Part shown: one piece after another, positions 1 through 64,000 of the stretch | Layout: each line of letters begins with the position of its first letter | Numbering within the stretch: the stretch's first letter is position 1 | Position numbers and translations under genes: made by a program | Source: an uncultured cyanobacterium | GTDB lineage: Bacteria > Cyanobacteriota > Cyanobacteriia > CAKZMO01 | Assembly (NCBI GenBank): GCA_963719515.1 | Contig: CAVRCJ010000003.1 | Location: 32,001-96,000, forward strand | Direction: 5' to 3' | Length of the DNA stretch: 64,000 bases | Notes under the pieces: model-generated | The model's input: the letters and a program-made list of their open reading frames with translations, nothing else | Told to the model about the DNA's origin: nothing | Databases searched by the model: none

Positions 1-677
1 TAGAAGGCTGTGGAAAGACAACGCAGCTGCAGCGGCTGCAGCAGTGGCTGACCCTTGATGCGTCGTCAATGGCATCAGAGGTGACGTCACCCGAGTTAAC
101 GTCACCCAATAGACGCATCGTGACCACCCGCGAACCCGGCGGAACAGCATTGGGGCAGTCGCTGCGTCAGCTGCTATTGACGCCAGAGGCAGCGGACGGA
201 CCGGAGATTCATCCGACTGCCGAGCTGCTGCTGTATGCTGCCGATCGCGCTCAGCACGTGATGACTCAGCTTAAACCGGAGCTAGAGGCGGGCGCAATTG
301 TTCTCTGCGATCGCTTCACCGATTCCACCGTGGCCTATCAAGGATTTGGTCGAGGGCTTGATCGCGCCACTATCGACCACCTCAACCAAATTGCGACAGT
401 GGGTCTGCAAAGCAATCTCACCCTATGGCTCGACTTGGACGTTGAGCAAAGCCTGAGCAGAACTCAGCAGCGCGGCCAGCGCGATCGCATTGAACGCAGC
501 AGCGCTGCTTTCCATCAAAGGGTTCGAGAGGGATTTACGGCCCTAGCGGCGGAATATCCAGCTCGCATTGTTCGCATTGACGCTAGCGGCAGCGAAGAGC
601 ACGTCGCCCGCAGCATAGAGCACGTCGTGCAGCAGCATCTAGACCGCTGGCAGGTCAAGCTTGCTGACTGTCTTTAG
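1..677 (+). CDS. tmk: Thymidylate kinase (5'-truncated by window)
   Basis: The frame from nt 3 reads EGCGKTTQ (P-loop), then TREPGGT, LLYAADRAQH and CDRFTDS..AYQG motifs. Confidence 0.95.
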   Translation, partial: EGCGKTTQLQRLQQWLTLDASSMASEVTSPELTSPNRRIVTTREPGGTALGQSLRQLLLTPEAADGPEIHPTAELLLYAADRAQHVMTQLKPELEAGAIVLCDRFTDSTVAYQGFGRGLDRATIDHLNQIATVGLQSNLTLWLDLDVEQSLSRTQQRGQRDRIERSSAAFHQRVREGFTALAAEYPARIVRIDASGSEEHVARSIEHVVQQHLDRWQVKLADCL

Positions 678-705
678 CCTAAAGCCTCTCAGTCTCTAAA
701 GCCCC

Positions 706-1713
706 ATGAATTTCTTCTCTAGCGTCATCGGACAACCCCAAGCGACAAGGCTGCTAACTCAGGCGCTCTCCCACAGCCGCATCGCGCCAGCCTATCTGTT
801 TGTAGGCCCCTCGGGGATTGGCAAGCGGCTCACGGCTCAGCAGTTTGCTCTAGCGCTGCTTACGGGGACTTCCAGCAGCCTCACTCCCCCAAATTCCATC
901 CCCGCCGATCCCTTAGGGCCAAGTCAACCGTTTCACCCTGACTTACTGTGGGTTGAGCCCACCTACCTCTACCAAGGGCAGCGGCTGACCGCCACCGAAG
1001 CTGAAGCGGCAGGACTCAAACGGCGATCGCCCCCTCAAATTCGCCTAGAGCAGGTGCGGGAGCTAACTCGATTTCTCAGCCGCCCCCCCCTGAAGGCGTC
1101 TCGTTCGGTGGTGGTGATCGATGGCGCAGAGACCATGGCCGAGGCCGCTGCCAATGCTCTACTTAAAACCCTGGAAGAACCTGGCAACGCCACGCTGCTG
1201 CTCGTATCCCATAGCGGCGATCGCCTGCTGCCCACTCTGGTTTCCCGCTGCCAGAGCATTCCGTTTCAACGGCTGAGCGCAGACGCCATGGCCGCTGTAT
1301 TTCAACAGGTCGGGGCAGACGAGCTGCTGAAATACCCAGATTTACTGGCTCTAGCCCAGGGCAGCCCGGGACAAGCGATCGCGGCACTGCGCCAGTGGAA
1401 TGATCTGCCAGCGTCCTTGAGGGAAGTGATGGCGCAGCAGCCTCAAGACGTGAGACAGGCGATGACGCTAGCCCGAGATATTGCAGCGCTAGACGTAGAA
1501 GCCCAGCTGTGGGCAATCGATTATTTGCAGCATCAGTACTATGACTATGGTGCTCAGGGCCATAGCGCCGGAGCTAATTTCAGCCGCAGCTGGGCCCACA
1601 ACCGCCGTCGGCTGCAGATCCTAGAGCAGGCCCGTCAGCAGCTGCAGCGTTATGTGCAGCCTCGCCTCGTATGGGAAGTGGCGCTGATGTCTCTGGCGGG
1701 AGTACTGCCGTAG
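706..1713 (+). CDS. holB: DNA polymerase III delta' subunit
   Basis: AYLFVGPSGIGK, HPDL, AANALLKTLEEP and LPTLVSRCQ motifs; canonical tmk-holB order. Confidence 0.93.
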   Translation: MNFFSSVIGQPQATRLLTQALSHSRIAPAYLFVGPSGIGKRLTAQQFALALLTGTSSSLTPPNSIPADPLGPSQPFHPDLLWVEPTYLYQGQRLTATEAEAAGLKRRSPPQIRLEQVRELTRFLSRPPLKASRSVVVIDGAETMAEAAANALLKTLEEPGNATLLLVSHSGDRLLPTLVSRCQSIPFQRLSADAMAAVFQQVGADELLKYPDLLALAQGSPGQAIAALRQWNDLPASLREVMAQQPQDVRQAMTLARDIAALDVEAQLWAIDYLQHQYYDYGAQGHSAGANFSRSWAHNRRRLQILEQARQQLQRYVQPRLVWEVALMSLAGVLP

Positions 1714-1872
1714 CGCAGCAGCCCTGTTGCCCAGCTGCAGCAAACCATATTGCATCGGTTCAGTTGCTTAGGACATCAGAATCGGCTGAAAGTCTGACGT
1801 TGTCTAGGCAACTGAACGCGCAAATGTCATGCATGAGGCCATTTGCTATAGATCCGCATCAACAGGCTCAGC

Positions 1873-3213
1873 CTAAAAGCGATACGACAGCGATATCTCC
1901 CAGCCGTCGCTCTGCTGCGTTATCCCAATTTGCTGAATAAATTCTCGAAAGTAAAACCGCCGCTCAGCTTCTGACAGATCGAGCCAAAACTGCGGGAGCG
2001 AGACCGTTTGGGCAATGGACAGCAGGCTAGAGGGGGGAAGCTGATCGAGCTGTTTTTGCAGCGTCGCCACTTCGGTTTGCAGCCCATAGGCCCGGAGGGC
2101 AGAAGTCTGCGCGTCTAAAACACCCTGAGCCTCAAGGGCCTCAAGCTGCCCTAGAACTCCTTGCTTAGCGTCTATTTGCTGAGTCAAATTGGCTTCGAGG
2201 GCGGTAAGCGGTGACGGACCCGCCTGATTGACACGGCGGGGAAGTTCGTCACAGATGCGGGCAATAGTTTTCTCCAAAACGTCAGCATAGGGCAATGAAG
2301 AACAGGGGAGGTCCGACGCCTTACCGCTGGGCTGACGGCGATAGGGGCAGTGGTTAGGCCTGACGTACAAATAAGTTTTTGCCGGTTGACGCCCTCGCTT
2401 ACGAGTGGTCTTGCCCACCGTCATGGGCAACTGGCAGCGATCGCAAACCACTAGCCCCGCAAGCGATCGCGGCGCGGTGCTGGTGCGGGGGGCGAACTGT
2501 CGGTTGCGGCGCAGCAGTCGGTCGATTTGAGCCGCCTCATCCCTTGAAAGAATCGGTTTGTGGGCGTTGGGGAGCACATCGCCGTTGTGGTAGGCCAGGT
2601 CCCCGCGATAGACCGGGCTAGAGAGCCAGCGCTTGCCGGTGGACACGGCAATGATTTTGTTGTGGGCTTCAGCCAGGTGACGCACGCTTTGTCGTAAAGA
2701 TCCGTAGAGCAGGAAATGATCGAAAAAAGCTCTGACTACCGCAGCGGCACTGCGGTCAAGGGTATAGCAATCGGGGCCGCGCCGATAGCCATAGGGAGCC
2801 TTACCGGGTGGCGGCCGTCCGTGAATGCGGGTCTTGGCGTGACCCTGTTGGATGCGCCGCTGTCGCTGCTGACGGTCAATCTTTTGAGCCAGCTGTAGGT
2901 CTACCCCATCTCCTGGCTGCACGGCGACGTCTTCAAGCGCGTGAACGACGATATCAAGGTGAGAGAACTCCGCTAGGCGATCGCCCACCTCTTGAAGTGA
3001 TTCGCCTAGGTCGGCCAGCCGCCGGACCCAAACAGCCTCGATCGCCTGCGGATTTTGGCGACAGTCTTGACGCAGCTGCTGTAGCTGGTGGCGCTGCCCC
3101 AAGTCCTGATAGATGCGATCGGCGCAGCGGAAACCGTTATCAACGTCGCTCTTGAAGGCACTGTCAGCACTTGCATCGGCACCATAAGGGCGGTAGTCGT
3201 AGGCAAAAATCAT
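1873..3213 (-). CDS. Large serine recombinase-family protein (degenerate resolvase-like N-terminus, recombinase domain, Zn-ribbon, coiled coil)
   Basis: GKAPYGY, W.L..PVYRG, LAGLVVCDRC and ERRFYFREFI motifs; no YxRxS catalytic motif at the N-terminus. Confidence 0.8.
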   Translation of the reverse strand: MIFAYDYRPYGADASADSAFKSDVDNGFRCADRIYQDLGQRHQLQQLRQDCRQNPQAIEAVWVRRLADLGESLQEVGDRLAEFSHLDIVVHALEDVAVQPGDGVDLQLAQKIDRQQRQRRIQQGHAKTRIHGRPPPGKAPYGYRRGPDCYTLDRSAAAVVRAFFDHFLLYGSLRQSVRHLAEAHNKIIAVSTGKRWLSSPVYRGDLAYHNGDVLPNAHKPILSRDEAAQIDRLLRRNRQFAPRTSTAPRSLAGLVVCDRCQLPMTVGKTTRKRGRQPAKTYLYVRPNHCPYRRQPSGKASDLPCSSLPYADVLEKTIARICDELPRRVNQAGPSPLTALEANLTQQIDAKQGVLGQLEALEAQGVLDAQTSALRAYGLQTEVATLQKQLDQLPPSSLLSIAQTVSLPQFWLDLSEAERRFYFREFIQQIGITQQSDGWEISLSYRF

Positions 3214-3219
3214 AGGGCT

Positions 3220-4044
3220 CTAGCTCGATATCAGTTCGCCCTTGAGGACCGTCACCGCCTGCCCCCGCAGCCCAACGCGATCGCCCCGGCAGTGGACCTG
3301 AATCTCTCCGCCCCGAGGGGAAGCCTGGTAGGCCAACAGAATATCTTTCCCAAGCCGAGATTGCCAAAACGGCCCTAGGGCGCAATGGGCCGAGCCCGTC
3401 ACAGGGTCTTCATCAATGCCGGATCCCGGCGCGAAGAAGCGCGAAACAAAGTCATAGCACGGTTCAGAGCCTTTCCTAGAAGAAACTTCGGCGCGGCTAG
3501 TAACGACTACCCCGCGCACAGGGAGCGATCGCAGCTGGGCAAAGTCGGGCTGCAGCTGCCGCACGGCTGTCTCGGACTCTAACGCCACCAGGTAATCAAA
3601 GCGACTTTTGCCGACAAAGCTGGCCGTGACCCCCAGCGCTTCTAGAAGCCCGTCAGGAGCATCCGCTTGGGAGATTGGCGTCGCGGGAAAATCAAGCTCT
3701 ATCAGTCCGTCAACTCGGCGGGCGGTCAGCAGACCGCTACGGGTATCAAACTCGGCGAGCTCTCCAGGCGACAGGTGTCCCTCGCTCCACAGCACATGGG
3801 CACTTGCCAAGGTAGCGTGGCCACACAGGTCCACCTCGGTGGTGGGCGTAAACCAGCGCAGGCTGAACTGCTGGCCCTGACGGTGAAGAAAAGCTGTCTC
3901 AGACAGATTCATTTCCTGAGCCACCTGCTGCATCCAGCTGTCGGGCTGCGGAGCAGTCAACAGGCACACAGCGGCGGGATTCCCGGCGAAGGGACGGGCG
4001 GTAAAGGCGTCAACTTGGCTAATGGCAATAGCGGGAGTGGGCAT
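3220..4044 (-). CDS. PhzF-family isomerase
   Basis: VDAFT..PF.GNPAAV, EMNLSETAF, EVDLCGHATLA and EDPVTGSAHC motifs; start could be 4044 or 4053. Confidence 0.93.
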   Translation of the reverse strand: MPTPAIAISQVDAFTARPFAGNPAAVCLLTAPQPDSWMQQVAQEMNLSETAFLHRQGQQFSLRWFTPTTEVDLCGHATLASAHVLWSEGHLSPGELAEFDTRSGLLTARRVDGLIELDFPATPISQADAPDGLLEALGVTASFVGKSRFDYLVALESETAVRQLQPDFAQLRSLPVRGVVVTSRAEVSSRKGSEPCYDFVSRFFAPGSGIDEDPVTGSAHCALGPFWQSRLGKDILLAYQASPRGGEIQVHCRGDRVGLRGQAVTVLKGELISS

Positions 4045-4075
4045 CGGGGTCAAACCGGAACAACTGCGATCGCCA

Positions 4076-4804
4076 TTATTGCAGACCAGGCAGGGTCGAC
4101 TGCAGCGGCGGAGACGCCAACGGGGGCAGCGATTCTAGAGGCGGGCCAGAGGCTAGCTTGTGGGCGTGGCGCGTCGTTTCAGGCAGGCGATAGCGCGTCG
4201 TGCAGCGCATCACATAGTTGATGGCGCTCTCCAAGCTGATGCGATGACCCGGAGAAATATAAAGAGGCTTGGTTCCCTGACGGGTGCGTAGCACAGCTCC
4301 GATAGTTTCTTCTCGGTGGACCAAAGGTGTCCAGGCTCCCTTCTCCTCTGGAACTTCGCCGTGGCTGCCCACCAGCCGAGATTTGGCCACGCCGATAGAT
4401 GGAATATTCGTCAGCAAACCTAGGTGGCACCCAATCCCCAATCGCCGCGGGTGGGCTAGCCCCTGACCATCGCACAGCAACAGATCTGGCAGCAGGGTGA
4501 GCTTATTGAGGGCATCTAGAACCGCCGGAATCTCACGAAAGGACAGCAGACCGGGGATGTAGGGAAACGTTGTGGGCCTGCGGGCGATCGCCCGATCTAC
4601 CACGGTCAGCGCGGGAAACGCCAGCACCGCCACCGCCGCCCGCGTGACGCTGCCGCCCTCCTCAAAGCCCACATCGACGCCTGCGACATAGGCAACCTTT
4701 TCTAGCTGGTCTACCAACACAACCTGGTCTTGCAGCTGGCGCTGCAGGGCGATCGCCGCTTCCCGAGTAGCGGGCCAAGAGCCCCTGTTGAAGTGATGCG
4801 CCAT
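4076..4804 (-). CDS. nfi: Endonuclease V
   Basis: [34 protein letters not shown] and SIGVAK motifs; ATG at 4804. Confidence 0.95.
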
Positions 4805-4845
4805 CCCCGACAGCTCGCTTGAAATAAAGGGTAGATAATACAGCA

Positions 4846-4872
4846 AAAGGCAGACCCATTGGGTCTGCCTTT
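4846..4872 (-). terminator. Intrinsic terminator-like hairpin downstream of ugd
   Basis: Perfect inverted repeat AAAGGCAGACCCA-t-TGGGTCTGCCTTT with a T-run on the minus strand. Confidence 0.7.
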
Positions 4873-4957
4873 CATCCTATCGCGTTTATTAGAGCAGCGT
4901 TTTGCGATCGCTAGAAATGGACCTTGGGCACCCTAAAGCGCCTTTGAAAAACCAGCG

Positions 4958-6340
4958 CTAGCGCCCCATGCCGACGTACTGGAAGCCAGCTTCTTTTAGA
5001 GCCTCTCGGTCCAAGAAGTTGCGACCGTCAATCATCACGGGAGCGTTCATCACCCCAGCAAGCTCTTTAAAGTTGATGTCCTTAAATTGCTTCCAGTCAG
5101 TGACAAGCACCAGAGCGTCGCAGCTGTCAGCAAGCAGCTTGATGTCGGTCTCAACGCTGACGTTAGAGAGGCCGTGGCGCATCCCCGTCTGTGAGACCAG
5201 CGGGTCATACGCCTTCACCTTGGCCCCCAACCGGGTCAGCTGGTCTACCAGCGTCAGCGCCGGAGCATCCCGCATGTCGTCGGTGTCAGGCTTGAAAGTC
5301 AGACCTAAAAGGCCCACGGTTTTACCCTTCAAAATTTTGAGCACCTGCTGCAGCTTCTCAACCACCAGCAGCCGCTGCCGCCCGTTGACGTCTACCGCTG
5401 CCTTGAGCAGTTGAGCATCATACCCATAGTCGTCGGCGGTGTGAATCAGAGCTGCCACATCCTTCGGGAAGCAGGAGCCGCCCCAGCCCAAGCCAGCCTG
5501 CAGGAACTTGTGGCCAATGCGGGAGTCAAGGCCAATCCCTTTGGCGACCTGGGTGACGTCAGCGCCGACGCGATCGCAGATGTTGGCCACTTCGTTGATG
5601 AAGCTGATTTTGGTTGCCAAGAAAGTATTGGCGGCGTACTTCACCATCTCAGCCGAGCTGAGGTCGGTGGTGACGACGGGCACTGTGGGTAGAGATTGAT
5701 CTTCAGCAAACTGGCGGGAAACGATGGGCGCATAGAGATTCTGCATCATTGCAATAGCGCGATCGCTGTTGCCCCCCAGCACGATTCTGTCGGGGTTAAA
5801 GGTGTCATAAACGGCGGACCCTTCCCGCAGGAACTCAGGGTTACTGACCACATCAAAATCAACTTCAGGAGCTGCAGGCTCACTACCGCCGCCGGCAGGC
5901 ACCAGCGCCTTCTGCCGTTCAGCAACGCCGTCCATCACAATCATGCGTACCCAGTCGCCAGACCCGATGGGAACCGTCGACTTGTTGACGATGACCTTGT
6001 ATTCTCCCTCGAGGTGAGAGCCGATTCCGCGCGCCACGGCCTCAACGTAGCGAGTGTCGCTCTCGCCCGTCGGCAGCGCGGGTGTTCCTACCGCAATAAA
6101 CAGAATCTCGCCGTGACCCACGCCAGCGCCCAAGTCAGTAGTGAACTGAATCTGACCGCTTTCGATTGCCTTTTGCATGAGCTCCGACAAACCGGGCTCG
6201 AAAATGGGCGATTGCCCAGACTGCATCAGTCGGACCTTCTCCTCGTTGTTGTCAACGCAAATCACGTCGTGACCAATTCGAGCGAGGCAGACGCCCGTAA
6301 CAAGACCAACATATCCAGTACCAATAACGCAGACGCGCAT
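4958..6340 (-). CDS. ugd: UDP-glucose 6-dehydrogenase
   Basis: MRVCVIGTGYVG, KSTVP, SNPEFLREG, GGSCFPKD and FKPDTDDMR motifs. Confidence 0.96.
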   Translation of the reverse strand: MRVCVIGTGYVGLVTGVCLARIGHDVICVDNNEEKVRLMQSGQSPIFEPGLSELMQKAIESGQIQFTTDLGAGVGHGEILFIAVGTPALPTGESDTRYVEAVARGIGSHLEGEYKVIVNKSTVPIGSGDWVRMIVMDGVAERQKALVPAGGGSEPAAPEVDFDVVSNPEFLREGSAVYDTFNPDRIVLGGNSDRAIAMMQNLYAPIVSRQFAEDQSLPTVPVVTTDLSSAEMVKYAANTFLATKISFINEVANICDRVGADVTQVAKGIGLDSRIGHKFLQAGLGWGGSCFPKDVAALIHTADDYGYDAQLLKAAVDVNGRQRLLVVEKLQQVLKILKGKTVGLLGLTFKPDTDDMRDAPALTLVDQLTRLGAKVKAYDPLVSQTGMRHGLSNVSVETDIKLLADSCDALVLVTDWKQFKDINFKELAGVMNAPVMIDGRNFLDREALKEAGFQYVGMGR

Positions 6341-6535
6341 GTATTGTGGCTCCTTAGAATTCCAATAGGTAGTAAAGGTAGAACAAACAGATAGACTAGA
6401 GTCATTTTGGGAAACAGAACTTCCCAATACAGTTAAGAGTCAGATGAGTCAAACTATAGAAGGCTTAGCCAGTCTCAGTAGCCAAGAACAACCAACCTGA
6501 AAGTCGAGTCTTGACTGTTGAGGCCGCTGCCCCAG

Positions 6536-7489
6536 CTAAATCGCTACTTCCTGTCGATTAGAGGCATCGATGCGATTGCGGAAATCGTCAATCGTATGCT
6601 CTAAGCCCTTCGCCAGAGGAATAGTAGGTGTCCAGTCCAAAAGCTCCTTCGCCCGCGTAATATCAGGTTGGCGGCGACGAGGGTCGTCTTGGGGGAGTGG
6701 CTTGTACTGAACCTCTGTATCTGGATTGACCATGCCTTGAATCGACTGAGCGAGTTCTAGAATGGTGTACTCGTCTGGATTCCCCAAATTTATGGGACCA
6801 ATGTGGTCATTGTTCATCAGCCGCATCAATCCCTCAACCAAGTCTGAGACGTAGCAGAAACTGCGCGTCTGCGAACCATCACCATAGACCGTCAGCGGCT
6901 GCCCTCTAAGCGCCTGGACAACAAAGTTGCTAACAACCCGGCCGTCATTCTCCAGCATACGCGGCCCGTAGGTGTTGAAGATCCGAGCAACGCGAATATC
7001 GACGTCGTTTTGGCGGTGATAGTCGAAGGCCAACGTTTCAGCAACGCGTTTCCCTTCGTCGTAACAGCTGCGAATGCCGATAGTGTTCACGTTGCCCCGA
7101 TAGTCTTCAGGCTGGGGATGGACCTCTGGGTCGCCGTACACTTCGGACGTTGAAGCTAGCAAGAAGCGAGCCTTGACCCGCTTGGCTAGCCCCAGCATAT
7201 GGAGCGTCCCTAGGACATTTGTCTTTATAGTCTTGACCGGATTGTACTGGTAATGGACTGGAGAGGCCGGACAGGCCAGGTGGTAAATCTGGTCTACCTC
7301 CAGGCGAATTGGCTCTGTGATGTCGTGGCGAATTAGCTCAAAATAGGGGTGGTCCAGCCACTTAACCACGTTGACTTTGCGCCCTGTGTAGAAATTGTCT
7401 AAACAAACAACTTCCTCTCCAGCTTCCATAAGCCGATCGATAAGGTGAGAGCCAATGAAGCCAGCACCTCCGGTTACCAAAATTCTCAT
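6536..7489 (-). CDS. UDP-glucuronate decarboxylase (UDP-xylose synthase-like SDR)
   Basis: [36 protein letters not shown] and [10 protein letters not shown] motifs. Confidence 0.93.
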
Positions 7490-8151
7490 AGATTCCGATT
7501 TCCTAAGATAACTTCAAATAGAGCAAGATTAAGGCTTGCGAAAGAACTTATATAATGGTATTCGATAAACTTCAAAGACGCCTTAAGCACGCCAAAGCCT
7601 CCGAGACTTTAGTAGGCGCTAACTCCATGGCCCTGTTGAGGCAAAGCCGATAGAGGTTCCGCGCCCCTGCTGGCCCTGTGCTTAAGCTTCAGACTGACCG
7701 CCGCAAATGTAGTTCCGGCTCTCCACGGTATGACAATGAGCTATGAGACCTTGAGCTGCTCGGCTAAAGTTACATCCACGTAAAAATGTTAAGGGACTGA
7801 CCCGAAGTATTGCGAACGTACTGCACAAGCTTTGCGAGATCTTTGAAGTTCCCGTAGCCTAGTCTAAGATTTGAAGAAGATTGTGCGGTAAGAGCACCTG
7901 AACTCGAACTTGAAGGGTACGTCCTATGGCAAGGGCGAGCCTCTTCTGTTGAGAGGCGCACTCTAGGCAAGGCCTAGGTGGAAATACCTTCAATGGTAGA
8001 TGCTCGATGGTCCTGAGTGCTGATAAAATACAATGGATGGATTCGGTCGGCCCTCTACAAAAGAAATCTAGAGGGTTTTGCATGTGCGGCCCCAATGGAT
8101 TCCCATTGGACACCGGCACGTGGTGCGTACCGATTAGAGTATGGAGAAAAT

Positions 8152-8553
8152 ATGCAGTTTGCAAAGTTATTTCAAAAGTTAGGACTTCTAGTTTCTGTCC
8201 TGTTAGTAGCGATCGCTACTGTCCTGGTCCCGGCATCTCCGGCTGCTGCAGAGACTTTCGAAGTTAAAATGGGCGCTGACTCGGGTCAGCTCAAGTTTGT
8301 TCCCAGCGAATTGGCCGTCAGCCCTGGCGACACGGTTAATTTCGTAATGAACAAGCTTGCCCCCCACAACGTCATCTTTGACAAGACGCCGTCCGGTATC
8401 AACGCAGATTCCCTGTCTGCCAAAAACCTGATGTTTGCACCTGGCGAGTCGGCAACAGTTGATTTCCCTGCGGATGCACCTACGGGCACCTATTCCTACT
8501 ACTGCACGCCTCACCGGGGTGCTGGGATGGCTGGGCAAATTACTGTTCAGTAG
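8152..8553 (+). CDS. petE: Plastocyanin precursor
   Basis: Signal peptide ending AAA; Cu ligands PHNV and [17 protein letters not shown] before the ATG at 8152. Confidence 0.96.
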
Positions 8554-8639
8554 GCCTGACCTTTGCGATGTGCCTTTAGATAACTGGCGCACTGAGTAGG
8601 GGGGCGGCACGCTGTTTCCCCACCGTAAACGTTAAACAG

Positions 8640-8675
8640 CTAGGGGGCGAGGATGATACCATCCTCGCCCCCTAG
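8640..8675. terminator. Bidirectional terminator-like hairpin between convergent petE and speA
   Basis: 16-bp perfect stem CTAGGGGGCGAGGATG-atac-CATCCTCGCCCCCTAG. Confidence 0.8.
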
Positions 8676-8712
8676 TTTCGTTCGTCTTGGCGGCGAGGCC
8701 AGCGCAGCTTTT

Positions 8713-10854
8713 CTATAGCTCTGAACCGGCGTTTAGATAGGTGTACCGGCTCAGGGACTGAGCATAGTTCTGCAACAGCTTGCGGGATTCCTGCAGCGTA
8801 ATGTCGCCGTTCTGTAGCGCCGTTTCAGACCGCAGACGAATTTTCTCCAGCAGATCTTCCGCACTGTATTGCACATAGCTCAACACGTCAGCGGTGGCGT
8901 CCCCTTTGACCAAGTGTGTTACTCCATAGCCGCTTGGCGTCAGGTTGACGTGGACCGTGTTGGTATCTCCGAATAGATTGTGCAAGCTTCCCATAATTTC
9001 CTGATACGCGCCGCCTAGAAACAGACTCAAGTAATAGGGCCGGTGCTTTAAGCCCCCTAACCCTGCTCGACCTGAGGGGTCCGAGCCAGCGACGGGTTCA
9101 AGGGGGTGCAGCTCTAGAACAGACTTAGCGTTGCGCCGCTCGATGAACCGCTCGATTCTGCCGTCGCTGTCGCAAGTCAAATCCGCTAAGATACCCCGGT
9201 GAGTTGGCTCTTCGTCAAGGCGGTGAATAGGCAAAATGGGGAAAAGCTGTTCAATGGCCCAGCTGTCGGGAGCCGACTGAAAGATAGACAGATTGATGTA
9301 ATAGATTGCGGCCATGGAGGCCTCTAAATTGGCTAGGTCATCAGGGACATCGTCCTGCTGTTGGGCAATGTGACGAACTTTATGACAGCAGGCCCAGTAC
9401 AGACGCTCCGCCATAGCTCGCTCAGCTAAGCTCAGGTATCCGAAGTTGAACAGGCTGAGCGCTTCTTGCTTAAACTGCACCGCATCGTGATAGGCCTCCT
9501 GATAGTTTTGCTCGCAGATGAGCCGGTAGGTTTCATGCAGGTTACGCAAAATCAAATGGGCACCCGCATCAGGGCCGACTGCGTCTTTAGGCTCAGGGGG
9601 CTGACTGACGCCAAGTACGTCGAAGACCAGCACCGACTGGTGGGAGGCGATCGCCCGTCCGCTTTCACTCACCAAGGTAGGTGGCGCAACCCCTGCCTCG
9701 TCGCAGGCCTCCTTGACCTCCGCCACGACGTCGTTGGCGTAGTTCTGCATCGTGTAGTTTTTGGAGGCGTGGAAATTGGTCTTAGAGCCGTCGTAATCTA
9801 CGGCGAGGCCACCCCCCACGTCGAGGTAGCCCATGGCAGCGCCAAGCTTGGCTAGCTCAACGTAAATTTGGCTGGCCTCCCGCAGAGCGTCCTTGATGAC
9901 GCTGATGGAGGAGATCTGCGAACCAATATGGAAGTGCAGCAGCTGGAGACAGTCCAGCATCCCGGCTTTTTCGAGCCGCTCTAGGGCCGTCAAAATATCG
10001 GGTACGGTAAGGCCGAACTTGGCGCGATCGCCCGTCGTGGCCTGCCAGCGCCCTTCTCCTGAGACGCTTAGCTTGGCGCGAATGCCCAGCACGGGAGAAA
10101 TTTGCAGCTGCTGACTCTCCTCAATGACAACATCTACCTCTTCCAGCTGCTCTATCACAATGATGGATTGATGCCCTAGCCGCCGCGCCAAGATAGCCGT
10201 CTCAATGTACTCTCTGTCTTTGTAGCCGTTGCAGAGCAGCAGCGCCCCCGGCGTATCCAGCATCGCTAGGGCAATCATCAGTTCAGGTTTCGACCCCGCC
10301 TCGAGCCCAAATTGGTACCCCTTGCCAAAGCGCACGATGTCCTGAACTAGGTGGCGCTGCTGGTTGCACTTGACGGGAAATACGCCTTGGTAGCGACCGC
10401 CATATCCATAGCGGGCGATCGCTTGGGCGAAGCAGGCATTCAGCCGCTCGATACGGTCTTCCAAAATGTCGGAAAATCGGATGAGTAGGGGGAGGTCTAG
10501 ATTACGCGCCTTGAGCGACTGTACCAGCTCGTAGAGGTCAAGGGTGCCGCCGCGATCGCCTCTTGGGGAAACCGTAATGTGGCCCGCCGCGTTGATAGAA
10601 AAGTAGGGGTCGCCCCAGTCCTGAATGCGATAGAGGCGCTCGCTATCCTCAATGGTCCAGCTCGCCCGACTAGCGACGGGACTAGCGGCGGCGCTGCGAT
10701 CGCTGGGCGCTGACCCGGCGATTCTAGAACTATCGGCTGTCCTGGAAAGATTTGAATGCTCCGAATCTGATAGGTTGTTGCCGACGTCCCATGACTTGTC
10801 CAAAGTAATTTCCTCACAGTCCTGCGCATTGATCGGCTGAGAATCAGGATCCAT
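8713..10854 (-). CDS. speA: Biosynthetic arginine decarboxylase
   Basis: FPVKCNQ, GLEAGSKPEL, HFHIGSQ, DVGGGL.VDYDG, SESGRA, TCDSDG and HNLFG motifs; start approximate. Confidence 0.96.
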   Translation of the reverse strand: MDPDSQPINAQDCEEITLDKSWDVGNNLSDSEHSNLSRTADSSRIAGSAPSDRSAAASPVASRASWTIEDSERLYRIQDWGDPYFSINAAGHITVSPRGDRGGTLDLYELVQSLKARNLDLPLLIRFSDILEDRIERLNACFAQAIARYGYGGRYQGVFPVKCNQQRHLVQDIVRFGKGYQFGLEAGSKPELMIALAMLDTPGALLLCNGYKDREYIETAILARRLGHQSIIVIEQLEEVDVVIEESQQLQISPVLGIRAKLSVSGEGRWQATTGDRAKFGLTVPDILTALERLEKAGMLDCLQLLHFHIGSQISSISVIKDALREASQIYVELAKLGAAMGYLDVGGGLAVDYDGSKTNFHASKNYTMQNYANDVVAEVKEACDEAGVAPPTLVSESGRAIASHQSVLVFDVLGVSQPPEPKDAVGPDAGAHLILRNLHETYRLICEQNYQEAYHDAVQFKQEALSLFNFGYLSLAERAMAERLYWACCHKVRHIAQQQDDVPDDLANLEASMAAIYYINLSIFQSAPDSWAIEQLFPILPIHRLDEEPTHRGILADLTCDSDGRIERFIERRNAKSVLELHPLEPVAGSDPSGRAGLGGLKHRPYYLSLFLGGAYQEIMGSLHNLFGDTNTVHVNLTPSGYGVTHLVKGDATADVLSYVQYSAEDLLEKIRLRSETALQNGDITLQESRKLLQNYAQSLSRYTYLNAGSEL

Positions 10855-10932
10855 CGAGAACAGCCTCACCCCTATCGCTCCGTCGCTCAGCCAGTCTATC
10901 TTAATTGTTGACGATACTCTAACTTCCTGCCG

Positions 10933-11322
10933 ATGAGCGACAATCAGGCTCTCCTTGAGACCAACCGATCTTTCTACCGCGCCTTCGAGCGCAAAGACCT
11001 CGACGCCATGTCATCTGTCTGGTCCCAGGGCACCGGTGTCCTCTGTATCCATCCGGGGCGGCAGAGCCTCAAGGGGTGGCAAGACGTGCGGGCGTCGTGG
11101 CAAATGATCTTTAAGAATACAGAGTACTTCGAGATTGAGCTACAGGTCATCTCGGCGGAAGTGAGCGGGACTCTGGGGTACGTTGTTCTGGTCGAACAGC
11201 TGTTTCAGGTGGTGCGCGGACAGCGCGTCGAGGCCAAATCCATGGCCACCAATGTCTTTGAGAAGCTGGGCGATCGCTGGTATTTGGTTCACCACCACGG
11301 CAGCCCGGTGGCGGGGCGATAG
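10933..11322 (+). CDS. SnoaL-like/NTF2-family protein
   Basis: FYRAFE..DLDAM..VW, CIHPG...L.GW and ATNVF...W.LVHHHGSP motifs. Confidence 0.85.
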   Translation: MSDNQALLETNRSFYRAFERKDLDAMSSVWSQGTGVLCIHPGRQSLKGWQDVRASWQMIFKNTEYFEIELQVISAEVSGTLGYVVLVEQLFQVVRGQRVEAKSMATNVFEKLGDRWYLVHHHGSPVAGR

Positions 11323-11408
11323 GCGGGACAAGTAACCCGGATGTAAGGACACCGTATGCTGCGCCCTTACTGTAGAGCCCTTACTGTAGAGTAGGAAAGC
11401 CGTTCCTC

Positions 11409-13031
11409 ATGCCCTACCCTGTGCCCAAGGCTCCCAACTCTCGCTCCCTCGTCAACATCGCTAGTATTGTCGCCATTGCCACACTGATCAGCAAAGTGTT
11501 CGGTCTGGTGCGGCAGCAGGCGATCGCCGCCATCTTCGGGGTAGGAGCCGCAGCTGACGCATACAACTACGCCTATGTCGTTCCGGGTTTCCTGCTAATT
11601 TTGCTGGGGGGCATCAACGGGCCATTTCACAGCGCTATGGTGAGTGCCTTAGCAAAGCGCGATCGCGAAGAGGCTGAGCCTCTAGTCGAAACCATGACCA
11701 CCCTGGTGGGGGCCGCACTGCTGGGGGTGACGCTGCTGATTTTTGTATTTGCCCACATTTTGATTGATTTAGTGGCCCCTGGGCTGAGCCAAACCGAAGC
11801 GGGGCTAGAAATTCGAGCGATCGCCATTGCCCAGCTGCGCATTATGTCGCCTATGGCGCTATTCGCGGGGTTGATTGGGATCGGCTTTGGCACCCTTAAC
11901 GCCGCCGACCACTATTGGCTCCCCTCAATTAGCCCACTGTTTTCTAGCTCGGTGGTGCTGCTGGGTTTGGGCTGGTTGGCCCTGAGTCTAGGGGAAGACA
12001 TCACGGCTCCGCAGTACGCGCTGCTGGGAGGGGTGGTGCTGGCTTGGGGTACCCTCGGAGGCGCAGCGCTGCAGTGGCTGGTTCAAATTCCGGTGCAGTG
12101 GCGCTCGGGGCTGGGAAAGCTGCGGCTGCGGTTCAACCTCAATCAGCCTGGCATCAGCGATGTGCTGAGGGTGATGGGACCGGCCACCTTCTCCTCCGGA
12201 ATGATGCAGATCAATGTCTATACAGACCTGTTTTTTGCCTCATTTATTCCTCAGGCTGCCGCTGCCCTTAGCTACGCCAATTTGCTGGTTCAAACCCCGT
12301 TGGGCATTGTCTCCAACGTCATTTTAGTTCCCTTGCTGCCTGTATTCTCTCGGCTTGCGGCCCCAGAACATCGCGAAGAGCTTAAAGACCGAGTTCGTCA
12401 GGGGCTCATGCTGACCGCCGTCACCATGCTGCCCCTCAGTGCCCTGATTATGACCTTGGCGCTACCGGCGGTGCGGGTAGTCTACGAGCGATTTGCCTTT
12501 GATCAAGAGGCGTCGCGGTTGGTGACAAGCGTGCTGATTGCCTACGGCGCGGGCATGTTTGTCTACCTAGGGAGAGACGTGCTGGTGCGGGTTTTTTATG
12601 GCCTAGGCGATGGGGCAACGCCGTTCCGTATCAGCATCGCCAACATTTTCCTCAATGCGGTGCTTGACTACTGGCTGGTTGACGCCTTCGGAGCTCCGGG
12701 TTTAGTTCTGGCAACCGTGGGCGTCAACGCCGTGTCAATGGTGCTCCTGCTGGGGCTGCTTGACCGCCGGCTCGGGGGACTGCCCTGGCGCAGCTGGCTG
12801 CGGCCCTTTTCGGGGCTGCTCCTCGCCAGCGCTGCGGCGGGTGGCGCCAGCTGGACGGCGAGGCTTGGGTTAGAGCAGATGCTGGGGACCGACGGCTTTG
12901 GCTCTCAACTTCTGGCGCTGATGGGCGGCGGCTTTGTCGGACTGGCGGCGTTTAGCGCGATCGCTCTGCGATTAGAAATACCTGAGGTCCGCCTGCTGGC
13001 CGACCAGATTCGCCGCAAGCTCGGGCGGTAG
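11409..13031 (+). CDS. murJ: Lipid II flippase MurJ (MviN)
   Basis: SKVFGLVRQ..IAA.FG and GGINGPFHSA motifs; many TM helices. Confidence 0.93.
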   Translation: MPYPVPKAPNSRSLVNIASIVAIATLISKVFGLVRQQAIAAIFGVGAAADAYNYAYVVPGFLLILLGGINGPFHSAMVSALAKRDREEAEPLVETMTTLVGAALLGVTLLIFVFAHILIDLVAPGLSQTEAGLEIRAIAIAQLRIMSPMALFAGLIGIGFGTLNAADHYWLPSISPLFSSSVVLLGLGWLALSLGEDITAPQYALLGGVVLAWGTLGGAALQWLVQIPVQWRSGLGKLRLRFNLNQPGISDVLRVMGPATFSSGMMQINVYTDLFFASFIPQAAAALSYANLLVQTPLGIVSNVILVPLLPVFSRLAAPEHREELKDRVRQGLMLTAVTMLPLSALIMTLALPAVRVVYERFAFDQEASRLVTSVLIAYGAGMFVYLGRDVLVRVFYGLGDGATPFRISIANIFLNAVLDYWLVDAFGAPGLVLATVGVNAVSMVLLLGLLDRRLGGLPWRSWLRPFSGLLLASAAAGGASWTARLGLEQMLGTDGFGSQLLALMGGGFVGLAAFSAIALRLEIPEVRLLADQIRRKLGR

Positions 13032-13065
13032 CGGCTCGTGGGTTACGCCAACAGGCTGCGCTTAC

Positions 13066-13371
13066 CTACAGACTTCGCTGATATTCCGTTAGCACAGCCA
13101 TAAGTTCACGGTGGCCCGCGTCAGGAATCAGTTCGCTCAGAGGCAGAGACTGCTTGCCGCCCCCCAGCTTAACCGAAATGCTGTTGAGTACTGCCTTTAC
13201 GCGACCTTCGTCCATGGAATCGGAGAGCATGGGGTAAAGTTGCTCTGCGATCGCCGTATGCAGATGGGCATCCTGTAAATAGAGGTGCCAATTGGCTACA
13301 TCAATGTAGACTTTATCGCCAATTTCAGCCGCTAAGGCTTCGACCGCTTCGCTGGTGCTGGAGTAAGCCAT
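13066..13371 (-). CDS. Conserved cyanobacterial protein (DUF3181-like)
   Basis: LAAEIGDKVYIDVANWHLYLQDAHL and V.LGGGK..LPL motifs. Confidence 0.75.
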   Translation of the reverse strand: MAYSSTSEAVEALAAEIGDKVYIDVANWHLYLQDAHLHTAIAEQLYPMLSDSMDEGRVKAVLNSISVKLGGGKQSLPLSELIPDAGHRELMAVLTEYQRSL

Positions 13372-13440
13372 GATCCTTCTCAGTCGCTATATCTGTGCAG
13401 CTCCTTTATCTCGGATGAAGGGCTGCTAGCTCAACGGTCC

Positions 13441-13731
13441 CTAGGGAGATTTTTCCCTCGCAAACCCTTTGCCCCCGGTTGCTGGTGGGGGTGCATCTGA
13501 GTAGTCTGCGATCGCAAAAACATACATGGCGTGGCTTACCAACACCGCCAGCCAAATCAAGCTAACCCCTCGGACCCAGTCCCAGTCGGGGAAGCGAAAC
13601 AGGTGGAAGAACCACAGGCCCGAGTTCACGGCGGCAGTTAGAGCAACATGAGTTGCAAAAGTTATGCGGTCGTCTAGGCGACGGAACGCAGGATCCTTAC
13701 GGTCGGGTTTGCGAGGCCAACGAGGGGGCAT
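13441..13731 (-). CDS. Small two-TM conserved cyanobacterial membrane protein
   Basis: MPPRWPRKPDRKDP N-terminus followed by two hydrophobic helices. Confidence 0.7.
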   Translation of the reverse strand: MPPRWPRKPDRKDPAFRRLDDRITFATHVALTAAVNSGLWFFHLFRFPDWDWVRGVSLIWLAVLVSHAMYVFAIADYSDAPPPATGGKGFAREKSP

Positions 13732-13954
13732 ATCGATTAATCAGATTTTAAGTTTAGACGGACGGTGGTCATATTACTTACTTTAACGCTGGTGTGTCTT
13801 TAGTGCTGACGGATTGACTGTTCGCCTGAAGCACCCGCCGCCAGCGTCCGTCGTAATCGACATAGCGCCAAAAAATCACGCAGGTTCAGCACAGGGATTG
13901 GGGGCGTCTACCAACAGTCCACCCTTTATCGTCATCCAATCACTACTGCAATCC

Positions 13955-14659
13955 ATGAAACTAACGGTAACTAGCGACACTATCTTCAAGCAGCGTCCTC
14001 GCCAGTCGCGCGAACTCTCTGGAAATGAGAAATTCTTGGTCAAAAAGCACACGACTTTTGACCTGAAGGCCCACAGCGCCGCGCCCCTGAAACACGTCCG
14101 CGTCACCTTTGAGACCCCCATCGGGCCGCAGCTCAAAGCCTCCTGGTATGTCTTTGGTGAGCATGTTTCCATTGAGGGTAACGAGCCCGGTAACAGCCCC
14201 CAGGAAACTACACCTGGGGACAGGCGCGCCGGGGGCTTTAAGCTGCCGGGGTATCGCAGTACGTTCTACTTAGAAAACCCGGTGCTGTCGGGGGGGAATT
14301 TCACCTGGGCTGAGGTCACCAAAAATGGACAGCGAATGCCAGCGACCAAGAGCCTAGTGACCGAGATCATGCGGATTGCGGATACCCTCCAAGATATCCG
14401 CGAACTCTTTGGCGATCGCCCCATGATTGTGACCTCTTGGTACCGTGATCCAGCCACCAATCGCCGGGTGGGTGGGGCAAGAAAAAGCCGCCACCTTACC
14501 GGAGGTGCCGTCGACTTTAAAATTTCTGGGGTGTCTCCCGCTGAAGTACAGCGGCGGCTCGACCCCTGGTGGGGACAGCGTGGCGGATTAGCCAGCGCCA
14601 GCACGTTTACCCACATCGACAACCGGGGGTATCGGGCGCGCTGGCGCTACGGGCGCTAG
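13955..14659 (+). CDS. Peptidase M15A (D-Ala-D-Ala carboxypeptidase-like)
   Basis: TSWYR...N.RVGGA..SRH..G.AVDF and FTHIDNRG motifs. Confidence 0.88.
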   Translation: MKLTVTSDTIFKQRPRQSRELSGNEKFLVKKHTTFDLKAHSAAPLKHVRVTFETPIGPQLKASWYVFGEHVSIEGNEPGNSPQETTPGDRRAGGFKLPGYRSTFYLENPVLSGGNFTWAEVTKNGQRMPATKSLVTEIMRIADTLQDIRELFGDRPMIVTSWYRDPATNRRVGGARKSRHLTGGAVDFKISGVSPAEVQRRLDPWWGQRGGLASASTFTHIDNRGYRARWRYGR

Positions 14660-14700
14660 CGGAAACCGCTGCGCAGCTGGGACGAGGAAATTTCTGAGAG

Positions 14701-15216
14701 TTAGGGGCGATCGCTAGCAGCGCGATAGTCCCCTGACTTGCCCCCTATCTTACTCACCAGGTGAATCCCTTCAATGGTCATAGATTTTTCCAGGGCTTTC
14801 ACCATGTCGTACAGCGTCAGGGCCGCCACAGCGACGGCGGTCAACGCTTCCATCTCCACGCCGGTTTCGGCGGTTGTCTTCGCCATCGCCTCAATTCGAT
14901 ATCCTGGCAGGGTCCTATCGGCAACAATTTGGACCTCGACGGTCTTTAGAGGCAGCGGATGGCATAGGGGAATCAGCTGCGCGGTCTGCTTGGCCGCCAT
15001 GATACCCGCTAGCCGAGCGGTGCCCAACACGTCCCCTTTGGGCGCGTTGCCGGTCTCAACAGCCTCCAGCGTTTGGGGCTGCATGCGCACCTGCCCTGCG
15101 GCGATCGCCTGCCGCAGGGTAGCAGTTTTCTGTGAGACATCTACCATCTGCGCCTGCCCTTGGCTGTCGAGATGGGAGAGCGACCCGTCAGCGGATGGCC
15201 CCTGGGAGTTGTTCAT
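14701..15216 (-). CDS. moaC: Cyclic pyranopterin monophosphate synthase MoaC
   Basis: [35 protein letters not shown] and K.GGKSG motifs. Confidence 0.96.
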
Positions 15217-15248
15217 AGACAATTTTGGGCTAGAGGACAAACTTTAGG

Positions 15249-15276
15249 TTGCATTTTCATCAGGCTATGATACTAT
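15249..15276 (+). promoter_or_regulatory. Sigma70-type promoter of tRNA-Arg
   Basis: TTGCAT, a 16-nt spacer, then TACTAT with an upstream TG; ends 13 nt before the tRNA. Confidence 0.55.
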
Positions 15277-15289
15277 AGAAATCCTGTGA

Positions 15290-15363
15290 GGGCTTGTAGC
15301 TCAGTGGACTAGAGCACGTGGCTACGGACCACGGTGTCGGGGGTTCGAATCCCTCCTAGCCCG
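15290..15363 (+). tRNA. tRNA-Arg(ACG)
   Basis: Cloverleaf with acceptor GGGCTTG/CTAGCCC, anticodon arm CGTGG-CTACGGA-CCACG and T-loop GTTCGAATC; no encoded CCA. Confidence 0.96.
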
Positions 15364-15370
15364 TTCAAGA

Positions 15371-15403
15371 GAGGTAAGGGTATTTTCCCCTTGCCTCTTT
15401 TTT
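15371..15403 (+). terminator. Intrinsic terminator after tRNA-Arg
   Basis: Stem GAGGTAAGGG...CCCTTGCCTC followed by TTTTTT. Confidence 0.8.
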
Positions 15404-15628
15404 AAATGCCCGGATACCTGATTGTATTGGACTACCCTGTTTATGGCCTTACCGCATGGCCCTACCGCTAAGCCGCGACAGCACAGCGCGATTTCTCAGC
15501 CGCTTCTTGAAAAGCTGTGCGCTCTTCAACATCTGAATTAAACTAGATTAAGGTATAAGGGGCCTCGCTGACGGGTCCTCATTAACATACTTGTTTGTTT
15601 GTTTGAAAACCCGACAGGATGAAGACCC

Positions 15629-16402
15629 ATGGGATTGTTTGACCGTGTGAGCCGGGTTGTCCGGTCTAACCTTAATGCAATGGTTGGTGCTGCTGAAGAT
15701 CCTGAAAAGATCTTGGATCAAGCCCTTGAGGATATGAGGGAAGACTTGATTCAGATGCGGCAGGCTGTCGCTCGGGCGATCGCCAGCCAAAAGCGGGTGC
15801 AGCAGCAGTACAACCAAGCTGACTCTGAGGCGGGCAAGTGGCAGCAAAGAGCCCAGCTGGCCCTACAGAAAGGCGACGAAGATCTAGCCCGGCAGGCATT
15901 GAGCCGTAAGAAGGTCCAGGCGGAGACGGCCAACGCGCTCAAAGGACAGCTCGACCAGCAGGCCGGTCAGGTCGAAACTCTAAAGCGCAATCTGATTGCC
16001 CTAGAGGGCAAGATTTCTGAAGCTAAAACCAAAAAAGACATGCTCAAAGCCCGGGCCAGCGCGGCCAAGGCCAACGAGCAGCTGCAGAACACCATCGGCC
16101 AAACCAGCACGGGCTCCTCCATGGCCGCTTTTGAGCGCATGGAAGAGAAGGTGCAAATGATGGAAGCTCGCTCAGAGGCGGCAGCAGAGATTGCAGGCTC
16201 CGATCTAGACAGCCAGTTTAACCAGCTTGAGGCCGGTTCTGACGTCGACGACGAGCTAGCGGCTATGAAGCAGCAAATGCTGGGCGGGGCTCCCGAAAGC
16301 CAAGGGCAGCTGCCGGCGGCAAGCGATTCGACGCCCAAGGGCACCGACGCCACGACCGACGCTGAGCTAGAGGAGCTGAGGAAACAAATCGACCAGCTCT
16401 AG
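15629..16402 (+). CDS. vipp1: PspA/IM30-family protein VIPP1
   Basis: MGLFDRVSRVVRSNLN..AEDPEKIL and AFERMEEKV motifs, plus the extra C-terminal helix (DAELEELRKQIDQL). Confidence 0.92.
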   Translation: MGLFDRVSRVVRSNLNAMVGAAEDPEKILDQALEDMREDLIQMRQAVARAIASQKRVQQQYNQADSEAGKWQQRAQLALQKGDEDLARQALSRKKVQAETANALKGQLDQQAGQVETLKRNLIALEGKISEAKTKKDMLKARASAAKANEQLQNTIGQTSTGSSMAAFERMEEKVQMMEARSEAAAEIAGSDLDSQFNQLEAGSDVDDELAAMKQQMLGGAPESQGQLPAASDSTPKGTDATTDAELEELRKQIDQL

Positions 16403-16431
16403 GCGCGGGCCTCTTGGAGGAATAGCGCCCT

Positions 16432-17634
16432 GTGTTTGCCAAGCGCTCTATTCTGGTGGGCGTCAGCGGTGGTATCGCAGCGTACAAGGTCTGTGAGATT
16501 GTCTCTACTTTGGCGAAGGCCGGAGCGTCTGTCCAGGTCATCCTCAGCGGCGGGGCGCAGCAGTTTATCTCTCCGCTGACCTTCGCGACCCTAGCTCGTC
16601 AGCCCGCCTACACCGATGCAGACTTCTGGCAACCCCACGCTCGGCCCCTTCACATCGCGCTGGGTGAGCAGGCGGATGTCTTTGTAATTGCCCCTGCCAC
16701 GGCCAATACCCTCGGCAAACTGGCCCATGGACTGGCCGATAGTTTGCTGACCAACGCAGTTTTGGCGTCCACCTGCCCGCTGCTGCTGGCCCCCGCCATG
16801 AACACCGATATGTGGCAGCAGGATGCCGTACAGCGCAACTGGAAACAGCTCCAGGGGGGCCGCTATCACGCGGCGGGACCGGGAGCGGGACGCCTGGCCT
16901 GCGATCGCGTCGGCGATGGGCGGATGGCGGAGCCCGCCCAAATTCTGGCTCACTTGGCGTCTCTGCTGCAGACCGGCGGGCAAAGAGATCTGGCGGGGAA
17001 GCGCGTTCTCATCAGCGCGGGCAGCACCCGAGAGCATTTAGACCCGGTGCGCTTTATCGGCAATCCCGCCACGGGCAAAATGGGCGTCGCCCTGGCCCAG
17101 GCAGCGCTGCACCGGGGGGCGCAGGTAACGCTGGTGCATGGCCCTGCGGAGATGGCCGTATTGGACGGGCTGTCGGGGGTGACCCGGGTCCCTGTAACTA
17201 CCGCTGAGCAGATGCAGACTGCCCTTCTGGCCCACAGCCCGCAGGCCGACTGGGTGGTGATGGCAGCGGCGGTTGCCGACGTCAAGCCCGCTCAGCGCCA
17301 TCCCCATAAGCTGCCTAAGTCAGCGATTCCCGAACAGCTCCCCCTAGCGGCAGTGCCTGACATCTTGAGCCAGCTGAGCCAGCGCCGCCACCCAGGCCAA
17401 AGGCTCGTCGGGTTTGCCGCGCAGACGGGAGATATCTACCCCCCTGCCAAAGAGAAGCTTGAGCGCAAGGGCCTAGACCTGATCGTGGCCAATCCTATCG
17501 ACCAGCCGGACGCTGGATTCGGGAGCGATCGCAATCGGGCGCTCATCATCAGCAAGGACGGCACCGTGAAACAGATTCCGCCCTGCCACAAGCTTGAGCT
17601 CGCTCACCAAATATTCGACCAAGGACTGGGTTAA
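16432..17634 (+). CDS. coaBC: Bifunctional PPC decarboxylase / phosphopantothenate-cysteine ligase
   Basis: [36 protein letters not shown] and AAAVAD motifs. Confidence 0.96.
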
Positions 17635-17732
17635 CCTGCCCTTAACGAATTGTAACGATAGGTCAGCTATTCTGATAGGAGCCAAATTTTTGAAATAGGC
17701 CGCGTATGCCCGTCCTTTTGGTCTCCTTTCCC

Positions 17733-18425
17733 ATGTTCGACCTCCTGATAAAAGGGGGGATCGTCATGATTCCGCTGCTGCTGCTGTCCATACTGACCAT
17801 CGCCACGTCGCTAGAGCGGCTGATATTTTGGTACCGATTGTTGAGCAAAGAAGATCGCATCGTCCAGGATGTGGTCGACGCTGCTCACCATAGCCTCACA
17901 GAAGCCCGCCACATTGCCGAGCGCGCCAGCGACCTTGCCATTGGCCGGTTTTTGCTGTCTCCCCTGAGACTGCATCAGCCTTCTCCCGAGACGTTTCGGC
18001 TCGCCATGGAGTCTGCCGCCGACAAAGAGTTTGTCCGTATGCGGCGGGGCGATAAGTTTTTAGAAACGGTGGTGGCCCTTTCGCCGCTCATTGGCCTTTT
18101 GGGAACCGTGACGGGACTGATCCGGACCTTCAACAACCTCGACATCGGCGGTCAGGGGTCGGGAGAGAGCGGTGAACTGGCGGCGGCGGGAATTGGTGAA
18201 GCGCTGATCACGACGGCGGCAGGGATGTTTGTAGCTATCTTAGCGCTGGTATTTTTCCGCGTCTTTGTGACGCTGCAGTCGCGGCAGATGGACTACTTTT
18301 CTGAGGTGGGTAGTGAGCTAGAGCTAATTTATCGTCAGGAGTGGTACGAAAAGGACAGCGTGAGTCATGAGGACGTGAGTTACGAGGACAGGCGGCTTCC
18401 TTCTGAAGCCCCCACCTCAATTTAG
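17733..18425 (+). CDS. exbB: MotA/TolQ/ExbB proton channel protein
   Basis: KGGIVMIPL, SPLIGLLGTVTGLI..F and GIGEALITTAAG motifs. Confidence 0.9.
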   Translation: MFDLLIKGGIVMIPLLLLSILTIATSLERLIFWYRLLSKEDRIVQDVVDAAHHSLTEARHIAERASDLAIGRFLLSPLRLHQPSPETFRLAMESAADKEFVRMRRGDKFLETVVALSPLIGLLGTVTGLIRTFNNLDIGGQGSGESGELAAAGIGEALITTAAGMFVAILALVFFRVFVTLQSRQMDYFSEVGSELELIYRQEWYEKDSVSHEDVSYEDRRLPSEAPTSI

Positions 18426-18449
18426 CTACTAGACAGGAAGCCCCGCGCT

Positions 18450-18632
18450 CTACCCGTCAGGGTGAGCGTCGGGATGAGAGTCGCGGTCGTCGATGGGGCT
18501 CAATGCCCCGGAGACGGCCAAACTTCGGATGTACTCCCTAAGGACATCGTTGATAGTTCTTTCGGTCATCTCACAATACTTGTCAAGATGCTGCTTTTCT
18601 CTGTCAGCGGCTCTAATAGTTATTTGCTGCAT
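18450..18632 (-). CDS. Putative ribbon-helix-helix (CopG-like) DNA-binding protein inside IS element 1
   Basis: MQQITIRA (alternating beta strand), DREKQHLDKYCEMT (helix A), RTINDVLREYIRSL (helix B); transcribed divergently from tnpB. Confidence 0.65.
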   Translation of the reverse strand: MQQITIRAADREKQHLDKYCEMTERTINDVLREYIRSLAVSGALSPIDDRDSHPDAHPDG

Positions 18633-18665
18633 GTCGTTCTGATGTCAATATGCTATCATTATTGC

Positions 18666-19862
18666 ATGAAAGTCACTTATCAGTACAAGTTGCGTCCAGC
18701 GGCTGAGCAAACGGTTACCATGACCCGATGGCTAGACATGCTTCGGGCACAGTACAACTGGTTGCTGGCTGAGCGATTCGACTGGTGGGAGATGAACCGC
18801 TGTTCGGTCAACGCCTGCCCACTCACCTGTAGCCTTGCGCCACTCAAAGATAATCCTAATTACTACAGCCAGAAGGCTAGCCTAGTACCTCTCAAGCGAG
18901 AGCGACCCTGGTACAAAGATTTGCACTCACAAGCGCTTCAGGAGGTGACGAAGCAGGTAAAGCAGACGTTCGAGCGTTTCATCAAAGGTGATAAAAACGG
19001 TAAGCGTAGCGGCAAGCCTCGGTTCAAAGGCGCGGGGCGCTACAGGACGTTCACGTTCCCGCAGATGAAACCTGACTGCATCGATGGAAGTCGTATTACC
19101 CTGCCTAAGATTGGCCAGGTGAAGCTAATCCTTCATCGCCCGATACCTGATGGGTTTACTGTCAAAACCGCCAAGGTGACTCGCAAAGCAGATGGTTGGT
19201 ATGTGAGCCTGTTACTGGAAAACAATGCCGTTCCGATGCTTACTCCGGATGTCGATAGGGCTAAGTCTGTCGGTGTTGACGTTGGGCTGAAGGATTTCTT
19301 GGTTACCAGTGACGGTGAGAGCGTTCCTATCCCTCAGTTCTTTCGACGCTCAGAGCGGCAGCTATCCAAGCTGCAGCGGCAGCTATCGAGACAGAAGAAG
19401 GGCTCTAACCGCTGGCGTAAGCAGGTGAATCGTATCGCCAAACTACACCTAAAGATATCGCGTCAGCGTCGTGATTTCTTTTCTAAGGTGTGGGATTGGC
19501 TGTTTTCAAAGTACGATGTTGTCGCTCATGAAAAGCTCAACATCAAAGGACTTGCTCGAACCAGACTGGTAAAGTCAATCGCTGATGCCGCATGGGGTAC
19601 ATTCTTGGAGATAGGCTCTTTCAAAGCCGCGAAAGCTGGAAAGATGACCATCGCTGAGAACCCACGCGGAACCAGCATTGATTGCTCGGGTTGTGGTGAG
19701 CGGGTACCAAAGACGCTGGCCGATCGGGTCCATAGTTGCCCGTCATGCGGCTTAACGATCTGTCGCGACCACAACGCGGCTATCAACCTATTGAATAGGG
19801 CTGTGGGACATCAAGCCCTTAATCTCTCAGGAAATGTCTCAGCAGTAGCTGGGAGTCACTGA
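18666..19862 (+). CDS. tnpB: RNA-guided endonuclease TnpB (398 aa)
   Basis: N-terminal YQYKLRP, RuvC-I GVDVGL, RuvC-II AHEKL, Zn finger CSGC..CPSC and RuvC-III RDHNAAINL. Confidence 0.95.
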   Translation: MKVTYQYKLRPAAEQTVTMTRWLDMLRAQYNWLLAERFDWWEMNRCSVNACPLTCSLAPLKDNPNYYSQKASLVPLKRERPWYKDLHSQALQEVTKQVKQTFERFIKGDKNGKRSGKPRFKGAGRYRTFTFPQMKPDCIDGSRITLPKIGQVKLILHRPIPDGFTVKTAKVTRKADGWYVSLLLENNAVPMLTPDVDRAKSVGVDVGLKDFLVTSDGESVPIPQFFRRSERQLSKLQRQLSRQKKGSNRWRKQVNRIAKLHLKISRQRRDFFSKVWDWLFSKYDVVAHEKLNIKGLARTRLVKSIADAAWGTFLEIGSFKAAKAGKMTIAENPRGTSIDCSGCGERVPKTLADRVHSCPSCGLTICRDHNAAINLLNRAVGHQALNLSGNVSAVAGSH

Positions 19863-19908
19863 GGAAGCCCGCGCTGTATGCGTAGCATCAGCGTCGGGAG
19901 GATGTCAC
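19797..19908 (+). ncRNA. Predicted omegaRNA scaffold of element 1 (guide = flank from 19909)
   Basis: Overlaps the tnpB 3' end. Stems AGGGCT/AGCCCT, CTCAG/CTGAG, TCTCAGC/GCTGGGA and the right-end hairpin, ending in TCAC. The 5' boundary is estimated. Confidence 0.6.
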
Positions 19909-19940
19909 GCGCTAACCCAGATCTAAGCGGAACCAGTCCT

Positions 19941-20357
19941 ATGCCACTCCACAAGCGTAAAGAGCCCGCCATCCCGACGGTAAATCTCATTCCGATGCTC
20001 AACGTTATGCTGGGCATTCTGGCATTTTTTGTGTTGATTACCATGTCGCTGACCCTGCCCACGGGCTTAGAGGTCCAGCTTCCCGCCCGCTCAGACTCGC
20101 CGTCCCCCGCCGCTCCTGAAGACGGCGAGCCTCCTCTAATCGTCACGCTAGAAGCAGAGGACCGGATTTTGATTAAAGAGACCCGGCTCTCTCAAGAGGA
20201 GGCTAGGGCGCAGGTGCAGCAGTACCTGGCTGGCAGTGAAGAGCGACTGGTCTACATCAAGGCAGAACCAGAGGCGGCCTACTTAGATGTAGTTCAGTTC
20301 GTGCTGCAGATGAAGGAAGCAGGAGGCGATCGCGTTTCCCTGGCTATTGAGGAGTAA
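19941..20357 (+). CDS. exbD: ExbD/TolR-family protein (Asn in place of the conserved TM Asp)
   Basis: VNLIPMLNVML TM segment, V.LP, Y..V and GG.RVSLA motifs. The ORF-track start at 19878 lies inside the IS, so ATG 19941 is preferred. Confidence 0.85.
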   Translation: MPLHKRKEPAIPTVNLIPMLNVMLGILAFFVLITMSLTLPTGLEVQLPARSDSPSPAAPEDGEPPLIVTLEAEDRILIKETRLSQEEARAQVQQYLAGSEERLVYIKAEPEAAYLDVVQFVLQMKEAGGDRVSLAIEE

Positions 20358-20428
20358 GCGCAGGGGATTGGTCGGGGCGCAGCCTGCCGTGCCCCCCAGC
20401 AGCAGAAAGTTCTTAAAGGGTAAATGTT

Positions 20429-20830
20429 ATGGGCTTCAGGCAAAATAGACCCCCAGAGGTTCCCGAGGTAAACCTGGTGCCCATGATGGACGTGCTGATG
20501 TCTGTCCTGACATTCTTCATCATCATCTCGATGAATCTAACCAGCGAGGATATTCGCTCAGTTGAGCTGCCGACAGTCAGCGGTAGAGGCGAAGAAGATA
20601 CCGGCGCTCCTTTTGTAGTCGGTCTAGATGCCGACGGTCGAATTTTACGGGTTGATGAAGTTGTCAGTGAAGCAGAACTTAGCGAGAGCTTGGGGGCGTA
20701 TTTGGCGGAAAATCCGGAAGGCTACGTTCGCCTCAAGGCTGACCGTGACCTGGACTACGCGGATATTTCGCAGCTGTTGCTCACGATTCGCGACATCGGG
20801 GGGGGCCGCGTGTCGCTAGCGGTGGAATAG
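20429..20830 (+). CDS. exbD: ExbD/TolR-family protein
   Basis: EVNLVPMMDVLM, LKADRDLDY and RVSLAVE motifs. Confidence 0.9.
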   Translation: MGFRQNRPPEVPEVNLVPMMDVLMSVLTFFIIISMNLTSEDIRSVELPTVSGRGEEDTGAPFVVGLDADGRILRVDEVVSEAELSESLGAYLAENPEGYVRLKADRDLDYADISQLLLTIRDIGGGRVSLAVE

Positions 20831-20848
20831 GACTTTACAAACGAGCCG

Positions 20849-22086
20849 CTAGGTAAACTGCTGGTCAACCCAGGGCAGGTTGAAAATTTCTCGATACAGC
20901 GGATTGGCGACCCACAGCTCTCTCCTCGCGGTAGGTGACCAAGCCCAGAGAGCAGCAGCTCGCTCTGCTCAACGCTGCCGTCGGCGGCAACCGTGCCGCA
21001 GCTCAGAATGGCTCGGTAAATCTCGAGCGGACCGCTACGGTGCTCGAACTTCAAAAGGCGATCGCTAATCGTCTTGAAATGGGTAGGTTCGTCGTAGTGC
21101 TCCCAGTGAGAGATAAAATCGTGTCTAACCAGGTGGTCAACCCAGTGGGCGGCCCACAAGTCATCGCGGCGGTAGGAGCTCAGCCAGGGATCTAGGTATT
21201 GGTGGTTCTGACCCAAAACGCGGTCTTGCTCGGTGACGTCAGTCTGATCTTCTAGCTGACGGGCTAGGTGATTAGCGCTAGCAACGAGAAGCTGACATAG
21301 CTTCTGTGTCAAAAAGGGCTGACCGTTGGTCCAAAACAAAATTGTCTGCAGGGCCGCATCGGCATCGGGCACAATTCGCCTGAGGCCAGTCAGCAGCGGC
21401 TGCACCTCACCCCAGCTAAACCCCCGCATCTGAATTGCCTTGCCAAAATTGAAGGGAGAGTGCCCCGAGTCGCCCATCAGTGCGTCAGGCGTTGCTACCC
21501 CCAGCATCGCAAACGTCAACTGTCGGTAGGCAGGCTGCTCCGCTCTGCGTTCGTAGCACGAGTGGACAAAGGCAAAAAATTCGTCAACGGGAAATGACAG
21601 CCCCAGCACGCTGTCGATTTCGTCTAAAAAAATTGTGATGGGCTGCTGGACATGGGCGAGGAGTACGGTGGTGAAGAACTCGTCTAGCCGCTCAATCAAA
21701 GAGAGGTGATGGCGATCGCGCCACCAAGAGGCCAGCTTCACCGGCAGATCGAAGCTATTGATCAAGCACCGCAGCAGGCTGGCGTACCACTGTTCAGTCG
21801 TCAACCCATAGCTGCCCACGGCGGTCAGATCGACAACCCCACAGACTACACCGGCCTGGTGCAAGCGCTGCGTCGTTTTGACCCGCAGTGACGATTTTCC
21901 CATTTGGCGCGTTGTCAACACGTAGCAAAATTCGCCTGCCACAAGTGCGTTATAGACCTCATGGTCCGCGCTGCGGTAAACGTAGCTCGGAGAGTCAACG
22001 GGCAGGCTGCCGCCAACCTGATAGAGTTCTGGCCGGTAGGGCGATTGCTTAGCTACAGCCTCTTCACCCGGAATCTCCTCACCCAT
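20849..22086 (-). CDS. AAA_35-like STAND NTPase without C-terminal effector (apparent frameshift near 20910-20945)
   Basis: YQVGGSL..D.PSYV.R.AD, RQMGKSS, FLDEID, PFN.G and WTNGQPFLTQK motifs. The conserved tail ELWVANPLYREIFN..WV-stop is in another frame and ends at 20849. Confidence 0.8.
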
Positions 22087-23608
22087 GCTCGTTGTTTGCA
22101 GTCGGCACGACCTCATCTGTTGCGACAGGCTCCGGGGTTGTCACAGGCTCCGGGCCAGGTTCTTCAAACTCAAGCCACCGGGAAAATCGGTTGCGGAAGA
22201 ACTCGCGGTAGAGCCCACAGCTGGGAACAGCGCCCTGTGTGGTCGGGGTGACAAACCCTAGACTATGCAGCTCAGAGGTAGTCCGGTAGTTGAGCGCCAC
22301 CGGGCTGAGGGACTGGACTACGCCAGCGTAGGCGGTGAGCAGGTCAGGGCGCCTTTGGAGGCGTTGCCACTGCTGATTGAGGTGGTCAGTGTAGACGCTG
22401 GTGTCTTCGGTGCCTGCCTTGAGAATGCCATTGAGGCTGATGTCTCCGTGGGCCAGATGATAGAGCGCTAGCCGGAGTCGATAGGGATTTCCCCCTAAAT
22501 AGGCCAGCAGCGAGATTAGGCGCTCGTTGCTGCCGCTTTGGAGCCACTCTAGTCCATGACGCTTGACCAAGTATTGAAGCTGAGGTAACTCAAAGTTCGG
22601 CAGCTCTACCGACAGGCCAACGTTGAACGGAGACTGGTGGATGTTTAAGGGCAGTGCAGCATCTGTAGAGTGAACGATGATCAGCCGCAGGCGCTGCCAG
22701 TTCTCGCTACTGCTGATGCCATAGCGCGATCGCTCGTACCACGCCCGCAGCAGACCTAGGAAGTTTGAGGCCACTGTGGGATAGTCGAACAGAATATCGA
22801 CGTCGTCTATGGCAAGCACTAGGGGCGTCTGGATTTCGGTTAAAAGGTAGCGCTCGAAGTAGTCGGTACTATCGGCCAGAGGACTACAGATTTCGTCCTG
22901 GTAGTCGCTGAAGCGGTTAGGAAGCCCGAGCTGCCGGGTCACCATCGTGCAAAAGCAGCCTAAAAATGCGTCGATGCTGTCGAGGAACTCATGGCCAATT
23001 TGACGCATGTTTAGCGCCACCGTCGCAAACTCTGCCTGTTGCGCTTGGTAGAGTAACCTCGCCATCAGCGATGTCTTGCCAACCTGTTTGGTTCCTTTGA
23101 TGCGCAGCAGCGCCCCGGGTTGATGAATTGCAGCGTAGCAGCGAGTCTCAATCGCCTCACGCTCTACGTATAGCTTGGAGCCCAGCGGAACTTGACCCAT
23201 GGGCAGCTCTAGTTCAGCAGCCCGCAGGGGAGGTTGCCACTGATGACGATTGTCCGCGTTCTCCGGCTCCTGCAGCCTGATACGGGGCGGGACAGAGAAC
23301 GCGGGGTCGCTGGCCTCCTCCAGCCTTGTGACGTAGTGCCTGAAGCTCATCCGTAGATTGCTTTTGGTGACTTTTCTGCCAATAATTCGCGAGAGGGTCT
23401 GCCAAAGCTGGGACCCCGTAATGCGAATATAGTCCGTCGTGTAGCTGGAGTTCCCCGACATGTCCTGGTAGGTCTTCCCCAACCAGGCCTCCTTAAATAC
23501 GAGCTCTTGGATTGGCGTCAGCTGCCTGGGAGCAAGTAACTTGTCAACAAGAGCAACAGCGTCTTCGAGATTTGAAGCCAGGTCGGGTTCGATCGCCTTA
23601 TTTACCAT
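22079..23608 (-). CDS. N-terminal winged-HTH + AAA_35-like STAND NTPase
   Basis: HTH pattern L..IQELVF..AW.GKTY..M..GSQLW..LS..G.KVTKSN, followed by KQVGKTS, AIDDVD and SPFNVG motifs. Confidence 0.83.
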   Translation of the reverse strand: MVNKAIEPDLASNLEDAVALVDKLLAPRQLTPIQELVFKEAWLGKTYQDMSGNSSYTTDYIRITGSQLWQTLSRIIGRKVTKSNLRMSFRHYVTRLEEASDPAFSVPPRIRLQEPENADNRHQWQPPLRAAELELPMGQVPLGSKLYVEREAIETRCYAAIHQPGALLRIKGTKQVGKTSLMARLLYQAQQAEFATVALNMRQIGHEFLDSIDAFLGCFCTMVTRQLGLPNRFSDYQDEICSPLADSTDYFERYLLTEIQTPLVLAIDDVDILFDYPTVASNFLGLLRAWYERSRYGISSSENWQRLRLIIVHSTDAALPLNIHQSPFNVGLSVELPNFELPQLQYLVKRHGLEWLQSGSNERLISLLAYLGGNPYRLRLALYHLAHGDISLNGILKAGTEDTSVYTDHLNQQWQRLQRRPDLLTAYAGVVQSLSPVALNYRTTSELHSLGFVTPTTQGAVPSCGLYREFFRNRFSRWLEFEEPGPEPVTTPEPVATDEVVPTANNEHG

Positions 23609-23775
23609 TTGAACTTAGTACAACTACGGCAGGACTTTCAGAGAGATTGTGCTAGATGTTGCTCGTAAGAATTGTTCGGCATTGCACCCGCTGGAGTGCA
23701 ACCTCGTCCCTAGCACCCTGTGAGAGAGGACGTTATTTTGTTGCTATTCTTACAACGCTAGCTTTTTTCGGCCAT

Positions 23776-23838
23776 CTTAACCCAAAAATAATTTCCAGAT
23801 AACCGCTTCATCATCACTTAACCATCAGCTCTTAACAC
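23776..23838 (+). promoter_or_regulatory. Candidate Pho (SphR) boxes upstream of pstS
   Basis: CTTAAC at 23776, 23817 and 23831. CTTCATCA (23806) and CTTAACCA (23817) are at 11-bp spacing, similar to cyanobacterial YTTAAYYW repeats. Confidence 0.45.
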
Positions 23839-23915
23839 TAATTCGGTAGGTTACAGCTGGCCTGTGTTCGCGCAGGCCGCTTGATTATGCGGTCCCTTAC
23901 CCTCGGAGAAAATTT

Positions 23916-24881
23916 ATGTTGGTCAATAAAGGTAGCAATACCCATAGCCGTGCCGTGCTTGCACTGGGTGCGATCGCGGCAGTTGCGGCGGTGGTCGGCG
24001 CGTCCACCGTTCCGGCGTCTGCGCAAGATGCAATCGTGCAAGTTGACGGTTCCAGCACCGTTTTTCCCATCACCGAAGCAATGGCTGAGGAATTCCAAGC
24101 TGATAACCCTGGAACTGCAGTTGTTGTCGGCGTTTCCGGCACCGGTGGTGGCTTCAAAAAGTTTTGCGCGGGCGAGACTGACATCTCAGGTGCATCTCGC
24201 CCCATCAAAGATAGTGAAAGAGAGCTTTGCGCTGAGGCCGGCATCAACTTTATAGAAGTTCCTGTTGCTTACGACGCGTTGACCGTTGTTATCAACCCTG
24301 AAAACGACTGGGCAACAACGATGACCACCGACCAGCTGCGCGCCATCTGGGAAGCTAGCGCTGAAGGTGAAATCACCAGCTGGAGTCAAGTTGACCCTAG
24401 CTTCCCAGATCAGGAGCTGGCGCTATATGCACCTGGAACTGACTCTGGCACGTTTGACTACTTCAACGAAGCCATCCTAGAGGACGACGCGGGTGAAGAG
24501 CTGGGTCACCGGGGGGATTACACCGCTAGCGAGGACGACAACATTCTCGTGCTAGGCGTTCAAGGGTCTCCGGGGGGGATTGCTTACTTCGGTCTTGCCT
24601 ACTACCTAGAGAACTCAGAGACCCTAAGCGCGGTCGGTATCGACAGTGGTGAAGGCCCTGTCTTCCCCTCTGCTGAGACCGTTGAGGCCGGAACCTACAC
24701 TCCCCTGTCTCGCCCTATCTTCATCTATGTCCGTGAGGACGCTCTAGAGAAGCCTGAAGTGGCTAACTTCGTTGAGTTCTATCTGACCCAAGAGAACATC
24801 GATACCCTCATCCCTGAGGTGGGGTATGTGCCTCTACCCAGCGAAATGTACGAAGAGGGCCGCGTCAGCGTGGGCCTATAG
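23916..24881 (+). CDS. pstS: PstS-family phosphate-binding protein (Sec signal, no lipobox)
   Basis: [39 protein letters not shown] and [11 protein letters not shown] motifs. Confidence 0.92.
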
Positions 24882-25089
24882 GCTCGCTCGCTGATCGACT
24901 CGCTCCGTTGGCCATAGTCATCACTGCCGCGACGTTTGCCGTAGGGTAGGCTACCGGCAGCGCTGACTCAAACCACTCGGCTAGCTGGTTTGCTGCGCGA
25001 GCGCACATCTGATGAGGAACAATCTCACAATGTGCGCTTTCCGCATGGTATCCCGTTCACCTGTACGCTCGAACGCTTCTACAAACGCC

Positions 25090-25927
25090 ATGACTCAGTC
25101 CTCTACGCGCTCCGACCAGCGTCCTTTGTGGCGGCGAGCATTGTTTCACCCCATGCTTTACGCTTCTATTGTTTTGCACGGGCTGTTTTTCGCCATTCCT
25201 GGGGCATCGGAAGAGGAGGTTCCAGAAGAGCTAGTGGAGGAGCAGAAAATCGAAATCACCATGCTGTCGCCGATTGTTGAAGCTGAGCCCGAGCCAGAAC
25301 CCATTCCCCCCGCACCGCCGCCCCGACAGGCCCCTCCCCAGCCGGCCCCACAAGCCGCTGCGCCACCGCCCGCCCCACAGCCAGCCCCGCAGCCGCAAGC
25401 GCCGCCCCCCAACCCTCAGGCTGAAGCCCGAGCCGCCCGAGCCCCTGCAGCCGCCCGTGCAGTCTGAGGCGATCGCTCCCCCACCAGAAGCCCAACCCGC
25501 ACCCTATGACCCCACCCGCGATCGCTCAACGATTGCCGGCAACCTTACCAACGTCCAGGGTTATCTCGCGGCTCAGGCGGCTCAACTGCCCCTATTCCTT
25601 GAATCCTCAGCAGAAGCCTTGTTTTTGGAGAACGGCAATCCCAGATCGGGCATTGAGGGATTTGCCGTGCTGAACGACATCAAACTTCAGGGCGGCGGCG
25701 GCAATGCTGTCACAAACGCATTCGACCCGCAGGTCCATATTCCGCTTCAGCCCGAGATGACCGCAGATCGGCTGGACCAGGGCTATGGTGGCGGGCAGCT
25801 TTACGAGGTTAAAACCGCTGAAGGAGAGACCGTCTTTTTCGCCAACGCAGTTCCGTCTAAGTCTGGCGGCTCATCCACCGTCCTTTTTCTTTGGACCTAC
25901 AATCCCAACAGTCCTCCGAACTCTTGA
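25090..25927 (+). CDS. TonB/TolA-like membrane-anchored proline-rich protein (apparent +1 frameshift near 25425)
   Basis: TM helix with an SxxxH motif (ASIVLHGL) and a Glu/Pro-rich spacer. The reading continues in the frame of ORF 25274..25927 into a globular C-terminal domain. Confidence 0.6.
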
Positions 25928-25968
25928 GTGTAGACATCGCCACCCGCCGCCGATGCTATGCTCGGGGC

Positions 25969-26916
25969 ATGCGAACCCTCTACCCCGAAATTCAACCCTA
26001 CGACACCGGCAGACTACAGGTGTCTCCTCGCCACACCCTCTACTATGAGCAGGTAGGCAATCCCGACGGCAAGCCCGCTGTTTTTCTGCACGGCGGCCCC
26101 GGCGGCGGCAGCATCCCCAACTATCGCCGCTATTTTGATCCCCAGCGCTGGCGCGTGGTCCTGTTTGACCAGCGCGGCTGTGGCCGCAGTACCCCCTACG
26201 CGGAGCTACAGGAGAACACCACCTGGGATCTGGTAGCCGATATCGAGGCGCTGCGATCGCATCTTGGCATAGACCGATGGGCCGTGTTTGGGGGCTCCTG
26301 GGGGAGCACCCTGGCTCTGGCCTACAGCCAAACCCATCCTGCCGTCTGCAGCGAACTAATTTTGCGAGGCATCTTTATGCTGCGGGCTAAGGAAATCCGC
26401 TGGTTTTATCAGGAGGGGGCGAGCTACATCTTTCCCGACGCTTGGGAGGACTATCTACAGCCCATTCCGCCCAACGAGCGCCACGACTTAGTTGCGGCAT
26501 ACCACAAACGGCTCACGTCCACCGACGCGGCCGTCCGCCGTAGAGCAGCCCAAGCCTGGGCCATATGGGAAGGAAGCACCAGCCACCTGATTCCCGCTGC
26601 CGATACAAAAACGCGATTTGGCAGGGAACAGTTTGCTGAGGCCTTCGCCCGTATTGAATGTCACTACTTTATCAATCGCGGTTTTCTTGACCAAGAAGAC
26701 CAGCTGCTGAAGAACGTCGAGCGCATCCGCCATATTCCCGGCGTCATCGTTCAGGGACGCTACGACGTGGTGTGCCCCATGGGAACGGCGTGGGAGCTAC
26801 ACCGCGTCTGGCCAGAGGCGGAGTTTGTGGTCGTTTCCAATGCGGGCCATTCAGCCTCTGAGGTGGGCATCGTCGATGCGCTGGTTCAGGCAACGGACAA
26901 ATTTTCTCAGACCTAG
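25969..26916 (+). CDS. pip: Proline iminopeptidase
   Basis: HGGPGGG, DQRGCGRS, GGSWGSTL, QGRYD and AGHSA motifs. Confidence 0.95.
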   Translation: MRTLYPEIQPYDTGRLQVSPRHTLYYEQVGNPDGKPAVFLHGGPGGGSIPNYRRYFDPQRWRVVLFDQRGCGRSTPYAELQENTTWDLVADIEALRSHLGIDRWAVFGGSWGSTLALAYSQTHPAVCSELILRGIFMLRAKEIRWFYQEGASYIFPDAWEDYLQPIPPNERHDLVAAYHKRLTSTDAAVRRRAAQAWAIWEGSTSHLIPAADTKTRFGREQFAEAFARIECHYFINRGFLDQEDQLLKNVERIRHIPGVIVQGRYDVVCPMGTAWELHRVWPEAEFVVVSNAGHSASEVGIVDALVQATDKFSQT

Positions 26917-27557
26917 AGCTCTTCAGAGCCACGGGACTTCGCCTTCGCCTTGGCTTTAGCTGCGCTCTTTTTCAGCGCCTGCAGCCGCGATTCGTAGCGC
27001 TTCCGCATCTTTTTCTTCGGCGTCTGCTCAATCAAAAACTTGAGGGCGCTGCCCAGGCTCTTATAAGCGTTGGGCAGCGTGTAGCCAAATCGCGTGGCCA
27101 GGGCGATCGCTTTTTCGTCGGCGGCGATCGCCTCTTCCTGAGTTTTGTACATGTTGTTGCGCTTGTAGAGCCGCCAGCCCGACACGCCGCACAGGGTCAG
27201 CGCCAGCAGCAGTAGCAGCCCATCTTGGACCCAAAGCTCTCCCACCGCGCCGCCAAGGCCGATGGCCAGCGCCGCCATCTCCCAGCCATCTCGAGGAATG
27301 GTGTCGTTTTGGATGCGGGCCACCTCGTGCCAAAACATCAGGTTGCGCTGGTCTAGAGCGAGCTGCTCCCAACGAACTAGGTCAATCTGAATTTCGACCT
27401 GGTCGCGGCTCAGCTCCTCGCAGGTGATCAGCGGCGGATTGACCGCCGTCGTGCTCTCGATGGTCACCCAGCTTTTCAGCTCGGGCGGCAGCAGCGTCTT
27501 GAGACGCCGCAGTTCGGTTAGGTCTGACCGGACGGTGGAGGTGGCAAAGGAGGTCAT
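26913..27557 (-). CDS. DUF3318-family protein
   Basis: ELRRLKTLLPPEL, DQRNL.FWHEVARIQ and EAIAADE motifs. Confidence 0.8.
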   Translation of the reverse strand: MTSFATSTVRSDLTELRRLKTLLPPELKSWVTIESTTAVNPPLITCEELSRDQVEIQIDLVRWEQLALDQRNLMFWHEVARIQNDTIPRDGWEMAALAIGLGGAVGELWVQDGLLLLLALTLCGVSGWRLYKRNNMYKTQEEAIAADEKAIALATRFGYTLPNAYKSLGSALKFLIEQTPKKKMRKRYESRLQALKKSAAKAKAKAKSRGSEEL

Positions 27558-28075
27558 CGGCGAAGCCCTCAGCAATTTTGACAGAAACAGCAGGTCTATT
27601 TTCTATACTAGCTCACGACTAAGCTTCGCCTAGGGTGAGACGTAGGTGCCAGTCGCAACATAGGTCCAAGGGCTGAAGCGATCGCAGGAGACAACCTTTG
27701 GGGTGTGACGTCAGTGCTGGCGGGCCTCTGCAGCGCCTCCCGCTGCCGGAGGTCCGTCTTGCTGGTGTTGTCCCCAAATCTATGCCAGTTGCGCAACTAG
27801 GCTGTAAGGCCCACCCTTTCACCGCTCTAGGCATTTTGATGATAACTGTGGAGCTGCACCTGCGGCAACGCACCTATTCTCTAGCCGGCAGGCCCCTGTT
27901 ACTGATCGCAACGCTCAGCTATAGTACAAATAAACCATCAACCATTTTGCAAGCCTACGTCAGTCTATGCACTGCGGCTCGGCAATGGTCAATGATTTTA
28001 GAACTAATGGCTGATATCGCACTATATTGTTGCGACGCATCATCACAGTGGGAAGTCATCAGCAGAGGCTAGACA

Positions 28076-29215
28076 ATGCTGTTAAGACGTAGAGATGTTG
28101 TGACTATGTTGATGTCTTCTGTGGTTTCTGCAATCGTCACGGTAAGCGTACCGCTAGCGTTTAACCTTTCTATCCTTCAGCCCTCCCCTCCCCTGCTGCC
28201 TCAGCCGGCATCGCAGTCCGCATCCGATGAGCTTCAAGGTACCCCCTCTACGCCTGACAATGGGGCAAGAGCTGGTCAGATTATCGCCAGCACCCCCACC
28301 GGCACCGTCAACGTTCGTTACGCTCCGACGGTGGTTTCTCGCAGGCTAGGGCGGCTTCGAGCGGGCGATCGCATCACAATCTTGGGTCAAGACGTAGCCC
28401 GAGGCGACCAGTGGTACGAGATCCAGTCTGAGGGGCCCAACCCGTCACTACGGGGCTGGGTTCGAAGCGATTTTGTCAAGGTCGCGGCCGGCCTTGAGAT
28501 GCCCACGGTAAGCGTTTCTACGCGCCGTAGTTCAGCCCCACGAGGGCAGGCGGACCCGGTCCTAGAGCCTGCTTCTAACGAAACGATTGCCCTGCAGCGG
28601 CCAGAGCCCTTTGCCGAGAGGTATAGCCAAGCAGATCTCGATTACTTCTTAGAAATTGCTACGGGTTCAGAATTTACCCGGGCAAGCTTACCGATTCGCA
28701 AGTGGGAGCAGGACATCACGATCAAAGTTCATGGGACACCAACCTCAGGAGATCGGCAGACCCTCGACGCTGTCGTTGGGGAGCTTGAGAATCTCGTAGG
28801 CAGCATTGATGTTCGGGTTGTGAATGAGCCCGCCGCCCGCGGAAACATCGACGTCTATTTTGTAGACCCCACGGAATTCTCCAGGTATGTCCCCCACACA
28901 AATCCTGGCCGGGGCGGTTTTGTGTGGATACGAGCGCCTAGGGGGGCGATCGATGAAGCAACCGTCTTGATCGCCAGCAACGGACTGACCCAGCCGCAGC
29001 GAAACCACATTATTCGAGAAGAGGTGACACAGGCCCTTGGACTACTCAACGACTCTTTTCAATACCGCGACAGCATCTTCTTTCAGCTTTGGAACGCCGT
29101 GACGCAATATTCCCCAAGAGATGAGCGGGTAATCCAGCTGCTATATCACCCAGAGGTGAAGCCTGGTATGAGTCAGGACGAAGCGCTGAAGGCGCTGAGC
29201 CCGCTCGTATCTTGA
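28076..29215 (+). CDS. SH3b + DUF2927-like exported protein
   Basis: N-terminal anchor, SH3b domain (VNVRYAP..WY..GWVRSDFV), then IRKW and RNHIIREEVTQALGL.NDS..DSIF. Confidence 0.75.
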   Translation: MLLRRRDVVTMLMSSVVSAIVTVSVPLAFNLSILQPSPPLLPQPASQSASDELQGTPSTPDNGARAGQIIASTPTGTVNVRYAPTVVSRRLGRLRAGDRITILGQDVARGDQWYEIQSEGPNPSLRGWVRSDFVKVAAGLEMPTVSVSTRRSSAPRGQADPVLEPASNETIALQRPEPFAERYSQADLDYFLEIATGSEFTRASLPIRKWEQDITIKVHGTPTSGDRQTLDAVVGELENLVGSIDVRVVNEPAARGNIDVYFVDPTEFSRYVPHTNPGRGGFVWIRAPRGAIDEATVLIASNGLTQPQRNHIIREEVTQALGLLNDSFQYRDSIFFQLWNAVTQYSPRDERVIQLLYHPEVKPGMSQDEALKALSPLVS

Positions 29216-29250
29216 GGTGGCCTCAATCGGCTAGCCGTTAGAACAGATCG

Positions 29251-29284
29251 GGTCAAAGTCCTTCAGTTCTGAAGGACTTTGACC
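29251..29284. terminator. Bidirectional terminator-like hairpin
   Basis: 16-bp perfect inverted repeat GGTCAAAGTCCTTCAG-tt-CTGAAGGACTTTGACC between convergent genes. Confidence 0.75.
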
Positions 29285-29308
29285 GCTAGTACGCTGGTCT
29301 GATTGGGT

Positions 29309-30127
29309 CTAGATAATAAAGTCGGACGAAACCCAGCCGCCGCTCGACAGCTCAACCCAGCCTCCCAACGTCTCCCCGGTGACGCCAGCAACAGCGCCAT
29401 TGCTGAGGGTATCGCTGACGGAAAACTGGACACCAGGCCCCGAGCGCACGTTGAGCGGGCTGCCGCTGGTGCTCACCTGAACAGTTTGCGGATCGTTGGG
29501 GCTAGGATTGGTGGACCCATCAAACAGCAGACCCTGAGTTGAAGGTCCGGCAACGCCATCGGCCGTCAGGCTATTTTCCGCTTGGAAATCTCGAACGGCC
29601 TGCACTGTCACCGTGCCGTAGAAACCGGTTGAAGCAACGCTTGTCGGGAAGAACCCTAGCGCCTTCAGCGCATCTTGAATGGCGGTAACGGTCTGCCCCG
29701 AATCGCCCTGCTGGACGAGGGGACCGATATCCGTTCCGATATCACCAGGGTTCGTGCCATCTCTCAACCCCAGCACGGTCTCAGTCGCAGGTCCGGCAAT
29801 GCCGTCGACCACAAGAGCAGGCACCGAGGATTGAAAGCTCCTGACGGCAAGCTCAGTTGAAGGTCCGAAGACACCGTCAACTGGCCCTGGCTCAAAGCCC
29901 AGGTCTGTCAGAACCTGCTGGATAGCGGTCACCTCGGCGCCCGTATCCCCCAGGCGTGCGGCCATGGCGCTGGGCGCGGTACCGACAAGGGATAGACCAA
30001 CGGCCAGGGCAGCGATTCCCATCCAGGCTGAATTGGGGAGCTTAATGTTTATCTTCACCTGCTGCTGCGGGGCAGGCGAGGGATCTTCGTACGTGCTAGC
30101 AGCGTGGGTAAAAGCAAGAATTTCCAT
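29309..30127 (-). CDS. Peptidoglycan-binding protein (2x PG_binding_1 + SH3b)
   Basis: Two repeats of V..IQ..L..LG..DG.FG..T..AV..FQ..L..DG.AG; C-terminal LNVRSGPG..GW..GWVS. Confidence 0.88.
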   Translation of the reverse strand: MEILAFTHAASTYEDPSPAPQQQVKINIKLPNSAWMGIAALAVGLSLVGTAPSAMAARLGDTGAEVTAIQQVLTDLGFEPGPVDGVFGPSTELAVRSFQSSVPALVVDGIAGPATETVLGLRDGTNPGDIGTDIGPLVQQGDSGQTVTAIQDALKALGFFPTSVASTGFYGTVTVQAVRDFQAENSLTADGVAGPSTQGLLFDGSTNPSPNDPQTVQVSTSGSPLNVRSGPGVQFSVSDTLSNGAVAGVTGETLGGWVELSSGGWVSSDFII

Positions 30128-30816
30128 AGGGCATTATCTGGAATAAAGGGCAGTGGGGGGTTGAGCTGCTGAATAAGCCGTCAGATTGCCTCTGCTTAGG
30201 AGCAGGGGACCAATCGACGTCTCTGCCTCTCAACGGGGCCGACTCAAACTTAAATGGGAGCCTGACGGTAAGACCTCAAGCAGCCCATAGCCTCGGCGAA
30301 GCTCCAGCACAACCTGCAGTCGGACAAGTGGGAACAAACGGTATATAGAGTATTACGTAGCTCTAGCTAGGCTCGGAACTCAGTTAGATACATTTAGATG
30401 AATCTACCTACATAAGTAAGCCAAATCTAGGGCGATCGCCACTAATTTAATATTTCTGCAACATTATTTCCGGGCCACGCCCTGAATGAATGAAGGTGCA
30501 GCCGCGATCGCAGATCTCCAGGGGCCGTCAGGACAACTCTCTGACCGTCCTACGGTAGTGTCACAATAGCCCGAGGCCGCTCGAAGTAAAAAATCAAGTC
30601 AATTCCTTACGGAGAGAGCCTTTCAGGCGCTAAATTTCGTTCTCCGGTTTTCGGCTCTCGTAGCCCAGTTAAATAACTCGAACGACCCCAAGCGCAATTT
30701 TGAGGGGGCTGGCCGACGATGAATATGTCGAACAGCGCGCCAGGGTGGATGTCTTTAGCTCCTTTATAGACCTGTGACTGACGACGCCTCACACTATTCG
30801 CAAGGGACAACGAGCA

Positions 30817-32391
30817 ATGAAATCTTTTGGACTCCGCTTTTTGGCATTGACAGCGCTTCTCAGTCTGGCTGGTTTTGGACAAAGCCCAGCCGCTGCTGCA
30901 GAATTCGGTAACCAGGAACTTGACTCCAACAAAGTCATTACCGTTGCCTCTCCGATTGGCAACCGCGCCCATCAGCTGCTCGTGCTAGAGCAGCTCAGCA
31001 ATAGCCGTCAGTGCTGGGAAGAGAGCGAAGATAACGTAAAGCCCCTGCTGCTGCAGTTTGACTTCACGGGCATCTGTGGCCGAGGCACCGACAGTAACGG
31101 CTACTCGGTGCGGGTGGGGGGCGAAGATTTGGGGTGGCGCTATGACCTAAGAATGCTGAGAGACGGTGACGACCTCAAGCTTGTAGCTCGCTCGGTCTCA
31201 GACCGCAGCAAGCCTGACATTGAGGTCGGTCGAGCCAGCAATCAGTCTGGAGAATTCACTGCTGTTGAGCTCAACCCGGGCTGGCGCGTGACTAAGCGCA
31301 CCTACAATGGTCAGGTCTTGGGACATTACTACCTCACCCATAACCAAGACCTCAACACGCTAGCCGCCGCCGCTCCCTCTACGCCAGCGGCCAGCCCCGT
31401 AACCCCATCAGAGTCCCCCACGGCCCTAATGCCCGGACCCGGCTCAATCACGCTGCCAACCGTTCCGCTTCCAGGCCGCCCGTCTATTCCAACCCGTACC
31501 CCCACTCCCAGCGGCCCTCCGGCACCGCCGTCAAACCAAGCCGCACTGCTGGGCTTCCGCTATCGCGTCATTGTTCCTGTCAGCTCCACCAGCGTACAGG
31601 CCAAGGTCCGCTCTGTGGTGCCCGACGCATTCCGTACCCTAATCAACGGCGAGGTGGTCATGCAGGCTGGACTGTTCCGCGATCGCCTCACGGCTGACTC
31701 TATTCGGCAACAGCTCCGAGCTGAGGGACTGCGGGCCTCTATTCTCGAAATTGAAAGCAGCGGCGTGGTTTCCCCCGCTCCCAGCCCCTCGCCGTCACCA
31801 CTCCCCTCGCCGTCCCCTAGCCCTCGACCCACGCCCCGCCCCGCTCCCGTTGGCCGGCTGCTAGTCGCTATTGACGCCGGTCACGGTGGCCGAGATCCTG
31901 GCGCGGTAGGCATCGGCGGACTGCAGGAGAAGGAAGTGGTGCTCGATATCTCTCAGCAGGTGGCGCAGATTCTAGAAGGTCAGGGTATCGGCGTCTTGAT
32001 GACCCGCCCCGGTGACCAGGAAATCGACCTAGAGCCGCGAGTAGCGGCTGCAGAGCAGCGCGGTGCAGACGTCTTTGTCAGCATCCACGCCAACGCCCTC
32101 AGCCTCAGCCGCCCGGACGTCAACGGCGTCGAAACCTACTACTATTCTTCTGCTGAGGGCCGTCGTTTGGCTAGCTCCGTCCACAGCCAGCTGCTGCGCG
32201 AGACCAACTCCCGCGATCGCGGCGTGAGGGAGGCCCGCTTCTACGTGATTCGCAACACGTCTATGCCCGCCATCTTGGTAGAAACTGGCTTTGTCACGGG
32301 CTCTGAAGATGCGGCTCGCCTGCGCAGCAGCAGCGGCAGACGGCAAATTTCCCAGGCGATCGCCAACGGTATCGTAGACTACCTGCGCTAG
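30817..32391 (+). CDS. N-acetylmuramoyl-L-alanine amidase with DUF3747-like and SPOR-like domains
   Basis: Signal peptide, QCW..PLL..FDFTGICGR.TDSNGYS, then Amidase_3 motifs IDAGHGG.DPG, SIHAN and LVETGF. Confidence 0.88.
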   Translation: MKSFGLRFLALTALLSLAGFGQSPAAAAEFGNQELDSNKVITVASPIGNRAHQLLVLEQLSNSRQCWEESEDNVKPLLLQFDFTGICGRGTDSNGYSVRVGGEDLGWRYDLRMLRDGDDLKLVARSVSDRSKPDIEVGRASNQSGEFTAVELNPGWRVTKRTYNGQVLGHYYLTHNQDLNTLAAAAPSTPAASPVTPSESPTALMPGPGSITLPTVPLPGRPSIPTRTPTPSGPPAPPSNQAALLGFRYRVIVPVSSTSVQAKVRSVVPDAFRTLINGEVVMQAGLFRDRLTADSIRQQLRAEGLRASILEIESSGVVSPAPSPSPSPLPSPSPSPRPTPRPAPVGRLLVAIDAGHGGRDPGAVGIGGLQEKEVVLDISQQVAQILEGQGIGVLMTRPGDQEIDLEPRVAAAEQRGADVFVSIHANALSLSRPDVNGVETYYYSSAEGRRLASSVHSQLLRETNSRDRGVREARFYVIRNTSMPAILVETGFVTGSEDAARLRSSSGRRQISQAIANGIVDYLR

Positions 32392-32479
32392 GGGCGCTTG
32401 CTCAACGTTATGTACAGTTTCGAACCGGTCAAGTTCAGGCGCACTAAGATTGAGGATAGCCCCACTACTGCAAGAGCCC

Positions 32480-33817
32480 ATGTCTGCTGGATTACAATCG
32501 CCCGCTTCATCACCTGCTAAAACCCCGCCCCTCAATCAGCCTACGGTTCGCCGTCTATCCAGCGGGCTGACGGTCATCGCCGAGCAGGTGCCAGTAGACG
32601 CCGTCAACCTCAACCTATGGCTCAACGTGGGCTCAGCGGTTGAGACAGATGACATTAACGGCATGGCCCATTTCCTAGAGCACATGATGTTCAAAGGAAC
32701 GGAGCGGCTCAAGAGCGGTGAGTTTGAGCAGATTGTGGAGCAGCGCGGCGCTGTGGCCAACGCGGCCACCAGTCAGGACTATACGCACTACCACATCACT
32801 ATGGCCCCGCAGGACTTTACGGCGCTAACGCCCCTGCAGCTTGACGTGGTGCTGCAGCCCAGTCTTTCAGAGGACGCCTTCGAGCGCGAGCGCCCCGTCA
32901 TCCTAGAGGAGATTCGTCGTGCCGACGATAGCCCCGGACGACGCTCTTTCTACCAGGCGATGGCTATAGCATGTCCAGACATGCCCTACTCCAGGCCGGT
33001 TTTAGGAACGTCAGAGATCATTGAGTCCCTCCACCCCAGCCAGATGCGGGCTTTTCATCACACCTGGTATCGCCCTACTGCAATGACGGCAGTGGCCGTC
33101 GGCAACCTGCCGGTTGAGCAGCTGATTGAAACGGTTGCCGGCAGCGTTCCAGACTCAGCTTGGGCCAAAGACGACGGGGACGCGCTGCCGACTGGCGGTC
33201 GACAGCAGCCCCGGCCCGCCTCATCGAATTTCTCTCCTTTCGAGAGCATTATTCGCTGCGAAAGCGTTGACCCGACGCTGAAGCAGGCTCGGCTCATCAT
33301 GATGTGGCGGGTGCCCAGCATTCAGAAGCTGGATCAAACCTATCCCCTTGACGTACTGGCCTCTGTATTGGGCTTTGGGCGGACGGCTCGCCTTGTGCGA
33401 GAGCTGCGAGAAGAGCGATCGCTGGTGTCGCAGATTCGGGTCAGCAACACGACCTACGCTCAGCAGGGGATCTTCTCGGTGTCGGCCCGCCTGAGTGAGG
33501 CAGATCTCGAAGAAACAGAGGCCGCCATTGTTGCTCACATCCGCCGACTGCACGAGACGCCGGTCGAATCCGCAGAAATCGACCGCATTCGCACCCAGGT
33601 GGCCAACCGCTACATCTTTGCCAATGAGACGCCCACGAGCCGCTCCGGGCTATACGGCTACTACCAGTCCATGACCGGCAGCCTTGACGCCGCCATTCAC
33701 TACCCCGAGCGCATCCGCATCCTCGATGCGGCCTACCTGCAGCAGGCGGCACAGCAGCACCTTAATCCCGAAGCCTACGGCATCGTTGTGACTCGGCCTG
33801 CCGCTTCCCATGGCTAG
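32480..33817 (+). CDS. M16 (pitrilysin) family peptidase
   Basis: GMAHFLEHMMFKGT, NAATSQDYT and ERPVILEEI motifs. Confidence 0.92.
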   Translation: MSAGLQSPASSPAKTPPLNQPTVRRLSSGLTVIAEQVPVDAVNLNLWLNVGSAVETDDINGMAHFLEHMMFKGTERLKSGEFEQIVEQRGAVANAATSQDYTHYHITMAPQDFTALTPLQLDVVLQPSLSEDAFERERPVILEEIRRADDSPGRRSFYQAMAIACPDMPYSRPVLGTSEIIESLHPSQMRAFHHTWYRPTAMTAVAVGNLPVEQLIETVAGSVPDSAWAKDDGDALPTGGRQQPRPASSNFSPFESIIRCESVDPTLKQARLIMMWRVPSIQKLDQTYPLDVLASVLGFGRTARLVRELREERSLVSQIRVSNTTYAQQGIFSVSARLSEADLEETEAAIVAHIRRLHETPVESAEIDRIRTQVANRYIFANETPTSRSGLYGYYQSMTGSLDAAIHYPERIRILDAAYLQQAAQQHLNPEAYGIVVTRPAASHG

Positions 33818-34790
33818 CCTGCCGGGAAAGGCGGTAATTCGTCTGGGGCGGTTTGTCTGGAGTCAGCAGTGGCACCTGATGATGTCGCAGATGGCTCCCT
33901 CCAGTAAGGCGGGAGACTATGAGCGCCCTAGTAGCCAGTTTCGCAATTCGATTAGGTCCGACAGCATTCATCCGCCCGAGACAAACCGATATCGCCTGAT
34001 TGCTGGCATGGGCTGTCCCTGGGCGCACCGTACCTTGGTGGTGCGATCGCTCAAAGGCCTAGAGGAGGCGATCGCCGTGACGGTGGTTTCCCCCTCGCCT
34101 GAGGAAGGAGGCTGGGTGTTTGACAAGCCTTTCCTGGGGCATCGGGCTTTGGCGGCGCTCTATAAGCAGGCCGTTCCGGGCTACGGCGGTCGCGCCACGG
34201 TGCCGGTGCTGTGGGACGACAAGTTGGGGGCGATCGTCAACAACGAGAGCGCCGAGATCATCGTGGTGCTCAACGAGGCCTTTAATGCCTTGTCCCAGCG
34301 GGAGCTCGATCTCTATCCGCCTGATCTCAAGGACTCAGTGGACCAATGGAACGCCAAAATCTACCCCGCCGTCAACAACGGTGTCTATCGCTGTGGATTT
34401 GCCCAGTCCCAAGAGGCCTACGATCGCGCCTGCGATGAGCTGTTTACGGCTCTCGATGACATTGAGGGCGTGCTAGCTACCCAGCGCTATTTGTGCGGCG
34501 ATCGCCTTACCCTGGCGGATGTGCGGCTGTTTACAACTCTGTTTCGCTTTGACACGGTGTACTACGGCCTCTTCAAGTGCAGCCGCCGCCGCATTGCGGA
34601 CTACGAGCATCTAAGCGGCTACCTGCGGGATATCTACCAGCAAGAGGGCGTCGCGGCGACCTGCAATCTCAACGTCGTCAAGCGAGACTATTACGGCAAT
34701 CTGTTTCCCCTCAACCCTGGCGGCCTGATCCCCCAGGGACCGGAGATTGATCTTGGGGCTCCTTGCGATCGCGGTGAACCCCAAATTTAG
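33810..34790 (+). CDS. Glutathionyl-hydroquinone reductase (GST Xi/omega-like)
   Basis: CPWAHR, TVPVLWD, NNESAEI, NNGVYRCGFA and ADVRLFTTLFRFD motifs. Confidence 0.9.
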   Translation: MASLPGKAVIRLGRFVWSQQWHLMMSQMAPSSKAGDYERPSSQFRNSIRSDSIHPPETNRYRLIAGMGCPWAHRTLVVRSLKGLEEAIAVTVVSPSPEEGGWVFDKPFLGHRALAALYKQAVPGYGGRATVPVLWDDKLGAIVNNESAEIIVVLNEAFNALSQRELDLYPPDLKDSVDQWNAKIYPAVNNGVYRCGFAQSQEAYDRACDELFTALDDIEGVLATQRYLCGDRLTLADVRLFTTLFRFDTVYYGLFKCSRRRIADYEHLSGYLRDIYQQEGVAATCNLNVVKRDYYGNLFPLNPGGLIPQGPEIDLGAPCDRGEPQI

Positions 34791-34870
34791 GTACTGGGGC
34801 CAAAAGCATGTTTTTGATGCACCAGCACCAGCGGCGCTGCCAGCCTTGCCGACCTAGCGGCGGCCCCACT

Positions 34871-35911
34871 TTATTCGTCTCGAATTGGAACAAACCCCGC
34901 CTCTTGAATCATCTGCTGGCCCTCATTGGTTAGCAGCAGCTCTGCATATGCATTGGCTACTTCACGCTTAGAGGGGTCACTATTGTCTGAAATCACGTAG
35001 AGCTTTCTCGTGAGGGGGTACTCACCTGACTGAAAGGCTTCGGTGTTAATTTGGTTGCGAGCGTCCGGGCATTGCTCGGGGGGAATGTAAGTGCCTTTAT
35101 AGGGCGAAACAATATCCCCCGCTGCGCTAATCAGGGAGAGGGCCTTGATTTCACATTGGGGAATGACCTCAGGCGCTGAGCCGTAGTAGATGCCGCCACG
35201 ATCTTGGGAAACCTGCCGCAGCCCCGTGGTCAAAGTGTCGACAAACACAACTGAGTCCCCAAAACCACCTTCGTTCATCACCCGCTTAGCAAAGAACTCT
35301 ACCGTACCGCTGTCTTCGCGACGGCGAGTGTAGGGCGTAATCGCTAAGTTAGGTCCGCCAAGGGTTTGCCAGTTTGTAACCCCACCCCGATAAATGCGGT
35401 TTAAGTCAGCAATGCTGAGATGATCAACCGGCAGTTCTGGGTGAACGCTAATGACGATACCGTCAATAGCGACCGAAGTCTCTTTGATCACCAGACCTAG
35501 ATCTTTGGCCTGTTGGTATTCTTTTTCCTTGATCTCGCGAGACGATTGGGAAAAAGACAGCTGATTCTTCAGCAGCATTTGAATTCCCGCTCCGGAGCCG
35601 GGGGCCGTCTTTCCATCTTCGGTGTAGCGAAGCACGAAGTTAGGATAACGTTGCTGAATTAGAGAGTCGGCAGTATTTCGGATGGGGGCCCAGGTGGTGC
35701 TACCGCCATAGTCAAACGTTCCCGATGGGACGGAAACATCATCAAATGTAATAGGTTTTGTTAGGGCGTTTTGCGATAGGCTTTTTGGCGTAGTTTCGCT
35801 CGACCCTGAAGGCGAAGAGGGCCAAAGTGCATAGGCTCCGAATGCCAAAAACGGAGCTACAGCCACCGCCAGTATTAAAGATTCAGTAGAATTCAAGCGT
35901 AGTCGAGACAT
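34871..35911 (-). CDS. Membrane-anchored PstS-like substrate-binding protein
   Basis: YGGSTTWAPIR, PGSGAGI, QSSR, AIDGI, DSGT and YPLTRKLYV motifs; N-terminal TM helix. Confidence 0.85.
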   Translation of the reverse strand: MSRLRLNSTESLILAVAVAPFLAFGAYALWPSSPSGSSETTPKSLSQNALTKPITFDDVSVPSGTFDYGGSTTWAPIRNTADSLIQQRYPNFVLRYTEDGKTAPGSGAGIQMLLKNQLSFSQSSREIKEKEYQQAKDLGLVIKETSVAIDGIVISVHPELPVDHLSIADLNRIYRGGVTNWQTLGGPNLAITPYTRRREDSGTVEFFAKRVMNEGGFGDSVVFVDTLTTGLRQVSQDRGGIYYGSAPEVIPQCEIKALSLISAAGDIVSPYKGTYIPPEQCPDARNQINTEAFQSGEYPLTRKLYVISDNSDPSKREVANAYAELLLTNEGQQMIQEAGFVPIRDE

Positions 35912-36150
35912 AGATCAGAACAAGGGTGGAGGAACAGGTTTGGTAGAGCTCCCCGATCTAAAAACTTGATTTAGAAGTGCTTTGCTGTCCAAGCTTATTA
36001 CAAGTATTGCATAAGCTTCCTTATGGCTTGGCAAAAATCCTATAAAGCCAAGATGAATTTCTGCGCTTCACATCGCCTCAGCTCCAATCCGCCGCATCAA
36101 GTCGGTAATAACGATCTCGATACTGAAGTCCACATACTGCAATCCGCATA

Positions 36151-36188
36151 AAAGTAAAGGCGAGCTAAGCTTAGCTCGCCCTTACTTT
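36151..36188 (-). terminator. Terminator-like palindrome downstream of tal
   Basis: AAAGTAAAGGCGAGCTAAG/CTTAGCTCGCCCTTACTTT inverted repeat. Confidence 0.7.
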
Positions 36189-36235
36189 GTGACTGTGGGT
36201 CAACGCAGTCTAAAAAAGACGATCAGCGCCTAAAG

Positions 36236-37420
36236 CTACGCCGCCGCCGCCGTACCCTGAATTGCTGCCCCCAATCCAGCCGCCATCTCATCGGGGCTAA
36301 TTTTGCCGTCGTGGTCAATATCGAGGGCGTCGAACACCGCGTCAGTGCCCATCCACTCTTCGCGGGTGATGAAGCCGTCACCATCAAGGTCGTACACCAA
36401 GAACACGTCCTGAGCGGCGTGGCTGATGGTGTTCTCTCCCTCCAGGCGAGCTAGCCGAGAGATCAGCAGCGACTCCAGGGTCTCGATCGCCTTGGAGAAG
36501 CCGCTGATGCCTTCGTCTAGCTTCTCATGGGCCATGCGATCGCTTTGGTGCATCTTGTCGAAGGTGGCTTTGTCTATCGATAGCTTCTCGATATCCATTG
36601 ACTTAGATTTCTCAGGGTCGAGCATGCGGGGCAGCTCTTCGGTCGTTTCATCTAGCACCTTCAACAGCTTAGGTGAGATGGTAAGCAGGTCGCAGCCTGC
36701 TAGCTGACGGATTTCGCCAATATTGCGGAAGCTCGCTCCCATAATTTCGGTCTTGTAGCCGAACTTTTGGAAGTAGTTGTAAATGCTGGTCACCGACTCC
36801 ACCCCGGGATCTTCCGCCGGGGGATACTCGTCACGCCCGGTTTCTTTTTTGTACCAGTCGAGAATCCGCCCTACAAACGGCGAGATCAGCGTTACGCCAG
36901 CTTCAGCGCAGGCAACGGCCTGGTGTATGCCAAACAGCAGCGTCAGATTGCAGTGGATGCCCTCTTTCTCCAAAGTCTCGGCGGCGCGGATGCCTTCCCA
37001 AGTGGAGGCAATCTTGATCAGCACGCGGTCGGGGTCGGCGCCAGCTTCCTTGTACTGAGCAATGATTGAGTGAGCTTTTTCTAAGGTTGCCTCAGTGTCG
37101 TAGGACAAGCGAGCGTCAACCTCGGTAGAGACGCGGCCCGGCACAATATCAAGAATGCGCAGACCGAAGGCCACCGACAGCATATCGATGGCTTTACGAA
37201 CCACGTGCTTGGCGCTGGCGTCACTCCCTGCGGACTCACGGGCTGTCTTCAGCGTCTCATCGACAATGTCCTGATACTGCTCCATCTGAGCCGCCGCCGT
37301 AATCAGCGAGGGGTTTGTGGTAGTGTCTTGAGGCTTAAATGTCTTGATCGCCTCGATGTCGCCGGTGTCGGCGACCACGACGGTCATTTTGCGAAGCTGC
37401 TCTAATAGGCTCTGGGTCAT
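36236..37420 (-). CDS. tal: Transaldolase with C-terminal EF-hands
   Basis: [34 protein letters not shown] and ISPFVGRI motifs; EF-hands [12 protein letters not shown] and [12 protein letters not shown]. Confidence 0.96.
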
Positions 37421-37671
37421 AATATCTCCTTGAGTTGGTATCTCTGAAACTTTGGCTATGGGAACGTGACTGCGGAAACGTGACTGCGGGAACGAACGTT
37501 GAGCGCCATACGGATGACTGGGGGTTGGATCCAGAAGCATCCCATGACCTGGACAAACCGTCGCGTTGAATGAGCCGTTTCCAGGTTAATCGCCTTTTGG
37601 GAATAGTGACCTTAGGAGATTGACCTTCTGACCTCATCTGGGGCTCTAGCTCGGCATATTTTCCCTCAATA

Positions 37672-38604
37672 TCAGCCCTGAGACTGCTGAGAGTTGTCGA
37701 TGATTGAACGCATCCCCTCTACCGTAGCGGGAATACTCTTGGGGTCCATAAACATCACTTTACTGCTGCCGCTCAGACCAATCTGCGTGCCCATCTCCAT
37801 GTACTGCTGCGCCATCAGAAACTGTAGCGCTTCTTGTGTCGAGGGGTCTGACTTGATTTGATTGGTGATAATCTTCAGCGACTCGGCGATCGCTTGGGCC
37901 TTGAGCACCCGCTCTTTTTGCTCGGCCTGCGCCCTTAGCACCACGGCCTCTTGATCTGCTTTAGCCCCTAAAATGCGGGACTCGGCCTGTCCCCGCGCCG
38001 AGTTGATGGCGGCGTCCTTTTCTCCCTCTGAGGTAAGAATTGCCGCCCGCTTGCGCCGCTCAGCGGACATCTGCAGCTCCATGGAGTCCTGGACGTCTTT
38101 AGAGGGGGCAATGTCCCGCAGCTCAACGCGGGTCACCTTAACGCCCCAAGGATCGGTGGCAATATCTAGCTCCCGCAGCAAAATCTCGTTAATTTCAGAG
38201 CGGGCCGTGAACGTCTCGTCTAGCTCTAGCTGGCCGACTTCCGAGCGGATTTGGGTGAGCACCAGGTTGACGATCGCATCGTGGAGGTTTTCCACTTTGT
38301 AGATTGCCTTTTCCAGGTCCATAATTCGCCAATAGACTACGGCATCGACAGAAATGCTGACGTTGTCCCGGGTAATACACTTTTGGGGTGGGATATCGAG
38401 CACCCGCTCTCGAATAGTCTGCCGATGGACGGCTTCATCTAGAAACGGAATCATCAGGTTTAATCCCGGCTCGAGCTTGCGGCCCGAATAGCGGCCCAGG
38501 CGCTCCACTAAAACCTGGTCCCCTTCTCGGACGATACGGACCGATTTGAGCAGTACTGAGCCGCTCAGCGCTAGGAAAACGAAGAAACCAATAGTACTGC
38601 CCAT
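37672..38604 (-). CDS. SPFH/stomatin-family protein
   Basis: [29 protein letters not shown] and [10 protein letters not shown] motifs. Confidence 0.93.
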
Positions 38605-38661
38605 AATAGTTTGCTGTAGATAGGACGGGAGGGTGAAAAGCTTAGCTGAGGGGAGAATGGC

Positions 38662-39150
38662 TTATGGGGTCGACTCAATGTCTCGGTCCGTAGATTCCTT
38701 GAGGCTAGGAAGAGGACGGCCATAGAGCAGCCGCTCTGGCAAAACAAAGAGGGTGTTCCCCTGACGAGATACGATATAGACGGGTTCATCAAGGGCGATC
38801 GCCATTTCAGGGTCATCACAGCGGGCTTGCCACGATCCCCCCTCGTAGAGAATTCGCCCGGTCTTGCCGGGCAGAATCGCCGTCAGCGTCGTTCCGTGAG
38901 CGGCGTCTTCGATACTTCTGGCCCGCCGCTTCGGCATTACCCGGTGAGCCAGCAGCGTCAGCGCGATAGAGACCACCAGAAATAGAGCGATTTGCAGCGA
39001 CAGCTGAGGCACAGCGAGGGCAAACAGCGCCACGATAATGGCGCTGACCCCCAGGGTAAATTCGACAAATGCCGTAGGAACCACCCCCTCCATAATGCAT
39101 AGGGTGACGCCCACAACCAGCCAAAATAAAAAGCTAGGGTTTGCTGTCAT
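38662..39150 (-). CDS. NfeD-family protein
   Basis: Three TM helices plus an OB fold (GRILYEGGSWQA); paired with the SPFH gene. Confidence 0.9.
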   Translation of the reverse strand: MTANPSFLFWLVVGVTLCIMEGVVPTAFVEFTLGVSAIIVALFALAVPQLSLQIALFLVVSIALTLLAHRVMPKRRARSIEDAAHGTTLTAILPGKTGRILYEGGSWQARCDDPEMAIALDEPVYIVSRQGNTLFVLPERLLYGRPLPSLKESTDRDIESTP

Positions 39151-39300
39151 CGAAAGTCTTGCAACGCAACAGTCCGCCGCCCAACATCCCGCAGTACCTT
39201 ACGGCCCATTATCCTGCAGTCCAGAGTCCGCAGTTTGATTAACCCTAGTCCGGTACCCACGATATCGCGCTAGCTCCACTCTAGCTCAGCTCTCAAAAAC

Positions 39301-41589
39301 GTGACTATGCGCTCCCCCTCCCATCGCCTTCCCCGCTCCTCTCCCTATCGCTGGGCGATCGGAGCTCAGGATGTCTCCCCAGGTCAAACCGTCGACAACC
39401 GCTACATCGTTATCTCGCCCAATATTTGGCGAGATACCCAGCTGGGTCGCCCCACCCCAGAAGTGTTCACCGCTGACGGTGACATCGCCAATAGGGCATT
39501 CGCGCCCCTGCGCCAGAGCTTAACGCCCTATCACCAGCTGCGCCAGCTGCGCTACGCGGCTGTCCAGGCTCATCTGCCGGTGCTCGACACCGTTGCGATG
39601 CTCAATGGCAGACCCATCCCCCTATTGCGCGGGGCCTTGGACCTAGTCGGCCAGCCCTACCCGACCCTCTACGACCTCTGGAAACAGGCCTCTGGGCCTC
39701 AGCAGCTGACCTGGCTGTGGCAGCTCTGCCCCCTGTGGGAAGCCCTTGTCACCGTGGGCGCAGCCGCTAGCCTGCTGCAGGCCGACAACCTGCGGGTTGA
39801 TGGCGATCGCCTGTGTCTATTATCCCTCGTGGGTGACCCGCCCCAAGAGCCATCGTCGTCGCTGCTGGGGCGACTGTGGCTTCCCTGGCTTGCCTATGCT
39901 GGGGCTATTGCCCCGGCGCTGCAGCCCATTGCCCAGCAGCTGCAGACTGCCCCCTCTCCCCAGGGCCTATTTACCGCTGAGTACCAGCTCAACTGTCTGC
40001 TCCTGCAAACCGCAGCCCAGCCCTTTGAGGTAGGGGTGGCGCAGGCGGTTACCGCAGTAGAAGGCGCATCGCCGGTAAGCTACGGAGCTACGGTAGGTCT
40101 TCCCCTTGCGGCAGTCTGCGCTCGCCCCGCCTCCGCCCCGGCCCAACCGTCTGCCCCCCTTGCCTCCCAGATTGTGCAGTCCCTCGCGCTTCAGGTCGAG
40201 GTCATGGGGGGGGAACTCGCCCGCTGTGGTCTACTCTCCCCCCGTTGGATTGTGCCCCAAATTTTGGCGATGGTGCGGGTGTTAAACAATATTCTTTTAG
40301 CCCAAGAGCTTGATGAGGAGCTGTCTCTAGCGTTTGCGATCGCAATTCCCCAGCCGGTTCCAGCCCTGGATCCACAGCTGGAGAACTCACCCGATTCAGG
40401 TCGGTCATCAGCGCCCAGACCGTCAGCGCCCAGACCGTCAGCGTCCGGACCTCGTGACGCCTCCAATGACTCGGCCCAGGAGGTCTATGTATTCACTACT
40501 GGAGGCAGTTTTGTTTATCTGATGAGGGATGAGGTATGGCAGCGCGTAGTTCCCTCGACTCCCCTATCGACCTTCTTAGGTGAGCGCAGCGATCGCCTCC
40601 AGGGTCAGCTTCAGCGGCTTGTGGTGGAGGGTGACCAGCTCCTGCTCCTCAGCACCTATCCCCTAGATGACTTGCTGAACCAGCGACAGCAACCAGCAGT
40701 CGAAGCCCTAGAATCTGAGACTGTAGATTTAGAGGCGATCGCTCAGTGGGTAATGAGCAAAACCACCTCTAAAGGGGCGGTAGCCATCGCGCTACTTCAT
40801 CACCAAAGCGAGCGATCCGCTCGCCCGGTAGACCTCACATCCGCACCAGTACCGTCCGCACCAGTACCGCCCGCGCCCGTATTTCCCGCACCAGTATCGC
40901 CCGCGCCCGTACCGCCCGCGCCCGTACCGCCCATACCTGTAATCTCAGGCAAGACCAACCGCCCCGCCGCCCCTGTATCTATCGCCTCGGGAAATCGCCC
41001 TGAGGTCGAGCGCCCCCCCGCAAACGTCAACAACCCGCCCCCCCCTGCTAGCCCTCCGCCCCGTCAGGTCACCGCCGCTGACTTTGAAGAGGGAAGCGGC
41101 ATCGGTGACGATTTCGACAGCGCCGCTTTTGGCGATCTATACAGCAGCGTCAACCTCGTTCGTCCCCGCGAAGACGACAGCATTAACCGCTACATCGACG
41201 CCGAGGTGCGCCCTCCCCGACCCGCTGCCAACACAATCTTGGACCAGGACATCGATCGCGGGCTGTCGACATTAGTCTCGAAGCAGACTCGCCCCAGCGA
41301 CCCTGCGCGGCGCGATCGCGCAACCATTGATCTCCCTCAGACCAGTCAGCTCCGGAGAAAACCTGTTTCGACAACGCCAACCCGCAAGCTAACCTCACCT
41401 GAGCAGAACCGGGGCGGGAAATCTCGAGACCGCCGCCCCAAAACTGGACGCCGCAAGCCTAGCCAAAGAAAGCGATGGGCAAGGCTGATGGCGCTGCTGC
41501 TGCTTCTTACTCTAGCGGGAGCCGCTGGCGTCACTCTGGCCTGGCGATCTGACCGGTTTGAGCCATGGCTACCATCACGCCAAGATTAG
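39301..41589 (+). CDS. Membrane-anchored protein with degenerate PP2C-like domain and Pro-rich linker
   Basis: N-terminus resembles cyanobacterial PP2C-domain proteins (RY.VI.P.IW.DT, QQLTWLWQ). PP2C-like segments lack their Asp residues. C-terminal TM helix. Confidence 0.6.
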   Translation: MTMRSPSHRLPRSSPYRWAIGAQDVSPGQTVDNRYIVISPNIWRDTQLGRPTPEVFTADGDIANRAFAPLRQSLTPYHQLRQLRYAAVQAHLPVLDTVAMLNGRPIPLLRGALDLVGQPYPTLYDLWKQASGPQQLTWLWQLCPLWEALVTVGAAASLLQADNLRVDGDRLCLLSLVGDPPQEPSSSLLGRLWLPWLAYAGAIAPALQPIAQQLQTAPSPQGLFTAEYQLNCLLLQTAAQPFEVGVAQAVTAVEGASPVSYGATVGLPLAAVCARPASAPAQPSAPLASQIVQSLALQVEVMGGELARCGLLSPRWIVPQILAMVRVLNNILLAQELDEELSLAFAIAIPQPVPALDPQLENSPDSGRSSAPRPSAPRPSASGPRDASNDSAQEVYVFTTGGSFVYLMRDEVWQRVVPSTPLSTFLGERSDRLQGQLQRLVVEGDQLLLLSTYPLDDLLNQRQQPAVEALESETVDLEAIAQWVMSKTTSKGAVAIALLHHQSERSARPVDLTSAPVPSAPVPPAPVFPAPVSPAPVPPAPVPPIPVISGKTNRPAAPVSIASGNRPEVERPPANVNNPPPPASPPPRQVTAADFEEGSGIGDDFDSAAFGDLYSSVNLVRPREDDSINRYIDAEVRPPRPAANTILDQDIDRGLSTLVSKQTRPSDPARRDRATIDLPQTSQLRRKPVSTTPTRKLTSPEQNRGGKSRDRRPKTGRRKPSQRKRWARLMALLLLLTLAGAAGVTLAWRSDRFEPWLPSRQD
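40842..40935 (+). repeat. 15-bp coding tandem repeat (APVxP x6)
   Basis: CGCACCAGTACCGTC / CGCGCCCGTACCGCC-type units within the 39301 CDS. Confidence 0.8.
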
Positions 41590-41682
41590 ACCCGGCGTAA
41601 GCAATGGGCAAAGGGTACTAGGCTGGCTTCGTACTATACTGGCTTCAAATAAGTTATTCAGAGCCAAATTACTAAAAGTCAT

Positions 41683-41907
41683 ATGAAAGTAGGCGAGCGC
41701 GTTCGGGTCAAAGAGTCAGTATTGGTTTATCATCACCCCAAACATCGGAACGAAGCCTTAGATCTCAAAGGCCAAGAGGGGGAAGTGGCGACTATTGCTA
41801 GCGAGTGGAAAGGTCAGGCCATCAGCGCCAACTTTCCTATCCAGGTCAAGTTTGACAAGCGATTCAAAGCCCACTTCCGTGAAGATGAGGTTGAGCTAAT
41901 CTCCTAG
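41683..41907 (+). CDS. ftrV: Ferredoxin-thioredoxin reductase variable subunit
   Basis: VGERVRVKESV.VYHHP.HR..DLKG.EG and ISANFP..V.F..F.AH motifs. Confidence 0.93.
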   Translation: MKVGERVRVKESVLVYHHPKHRNEALDLKGQEGEVATIASEWKGQAISANFPIQVKFDKRFKAHFREDEVELIS

Positions 41908-41947
41908 CCTGACTCGCGCTCGGGCAGTCTTTCTTCCCGAGGCGCTG

Positions 41948-42172
41948 CTAGCGGCAAAACCAGCCCCAAATATTCACCTCGCCCGCCATCTGCTCTAGAT
42001 CCTGCCGGTTGCGCTCAGCGAGATCGTAGTACCACTGACAGTACGCTTCAAAAGCCTGCCTGTCGCTAACCTCTCGGTAAAACTGAACCGTAGCCCAAGC
42101 GGCCTCCAGATCGCTGTCCTCAGCAATCGTCTGAGAGGCTGGAAAGGGTCTAGCGTAAAGTGGGTCGCTCAT
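41948..42172 (-). CDS. Conserved hypothetical protein
   Basis: FYREV..R.AFE.YCQWY motif; ATG overlaps the upstream TGA (TGATG). Confidence 0.7.
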   Translation of the reverse strand: MSDPLYARPFPASQTIAEDSDLEAAWATVQFYREVSDRQAFEAYCQWYYDLAERNRQDLEQMAGEVNIWGWFCR

Positions 42173-42957
42173 CAAGCCCACCCCCGCAGTCTGTAGACAA
42201 TCAGGCCGACGTATTCTTTCATAGCTCGGGTAAAATTTTCCAGGTTTTGGGCAGTGGGCAGAGTTTTAAGAATCTGAGCTTCGCTTGTAATAGGAGCTGC
42301 GTTGGCATCGGTGATTAGAAAGTCCGTTGGAGCCGCCGCCACCTCAATTCCCAACCGCTCAAAGACCGCTAGGGCTCGGGGCATGTGCATCGCAGAGGTC
42401 ACCAGCAAAATCTGTTCTAGGCCCTCTTGCTCCAGCAGCCGCTGAACATTGACGGCGTTTTGACGGGTGTTAAGGCTGTCTGGTTCTTGGAGAATGCTGG
42501 CTTTGGGAACGCCCAATACCTCCGCTAGGGACGCCATATCAGCAGACTCAGGCACTTTCACTCCCTCCCAAGCGATACGCCCGCCGCTGAGGATTAGCTT
42601 GGGCGCTTTGTCCTCTCGGTAGAGCTGTGCGCCGTGCAGGACGCGATCGCCCGATTCCATCAGATCTATCCAGGGGCGCGGCGGCAGCTGAGGGCGCACC
42701 GCACCGCCCAGCACTACGATAGCATCCACCTCGGGCAGTTCAGGTAAGGGCCGGTAGCGCCACTCTAAAGACTGCACGAGGGCGTCCGAAACCCAGCTGC
42801 TGCTGGGAATAAGGAGGACCAGCAGCGCCAGCCCCAAGGGTAATACCGCGAGCCGAGACCGCCACCACAGCATAGCCAATGCGACTACCATCAGCAGGCT
42901 GGCTAGCCCCAGGGGATAGATCAACGTCGGCAACAGCTTCGACAGAAATAGAAACAT
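42172..42957 (-). CDS. YdcF/ElyC (DUF218) family protein
   Basis: IVVLGG, ILSGG, E..SLNTRQNA, LVTSAMHMPRA and KEYVG motifs. Confidence 0.9.
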   Translation of the reverse strand: MFLFLSKLLPTLIYPLGLASLLMVVALAMLWWRSRLAVLPLGLALLVLLIPSSSWVSDALVQSLEWRYRPLPELPEVDAIVVLGGAVRPQLPPRPWIDLMESGDRVLHGAQLYREDKAPKLILSGGRIAWEGVKVPESADMASLAEVLGVPKASILQEPDSLNTRQNAVNVQRLLEQEGLEQILLVTSAMHMPRALAVFERLGIEVAAAPTDFLITDANAAPITSEAQILKTLPTAQNLENFTRAMKEYVGLIVYRLRGWA

Positions 42958-43065
42958 GGGCGACAATGCCTTCTGTTGAGAGCGGTACCTTGATTTCGAG
43001 TAGCGCGCGCTGCTCGATGTAAGCGTAGGGCGAATTAAGCGCTGCTCGACTGAGCCAACCTGAGT

Positions 43066-44298
43066 CTAATCCGCCGGCCCCACCGCCGCCATCGCCGCCT
43101 CTAGGGCGATCGCGGCATGGGTCCAGTGAGTTCCTCCCTGGCAAAACACGATGTAGGGGGGACGCAGCGGGCCGTCGGCAGACAGCTCAGCGGTGCTGCC
43201 GTCGATGAAGGTACCCCCCGCCATGACCAGCTGGCTTTCATAGCCCGGCATGTGAGCCGGCACCGGTTCTAGGTAGGCTCCCACCGGAGACCACTGCTGC
43301 ACCGCGCGGCAAAAGGCAATTACCTTCTCAGGGGAACCCAGCTGGATGGCCTGAATCACATCGCGCCGAGGCGCTAGGGGGGCAGGGTTGACGGGGTAGC
43401 CCAAATCTTTGAACACATGGGCCGTCAGATGGTTGCCTTTGACCGCCTCCCCCACCATCTGCGGCGCAAGAAAGAGTCCCTGAAACAGCAGTCTATTTTG
43501 ATCGAAGGTCGCGCCGCCGCTGCTGCCGATGCCGGGGGCCGTCAGCCGGCAGGCCGCCGCCTCAACCAAATCCGCTCGCCCCGCCACGTAGCCTCCTGCC
43601 GGAGCAACGGTGCCGCCAGGATTTTTGATCAGCGACCCGGCAATCAGGTCGGCCCCTACTGCAGGCGGCTCTTGCCCTTCCACGAATTCGCCGTAGCAGT
43701 TGTCGACAAAGCAGACCGTGTCGGGATTTTGGGCTTTAACCACCGCGACGATACGGGCGATATCGGCGATCGCTAGGCTAGGCCGCCAAGCGTATCCGCA
43801 GGAGCGCTGAATCAAGACCAGACGGGTGCTGTCGCTGACCGCCTCGCCCAAAGCCTGCCAATCGACCTCTCCGGTGGGCGTCAGGTCAAGCTGGCGGTAG
43901 CGAATCCCGAACTCTTTGAGCGAGCCCTGCCCCTTACCCCGTAAGCCAATCACTTCCTCTAGGGTGTCGTAGGGACTGCCCGCTACCGCCAGCATCTCGT
44001 CTCCAGGACGCAGGACTCCAAACAAGGCGCAGGCAATCGCGTGGGTTCCCGAGACAAACTGCAGCCGCACTGCGGCGGCCTCCGCACCCATACTGTCGGC
44101 AAAGACGCAATCCAGGGTATCTCTGCCCAGATCATCATGGCCATAGCCGCTGACCCCGCTAAAATGATGAGGCCCAACGCGATGATGCCGCATCGCTGTG
44201 AGTACGCGGGCAAGGTTCTCCTTGACCTGAGCGTCAATTCCAGCAAAAATCTGGAACAGCGCCTGTTGCGCTTCCTGCAGCCTATGGGAGCTGTCCAT
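43066..44298 (-). CDS. Methionine gamma-lyase-family (aluminium-resistance type) PLP enzyme
   Basis: SGYGHDDLGR, FVSGTHAI, QRSCGY, VDNCYGEF and GSLIKNPGG motifs. Confidence 0.92.
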   Translation of the reverse strand: MDSSHRLQEAQQALFQIFAGIDAQVKENLARVLTAMRHHRVGPHHFSGVSGYGHDDLGRDTLDCVFADSMGAEAAAVRLQFVSGTHAIACALFGVLRPGDEMLAVAGSPYDTLEEVIGLRGKGQGSLKEFGIRYRQLDLTPTGEVDWQALGEAVSDSTRLVLIQRSCGYAWRPSLAIADIARIVAVVKAQNPDTVCFVDNCYGEFVEGQEPPAVGADLIAGSLIKNPGGTVAPAGGYVAGRADLVEAAACRLTAPGIGSSGGATFDQNRLLFQGLFLAPQMVGEAVKGNHLTAHVFKDLGYPVNPAPLAPRRDVIQAIQLGSPEKVIAFCRAVQQWSPVGAYLEPVPAHMPGYESQLVMAGGTFIDGSTAELSADGPLRPPYIVFCQGGTHWTHAAIALEAAMAAVGPAD

Positions 44299-44498
44299 TG
44301 CTGTCCACTTTAAGATTGCCCATCTCTGTCAGACTGGGTGCTTATTATTGCGCACAATCGAACCGTTTGCCTAGTTCGGTATGACTTATCACTCGCCCGT
44401 TAAAGCAAACACCAGTCTAAGATGATAAGTGGCCCAGAGCCAATAATACTTGCTCTTAGATTGAATAACGCCTTATCGCTGTATCTCAAGACAACTAC

Positions 44499-45341
44499 AT
44501 GACGCTCGCAACTTCAAACAAACTTCCTTATTCTTGGACAACCATAATCTTTATGGCCATCGTCCACAGTGTCGCACTGCTGGCGCTGCTGCCGCAAAAT
44601 ATTAACTGGCAGGCGATCGCCGTAGCGGCATTTCTCTACTGGCTCACCGGCTGTGTGGGCGTCACTCTTGGATATCATCGCCTTGTAGCCCACAAGAGTT
44701 TTAAAGTTCCCAAGTGGCTTGAGTACTTTTTAGTGTTCTGCGGTACCCTCTCCTGTCAATCGTCGGCTATCGAATGGATTGGGCTACACCGTCACCACCA
44801 CGCCTACTCCGATCACGACAACGACCACCACACCTCGACTCGCGGCTTTTGGTGGAGCCACATGGAGTGGATGTTCTATGACGTACCCGCTAAGGAAGAA
44901 GTTCCTCGCTTCACGAAGGACATCGCAGACGACCCCGTCTATCAGTTCTTGAGCAACTATTTCATTCCTATCCAGATTGCTCTAGGCGTTGTGCTGCTGG
45001 CGATCGGCGGCTGGCCGTTTGTCCTATGGGGCATCTTCATGCGCTTGGTGCTGGTGTATCACACAACTTGGTTTGTTAACAGCGCCACCCACAAGTTTGG
45101 CTACCGCACCTACGACTCTGGCGATCGCTCCACCAACTGCTGGTGGGTCGCTGTGCTGGCGTTTGGAGAAGGCTGGCACAATAACCACCACGCCTTTCAG
45201 TATTCAGCTCGCCACGGCTTGAAGCCCTGGGAATTTGACCTCACCTGGCAGATTATCCGAGGACTGCAGTGGCTAGGTTTGGCCACCGATATCAAGCTCC
45301 CCGATGAGCAAAAGCTAGCCCTAGCAGAGATAGGCCGCTAG
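44499..45341 (+). CDS. desC: Delta-9 acyl-lipid desaturase
   Basis: His boxes HRLVAH, HRHHH and GEGWHNNHH. Confidence 0.93.
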   Translation: MTLATSNKLPYSWTTIIFMAIVHSVALLALLPQNINWQAIAVAAFLYWLTGCVGVTLGYHRLVAHKSFKVPKWLEYFLVFCGTLSCQSSAIEWIGLHRHHHAYSDHDNDHHTSTRGFWWSHMEWMFYDVPAKEEVPRFTKDIADDPVYQFLSNYFIPIQIALGVVLLAIGGWPFVLWGIFMRLVLVYHTTWFVNSATHKFGYRTYDSGDRSTNCWWVAVLAFGEGWHNNHHAFQYSARHGLKPWEFDLTWQIIRGLQWLGLATDIKLPDEQKLALAEIGR

Positions 45342-45515
45342 CCCTTGTGCTCCGCCGCTAGTCGGGTCTAGAACCGTAGGGACATGGCAGTGCCATGTCC
45401 TTTCCAGTATCCAATCATTTTCCACAAGGGTCGCCTTTGGTGGAAAATGGACAGACAGCGCGACAAAGACTGTACCTTCGCGATCGCCAATCCCACAATA
45501 CTCCCCACCCCCACC

Positions 45516-45920
45516 ATGGTTCTTTCCTTCTCAGGGACGCGTCCCACCAATTTAGGCGTGACTGACGGCAAGCTTGCCGCCTGCCCTAGCAGCCCCAACT
45601 GCGTCAACAGCCAGACGCCTCAAAGCGACGGCGAACACTATATCGAGCCAATTGCCTGCGGAGACGTTGATACCGCCATGGCGCGGCTTAGGTCCATTGT
45701 GGACAGCATGGCCCGCACCACCGTCGTCACCGAGTCGGAAAACTACCTCTACGCCGAATTTAAGAGCGCCCTCATGGGGTACGTAGACGACGTCGAATTC
45801 TATTTGGACAAAGCTGCAGGGGCGCTCCAGGTACGGTCTGCCTCTCGCGTAGGTAAGTCCGACTTAGGCGTCAACCGCAAGCGGATTGAGGCCATTCGCG
45901 CCCAGCTCAATCCAGCTTAG
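45516..45920 (+). CDS. DUF1499-family protein
   Basis: CPSSPNCV, YVDDVEF and RSASRVGKSDLGVNRKR motifs. Confidence 0.88.
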   Translation: MVLSFSGTRPTNLGVTDGKLAACPSSPNCVNSQTPQSDGEHYIEPIACGDVDTAMARLRSIVDSMARTTVVTESENYLYAEFKSALMGYVDDVEFYLDKAAGALQVRSASRVGKSDLGVNRKRIEAIRAQLNPA

Positions 45921-45923
45921 GTT

Positions 45924-47483
45924 GTGACGGTGCCGAAGGCGGTAGCGGCAGGCTGGTGGCGTCGAGTAGGGACGCTGCTGCTCTTTTGCGGAGTGGCGCT
46001 GGCGTTTGGGATCAGCTATACCCAGGACGCTATTTACCATTCCCCAGAAAATCAAAACACCAAGTATCTCCACGGCCTAGCTCAAGCGGGCCACGGCTTT
46101 TTGAGCCAAGACTGGACAGCCAATACCCTCAATCCGCTGCCTGCATTTACCGCCCTGGTGCGCTTCACCTATCAGTTCATACAGCCTGAGTACGGGTTCT
46201 ACTTCTACTATTTCATTGTTTTTGGGCTATACGTCTTCAGTCTGGTAGGCATTACCGCATCGGTATACCCGGCGATCGCCAAGTGGTCTCGGGTGGTCCC
46301 GTTCTTTGCCCTGCTGCTGCTAGTCCACTGCTTGGATATCGACATTGGCGATATTGAAATTGGCTGGCATCTACAGGCTGGAGTAGCGCAGCAGTACATC
46401 TTGGGGCCGGTGTTTCAGCCCGCCAACTTTGGCGTCTTTCTGCTGGTGTCGATTTGGCTGTTTTTGCAGCGGCGCAGCCTGGGGTTTGCGGTGGGGGCAG
46501 CGGTCTGTCTGGCGATCGCCGTCACGTTTCACCCGGCCTACCTGCCCAGCGTTGGGGCGCTGACGCTGTCCTACATGGTTGTTTTGGCGCTGCAGCGCCA
46601 GTGGGCCAAGACCGGCGTCGTCGCCCTAGCGAGCGGGCTGCTGACGCTGCCCGTGCTGCTGTACATGCTGATCACCTTTTCTGACACCTCCCCAGAACTT
46701 GCCCAGCAGGCCACAGCCTACATCGTCAACGAGCGCATCCCCCACCATTCTCTTCCCGCCGAGTGGGTGGACAGCAGCGTCTATTTTCAGATGGCGGTGG
46801 TGGCCTTAGGAGTTTACCTGGGCCGCCGTAGTCCGCTTGCGATCGTTTTAGGGGTGCCCTTTGCGATCGCTATCTTGGGGACGATTATCCAGGTGATCAC
46901 CGGCAGCGACTTTATTGCCTTCGCTGCCCCTTGGCGAATATCGGTGTTTTTGCTGCCGGTGGCCACCAGCTTGACGCTGGGAGCATTGGTCACCCGTCTG
47001 CCGCTAGAGCGTATCCAATGGCGGCGGTTTTCCCGATGGCTGAGCGTCACCGTGACTGTAATTTTAGTCATTGTGGGGGGCGTTGAGCAGTGGGGGGAGT
47101 GGCATCCTCAAGACGGCACCGAGGCAATGATGGAATACGTGAAGCAGACGGTGCAGCCCGGTGAGGTGTACCTAGTCCCTGCTGATAACAAAAAGCTGCG
47201 CCGCTTTCGCCTCTACACCGGAGCCCCGATCTACATCAATCGCAAAAGCCACCCCTACAAAGACGTAGAGGTAATTGAGTGGAGCGATCGCCTCACCTTC
47301 GCTAAGCGGTTTTACAACACAAAGAAGCCTGAATTTCAATGTCAGCTGCTGCGCCGGCGGTTTAGCAGCGCGGGGGTAACTCACGTCGTATTTCCAAAGG
47401 GAACAAAGCAGCGCTGCCCAGAGCTGCAGCAGCGCTATCGAGACGAAAACTACAGCGTCTACGAGTGGAGCGCCCTCAACTAA
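45924..47483 (+). CDS. Multi-TM membrane protein (DUF6798-like; possibly GT-C fold)
   Basis: About 11 TM helices; NQNTK, GVAQQY, RIPHH and FRLYTG.P..KSHPY..EW..R motifs. Confidence 0.6.
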   Translation: MTVPKAVAAGWWRRVGTLLLFCGVALAFGISYTQDAIYHSPENQNTKYLHGLAQAGHGFLSQDWTANTLNPLPAFTALVRFTYQFIQPEYGFYFYYFIVFGLYVFSLVGITASVYPAIAKWSRVVPFFALLLLVHCLDIDIGDIEIGWHLQAGVAQQYILGPVFQPANFGVFLLVSIWLFLQRRSLGFAVGAAVCLAIAVTFHPAYLPSVGALTLSYMVVLALQRQWAKTGVVALASGLLTLPVLLYMLITFSDTSPELAQQATAYIVNERIPHHSLPAEWVDSSVYFQMAVVALGVYLGRRSPLAIVLGVPFAIAILGTIIQVITGSDFIAFAAPWRISVFLLPVATSLTLGALVTRLPLERIQWRRFSRWLSVTVTVILVIVGGVEQWGEWHPQDGTEAMMEYVKQTVQPGEVYLVPADNKKLRRFRLYTGAPIYINRKSHPYKDVEVIEWSDRLTFAKRFYNTKKPEFQCQLLRRRFSSAGVTHVVFPKGTKQRCPELQQRYRDENYSVYEWSALN

Positions 47484-47487
47484 TTGA

Positions 47488-48246
47488 CTATTGATTGAGG
47501 GCGGTAAGCGCTTCTACAAAAGCGCCGTTGAGCGCCTCATACCCCTGCGCGTTGAGATGGAGCTCATCTTTACGATGCTGCCGCTGCATCAACCCCCGCT
47601 CATCGGCGAGCACCGCATACCCATCGAAGACGATCACGCCGTCATCCGCTAGCGCCCTGATGTAGTCATTGACCGTCTCAACGGCTTTGCCCACTTCATC
47701 TGACCAAACAAGCCTGCGCTCTAAGGGCACCTCGCCTGCAGGAAGAATGGTGCTCACGACAACAACTGCCCCCGACGATCTAGAAACATTGACCATCTGC
47801 TGAATGTTGTCGCGGCAGTTGGCCACGATTGTCTCTTGCTGTGCTGGCAGGAGCGGGATGGCCTTGAGATCGTTGATGCCCACCTGAATGACAACGACAT
47901 CGGGCTGTAGAGGCTGGATGTGAGAGTCAAACCTTTTCAGCGCTTGGATTGAGGTTTGAGAACCCACCCCGCGGTTGACGAAGTCGTACCCCGCGATATC
48001 GGGTGCAGGCCACCCCGCAGCTCTAGAGTCTCCCCAAAAGACAACCCGCTTCTGGCGGGCGTCGAAGGCAGTGGAATTTGACGGGGTGTCGTAATAACTC
48101 AAGCCCAAGGGGTCCAACCGCACCTGGCTTAGCTCGGTGTAGTACTTTTTGAGCTGCCCGTAGAGCAGGAAGTTGAGCGCCGCTGAGCCTCCAAGCAGCA
48201 ACAAGCTTAACCCCGCTATCAGCAGAATAGCTTTGTTGAACTTCAT
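47488..48246 (-). CDS. SGNH/GDSL hydrolase
   Basis: GDSR, NRGVG, GIND and DELHLN motifs. Confidence 0.9.
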   Translation of the reverse strand: MKFNKAILLIAGLSLLLLGGSAALNFLLYGQLKKYYTELSQVRLDPLGLSYYDTPSNSTAFDARQKRVVFWGDSRAAGWPAPDIAGYDFVNRGVGSQTSIQALKRFDSHIQPLQPDVVVIQVGINDLKAIPLLPAQQETIVANCRDNIQQMVNVSRSSGAVVVVSTILPAGEVPLERRLVWSDEVGKAVETVNDYIRALADDGVIVFDGYAVLADERGLMQRQHRKDELHLNAQGYEALNGAFVEALTALNQ

Positions 48247-48400
48247 CGCTAGCGTTACTTAGAGAGGGACGGCTTTGGCCCTATTTTAAACAGCTGCAGA
48301 TCGAAAAGCGCACGCAGAAATTTAAATCCTTACGCGCGCTTGAAGTCGTTTTGACGTCTCCAGCCAGATTTACGGTGGAGGCATACAGAGTAGCCGAGGA

Positions 48401-48849
48401 GTGACATACTCCCGACGCTCATCTTTTAGATAGAGCGCGGGCTTCTTGGCTCACGCACCACAATTTAATGGATGCCGCGCAAGAAGGTGTCCTGCTTCAT
48501 CTGGTCCTGTCTAGTTACGCAGCAAGCCGTGCAACCCCGATTAGATCCCATCGACAGGCGATTTGTTTAATGTCCAGGCAATGACCAACCCCAGACAGTG
48601 ACGAGTATTCAATTTCCAGCTACGTTTTCTACCGTCTGCACTGTTCACCAGCCAAGGGCTGTACGTTTGTGTCAGGATAGCAGGCCGCCGCCATGAAATA
48701 GTTTGAGCTTGGTTCAATTGTACCCTTTGCTCGCCTCGGCGCTGCCCTTAATTGCCGCCTTCGGCATCCAGTCAAGGGCGCACCTCGACTCGCTCGCTTA
48801 CATCCCGACGCTGATGCTGCGCATACAGCGCGGGGCTTTCACGAACTAG
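48401..48849 (-). mobile_element. Non-autonomous 449-bp IS200/IS605 derivative (ends + promoter + omegaRNA-like region, no tnpB)
   Basis: On the minus strand the left end follows TATTAG and shares 34 identical nt with the left end of the 54241 element. The right end reads GAAGCCCGCGCTCTA...AGCGTCGGGAGTATGTCAC. No ORF of 60 aa or more. Confidence 0.85.
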
Positions 48850-49383
48850 CTAATACGCGTCCTGAAGCTCGTAAAAGTCCGGCGAGATGTAGTCTTTGCG
48901 CAGCGGCCAGCCCTTCCAGTCTTCCGGCATCAAGATGCGCTTTAGACCCGGATGACCCTCATACACAATGCCGTACATGTCGTAGCTCTCTCGCTCCTGC
49001 CAGTCCGCAGCCCGCCAAATCCAATAGACCGAGGGCACACGAGGATCGTCCCGCGGGATGAATACCTTGATGCGGACCTCTTCGGCAGTGTCAACATCGT
49101 CAGCCACCTTGATTAGGTGGTAAGTACTCACCAGCTCTTTGCCAGGACCTAAATCATAAGCCGCTTGGCACTGGAGATAGTTAAACCCGTAGGCAAGTAG
49201 CGCCGTCGAAAACGGAATCAGCAGCTCGCGATCGATTTTAAGAATCTCAGTCTCCTGATGGTCGGGAGAGAGAATGTCGTGCTCGAAGCCCTGCTCCGTC
49301 AGCCACTTGGAGACCTTACCGGCCTCAATAATTTCTCCCCCCTGCTCCTGCTCAGCAGCCTTATCTGACGTCTCATCAGCCAC
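48850..49383 (-). CDS. ndhJ: NDH-1 subunit J
   Basis: [21 protein letters not shown] and [20 protein letters not shown] motifs. Confidence 0.96.
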
Positions 49384-50104
49384 GATCGCTCACCTCCTTT
49401 TCTCTCTCTTCCGATGCTACGGGCATCCCGAACGCTTCTGCAAGCTCTTTCGGAGGGGCCTGACGTTCTTGAACTGAGAGATACTTACCATCGTGGATGG
49501 TGGGAACTGACTTCATTTCATGGGAGCGGGTATAGTAGCGGTGAGTTTGAGCTCTGATACCCCGCTCTTGAGCGGCTTCAGCCGAGATCTTCTTCCGCAG
49601 CTTGATAATGGCGTCCACGATCGCCTCTGGGCGAGGCGGACAGCCAGGGATGTAGACGTCCACGGGGATAAGCTTGTCTACACCGCGCACCGCTGAGGGA
49701 GAGTCCGTGCTGAACATGCCTCCGGTGATGGTGCAGGCCCCCATGGCAATGACGTACTTGGGGTCGGGCATCTGCTCGTAGAGACGCACCAGAGCGGGGG
49801 CCATCTTCATGGTCACCGTACCGGCGGTGATCAGCAGATCCGCCTGCCGAGGACTGGCCCGAGGAATGAGCCCAAATCTATCAAAGTCGAAGCGGGAGCC
49901 AATTAGGGCGGCAAACTCAATGAAGCAGCAGGCTGTGCCATACAGCAGCGGCCACAGGCTTGAAAGGCGGGCCCAGTTGTGCAGATCGTCGACCGTCGTT
50001 AAGATGACGTTCTCCGATAGATCCTGAGTAATCTCAGGTGTCCCAACTGGATTTGTGATCTGCTTTAAGGTGTCTTTGGCGCTTGCGCTCGGATTCATGA
50101 CCAT
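49376..50104 (-). CDS. ndhK: NDH-1 subunit K
   Basis: [26 protein letters not shown] and PGCPPRPE motifs. Confidence 0.97.
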
Positions 50105-50457
50105 TCCAGTGCTCCTTTTCTCCATGCATAGACTAGGCCAACAACGAGAATCGCAACGAAGATGAGAACTTCGATAAAGGCGAGCAGGCCAAGCTGATTA
50201 AATGCGACCGCCCAGGGATAGAGGAACACAACCTCAACGTCGAAGATGACGAACACGAGCGCAAACATGTAGTAGCGGATGTTGAACTGAATCCACGCAC
50301 CACCAATAGGCTCCATTCCTGACTCGTATGTCGTTCGGCGCTCAACGCCTTCGCGCTTGGGTCGCACAATGTAGGATGTTCCCAGCGCCAGGATTGGCAC
50401 CAGCCCACAAACCATCAAAAATCCGAGAAGATATTCGTATCCGCTAAGGACAAACAC
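50095..50457 (-). CDS. ndhC: NDH-1 subunit C
   Basis: [24 protein letters not shown] and [10 protein letters not shown] motifs. Confidence 0.97.
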
Positions 50458-50655
50458 TGCGTCTACTGCCCTACCCGTTCCAAATGTTACGTCTCAATGT
50501 TACCTTTCTTTTTATTATAAAAGCCCTTCACCTCGGTGCCCCTATCAAATTAGGCGAATTTTGGACCTCGATTGGGCCAGGCCAACGGCCTCAGTCAAAG
50601 TCGAGGTCAGGGCGATCGCCTTCCCTGTCGACCATCGCGATGAGCAAAACTGAGT

Positions 50656-52180
50656 ATGGATGACGTCGCCGGACGACCCCCGGTTATAGCGCCGGCAACA
50701 AGCGCTGAGCCAAGACCCTCGGCGGTAGCGCGAGCAGGCCAGGCGGTAAGCGCCGAGCAGGAAACCATGGCGGTAAGTGCCGAGCAAGAGGCCTTAGCGG
50801 TAAGCGCTGGGCAAGAGACCTCGGCAGCAAGTGCCGAAAACGCAATAGATCAGCTTCTAAATCGCACCGCCAAAGCAGGCGTCCATCTCGGACTCGCCCA
50901 AATCAAGCAGCTGCTAGCCCACCTCGACTCTCCTCACCACGCCCTGCCCATTGTGCATGTGGCCGGCACGAACGGCAAAGGGTCCGTCTGCGCCTACCTC
51001 TCGTCAGTTCTTACCCAGGCCGGGTACCGCGTGGGCCGCTACACCTCCCCGCATTTGGTCAGCTGGATCGAGCGCATTCACATCGACGAAACCCCCATAG
51101 CGCCCGCTACCCTACTGGCCCTCCTGCACACCGTCACCGAAACCGTTGCCGCCCACAACCTCGCCCCGACCCAGTTTGAGCTGATTACCGCCGCGGCGTG
51201 GCTGCACTTTGCGCAGCAGCAGGTCGACTTGGCCATTATGGAGGTAGGTTTGGGGGGCCGCCTTGACGCCACCAACTGCTGCGATCGCCCCCTAGCCACC
51301 GCCATCACCTCCATTGGCCGCGACCACTGGCAGCGCCTTGGCCCCACCCTGAAGGACATTGCCCGGGAGAAAGCCGGTATTTTGAAGCCCGGTGTCCCGG
51401 CTGTGGTGGGGCCCGTGTCGGAGGAAGCCGCCGCCGCCATTACCCAGCGATCGCAGGCTGTGGGCTGTCCGCTGCTGTGGGTCACCCCCTCTACGCCTGC
51501 ACTCAGCCCTGACCCAGATCGTCCTGGAGTTTGGGCTCGGTTTACGCCCCCCTCAGAGACGCATCTGAATGCGCCTCCCCAAACCTTCATCCCGCTGACC
51601 TACCCTCTAGCGCTGCTAGGGGCGCACCAGTACAGCAACTCGGCGGTGGCGATCGCGCTGCTGCAGCTGCTGCAAAATCAGGGCTGGGCTATTCCAACGG
51701 AGGCCATCCAGAAGGGGATGGGGAAAGCGCAGCTGGCCCGCCCGACTGCAGTGGGCCAGCTGGCGGGGCATCCCGCTGCTAATTGACGGGGCGCATAACG
51801 CGGATGCGGCTCGTGCCCTGCGCCACTATGTGGATGAGTATCGGCGTCAGGGCGAGGGCGCCCGCTCCACGACTTGGGTGATCGGCATGCTGACGACGAA
51901 AGACCATCCTGAGGTGTTGGCGGCGCTGCTGCGACCAGGCGATCGCGCTTGCTTCGTGCCGGTGCCGGGTCACCAAACGGCGGCCCCTCAAGAACTGGCG
52001 GCTGAGGCGCACCGCGTTTATTCTGGGCTACGCTGTGCCACCGCTACTGACGGATTTGAGGCGTTGGACTGGGCGACTCAAGCTGTCGGTGACCCGCGAC
52101 TATCCCCTATTGTGCTTTGTGGCTCTCTCTACTTGATTGGCGATATGTTGGCGCAGCGGCATCCTGAGCTGTTGGTCTAG
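50656..52180 (+). CDS. folC: Folylpolyglutamate/dihydrofolate synthase (apparent +1 frameshift at about 51733)
   Basis: GTNGKGS, YTSPHL and EVGLGGRLDATN motifs. Removing one C restores QWPARLQ..LIDGAHN and continues to CGSLYLIG. Confidence 0.9.
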
Positions 52181-52390
52181 GCTAGAGGAGGCGCAAGATG
52201 TCAAGAATCGAGTCGAACTCAAGTATGGTTTAACCGATTGTGCTCTATCAGCTCGGTAAAACCGCTATCCTAAAGAAGCGGCTCCGGCTAGCGTCACGAC
52301 GATTGTGCTCGCTTAGCGGCACTATTCAACGGAACTATAGAGCAGATAGCAGCGCTGCTGATTTAGAGTAAGCAACGGGAGATTTCAAGC

Positions 52391-52897
52391 ATGACTTGGC
52401 GCGGACAAACGACCCCCTGGAATCGAGTATTTTCCTGCCTGGTGTATGTCTTGCCGCTTATGGAAGCCTACATGCAGTACGGGCGAGTCTTCTTTGCCCA
52501 GTTTCCTGTGCTCAACTTTTTGCTGCTGCCCCTACTCCCCTTCCTGGCCATCTACGGAACGCTACTCAGCGTATTTCCCTTCGGGTTGGGGGGTCTAGTA
52601 GTCTTTATCGCCCTGATCGCCCTTGTAGTGCGCAACGAGCGCATCCGCCACTTTGTCCGCTTCAACACGATGCAGGCTATTCTTATCGGCATTGCCCTAA
52701 GTATCTTCAGTCTGCTTTGGAGCGCCCTTCTCAGCGTCACGCCCGCCCTAAGCGGCAGCATCATTGGCCTGACCATCGCCAATGTCCTGTTTTTGGGAAC
52801 GGTAGCTCTTGTCGGCTATTCAATTTTCCAGTCAGCCCGTGGCCAATATGCAGAAATCCCGACGCTGTCAGAGGCTGTCTACGCCCAGGTTCGCTAG
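52391..52897 (+). CDS. Tic20/Ycf60-family membrane protein
   Basis: R.FSCL.Y.LP, VVRN..I.HFVRFNTMQAIL and G.YAEIP..SEA motifs. Confidence 0.9.
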   Translation: MTWRGQTTPWNRVFSCLVYVLPLMEAYMQYGRVFFAQFPVLNFLLLPLLPFLAIYGTLLSVFPFGLGGLVVFIALIALVVRNERIRHFVRFNTMQAILIGIALSIFSLLWSALLSVTPALSGSIIGLTIANVLFLGTVALVGYSIFQSARGQYAEIPTLSEAVYAQVR

Positions 52898-52912
52898 CTA
52901 GAGTAGGTTACG

Positions 52913-53719
52913 TTAGCGGGTTACCACTGCATCCTCAACGGGAGCCTGACGCGAGATAACGGTGTTTTCCAAAACGCCAATTCCCTCAATGCTCACCCTG
53001 ACGCGATCGCCGATGGTCATTGGCCCGACGCCCTCAGGGGTACCGGTGAGGACGATATCTCCCGGCAAAAGCGTCATGGTTTGGCTGATGTAGGTGACCA
53101 GCGCATCGGGTTTATGCACCATGTCGCTAATGGTGGTAGTCTGAACCGGCTCTTCTGCGTCATTGAGAAACGTCTCTAAGCGAGCGCCAAGGGGCAGCTC
53201 TCGCACAATCCAAGGGCCCAGAGGACAAAAGGTGTCAAATCCTTTTGCTCGGGTCCACTGGCCGTCTTTGCGCTGCAGGTCGCGAGCCGTGACATCGTTG
53301 GCGATCGTGTAGCCCCAGATCTTGCGGCCGGCTTCCTCTAAAGAGCAGCTTTTGCAGCGACCGCCGATTACAACGGCGAGCTCTCCTTCATAGTCAACCT
53401 GCTTTGACTGGGGTGGGTACTGGATATCGTTTTGGCTGGGAAGGACGGAGGTTGAGGGCTTAAGAAAAAGCAGGGGCTCCTTAGGGACCTCTCCCCCCAT
53501 CTCAGCAGCGTGCTTGGCGTAGTTTCGCCCTACGGCAACAATTTTAGAGGGGGCGCAGGGGGAAAGGAGCCTGTAGGTACCTGGGTCTAGCACTTGGTCG
53601 ATGGGCTGCCCCTGAAGCCAGGGCGGGGCGTCTAAGATTTGGACCCGTCGGTCGAGCTGGAGGAGTCCGTAGTGAAGCTGCCCTGCATCGGTTTGAACTC
53701 GTACGTAGCGCTGCGCCAT
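52913..53719 (-). CDS. Fumarylacetoacetate hydrolase-family protein
   Basis: KIVAVGRNY..HA.E, DYEGEL, NDVTARDLQ, KGFDTFCPLGP and TGTPEGVG motifs. Confidence 0.93.
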   Translation of the reverse strand: MAQRYVRVQTDAGQLHYGLLQLDRRVQILDAPPWLQGQPIDQVLDPGTYRLLSPCAPSKIVAVGRNYAKHAAEMGGEVPKEPLLFLKPSTSVLPSQNDIQYPPQSKQVDYEGELAVVIGGRCKSCSLEEAGRKIWGYTIANDVTARDLQRKDGQWTRAKGFDTFCPLGPWIVRELPLGARLETFLNDAEEPVQTTTISDMVHKPDALVTYISQTMTLLPGDIVLTGTPEGVGPMTIGDRVRVSIEGIGVLENTVISRQAPVEDAVVTR

Positions 53720-54361
53720 AGTGCTGTACTGGTGGTGGGTCGTTGTACAAATAAAAATTTTGATATGGAGACGGGCACACGACTCTTTGGTGTACACATG
53801 ATAGATATACACCAGAAGTCCGCAAATGGGCAGCGCTATTGTATGACGACTTTCGGCTGAGCTAAGTTCCCGACCGCGATCGCAGTTCAGGTAAGTGATC
53901 GCAGGCGGGCTCGGTTTGCCATTGAGCCTAGCGCAGCTCAGGTGCGATCGCTCTGCGGCGGAAAGCTACCCGTCCATAATCTGAGATAGCGTGAACTTGC
54001 ACTCACTGGGGAACGTATCTGCCGGAAGCTGGGTTTCGGCGGCAGCTTGCTTAACAGCGTCCGTGTAAGCCTCGGGCAGCACTTTCTCTAGCTGCGGCTT
54101 GAGGCTTGGTGAATCTTTAAGTATTTCGTTGATGCGGCGGCGATGTTCGACAATGCTGCCTGCCCAGCTCCCACTTCTTCTATCGGGCTGATATTGCCAT
54201 TTCAGCAGGTGCAGCAGCAAAATGACCAAGTTGCTTTTAACTATTAGACGGGAAGTCCCGCGCTGTATGCGCAGCATCAGCGTCGGGATGAAAGGCGCAT
54301 GAGCCTCAGGCGAACAATTAAGGAGCGGCGCACTACTCCTTAAGGATGCTACAATCGAGGT

Positions 54362-55643
54362 ATGTTGACCTTGAACTACGCCTACAGAGTTTATCCGTCT
54401 CTTGAGCATGAAGCCCGTATGGTCTGTTGGCTTGAGACCTGTCGCGGCGTCTACAACTATGCGCTGCGAGAGCGAAAGGACTGGGTAAATTCGAGAAGCT
54501 GTGCTGCTAATGCCTGCTCGCTTCAGTCGGAGTACATCATTGCGGCGGACGCGCCATATCCTGACTACTACAAGCAGCAAAATGCGCTGACTGCGGCTAA
54601 GAAGATATTTCCTCACCTGAAGGACGTGCAGTCTCAGGTGCTTCAAGAGCCTATTCGCAGGGTAGAGGCAGCGTTTGCTGCGAGGAAGGAGAGAGGTCAC
54701 GGTTTCCCGCGCTTCAAGAAGTTTGGGCAGTACCGCTCGTTCCTCTTTCCGCAGTTCAAGGAAAACCCGGTGACGGGTAGCCAAATCAAGTTGCCTAAGC
54801 TGGGCACGATGCGCATCGTTCTGCACCGACCTATCCCTGATGGATTCAAAGTAAAGACGGTGCGCATAATCAAAAAGCATTCAGGGTGGTACGCTACCGC
54901 GAGTATTCAAGCTGATGTCAATGTTCCTGATGCCATCCCTGCTGGGGACAGCATTGGTATTGATGTCGGGCTTGAGTACTTTCCTGTCCACTTCCAACGG
55001 CTTGCAGGTAGAGCGTCCGCGCTTTTTCGGTAAGCTGCAGCGCAAGCTTAAATTGCTGCAACGCAGGCTGAAGAATAAGCAGCGGGGCTCGAATAACCGC
55101 GCCAAGCTCATCGGAAGAATTGGACGGGTACATGAGCAGATAGCCGCTTGCCGCCTTGACTGGCAATTCAAGCTGGCTCACAAGCTGTGTGACCAAGCCC
55201 AGATCATCTTCGTAGAAGACCTTGACCTTCGCGTCATGGCGAAAGGGATGCTGGGTAAACACACTCTTGATGCTGGCTTGGGGCAGTTCATAAACCAGGT
55301 CTTGCCGTGGGTGTGCTTCAAGCGCGGCGTCTATTACGGCAAGGTTGACGCTTATGGTACTTCTCAGGAGTGCCCAGACTGCGGCGCTGTGGTCAAAAAA
55401 TCGTTGGGCGATCGCGTTCATCGGTGTCATGAATGTGGGTCAGCTCAAGCCGAGAGATATTGCCGCTGCTCAAGTCATCAACGCCCGTGGAATTTCGGGT
55501 ATTCAAATTGCCTGTGGAGCCGAGGTAGCGGGGATGTGGGAAGCCATATCTAGCCAACTGGCTGCGTTCGCGCAGCGTGCGTGTAACGCGAAGCAGGAAA
55601 CTCATCGGGTGACCGATGAAGCCCGCGCTCTATCCGTAGGATG
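54362..55643 (+). pseudogene. tnpB: TnpB split by two +1 frameshifts (about 54983 and 55445; may be sequencing errors)
   Basis: YAYRVYP, GIDVGL, FVEDL, CPDC..CHEC and PRDIAAA motifs spread over three frames. The ancestral stop is inferred at TG|A 55642. Confidence 0.85.
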
Positions 55644-55685
55644 TTCGCAAAGCGCTTCCGCAGGAAGAACGTCGGGAGTATTCAC
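55484..55685 (+). ncRNA. Predicted omegaRNA scaffold of element 2
   Basis: Shares the blocks AAAT.GCCTGT.GA, GGGG.TG, CTAG.CA, GAAGCAGGA and GAAGCCCGCGCTCTAT with the 48401 element; ends in TCAC. Confidence 0.6.
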
Positions 55686-55961
55686 GGCTTCGTCGTTCCC
55701 GCTTGCCCATATCTTCGATTTCTTCGATCAGATTGGCCCAGTCGACGTGGTTGTAGTCCTGACGGCGTAGCTTGTCCACCGTGGTCGTGATCCACTGCAG
55801 GTAGTCGGTGTCGTATAGCGTTGCCGGGGAGCTGCTGGGTTGGGCTGCTGTCATGGGTCAGGTCGGCGTCAGCAGGTTACTGGTTTGATCATAGCAGGCA
55901 AGATTTTTGAGGCCGCTCATACAGTATCTAGAGATTGCGATCGCAACCGTGGGCGGTGGCT

Positions 55962-58256
55962 CTATGGGCTGGCAGCATCCTTAATCAGTCTGGCAATTTT
56001 GACCAGTGCGGCATCTTGCTCGGGCTTGCTGAGGCTGGCGAGAGGGCGATTTGGGGGGTGTGCGGCCTGGTACTTTTCGATGTCGCTGTCTTCGTAGGTG
56101 CTGTAGCTGATGGGCACCCAAATGATGGTTAGTCCCTCGCGCTCAGCGGCGTCGAGCAGCGGGGGCAGCTCTTTTTCGGCAATGAAGTCTGAGGCGAGGA
56201 AATCTTGACTGACCAGCAGGACGGCGACTTTGGCGGTAGCTAGGGCATGGTCGATTTCTTTACGCCATTCGGTGCCGGGCTGAATTTGAGTGTCGTCCCA
56301 TTTTGTAATTGCGCCTTTACGCATCATGGGCTTGAGGAAGGTCTGCAGCTTTTTTAGCCATTCGACATCTTGGTGACTGTAGCTGACGAAAACTTTGTCG
56401 CGGACTGGCTTTGCTGCTGGCATGGGTGGGCCGATAACATCATCAATGAGCGATCGCACATCCACCATTTCATAGCTTTTATCGCACTCAACCTTTTCGC
56501 GCCGGTCCGACAAGCGCTGCCGCAGTTTGTCGAGCGGGTACAGATGGGGGTTTTGAGTACCTTGGCAGATAGCGCAATTACAGGGCACCAGGGTCTTGTA
56601 CTGTAGACGTTCGTAGCCGTGGTGAATCTTTTCAAACTCGTGGTTGATTATGGTCAGCAGCTCTTTTTTTCGCTTTCCTGAAACGCGAATGTGAATCTGG
56701 CGCTGGTTATACCGTTCGATCACTTCAGCGCGGGCCTCATCTTTCAGCAGCACCAGACCGCTTTTCCAAACCAGCCGCTGCTCCTCAATGTACCGGTGCA
56801 TCTCCACAATGAACCGTGTCACCATGCCCTTGGGCATAAATTCGTAGGCGTAGCGCAGGATGAGGTTCTGATTCTCGTCCCAGACGTAGTCCGGCTGCTC
56901 CACCGGCAGCAGGTTAGGCGCAATGTATGTCTCGGGATCGTTAGGAATCTCGTAGCAGAGCTTGAAGTTGATCATCAGCTGCAGCAGCTCATCGCGCATG
57001 TCGGCGTACTGGCGATCGCTCCAGATTTGGTTGAGCTGAGCGCGGCTGAAGCGACCCTGACTGTTGACCACTTCCTTTGTATCTAGAACGCGATACACCG
57101 CCGCAGTACCCCATTCCGGCTTGAGGATGATCACACGCTTGAGCAGGGGATCGTTTTGGAAATGGAGGCAGACACCCAAATCGTGGAGGTAGTCGCTGAG
57201 CTGAAGCTGGTCATCGCGGTTGTCAAAGCCGTTGCTCTCACAAATTTTGAAGTATTCGTCCAGAGAGATATAATCGCGGGAGTCCATCTCTAGGGTTCGC
57301 CGCACGTCTACCCACTTTCGCGGCAGCGGAGCCCCAACGTGGTCAAGCTGGCTGGCGTAGCGCTGAATGGTTGTCACCAACTCTCCTAGAGCGCGATTGG
57401 TGGCCAGGTTTGTGGCTAGAATCTCCTTCAGGTTAAGAAACTCTCCCCGCAGCTCTCGCTCGTTGACCTGGCAGATGCGCTCCTGCTTTTCGTTCTTGAT
57501 AATCAAAATAGGGCTGCTGTTGCTGAGCAGGTCCACAATGCTGAGCCAGTAGTAGAGGTCGGTATTGTCCTGCCGGGTATCTACGACGAGGACGTAGAGG
57601 GAGCGCTTGGTGAGGAAGAACTGATGGGTAGCGTGGTAGATTTCCTGACCGCCGAAGTCCCAGATATTGAGGCGGAAGGGTGGTTTACCCTCCAGCGGAA
57701 AGTCCCAGCGAATGACGTCAATACCCTCGGTGGAGGTTTCCTTTTTATCTAAGACGTAGTTTCTGTCTTCAATCTTTTTAGCCAGCGAGGTCTTGCCTGC
57801 GCCGCCTTCGCCCACAATTAGGAGCTTGGCCTCGTAGAGGTAGTCCTGCCCTTGCTCTAGCTGCTGACGGCAGTAGTTTAGGATTGCTTCTGTGCCTTTG
57901 CTGACTATTTCCGGTGGTGGGCTCGTTAGCGGGTTGCTTCTGAGGGAAAGCGATTGGAGGTTGGTGAGCTGGCCAATTTCCGGCGGCAGGCTCGTTAGCT
58001 GGTTGCCGCTGAGGTGAAGCGATTGGAGGCTGGTGAGCTGGCCAATTTCCGGCGGCAGGCTCGTTAGCTGGTTGCCGCTGAGGGAAAGCGATTGGAGGCT
58101 GGTGAGCTGGCCAATTTCCGGCGGCAGGCTGGTGAGCTCACACTCCGAAAGATTTAGCTCTGCCCTTTGATCAGCTGCAGCTTTCTCTATCAGCTGCGCA
58201 ATGAACTGCTGGCCTTGAAGCGCTAAGCGAATTTCTTTGTCTAGTCTGTCAATCAT
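55962..58256 (-). CDS. LRR-Roc-COR-TIR (Roco-family) protein
   Basis: LRRs LTSLPPEIGQL; Roc motifs GEGGAGKTS and WDFGGQEIYHATHQFF; COR motifs YLHDLG and FMPKG; TIR motif VFVSYSH..LVS.DFLAS..ELP. Confidence 0.92.
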   Translation of the reverse strand: MIDRLDKEIRLALQGQQFIAQLIEKAAADQRAELNLSECELTSLPPEIGQLTSLQSLSLSGNQLTSLPPEIGQLTSLQSLHLSGNQLTSLPPEIGQLTNLQSLSLRSNPLTSPPPEIVSKGTEAILNYCRQQLEQGQDYLYEAKLLIVGEGGAGKTSLAKKIEDRNYVLDKKETSTEGIDVIRWDFPLEGKPPFRLNIWDFGGQEIYHATHQFFLTKRSLYVLVVDTRQDNTDLYYWLSIVDLLSNSSPILIIKNEKQERICQVNERELRGEFLNLKEILATNLATNRALGELVTTIQRYASQLDHVGAPLPRKWVDVRRTLEMDSRDYISLDEYFKICESNGFDNRDDQLQLSDYLHDLGVCLHFQNDPLLKRVIILKPEWGTAAVYRVLDTKEVVNSQGRFSRAQLNQIWSDRQYADMRDELLQLMINFKLCYEIPNDPETYIAPNLLPVEQPDYVWDENQNLILRYAYEFMPKGMVTRFIVEMHRYIEEQRLVWKSGLVLLKDEARAEVIERYNQRQIHIRVSGKRKKELLTIINHEFEKIHHGYERLQYKTLVPCNCAICQGTQNPHLYPLDKLRQRLSDRREKVECDKSYEMVDVRSLIDDVIGPPMPAAKPVRDKVFVSYSHQDVEWLKKLQTFLKPMMRKGAITKWDDTQIQPGTEWRKEIDHALATAKVAVLLVSQDFLASDFIAEKELPPLLDAAEREGLTIIWVPISYSTYEDSDIEKYQAAHPPNRPLASLSKPEQDAALVKIARLIKDAASP
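57910..58138 (-). repeat. 69-bp near-identical LRR-coding tandem repeats (about 3.3 copies)
   Basis: Unit GCGATTGGAGGCTGGTGAGCTGGCCAATTTCCGGCGGCAGGCTCGTTAGCTGGTTGCCGCTGAGG... recurs every 69 nt. Confidence 0.9.
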
Positions 58257-58505
58257 TTGTCAGCCAATCACGCCACTCCAACACTCTAGCGGCAAAAATC
58301 AGCCGTGAGTAGGTTCCACACTGTGGCCGCGACGCTATCAGCTGAAGTTCCATCAAGGTAGGCAAACCAAGGTAGAAGACGGCTGCGTCAGTAGTTGAAG
58401 GCTGAAGGCGGTCCCCACACCATCACCCACCGCAAGGTTGTTGCAGCCGCCTCACCTCCAGCAGTTCTCAATTTGGCGGATGATGAGCAATCGACGAGCT
58501 GACTA

Positions 58506-58734
58506 CGCTTTCAGCCCACCCGCAGATAAATGATGCTGTTGGCGAATGGGGTGTCAGATCCTTCATTAGAGTTTCAGCTTCGCTTTCACCCCACCCGCAG
58601 CTGAAGCGCGGGCTAGTGGAGGTCACCCGCTCAAGCGGGCTGAACGCACTTCTAGCATATGGTTTAAGCATCAATGCGTTTCTAGAGTCCGCTTTAGCGG
58701 ACGGCGTTCGATAGCCCGCGCTTTTAGCTGCGGG
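58506..58734. repeat. REP/BIME-like palindrome cluster
   Basis: Inverted pair CCCGCAGCTGAAGCGCGGGCTA (58594) and TAGCCCGCGCTTTTAGCTGCGGG (58712), inner palindromes CCCGCTCAAGCGGG and GTCCGCTTTAGCGGAC, and a 20-bp direct repeat at 58506 and 58581. Confidence 0.65.
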
Positions 58735-58951
58735 CGCTTGCGAAGCATAGGCTCTGCCTGAACGCGGGCGAATAGGGGCAAGACCAAACTGAGAATTGCT
58801 ACCTCACCTTCTATTATTGCAGCCGTCACAATTCAAATGTGTCAGCCAACAACGCTAACGTGGCCGCCCTAGTTTCAATCATTGCCGCCACAATCGCTCT
58901 GTAGGCGACAATCACACCTAACCTGTAAGTCCTCTGCAACGGCTATACAGG

Positions 58952-59593
58952 CTAAGTTCCCGCCCGCGATCGCAGCTCTTTGGGTAAGTGATGGCGATCG
59001 CCCAAAATCTTCAGCAGCGGCCCGTGAACGTCGAAAATCACCAGGGACACCGACGCCGTCAGCATCTCGATGCGATCGCGGTAGCGCCCCAGGTCCATGC
59101 CCATCAGGCTGCAGATCATCAGGCGAATGGTGGACTTGTGGCTTACCACCAGCACGTGGCCTTCGGGATGAGTGTCTTCAACTTCAGCGATGACCTGCAT
59201 GGCGCGGCTAGCCACCTGCACCCCGGTCTCCCCACCGCCCGTGGGAGGATTCCACGCGGGTTCCGTCAGCCAGCGCACGTAGTCTTCGGTGTAGCTCTCG
59301 TAGACGGCCTCTTTAGTCTTATCTTCCCACTCGCCAAAGTGCATCTCCTTGATCCCATCGCGAATAATTGGCTCCATGCCGACGCGTTTACAGAGGGGCG
59401 CGGCGGTTTGGCGGGTGCGGGTCATGGGGCTGACGTAAATGGCATCCCAGGGGATATGAGCGTAGGCCTCAGCAAAGGCCTCAGCCATGGCGGCTCCTGA
59501 CTCCGTTAGCCCTAGGTCGAGGGAGCCACAGAAGCCTCCAGATTGGGTGTGAGTGGTCTCGCCGTGGCGTAGAAGGTATAGCTTAAGACTCAT
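58952..59593 (-). CDS. Histidine phosphatase (phosphoglycerate mutase-like)
   Basis: LLRHGET, SPM.R..T, E..FGEWE and VVSH motifs. Confidence 0.92.
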   Translation of the reverse strand: MSLKLYLLRHGETTHTQSGGFCGSLDLGLTESGAAMAEAFAEAYAHIPWDAIYVSPMTRTRQTAAPLCKRVGMEPIIRDGIKEMHFGEWEDKTKEAVYESYTEDYVRWLTEPAWNPPTGGGETGVQVASRAMQVIAEVEDTHPEGHVLVVSHKSTIRLMICSLMGMDLGRYRDRIEMLTASVSLVIFDVHGPLLKILGDRHHLPKELRSRAGT

Positions 59594-59929
59594 GGTAAAT
59601 CGGGTATGAAGTACGGTCAATTACTCGAATTTTTCTAAAGTGAGAATTTCTGAGTCTGTGCAGCCTGTATGTACAGGCCTAATATGCATAGAACTGAATT
59701 TATTGATGGACTTAAATTCATAGAGTGAAATCTATTGATCACCCATAGAATAGGGTATGCCGCGATCGCTCTCCAGAGCGATTGATCGCTTTACAATTTG
59801 GCCAAGTAACCCTCTTCAAACGTTTATTTGGAATTTATCTGAGCGTTTGCCTGAGCGCTTATCTAGGCTTCTGCCTGCACAAGACACGGGTTATGCACAG
59901 TCGTTTATCACTCGAAGGTGACTATAGCT

Positions 59930-62332
59930 ATGACAGTTGCGTCTCGTCCTCAGAATATCACCCTCTCCAACGAAGAACTGAACCAGATTCACGCCTACTG
60001 GCGAGCCTGTAACTACCTGGCCATCGGCATGATTTATCTGTGGGACAACCCGCTCTTGCGTCAGCCCTTAACCACCGAGCACGTCAAACAGCGTCTGCTA
60101 GGCCATTGGGGCACGAGCCCTGGCCTCAGCTTTCTCTACGTCCATCTCAACCGACTGATCAAGGCTCGCGATCTCAGCATGATCTACGTGGCGGGACCAG
60201 GGCATGGGGCTCCTGGCGTGCTAGCCCCGATATACCTTGAGGGCACCTACTCTGAGATCTACCCCAATAAAGCCCAAGACGCCGCCGGACTGCAGCGCTT
60301 CTTTAAGCAATTCTCCTTTCCTGACGGTATTGGGAGCCACTGCACTCCGGAGATGCCAGGGTCGATTCACGAAGGAGGAGAACTGGGCTACAGCCTTTCC
60401 CACGCCTATGGCGCGGCCTTTGACAACCCTGAGCTAATCGTAGCCTGCGTAGTGGGAGACGGCGAGGCAGAAACCGGACCGCTGGCCACCGCCTGGCATT
60501 CTAATAAGTTTCTCAACCCGGCGCGGGACGGGGCCGTGCTGCCGGTGCTGCACCTCAACGGCTACAAAATTGCCAACCCCACCCTGCTGTCGCGCATTAG
60601 CCACGAAGAGTTAGAGGCCCTGTTTCGGGGCTATGGCTACACCCCCTACTTCGTGGAAGGGGAAGACCCCACCGACATGCACCAGCAGATGGCGGCAACG
60701 TTGGAACAGTGCATCGACCAAATTCAAGACATCCAGCACCAGGCCCGCTCGGGGGAAGACGTCAGCCGCCCCCGCTGGCCAATGATCGTCCTCAGGTCGC
60801 CTAAGGGCTGGACCTGCCCTAAAGAAGTGGATGGCCATAAAGTAGAAGGCTTTTGGCGCGCTCACCAGGTTCCCCTCAGCGGCATCCATAATAGCCCTGA
60901 GCACCTGCAGCAGCTGGAAGTCTGGATGCGCAGCTACGGCCCTGACGAGCTATTTGACGCATCGGGGCGGCTCATGCCTGAGCTAGAGGCTCTGGCCCCG
61001 GAGGGCAAGAGCCGCATGAGCGCCAACCCGATTACCAACGGGGGACTGGTGTGCAAAGATTTGCGGTTGCCCGACTTCCGAGACTACGCCGTGGAGGTGC
61101 CCCAGCCGGCGGCCGAGCGGCAGGGGAATACTAAAGTGCTGGGCACCTTCCTGCGGGACGTGATGGCGGAGAACAGGGACAATTTCCGCGTCTTTGGTCC
61201 GGACGAAACAGCCTCTAATCGGCTGAGCGCTATCTACGAGGCCACCAAGAAGACCTGGATGGCCGACATGATGCCCGAAGATCTTGACGGCAGCGAGCTG
61301 GGGCGCGACGGGCGAGTGATGGAGATGCTCAGTGAGCACACTCTAGAGGGCTGGTTTGAGGGCTACGTGCTTACGGGGCGGCACGGCTTCATCAACAGCT
61401 ATGAGGGCTTCATCAACATCATCAGCTCTATGTTTGGCCAGCACGCCAAGTGGCTAGACATCTGCAAGCGGGAGGTGCCCTGGAGAGCGCCGCTGCCCTC
61501 CCTCAACATTTTGCTTTCCTCCACCGTATGGCGGCAGGACCACAACGGCTTTAGCCACCAGGACCCCGGCTTTTTAGACGTGGTCACCAACAAAAGCCAT
61601 GAGGTCACGCGCATTTACCTCCCTCCCGACGCTAACTGCCTACTGTCGGTGGCCGACCACTGCCTGCGCAGCCGCGACTACGTCAACGTGATTGTGGCGG
61701 ATAAGCAACCCCACCTGCAGTATTTGACTATGGAAGAGGCCATCCAGCACTGCACCAAAGGCATCGGCATTTGGGACTGGGCCAGCAGCGACGACTGCGG
61801 CACCGCGCCCGACGTGCCGGATGTGGTGATGGCCTGCTGTGGCGATGTGCCTACCCAAGAAGCTTTGGCGGCCACGTCGATTCTGCGGGAGGAGTTCCCT
61901 GAGCTGAAGGTGCGGTTCATCAACGTAGTGGATCTATTCCGGCTGATGCCTTCCGAGGAGCACCCCCATGGCCTCACCGACGCCGACTTCGACACTTTGT
62001 TTACCCCTGATAAGCCCGTCGTCTTCAACTTCCACGGCTACCCCTGGCTGATTCACAAGCTCACCTACCGGCGTACCAATCAGCACCGCATTCACGTGCG
62101 GGGCTACAAGGAGCGGGGCAACATCAATACGCCGCTGGAGCTGGCGATTCGCAATCAGATAGACCGGTTCAACCTGGTCATTGACGTGGTCGACCGGGTT
62201 CCCTCCCTGAAATCAGCGGCGGCCCACGCCAAGCAGCGGATGCAGAATAAGATCATCGAGAATATTGACTACGCTAGTCGATATGGCGTCGATAGGCTAG
62301 AGATTGCAAGCTGGACGTGGCCTCACGGCTGA
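59930..62332 (+). CDS. xfp: Xylulose-5-P/fructose-6-P phosphoketolase
   Basis: [41 protein letters not shown] and RGYKE.G motifs. Confidence 0.96.
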
Positions 62333-62358
62333 GTTTTAGCCGGCAAGTCGGTGCCGCC

Positions 62359-62400
62359 GTCGCACCTGCAAACCCCTACCAAAGCGTTTGCAGGCGCGAC
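62359..62400 (+). terminator. Hairpin downstream of xfp
   Basis: 15-bp stem GTCGCACCTGCAAAC...GTTTGCAGGCGCGAC; no clear U-tract. Confidence 0.5.
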
Positions 62401-62750
62401 GTCAGTCTAGATTGCTTAGATCATCCTTAATTTACGCTGAAGTTCAAAAATTTGGTCTTACTGTGGGTAAAGACGCAATGAGGCAGTCGCTCCATCTTGC
62501 AATCCCTCTAAAGTAACGCCATGAGTACAGTCAAGTGATGAGTACAACATGTCAACCGCGCTGCAGGGCGACTGATTAGCTCACTCGTACTTTGCAGCAA
62601 CGACTACAGCTATAGCGCCGCCGGCCTAGAATACTTCTGAATTACTGGTCTTAGGCTCGCCCTAGTTCTTTTTGAAGGGCGATCGCTTTCAGCGCAAGGC
62701 GCATAGCACATTCTTCAGCGTACTATCGATTATCCACAGGGAACCCCTCT

Positions 62751-64000
62751 ATGACATTATCTGCAGACCAGACGTCTCAATTTCAGGTTGAGGACGACCG
62801 CACTGGATTGACCGTCGAAACGATTCGCCGCGCCATGGCCGACCACCTGCGCTTTACTCAAGGCAGACGCGTCGCTATGGCAACGCTAAACGACTTTTAT
62901 ATTGCCCTGGCTCAAACCGTCCGCGATCGCCTCATGCCGCAGTGGTTGGGAACATTCGAGCTTTACCTGAAGCCAGAAACCCGCGTTGTGAGCTACCTGT
63001 CAGCCGAATTCCTGGTCGGGACTCACCTGGCGAACAACTTAATCAACCTTGGGCTACAGGACTGCGTCAAGCAGGCGGTGGAAGAGTCGGGCCTCAACCT
63101 CGCAGATCTGATTGCTCAAGAAGAAGAGCCGGGTCTGGGAAATGGGGGCTTAGGCCGTCTGGCCGCCTGCTACATGGATTCGCTGTCCACCCTAGAGATT
63201 CCCGCTATCGGCTACGGCATTCGCTACGAGTTTGGCATCTTTGACCAGGCGATTCAAAACGGCTGGCAGGTAGAGCTCACCGATAAGTGGCTGCAAAACG
63301 GCAACCCTTGGGAGATCGCCCGCCCTGAGTCTTCCGTGACCGTTGGCTTGGGAGGCCACACCGAGACCTACACCAACAGCAAGGGGGATTTTCGGGTACG
63401 GTGGGTACCCAACCGGATTGTCAAAGGCATTCCCTACGACACCCCTATCTTGGGCTACAAGGTTAATACCGCCAATACCCTACGCCTGTGGAAGGCTGAA
63501 GCCCCGGAGTCCTTCGATTTCTACGCCTTTAACACCGGCGACTACTATGGCGCGGTGAACGCCAAAGTCACCTCGGAGAACATTACCAAGGTGCTCTACC
63601 CCAACGACGAGCTGGTGCAGGGTAAGCAGCTGCGCCTAGAGCAACAGTACTTCTTTGTCTCCTGTGCCCTTCAAGACATGCTGCGCATTCACATTGCCTC
63701 AGGGCGACCGATCACCGAATTCCACGAGAAATTCGCGGTGCAGCTCAACGACACCCACCCGGCCATCGGCGTGGCAGAGCTGATGCGCCTGCTGTTGGAC
63801 CGTCAGCATCTGGACTGGGATACCGCCTGGTATATCACCCAGCGCACCTTTGCCTTCACCAACCACACCCTGCTGCCCGAGGCTCTAGAAACTTGGTCGG
63901 TGGACCTGTTCGGCGAGATGCTGCCCCGCCATTTAGAAATCATCTACGAAATCAACCAGCGGTTCCTCGATGAGATCCGCATCCAGGACCTGGGCGAGGC
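62751..64000 (+). CDS. glgP: Glycogen phosphorylase (3'-truncated by window)
   Basis: Manual translation gives EDDRTGL, YLSAEFL, EPGLGNGGLGRLAACYMDS, YGIRYEFG, VLYPND, QLNDTHP and FTNHTLLPEALE. Confidence 0.95.
   Translation, partial: MTLSADQTSQFQVEDDRTGLTVETIRRAMADHLRFTQGRRVAMATLNDFYIALAQTVRDRLMPQWLGTFELYLKPETRVVSYLSAEFLVGTHLANNLINLGLQDCVKQAVEESGLNLADLIAQEEEPGLGNGGLGRLAACYMDSLSTLEIPAIGYGIRYEFGIFDQAIQNGWQVELTDKWLQNGNPWEIARPESSVTVGLGGHTETYTNSKGDFRVRWVPNRIVKGIPYDTPILGYKVNTANTLRLWKAEAPESFDFYAFNTGDYYGAVNAKVTSENITKVLYPNDELVQGKQLRLEQQYFFVSCALQDMLRIHIASGRPITEFHEKFAVQLNDTHPAIGVAELMRLLLDRQHLDWDTAWYITQRTFAFTNHTLLPEALETWSVDLFGEMLPRHLEIIYEINQRFLDEIRIQDLGE

Follow-up and report, generated by a model that had tools for sequence, protein, structure and literature searches.

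A mobile IS200/IS605-family element of an uncultured cyanobacterium carries a probable self-regulating ribbon-helix-helix gene head-to-head with tnpB in place of tnpA

An IS200/IS605-family element in the genome of an uncultured cyanobacterium (CAKZMO01, assembly GCA_963719515.1) carries a small ribbon-helix-helix (RHH) gene head-to-head with an intact tnpB, at the position where sibling elements of the same genome carry tnpA. The analysed window is a stretch of 64,000 nt (contig CAVRCJ010000003.1, positions 32,001-96,000 of the forward strand), in which the element, an RHH-tnpB form without tnpA, spans 1483 bp on the plus strand (18426..19908). With a probability of roughly 70% we consider it best explained as a non-autonomous member of the family in which tnpA has been swapped for an autoregulatory RHH gene, divergent from tnpB across a 33-bp region. 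By analogy with IS605-family elements that encode Arc, the RHH protein most likely serves to regulate the element's own divergent promoters.

The RHH-tnpB element is mobile. The genome contains 15 full-length copies, which are 98.6-100% identical and lie at distinct sites with distinct flanks, while in three congeners exbB is directly followed by exbD with the element absent. The boundaries of the original prediction proved accurate, as the left end directly follows TTAG and position 19908 on the right is the final base common to all copies. The TTAG target site (18422..18425, plus strand), the presumed TnpB TAM, includes the exbB stop codon. TTAG stands immediately 5' of the left end in all 70 left ends scored in the genome, and is extended to TTTAG in 60 of them; the same genome-wide comparison of element copies found no common sequence in the right flanks. 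Both ends contain a subterminal hairpin on the plus strand, at 18442..18473 on the left (DNA fold -14.4 kcal/mol, z -2.0) and at 19868..19898 on the right (-12.7 kcal/mol, z -3.3), with identical stem design and an identical bulged T. The element thus has two traits of its family, imperfect hairpins near the ends and integration 3' of a constant short target that is not duplicated. We take the omegaRNA scaffold to run from the 3' end of tnpB through 19908, as general knowledge of the family suggests; no Rfam family matched 18300-20050 (E up to 1).

The tnpB gene (18666..19862, plus strand) is intact and encodes 398 amino acids with Pfam matches to OrfB_IS605 (4.8e-23), Cas12f1-like_TNB (1.2e-16) and HTH_OrfB_IS605 (2.3e-9). 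The RuvC residues D205, E289 and D368 as well as the four zinc-finger cysteine columns are invariant among eight aligned homologues, so that the TnpB carries both the D-E-D triad and the zinc finger of the IS200/IS605 family. The remaining hallmark of the family, an element-encoded Y1 (HUH) TnpA, is missing.

The divergent slot beside tnpB is normally occupied by a transposase gene. Within the 18426..19908 copy there is no Y1/HUH ORF, which makes it a non-autonomous member of the family. The claim that TnpA is absent therefore holds for this copy but not for the genome, where three sibling copies elsewhere have a gene for Y1 TnpA instead of the RHH gene, together with a tnpB that is 96-99% identical. 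One sibling is fully intact and two are partly broken, and two 159-aa TnpA ORFs are intact; the copy on contig C10 has intact genes for both TnpB (398 aa) and TnpA (159 aa, Pfam Y1_Tnp 7.5e-41). The RHH gene fills exactly the tnpA slot of these siblings. A census of the genome yielded 81 left ends and 77 right ends, together with 18 RHH cores, 20 tnpB, 3 tnpA and 53 mini-element cores. The TnpA siblings probably mobilise the approximately 18 RHH-type copies and the 53 mini-elements in trans. Forms with tnpA and tnpB, with tnpB without tnpA, and miniature forms hence all coexist in this genome; we take the latter two to correspond to the IS1341-type and PATE-like derivatives. Canonical IS200/IS605 elements and their tnpB-only and miniature derivatives likewise have subterminal hairpins and no terminal inverted repeats, and the canonical elements also insert 3' of one particular tetranucleotide, encode an intact TnpB and depend on Y1 TnpA. 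In contrast to all of these, the tnpA slot is here neither empty nor deleted but holds a regulator gene.

The RHH (Arc/CopG-like) gene lies on the minus strand (18450..18632, stop codon included) between the left-end hairpin and tnpB, encodes 60 amino acids and has an uninterrupted reading frame in all 15 full-length copies. Its start and that of tnpB face each other exactly 33 bp apart (18633-18665), the spacing given in the original prediction. Pfam RHH_1 is matched by 12 of 19 aligned family members (best E 5.9e-7) and DUF6290 by 10 of 19; the 60-aa protein alone scores below both thresholds (15.2 bits against a cut-off of 20.5 and 17.9 against 27, respectively). While a single-sequence search of a large protein collection returned three proteins only, owing to a word-index limit, a profile search returned 67 clusters, among them homologues named 'ribbon-helix-helix protein, CopG family' by NCBI. 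RHH homologues carry precomputed PF01402 hits. In this collection the 60-aa gene of the genome's own copies has no source name and no Pfam hit, and several homologues are labelled hypothetical.

An AlphaFold2 model of the protein (mean pLDDT 74.4) shows an extended N-terminus followed by helices at residues 10-23 and 27-41 and a tail with pLDDT below 61. The top Foldseek rows against the PDB are almost all RHH proteins, i.e. Arc (1bdv, 1par), CopA, AmrZ, TacA, ParD, NikR and CopG, with a best E of 0.19 and none reaching 0.001, as expected for about 45 residues. The best structural matches among solved structures are phage P22 Arc, plasmid CopG and RHH antitoxins, with TM-scores of 0.55-0.62 over 40-48 residues, sequence identities of 10-27% and Foldseek E-values that are not significant. 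A PDB sequence search with the family profile matched the TOBE/Mop part found in some relatives and nothing else. Taken together, the family-level Pfam matches, the AlphaFold2 model and the top Foldseek rows indicate that the 60-aa protein has the RHH fold, and the RHH pattern first noticed in its sequence is that of a genuine RHH-family gene. The same domain forms the N-terminus of RHH+TOBE/Mop proteins of about 130-160 aa encoded beside modA/modB (8 fetched loci), which points to a family of DNA-binding regulators.

The RHH domain comprises residues 1-41 (18510-18632, minus strand) and is followed by a tail, predicted to be disordered, of residues 42-60 (18453-18509, minus strand) that runs into the left-end hairpin. 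BLASTP aligns RHH residues 30-60 to residues 124-159 of TnpA with 53% identity. At the nucleotide level the homology with tnpA-type copies extends no further than element base 87, corresponding to codon 41, and the match to TnpA is thus a property of the tail, which resembles TnpA because it is encoded by left-end DNA, and not of the RHH domain. Alignment as a tnpA fragment, which was to speak against the original prediction, is accordingly found for the tail and not for the RHH domain. An origin of the whole ORF by in-frame deletion of tnpA, with the 'KYC' and 'VL.(R/E)YI' motifs in common, was considered and rejected: BLASTP aligns residues 30-60 only, nucleotide homology stops at codon 41, and RHH-TOBE regulators of the host show conservation of the same RHH motifs.

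Full-length RHH homologues with 56-75% identity are found head-to-head with tnpB in other cyanobacteria, including other families. In 21 pairwise comparisons of codons 1-40, pN ranges from 0.02 to 0.35 and pS from 0.33 to 1.10, with synonymous sites saturated or nearly so. The four pairs with computable dS give dN/dS values of 0.05, 0.08, 0.12 and 0.18, which answers the question of selection raised by the original prediction. The 15 recent copies carry 5 non-synonymous and 3 synonymous singletons in the RHH ORF, too few to show constraint. The RHH ORF is a real gene that is conserved and under purifying selection.

Across cyanobacteria the RHH gene recurs with the same and with other tnpB clades. 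A tnpB lies head-to-head with the RHH homologue in 18 of 46 fetched loci, with TnpBs 25-60% identical to that of 18666..19862; one example is a plasmid of Oscillatoria nigro-viridis PCC 7112, on which the adjacent gene bears the annotation 'RNA-guided endonuclease TnpB family protein'. The other 28 loci contain no tnpB, and the RHH family is therefore not specific to transposons. Divergence of RHH and TnpB is weakly correlated (Spearman 0.26, 120 non-independent pairs).

The divergent control region comprises the 33 bp between the two starts (18633..18665), of which 18637-18665 are invariant among the 15 copies. A -10-like TATCAT (18654-18659) precedes the tnpB ATG by 6 nt, and a TAnnAT hexamer occurs exactly 6 nt 5' of the tnpB start in 10 of 12 compared RHH-tnpB elements. 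The conservation of this -10 sequence suggests leaderless tnpB mRNAs in the RHH-tnpB clade, which would bear on the making of the omegaRNA precursor. An imperfect 19-bp palindrome, TGATGTCAATATGCTATCA (18640-18658), is a candidate operator. A search for exact inverted repeats of at least 6 nt in 18600-18700 returned none; the only exact repeat found is TGCATG, which recurs in direct orientation around both start codons. A sigma-70 scan gave no site in the 33-bp region and one plus-strand site at 18550-18577, and the counts of the sigma-70 and terminator scans equal those of shuffled sequence. The control regions of RHH-type and tnpA-type elements have a TATGCTAT(C/T)AT box at -10 in common and differ in the remainder. 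Three metatranscriptome runs contained 5-9% of sampled words, and their contigs come from relatives, as they are mostly 90-95% alike over 18380-19960. The contigs span portions of tnpB together with the end hairpins, with one loose end matching the tnpA-type control region; none covers the RHH ORF, a result that has no bearing on expression.

The suggestion of the original prediction that RHH control of tnpB lies outside the known model has been overtaken, as the literature has contained the association since 2023 and the mechanism since October 2026. Zedaveinyte et al. (10.1101/2023.11.20.567912) reported IS605-family elements in which an Arc-like RHH gene adjoins tnpB. According to the text of a more recent preprint (Moon, Zedaveinyte, Wiegand & Sternberg, 10.64898/2026.09.24.754181), Arc proteins of clostridial IS605-family elements, including elements with arc and tnpB only, are bound at the intergenic promoter in ChIP-seq experiments and, when assayed with a reporter, repress transcription from the tnpB promoter; the transposon-associated Arc clade comprises 362 homologues. 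Given its first description in 2023 and the experiments of the 2026 preprint, the cyanobacterial RHH-tnpB element is a new example, not a new kind, of the Arc-tnpB arrangement, to which both of these works refer. It shares with the Arc-IS605 elements, as these are described there, a small RHH gene that is located within the element on the opposite strand to tnpB and a short intergenic promoter region; forms with arc and tnpB only are among the tested elements, and many such genes are unannotated micro-proteins. An RHH fold and a gene within an IS605-family element adjacent to tnpB, two features of the Arc-like RHH repressors, are likewise found here. The differences are the cyanobacterial host ('cyanobacter' is absent from the main text of Moon et al.), an RHH gene that replaces tnpA rather than accompanying it, and a control region of just 33 bp with a leaderless-type -10, on which repression is proposed by analogy. 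The predicted DNA-reading strand is Q3/T5/R7, compared to N5/N7/T9 in the model protein of Moon et al. A further likeness, by description only, is to the cyanobacterial Tn7-like elements presented by Moon et al. and Zedaveinyte et al., in which a small transposon-borne repressor lies beside a TnpB-derived effector; these elements differ in being Tn7-like and in that their Cas12k is nuclease-dead.

On the basis of these comparisons we propose that RHH dimers would bind the 33-bp control region, which contains the -10 of a predicted tnpB promoter of the leaderless type, and probably also the RHH gene's promoter. Binding may repress both tnpB and the RHH gene, and repression of tnpB would also reduce the mRNA from which omegaRNA is made. 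This would constitute negative autoregulation that becomes stronger as copy number rises. Transposition would be supplied in trans by the Y1 TnpA of the sibling copies elsewhere in this genome, which have the same end hairpins and TTAG target. In this scheme DNA binding, operator, repression, leaderless transcript and trans-mobilisation are the inferred parts.

Alternatively, the RHH protein might act on transposition or on the whole family, either by repressing the tnpA/tnpB promoter of the siblings in trans or by binding the left end and thereby affecting TnpA. We regard this as unlikely as the main role, although it is compatible with self-regulation. RHH proteins bind double-stranded repeats and TnpA acts on single-stranded hairpins, which argues against such a role; the overlap of the 3' end of the RHH gene with the left-end hairpin speaks for it. 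The TATGCTAT(C/T)AT box common to both types of control region likewise speaks for it, and their difference outside the box against it. The prevalence of RHH-type copies (18 compared to 3 of the tnpA type) would fit such a role, and Moon et al. suggest in their preprint that tnpA is repressed by Arc too, an effect that they do not demonstrate.

A second possibility, which we consider still less probable, is that the RHH protein is an antitoxin-like inhibitor that binds TnpB and blocks its nuclease. For archaeal pairs of RHH/MazE and TnpB, in which a small RHH gene likewise adjoins tnpB, a toxin-antitoxin relationship has been proposed from co-folding (Altae-Tran et al. 2023, PMC10691335). In these pairs, as described there, the RHH gene is upstream and co-directional, the TnpB site is rearranged and the loci are immobile. 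The cyanobacterial genes, in contrast, are head-to-head and form no antitoxin-toxin operon, their TnpB has the canonical D/E/D site, and the element moves and is present in multiple copies. RHH antitoxins are among the top structural matches, and 9 of 19 family members have weak NCBIfam RelB-antitoxin matches (best E 0.0012, far below cut-off). However, the sole C-terminal extension of the protein is the left-end-encoded tail, a segment predicted to be disordered, which in several relatives is shortened to 48 aa. That the ORF is a non-functional leftover, either a frame that is open by chance or what remains of tnpA after an internal deletion, as the 53% identity of residues 30-60 to the TnpA C-terminus, the protein's own sub-threshold Pfam scores and the lack of a clear synonymous excess among recent copies might suggest, is effectively refuted by the full-length homologues in other cyanobacterial families with dN/dS of 0.05-0.18, by the end of tnpA-type homology at codon 41, so that the RHH domain does not derive from tnpA, and by the occurrence of this domain in host regulators unlinked to tnpA.

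The non-autonomous element with its probably self-regulating RHH gene extends the recently described Arc-tnpB arrangement by a cyanobacterial case whose copies are very young. Within one genome, nearly identical tnpB genes (96-99%) stand behind either a transposase or a putative repressor gene, alongside 53 mini-elements with the same ends, a comparison that is missing from published work. It allows testing whether the repressor acts in trans, whether it affects the transposase promoter, and whether repression helps a non-autonomous element to outnumber its autonomous parent. Since the RHH-tnpB form has no transposase, yet reaches about 18 copies compared to 3 and has the -10 box TATGCTAT in common with its parent, a speculative and rather doubtful extension is that it is a regulated parasite of this parent, with pooled RHH protein serving as a copy-number sensor that would silence tnpB everywhere in trans, and tnpA of the few autonomous copies as well. 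If true, pooled RHH would determine how often the family as a whole transposes, some 80 elements with the 53 mini-elements included.

On the evidence of homologues, fold matches and purifying selection, the 60-aa open reading frame beside tnpB (18450-18632, minus strand) is a real ribbon-helix-helix (RHH) gene, which bears out the core of the original prediction; its start lies 33 bp from the tnpB ATG, the spacing proposed there. Taken alone, the protein stays below threshold in Pfam (DUF6290, E 0.0036; RHH_1, E 0.022), and RHH_1 is matched by 12 of 19 aligned family members with a best E of 5.9e-7. When six-frame translations of 100 related genomes and of the window's own were searched, 23/101 genomes gave matches at E ≤ 0.01; none of the four congeners (80-93% complete) was among them. 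Three other cyanobacterial families have full-length homologues with 58-63% identity, all of them arranged head-to-head with a tnpB gene. A profile built from six of these proteins found matches in 78 of 401 phylum-sampled genomes at E ≤ 1e-8 and in 67 protein clusters of a large collection, several of which carry the NCBI name 'ribbon-helix-helix protein, CopG family'. The AlphaFold2 model, computed on the 19-member alignment (mean pLDDT 74.4), predicts an extended N-terminus, two helices (residues 10-23 and 27-41) and a tail of low confidence. No Foldseek hit is significant (best E 0.19); RHH proteins make up nearly all of the highest-ranked rows, headed by P22 Arc. Over codons 1-40, 21 pairwise comparisons between elements give pN of 0.02-0.35 versus pS of 0.33-1.10, and dN/dS is 0.05-0.18 in the four pairs where dS is computable. 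By these estimates the RHH gene is under strong purifying selection between elements. Among the 15 recent copies in the window's genome (5.28 Mb, 21 contigs) the ORF is open in all; its singletons, five non-synonymous and three synonymous, are too few to bear on selection.

The surrounding IS200/IS605-family element is complete (18426-19908, plus strand, 1483 bp) and inserted exactly 3' of TTAG, the TAG of which is the stop codon of exbB (17706-18425, plus strand, Pfam MotA_ExbB). The likely start of exbD (plus strand, Pfam ExbD) is at 19941, 32 bp past the element end, with a second exbD-like gene further on at 20429-20830. Three congeneric genomes lack the element, and in them exbD comes directly after exbB. 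Across 17706-20357 the gene pair is thus split precisely at the exbB stop codon. Transcription of exbD may depend on passage through the element. As tnpB is co-oriented with the operon, host read-through would be sense to tnpB and antisense to the RHH gene. The 15 full-length copies are 98.6-100% identical and occupy different sites. Imperfect subterminal hairpins with a bulged T, of the same kind at both ends, are located at 18442-18473 (left) and 19868-19898 (right). Genome-wide, all 70 left ends that were scored have TTAG in front of them, extended to TTTAG in 60, and no shared sequence was found in the right flanks across the copies scored. This pattern is a signature of Y1-transposase transposition and defines the presumed TAM of TnpB. 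One rearranged copy (G000:C13:118817-120428, L016) has its RHH region split and partly duplicated, with residues 1-42 and 28-60 matching separately about 100 bp apart.

The tnpB gene (18666-19862, plus strand, 398 aa) matches three TnpB Pfam domains. D205, E289, D368 and the four zinc-finger cysteines are all present and do not vary when the protein is aligned with seven homologues. Thirteen of the 15 full-length copies have an intact tnpB; one carries a 1-nt insertion and one has no stop codon. Three further copies in the genome share the same tnpB from the second codon on (96-99% identity) and carry a gene for a 159-aa Y1 transposase between left end and tnpB, in the slot of the RHH gene. 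In the sibling on contig C10 both TnpA (Pfam Y1_Tnp, 7.5e-41) and TnpB are intact, that on C1 has a frameshifted tnpB, and that on C5 a damaged tnpA start. RHH residues 30-60 are 53% identical to TnpA residues 124-159 (BLASTP). Nucleotide similarity between the two element types covers element bases 1-87 only (84-86% identity) and ends at codon 41, so that the common part is a tail which both genes read from left-end DNA. This tail is predicted to be disordered in the RHH protein, and several relatives end after 48 residues. The signature motifs of the RHH domain also occur in host proteins unrelated to tnpA. Judged by these alignments, the RHH domain (residues 1-41) is a separate cassette: alignment as a tnpA fragment, which the original prediction had listed as counting against it, applies to residues 30-60 but not to the domain itself.

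This domain is also found at the start of proteins about 130-160 aa long that end in a TOBE/Mop molybdate-binding domain. Their genes lie beside modA/modB-like genes in eight fetched loci from eight cyanobacterial genomes (L027, L028, L031, L033, L034, L035, L036, L040; in every one the RHH match lies close to position 1500). This architecture marks the RHH domain as the putative DNA-binding part of a ligand-responsive regulator, and the proteins look like ModE-type molybdate regulators with RHH in place of the winged helix. Other homologues are small stand-alone genes in small-genome cyanobacteria. In one cyanobacterial family all 45 sampled genomes are matched by the RHH profile, and a 54-58-aa homologue is conserved beside an ORF of ~400 aa (L055, L056, L058-L064, L066), which from its sequence pattern we take to be FAD-dependent desaturase-like. 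A head-to-head tnpB is present at 18 of the 46 fetched homologue loci, a non-random sample made up of the top-scoring matches from each search; one named example is a plasmid of Oscillatoria nigro-viridis PCC 7112. As the TnpBs at these loci are 25-60% identical to the window TnpB, the pairing spans several tnpB clades. RHH and TnpB divergence correlate weakly (Spearman 0.26 over 120 non-independent pairs), a pattern that suits an old association in which partners were sometimes exchanged. The fetched loci also include solo homologues without tnpB. Four of the transposon-type subfamily (L043, L044, L046, L047) encode 48-aa proteins with the C-terminus ...NP(L/I)D and have no tnpB within 1.5 kb; such genes may be what is left of decayed elements, or copies that were domesticated.

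In 10 of 12 RHH-tnpB elements a TAnnAT hexamer lies exactly 6 nt 5' of the tnpB start codon, often with TGC just before it, e.g. TGCTATAAT. In the window it is the -10-like TATCAT at 18654-18659 (plus strand; 18654-18668 including the start codon), and the spacing recurs in L022, L023, L024, L026, L041, L042, L049, L051 and L054. The two exceptions, L025 and L045, have 27-32 nt between hexamer and start. With this spacing the tnpB mRNA would begin at or next to the start codon, which suggests leaderless tnpB mRNAs in RHH-tnpB elements. An imperfect 19-bp palindrome (18640-18658) overlaps the tnpB -10 and a possible -10 of the RHH gene on the opposite strand, and relatives have inverted or direct TAGCA-type repeats at its place. 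The repeat finder reported no exact inverted repeat around the control region, and a consensus promoter scan gave no site in the 33-bp region. Operator proposals here, including the palindrome as candidate, are weak ones read from sequence. The only sigma-70-like site in the element (18550-18577, plus strand; TTGATA, 16 nt, CACAAT) falls within the RHH ORF, on the strand of tnpB, with a scan count no higher than in shuffled sequence. If the site is real, tnpB transcription from it would run antisense to the RHH gene over its 5' half.

Most likely, the RHH protein is a repressor of the Arc type that acts on the divergent promoters of its own element. Its action would reduce expression of tnpB and the omegaRNA precursor and also that of the RHH gene, and RHH-type elements would be mobilised in trans by TnpA from sibling copies. 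A genome-wide census counted 81 left ends, 77 right ends, 18 RHH cores, 20 tnpB and 3 tnpA, together with 53 cores of a 392-bp mini-element, and fits an element family run by very few transposase genes. Y1 transposase homologues were found in four of five other genomes carrying RHH-tnpB elements. The mini-element has the left and right ends and TTAG target of the full element, a 220-nt core with 97-100% identity, and a remnant of the tnpB 3' end (frame ...AVGHQ...AIAGSH); examples, all outside the window, are C10:858887-859278, C10:602105-602496, C6:428067-428458 and C1:23689-24080. About 85 nt of it resemble the right end of the full element and are possibly an omegaRNA scaffold.

The siblings' tnpA-type promoter shares a TATGCTAT box with the RHH-type region, and an action of the RHH protein on transposition or on that promoter, although unlikely, would be compatible with repression of the element's own promoters. 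An antitoxin-like inhibition of TnpB, as proposed for the archaeal RHH/MazE-TnpB pairs in the account of Altae-Tran et al. 2023 (PMC10691335), is more doubtful still: the arrangement described there differs from that of the window element, in which RHH gene and tnpB are divergent, the TnpB active site is canonical and the element is mobile. That the ORF is a dead remnant is highly improbable and is excluded by its conservation.

As a reading, self-regulation by the RHH protein is plausible, and the experiments published on relatives agree with it. Zedaveinyte et al. 2023 (preprint, 10.1101/2023.11.20.567912) describe an Arc-like RHH ORF in IStrons and link hundreds of its homologues to TnpB, Cas12k transposons, homing endonucleases and toxin-antitoxin systems. 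Moon et al. (bioRxiv 10.64898/2026.09.24.754181, dated 2026-10-04) report that Arc of Clostridial IS605-family elements binds the intergenic promoter (ChIP-seq) and represses the tnpB promoter (reporter assays and mutants), and include elements with arc and tnpB only among those tested; Arc autoregulation and tnpA repression are proposals in that work. Its main text does not mention cyanobacteria, and its supplements may list such homologues; our literature search found no paper specifically on this cyanobacterial RHH-tnpB family. The regulatory layer that the original prediction placed outside the standard model is thus already in print, and the window element is a further example rather than a new kind. 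Its value lies in the side-by-side occurrence, within one genome, of three forms of a single element family (tnpA-tnpB, RHH-tnpB and mini), and further in the conserved, leaderless-type promoter geometry.
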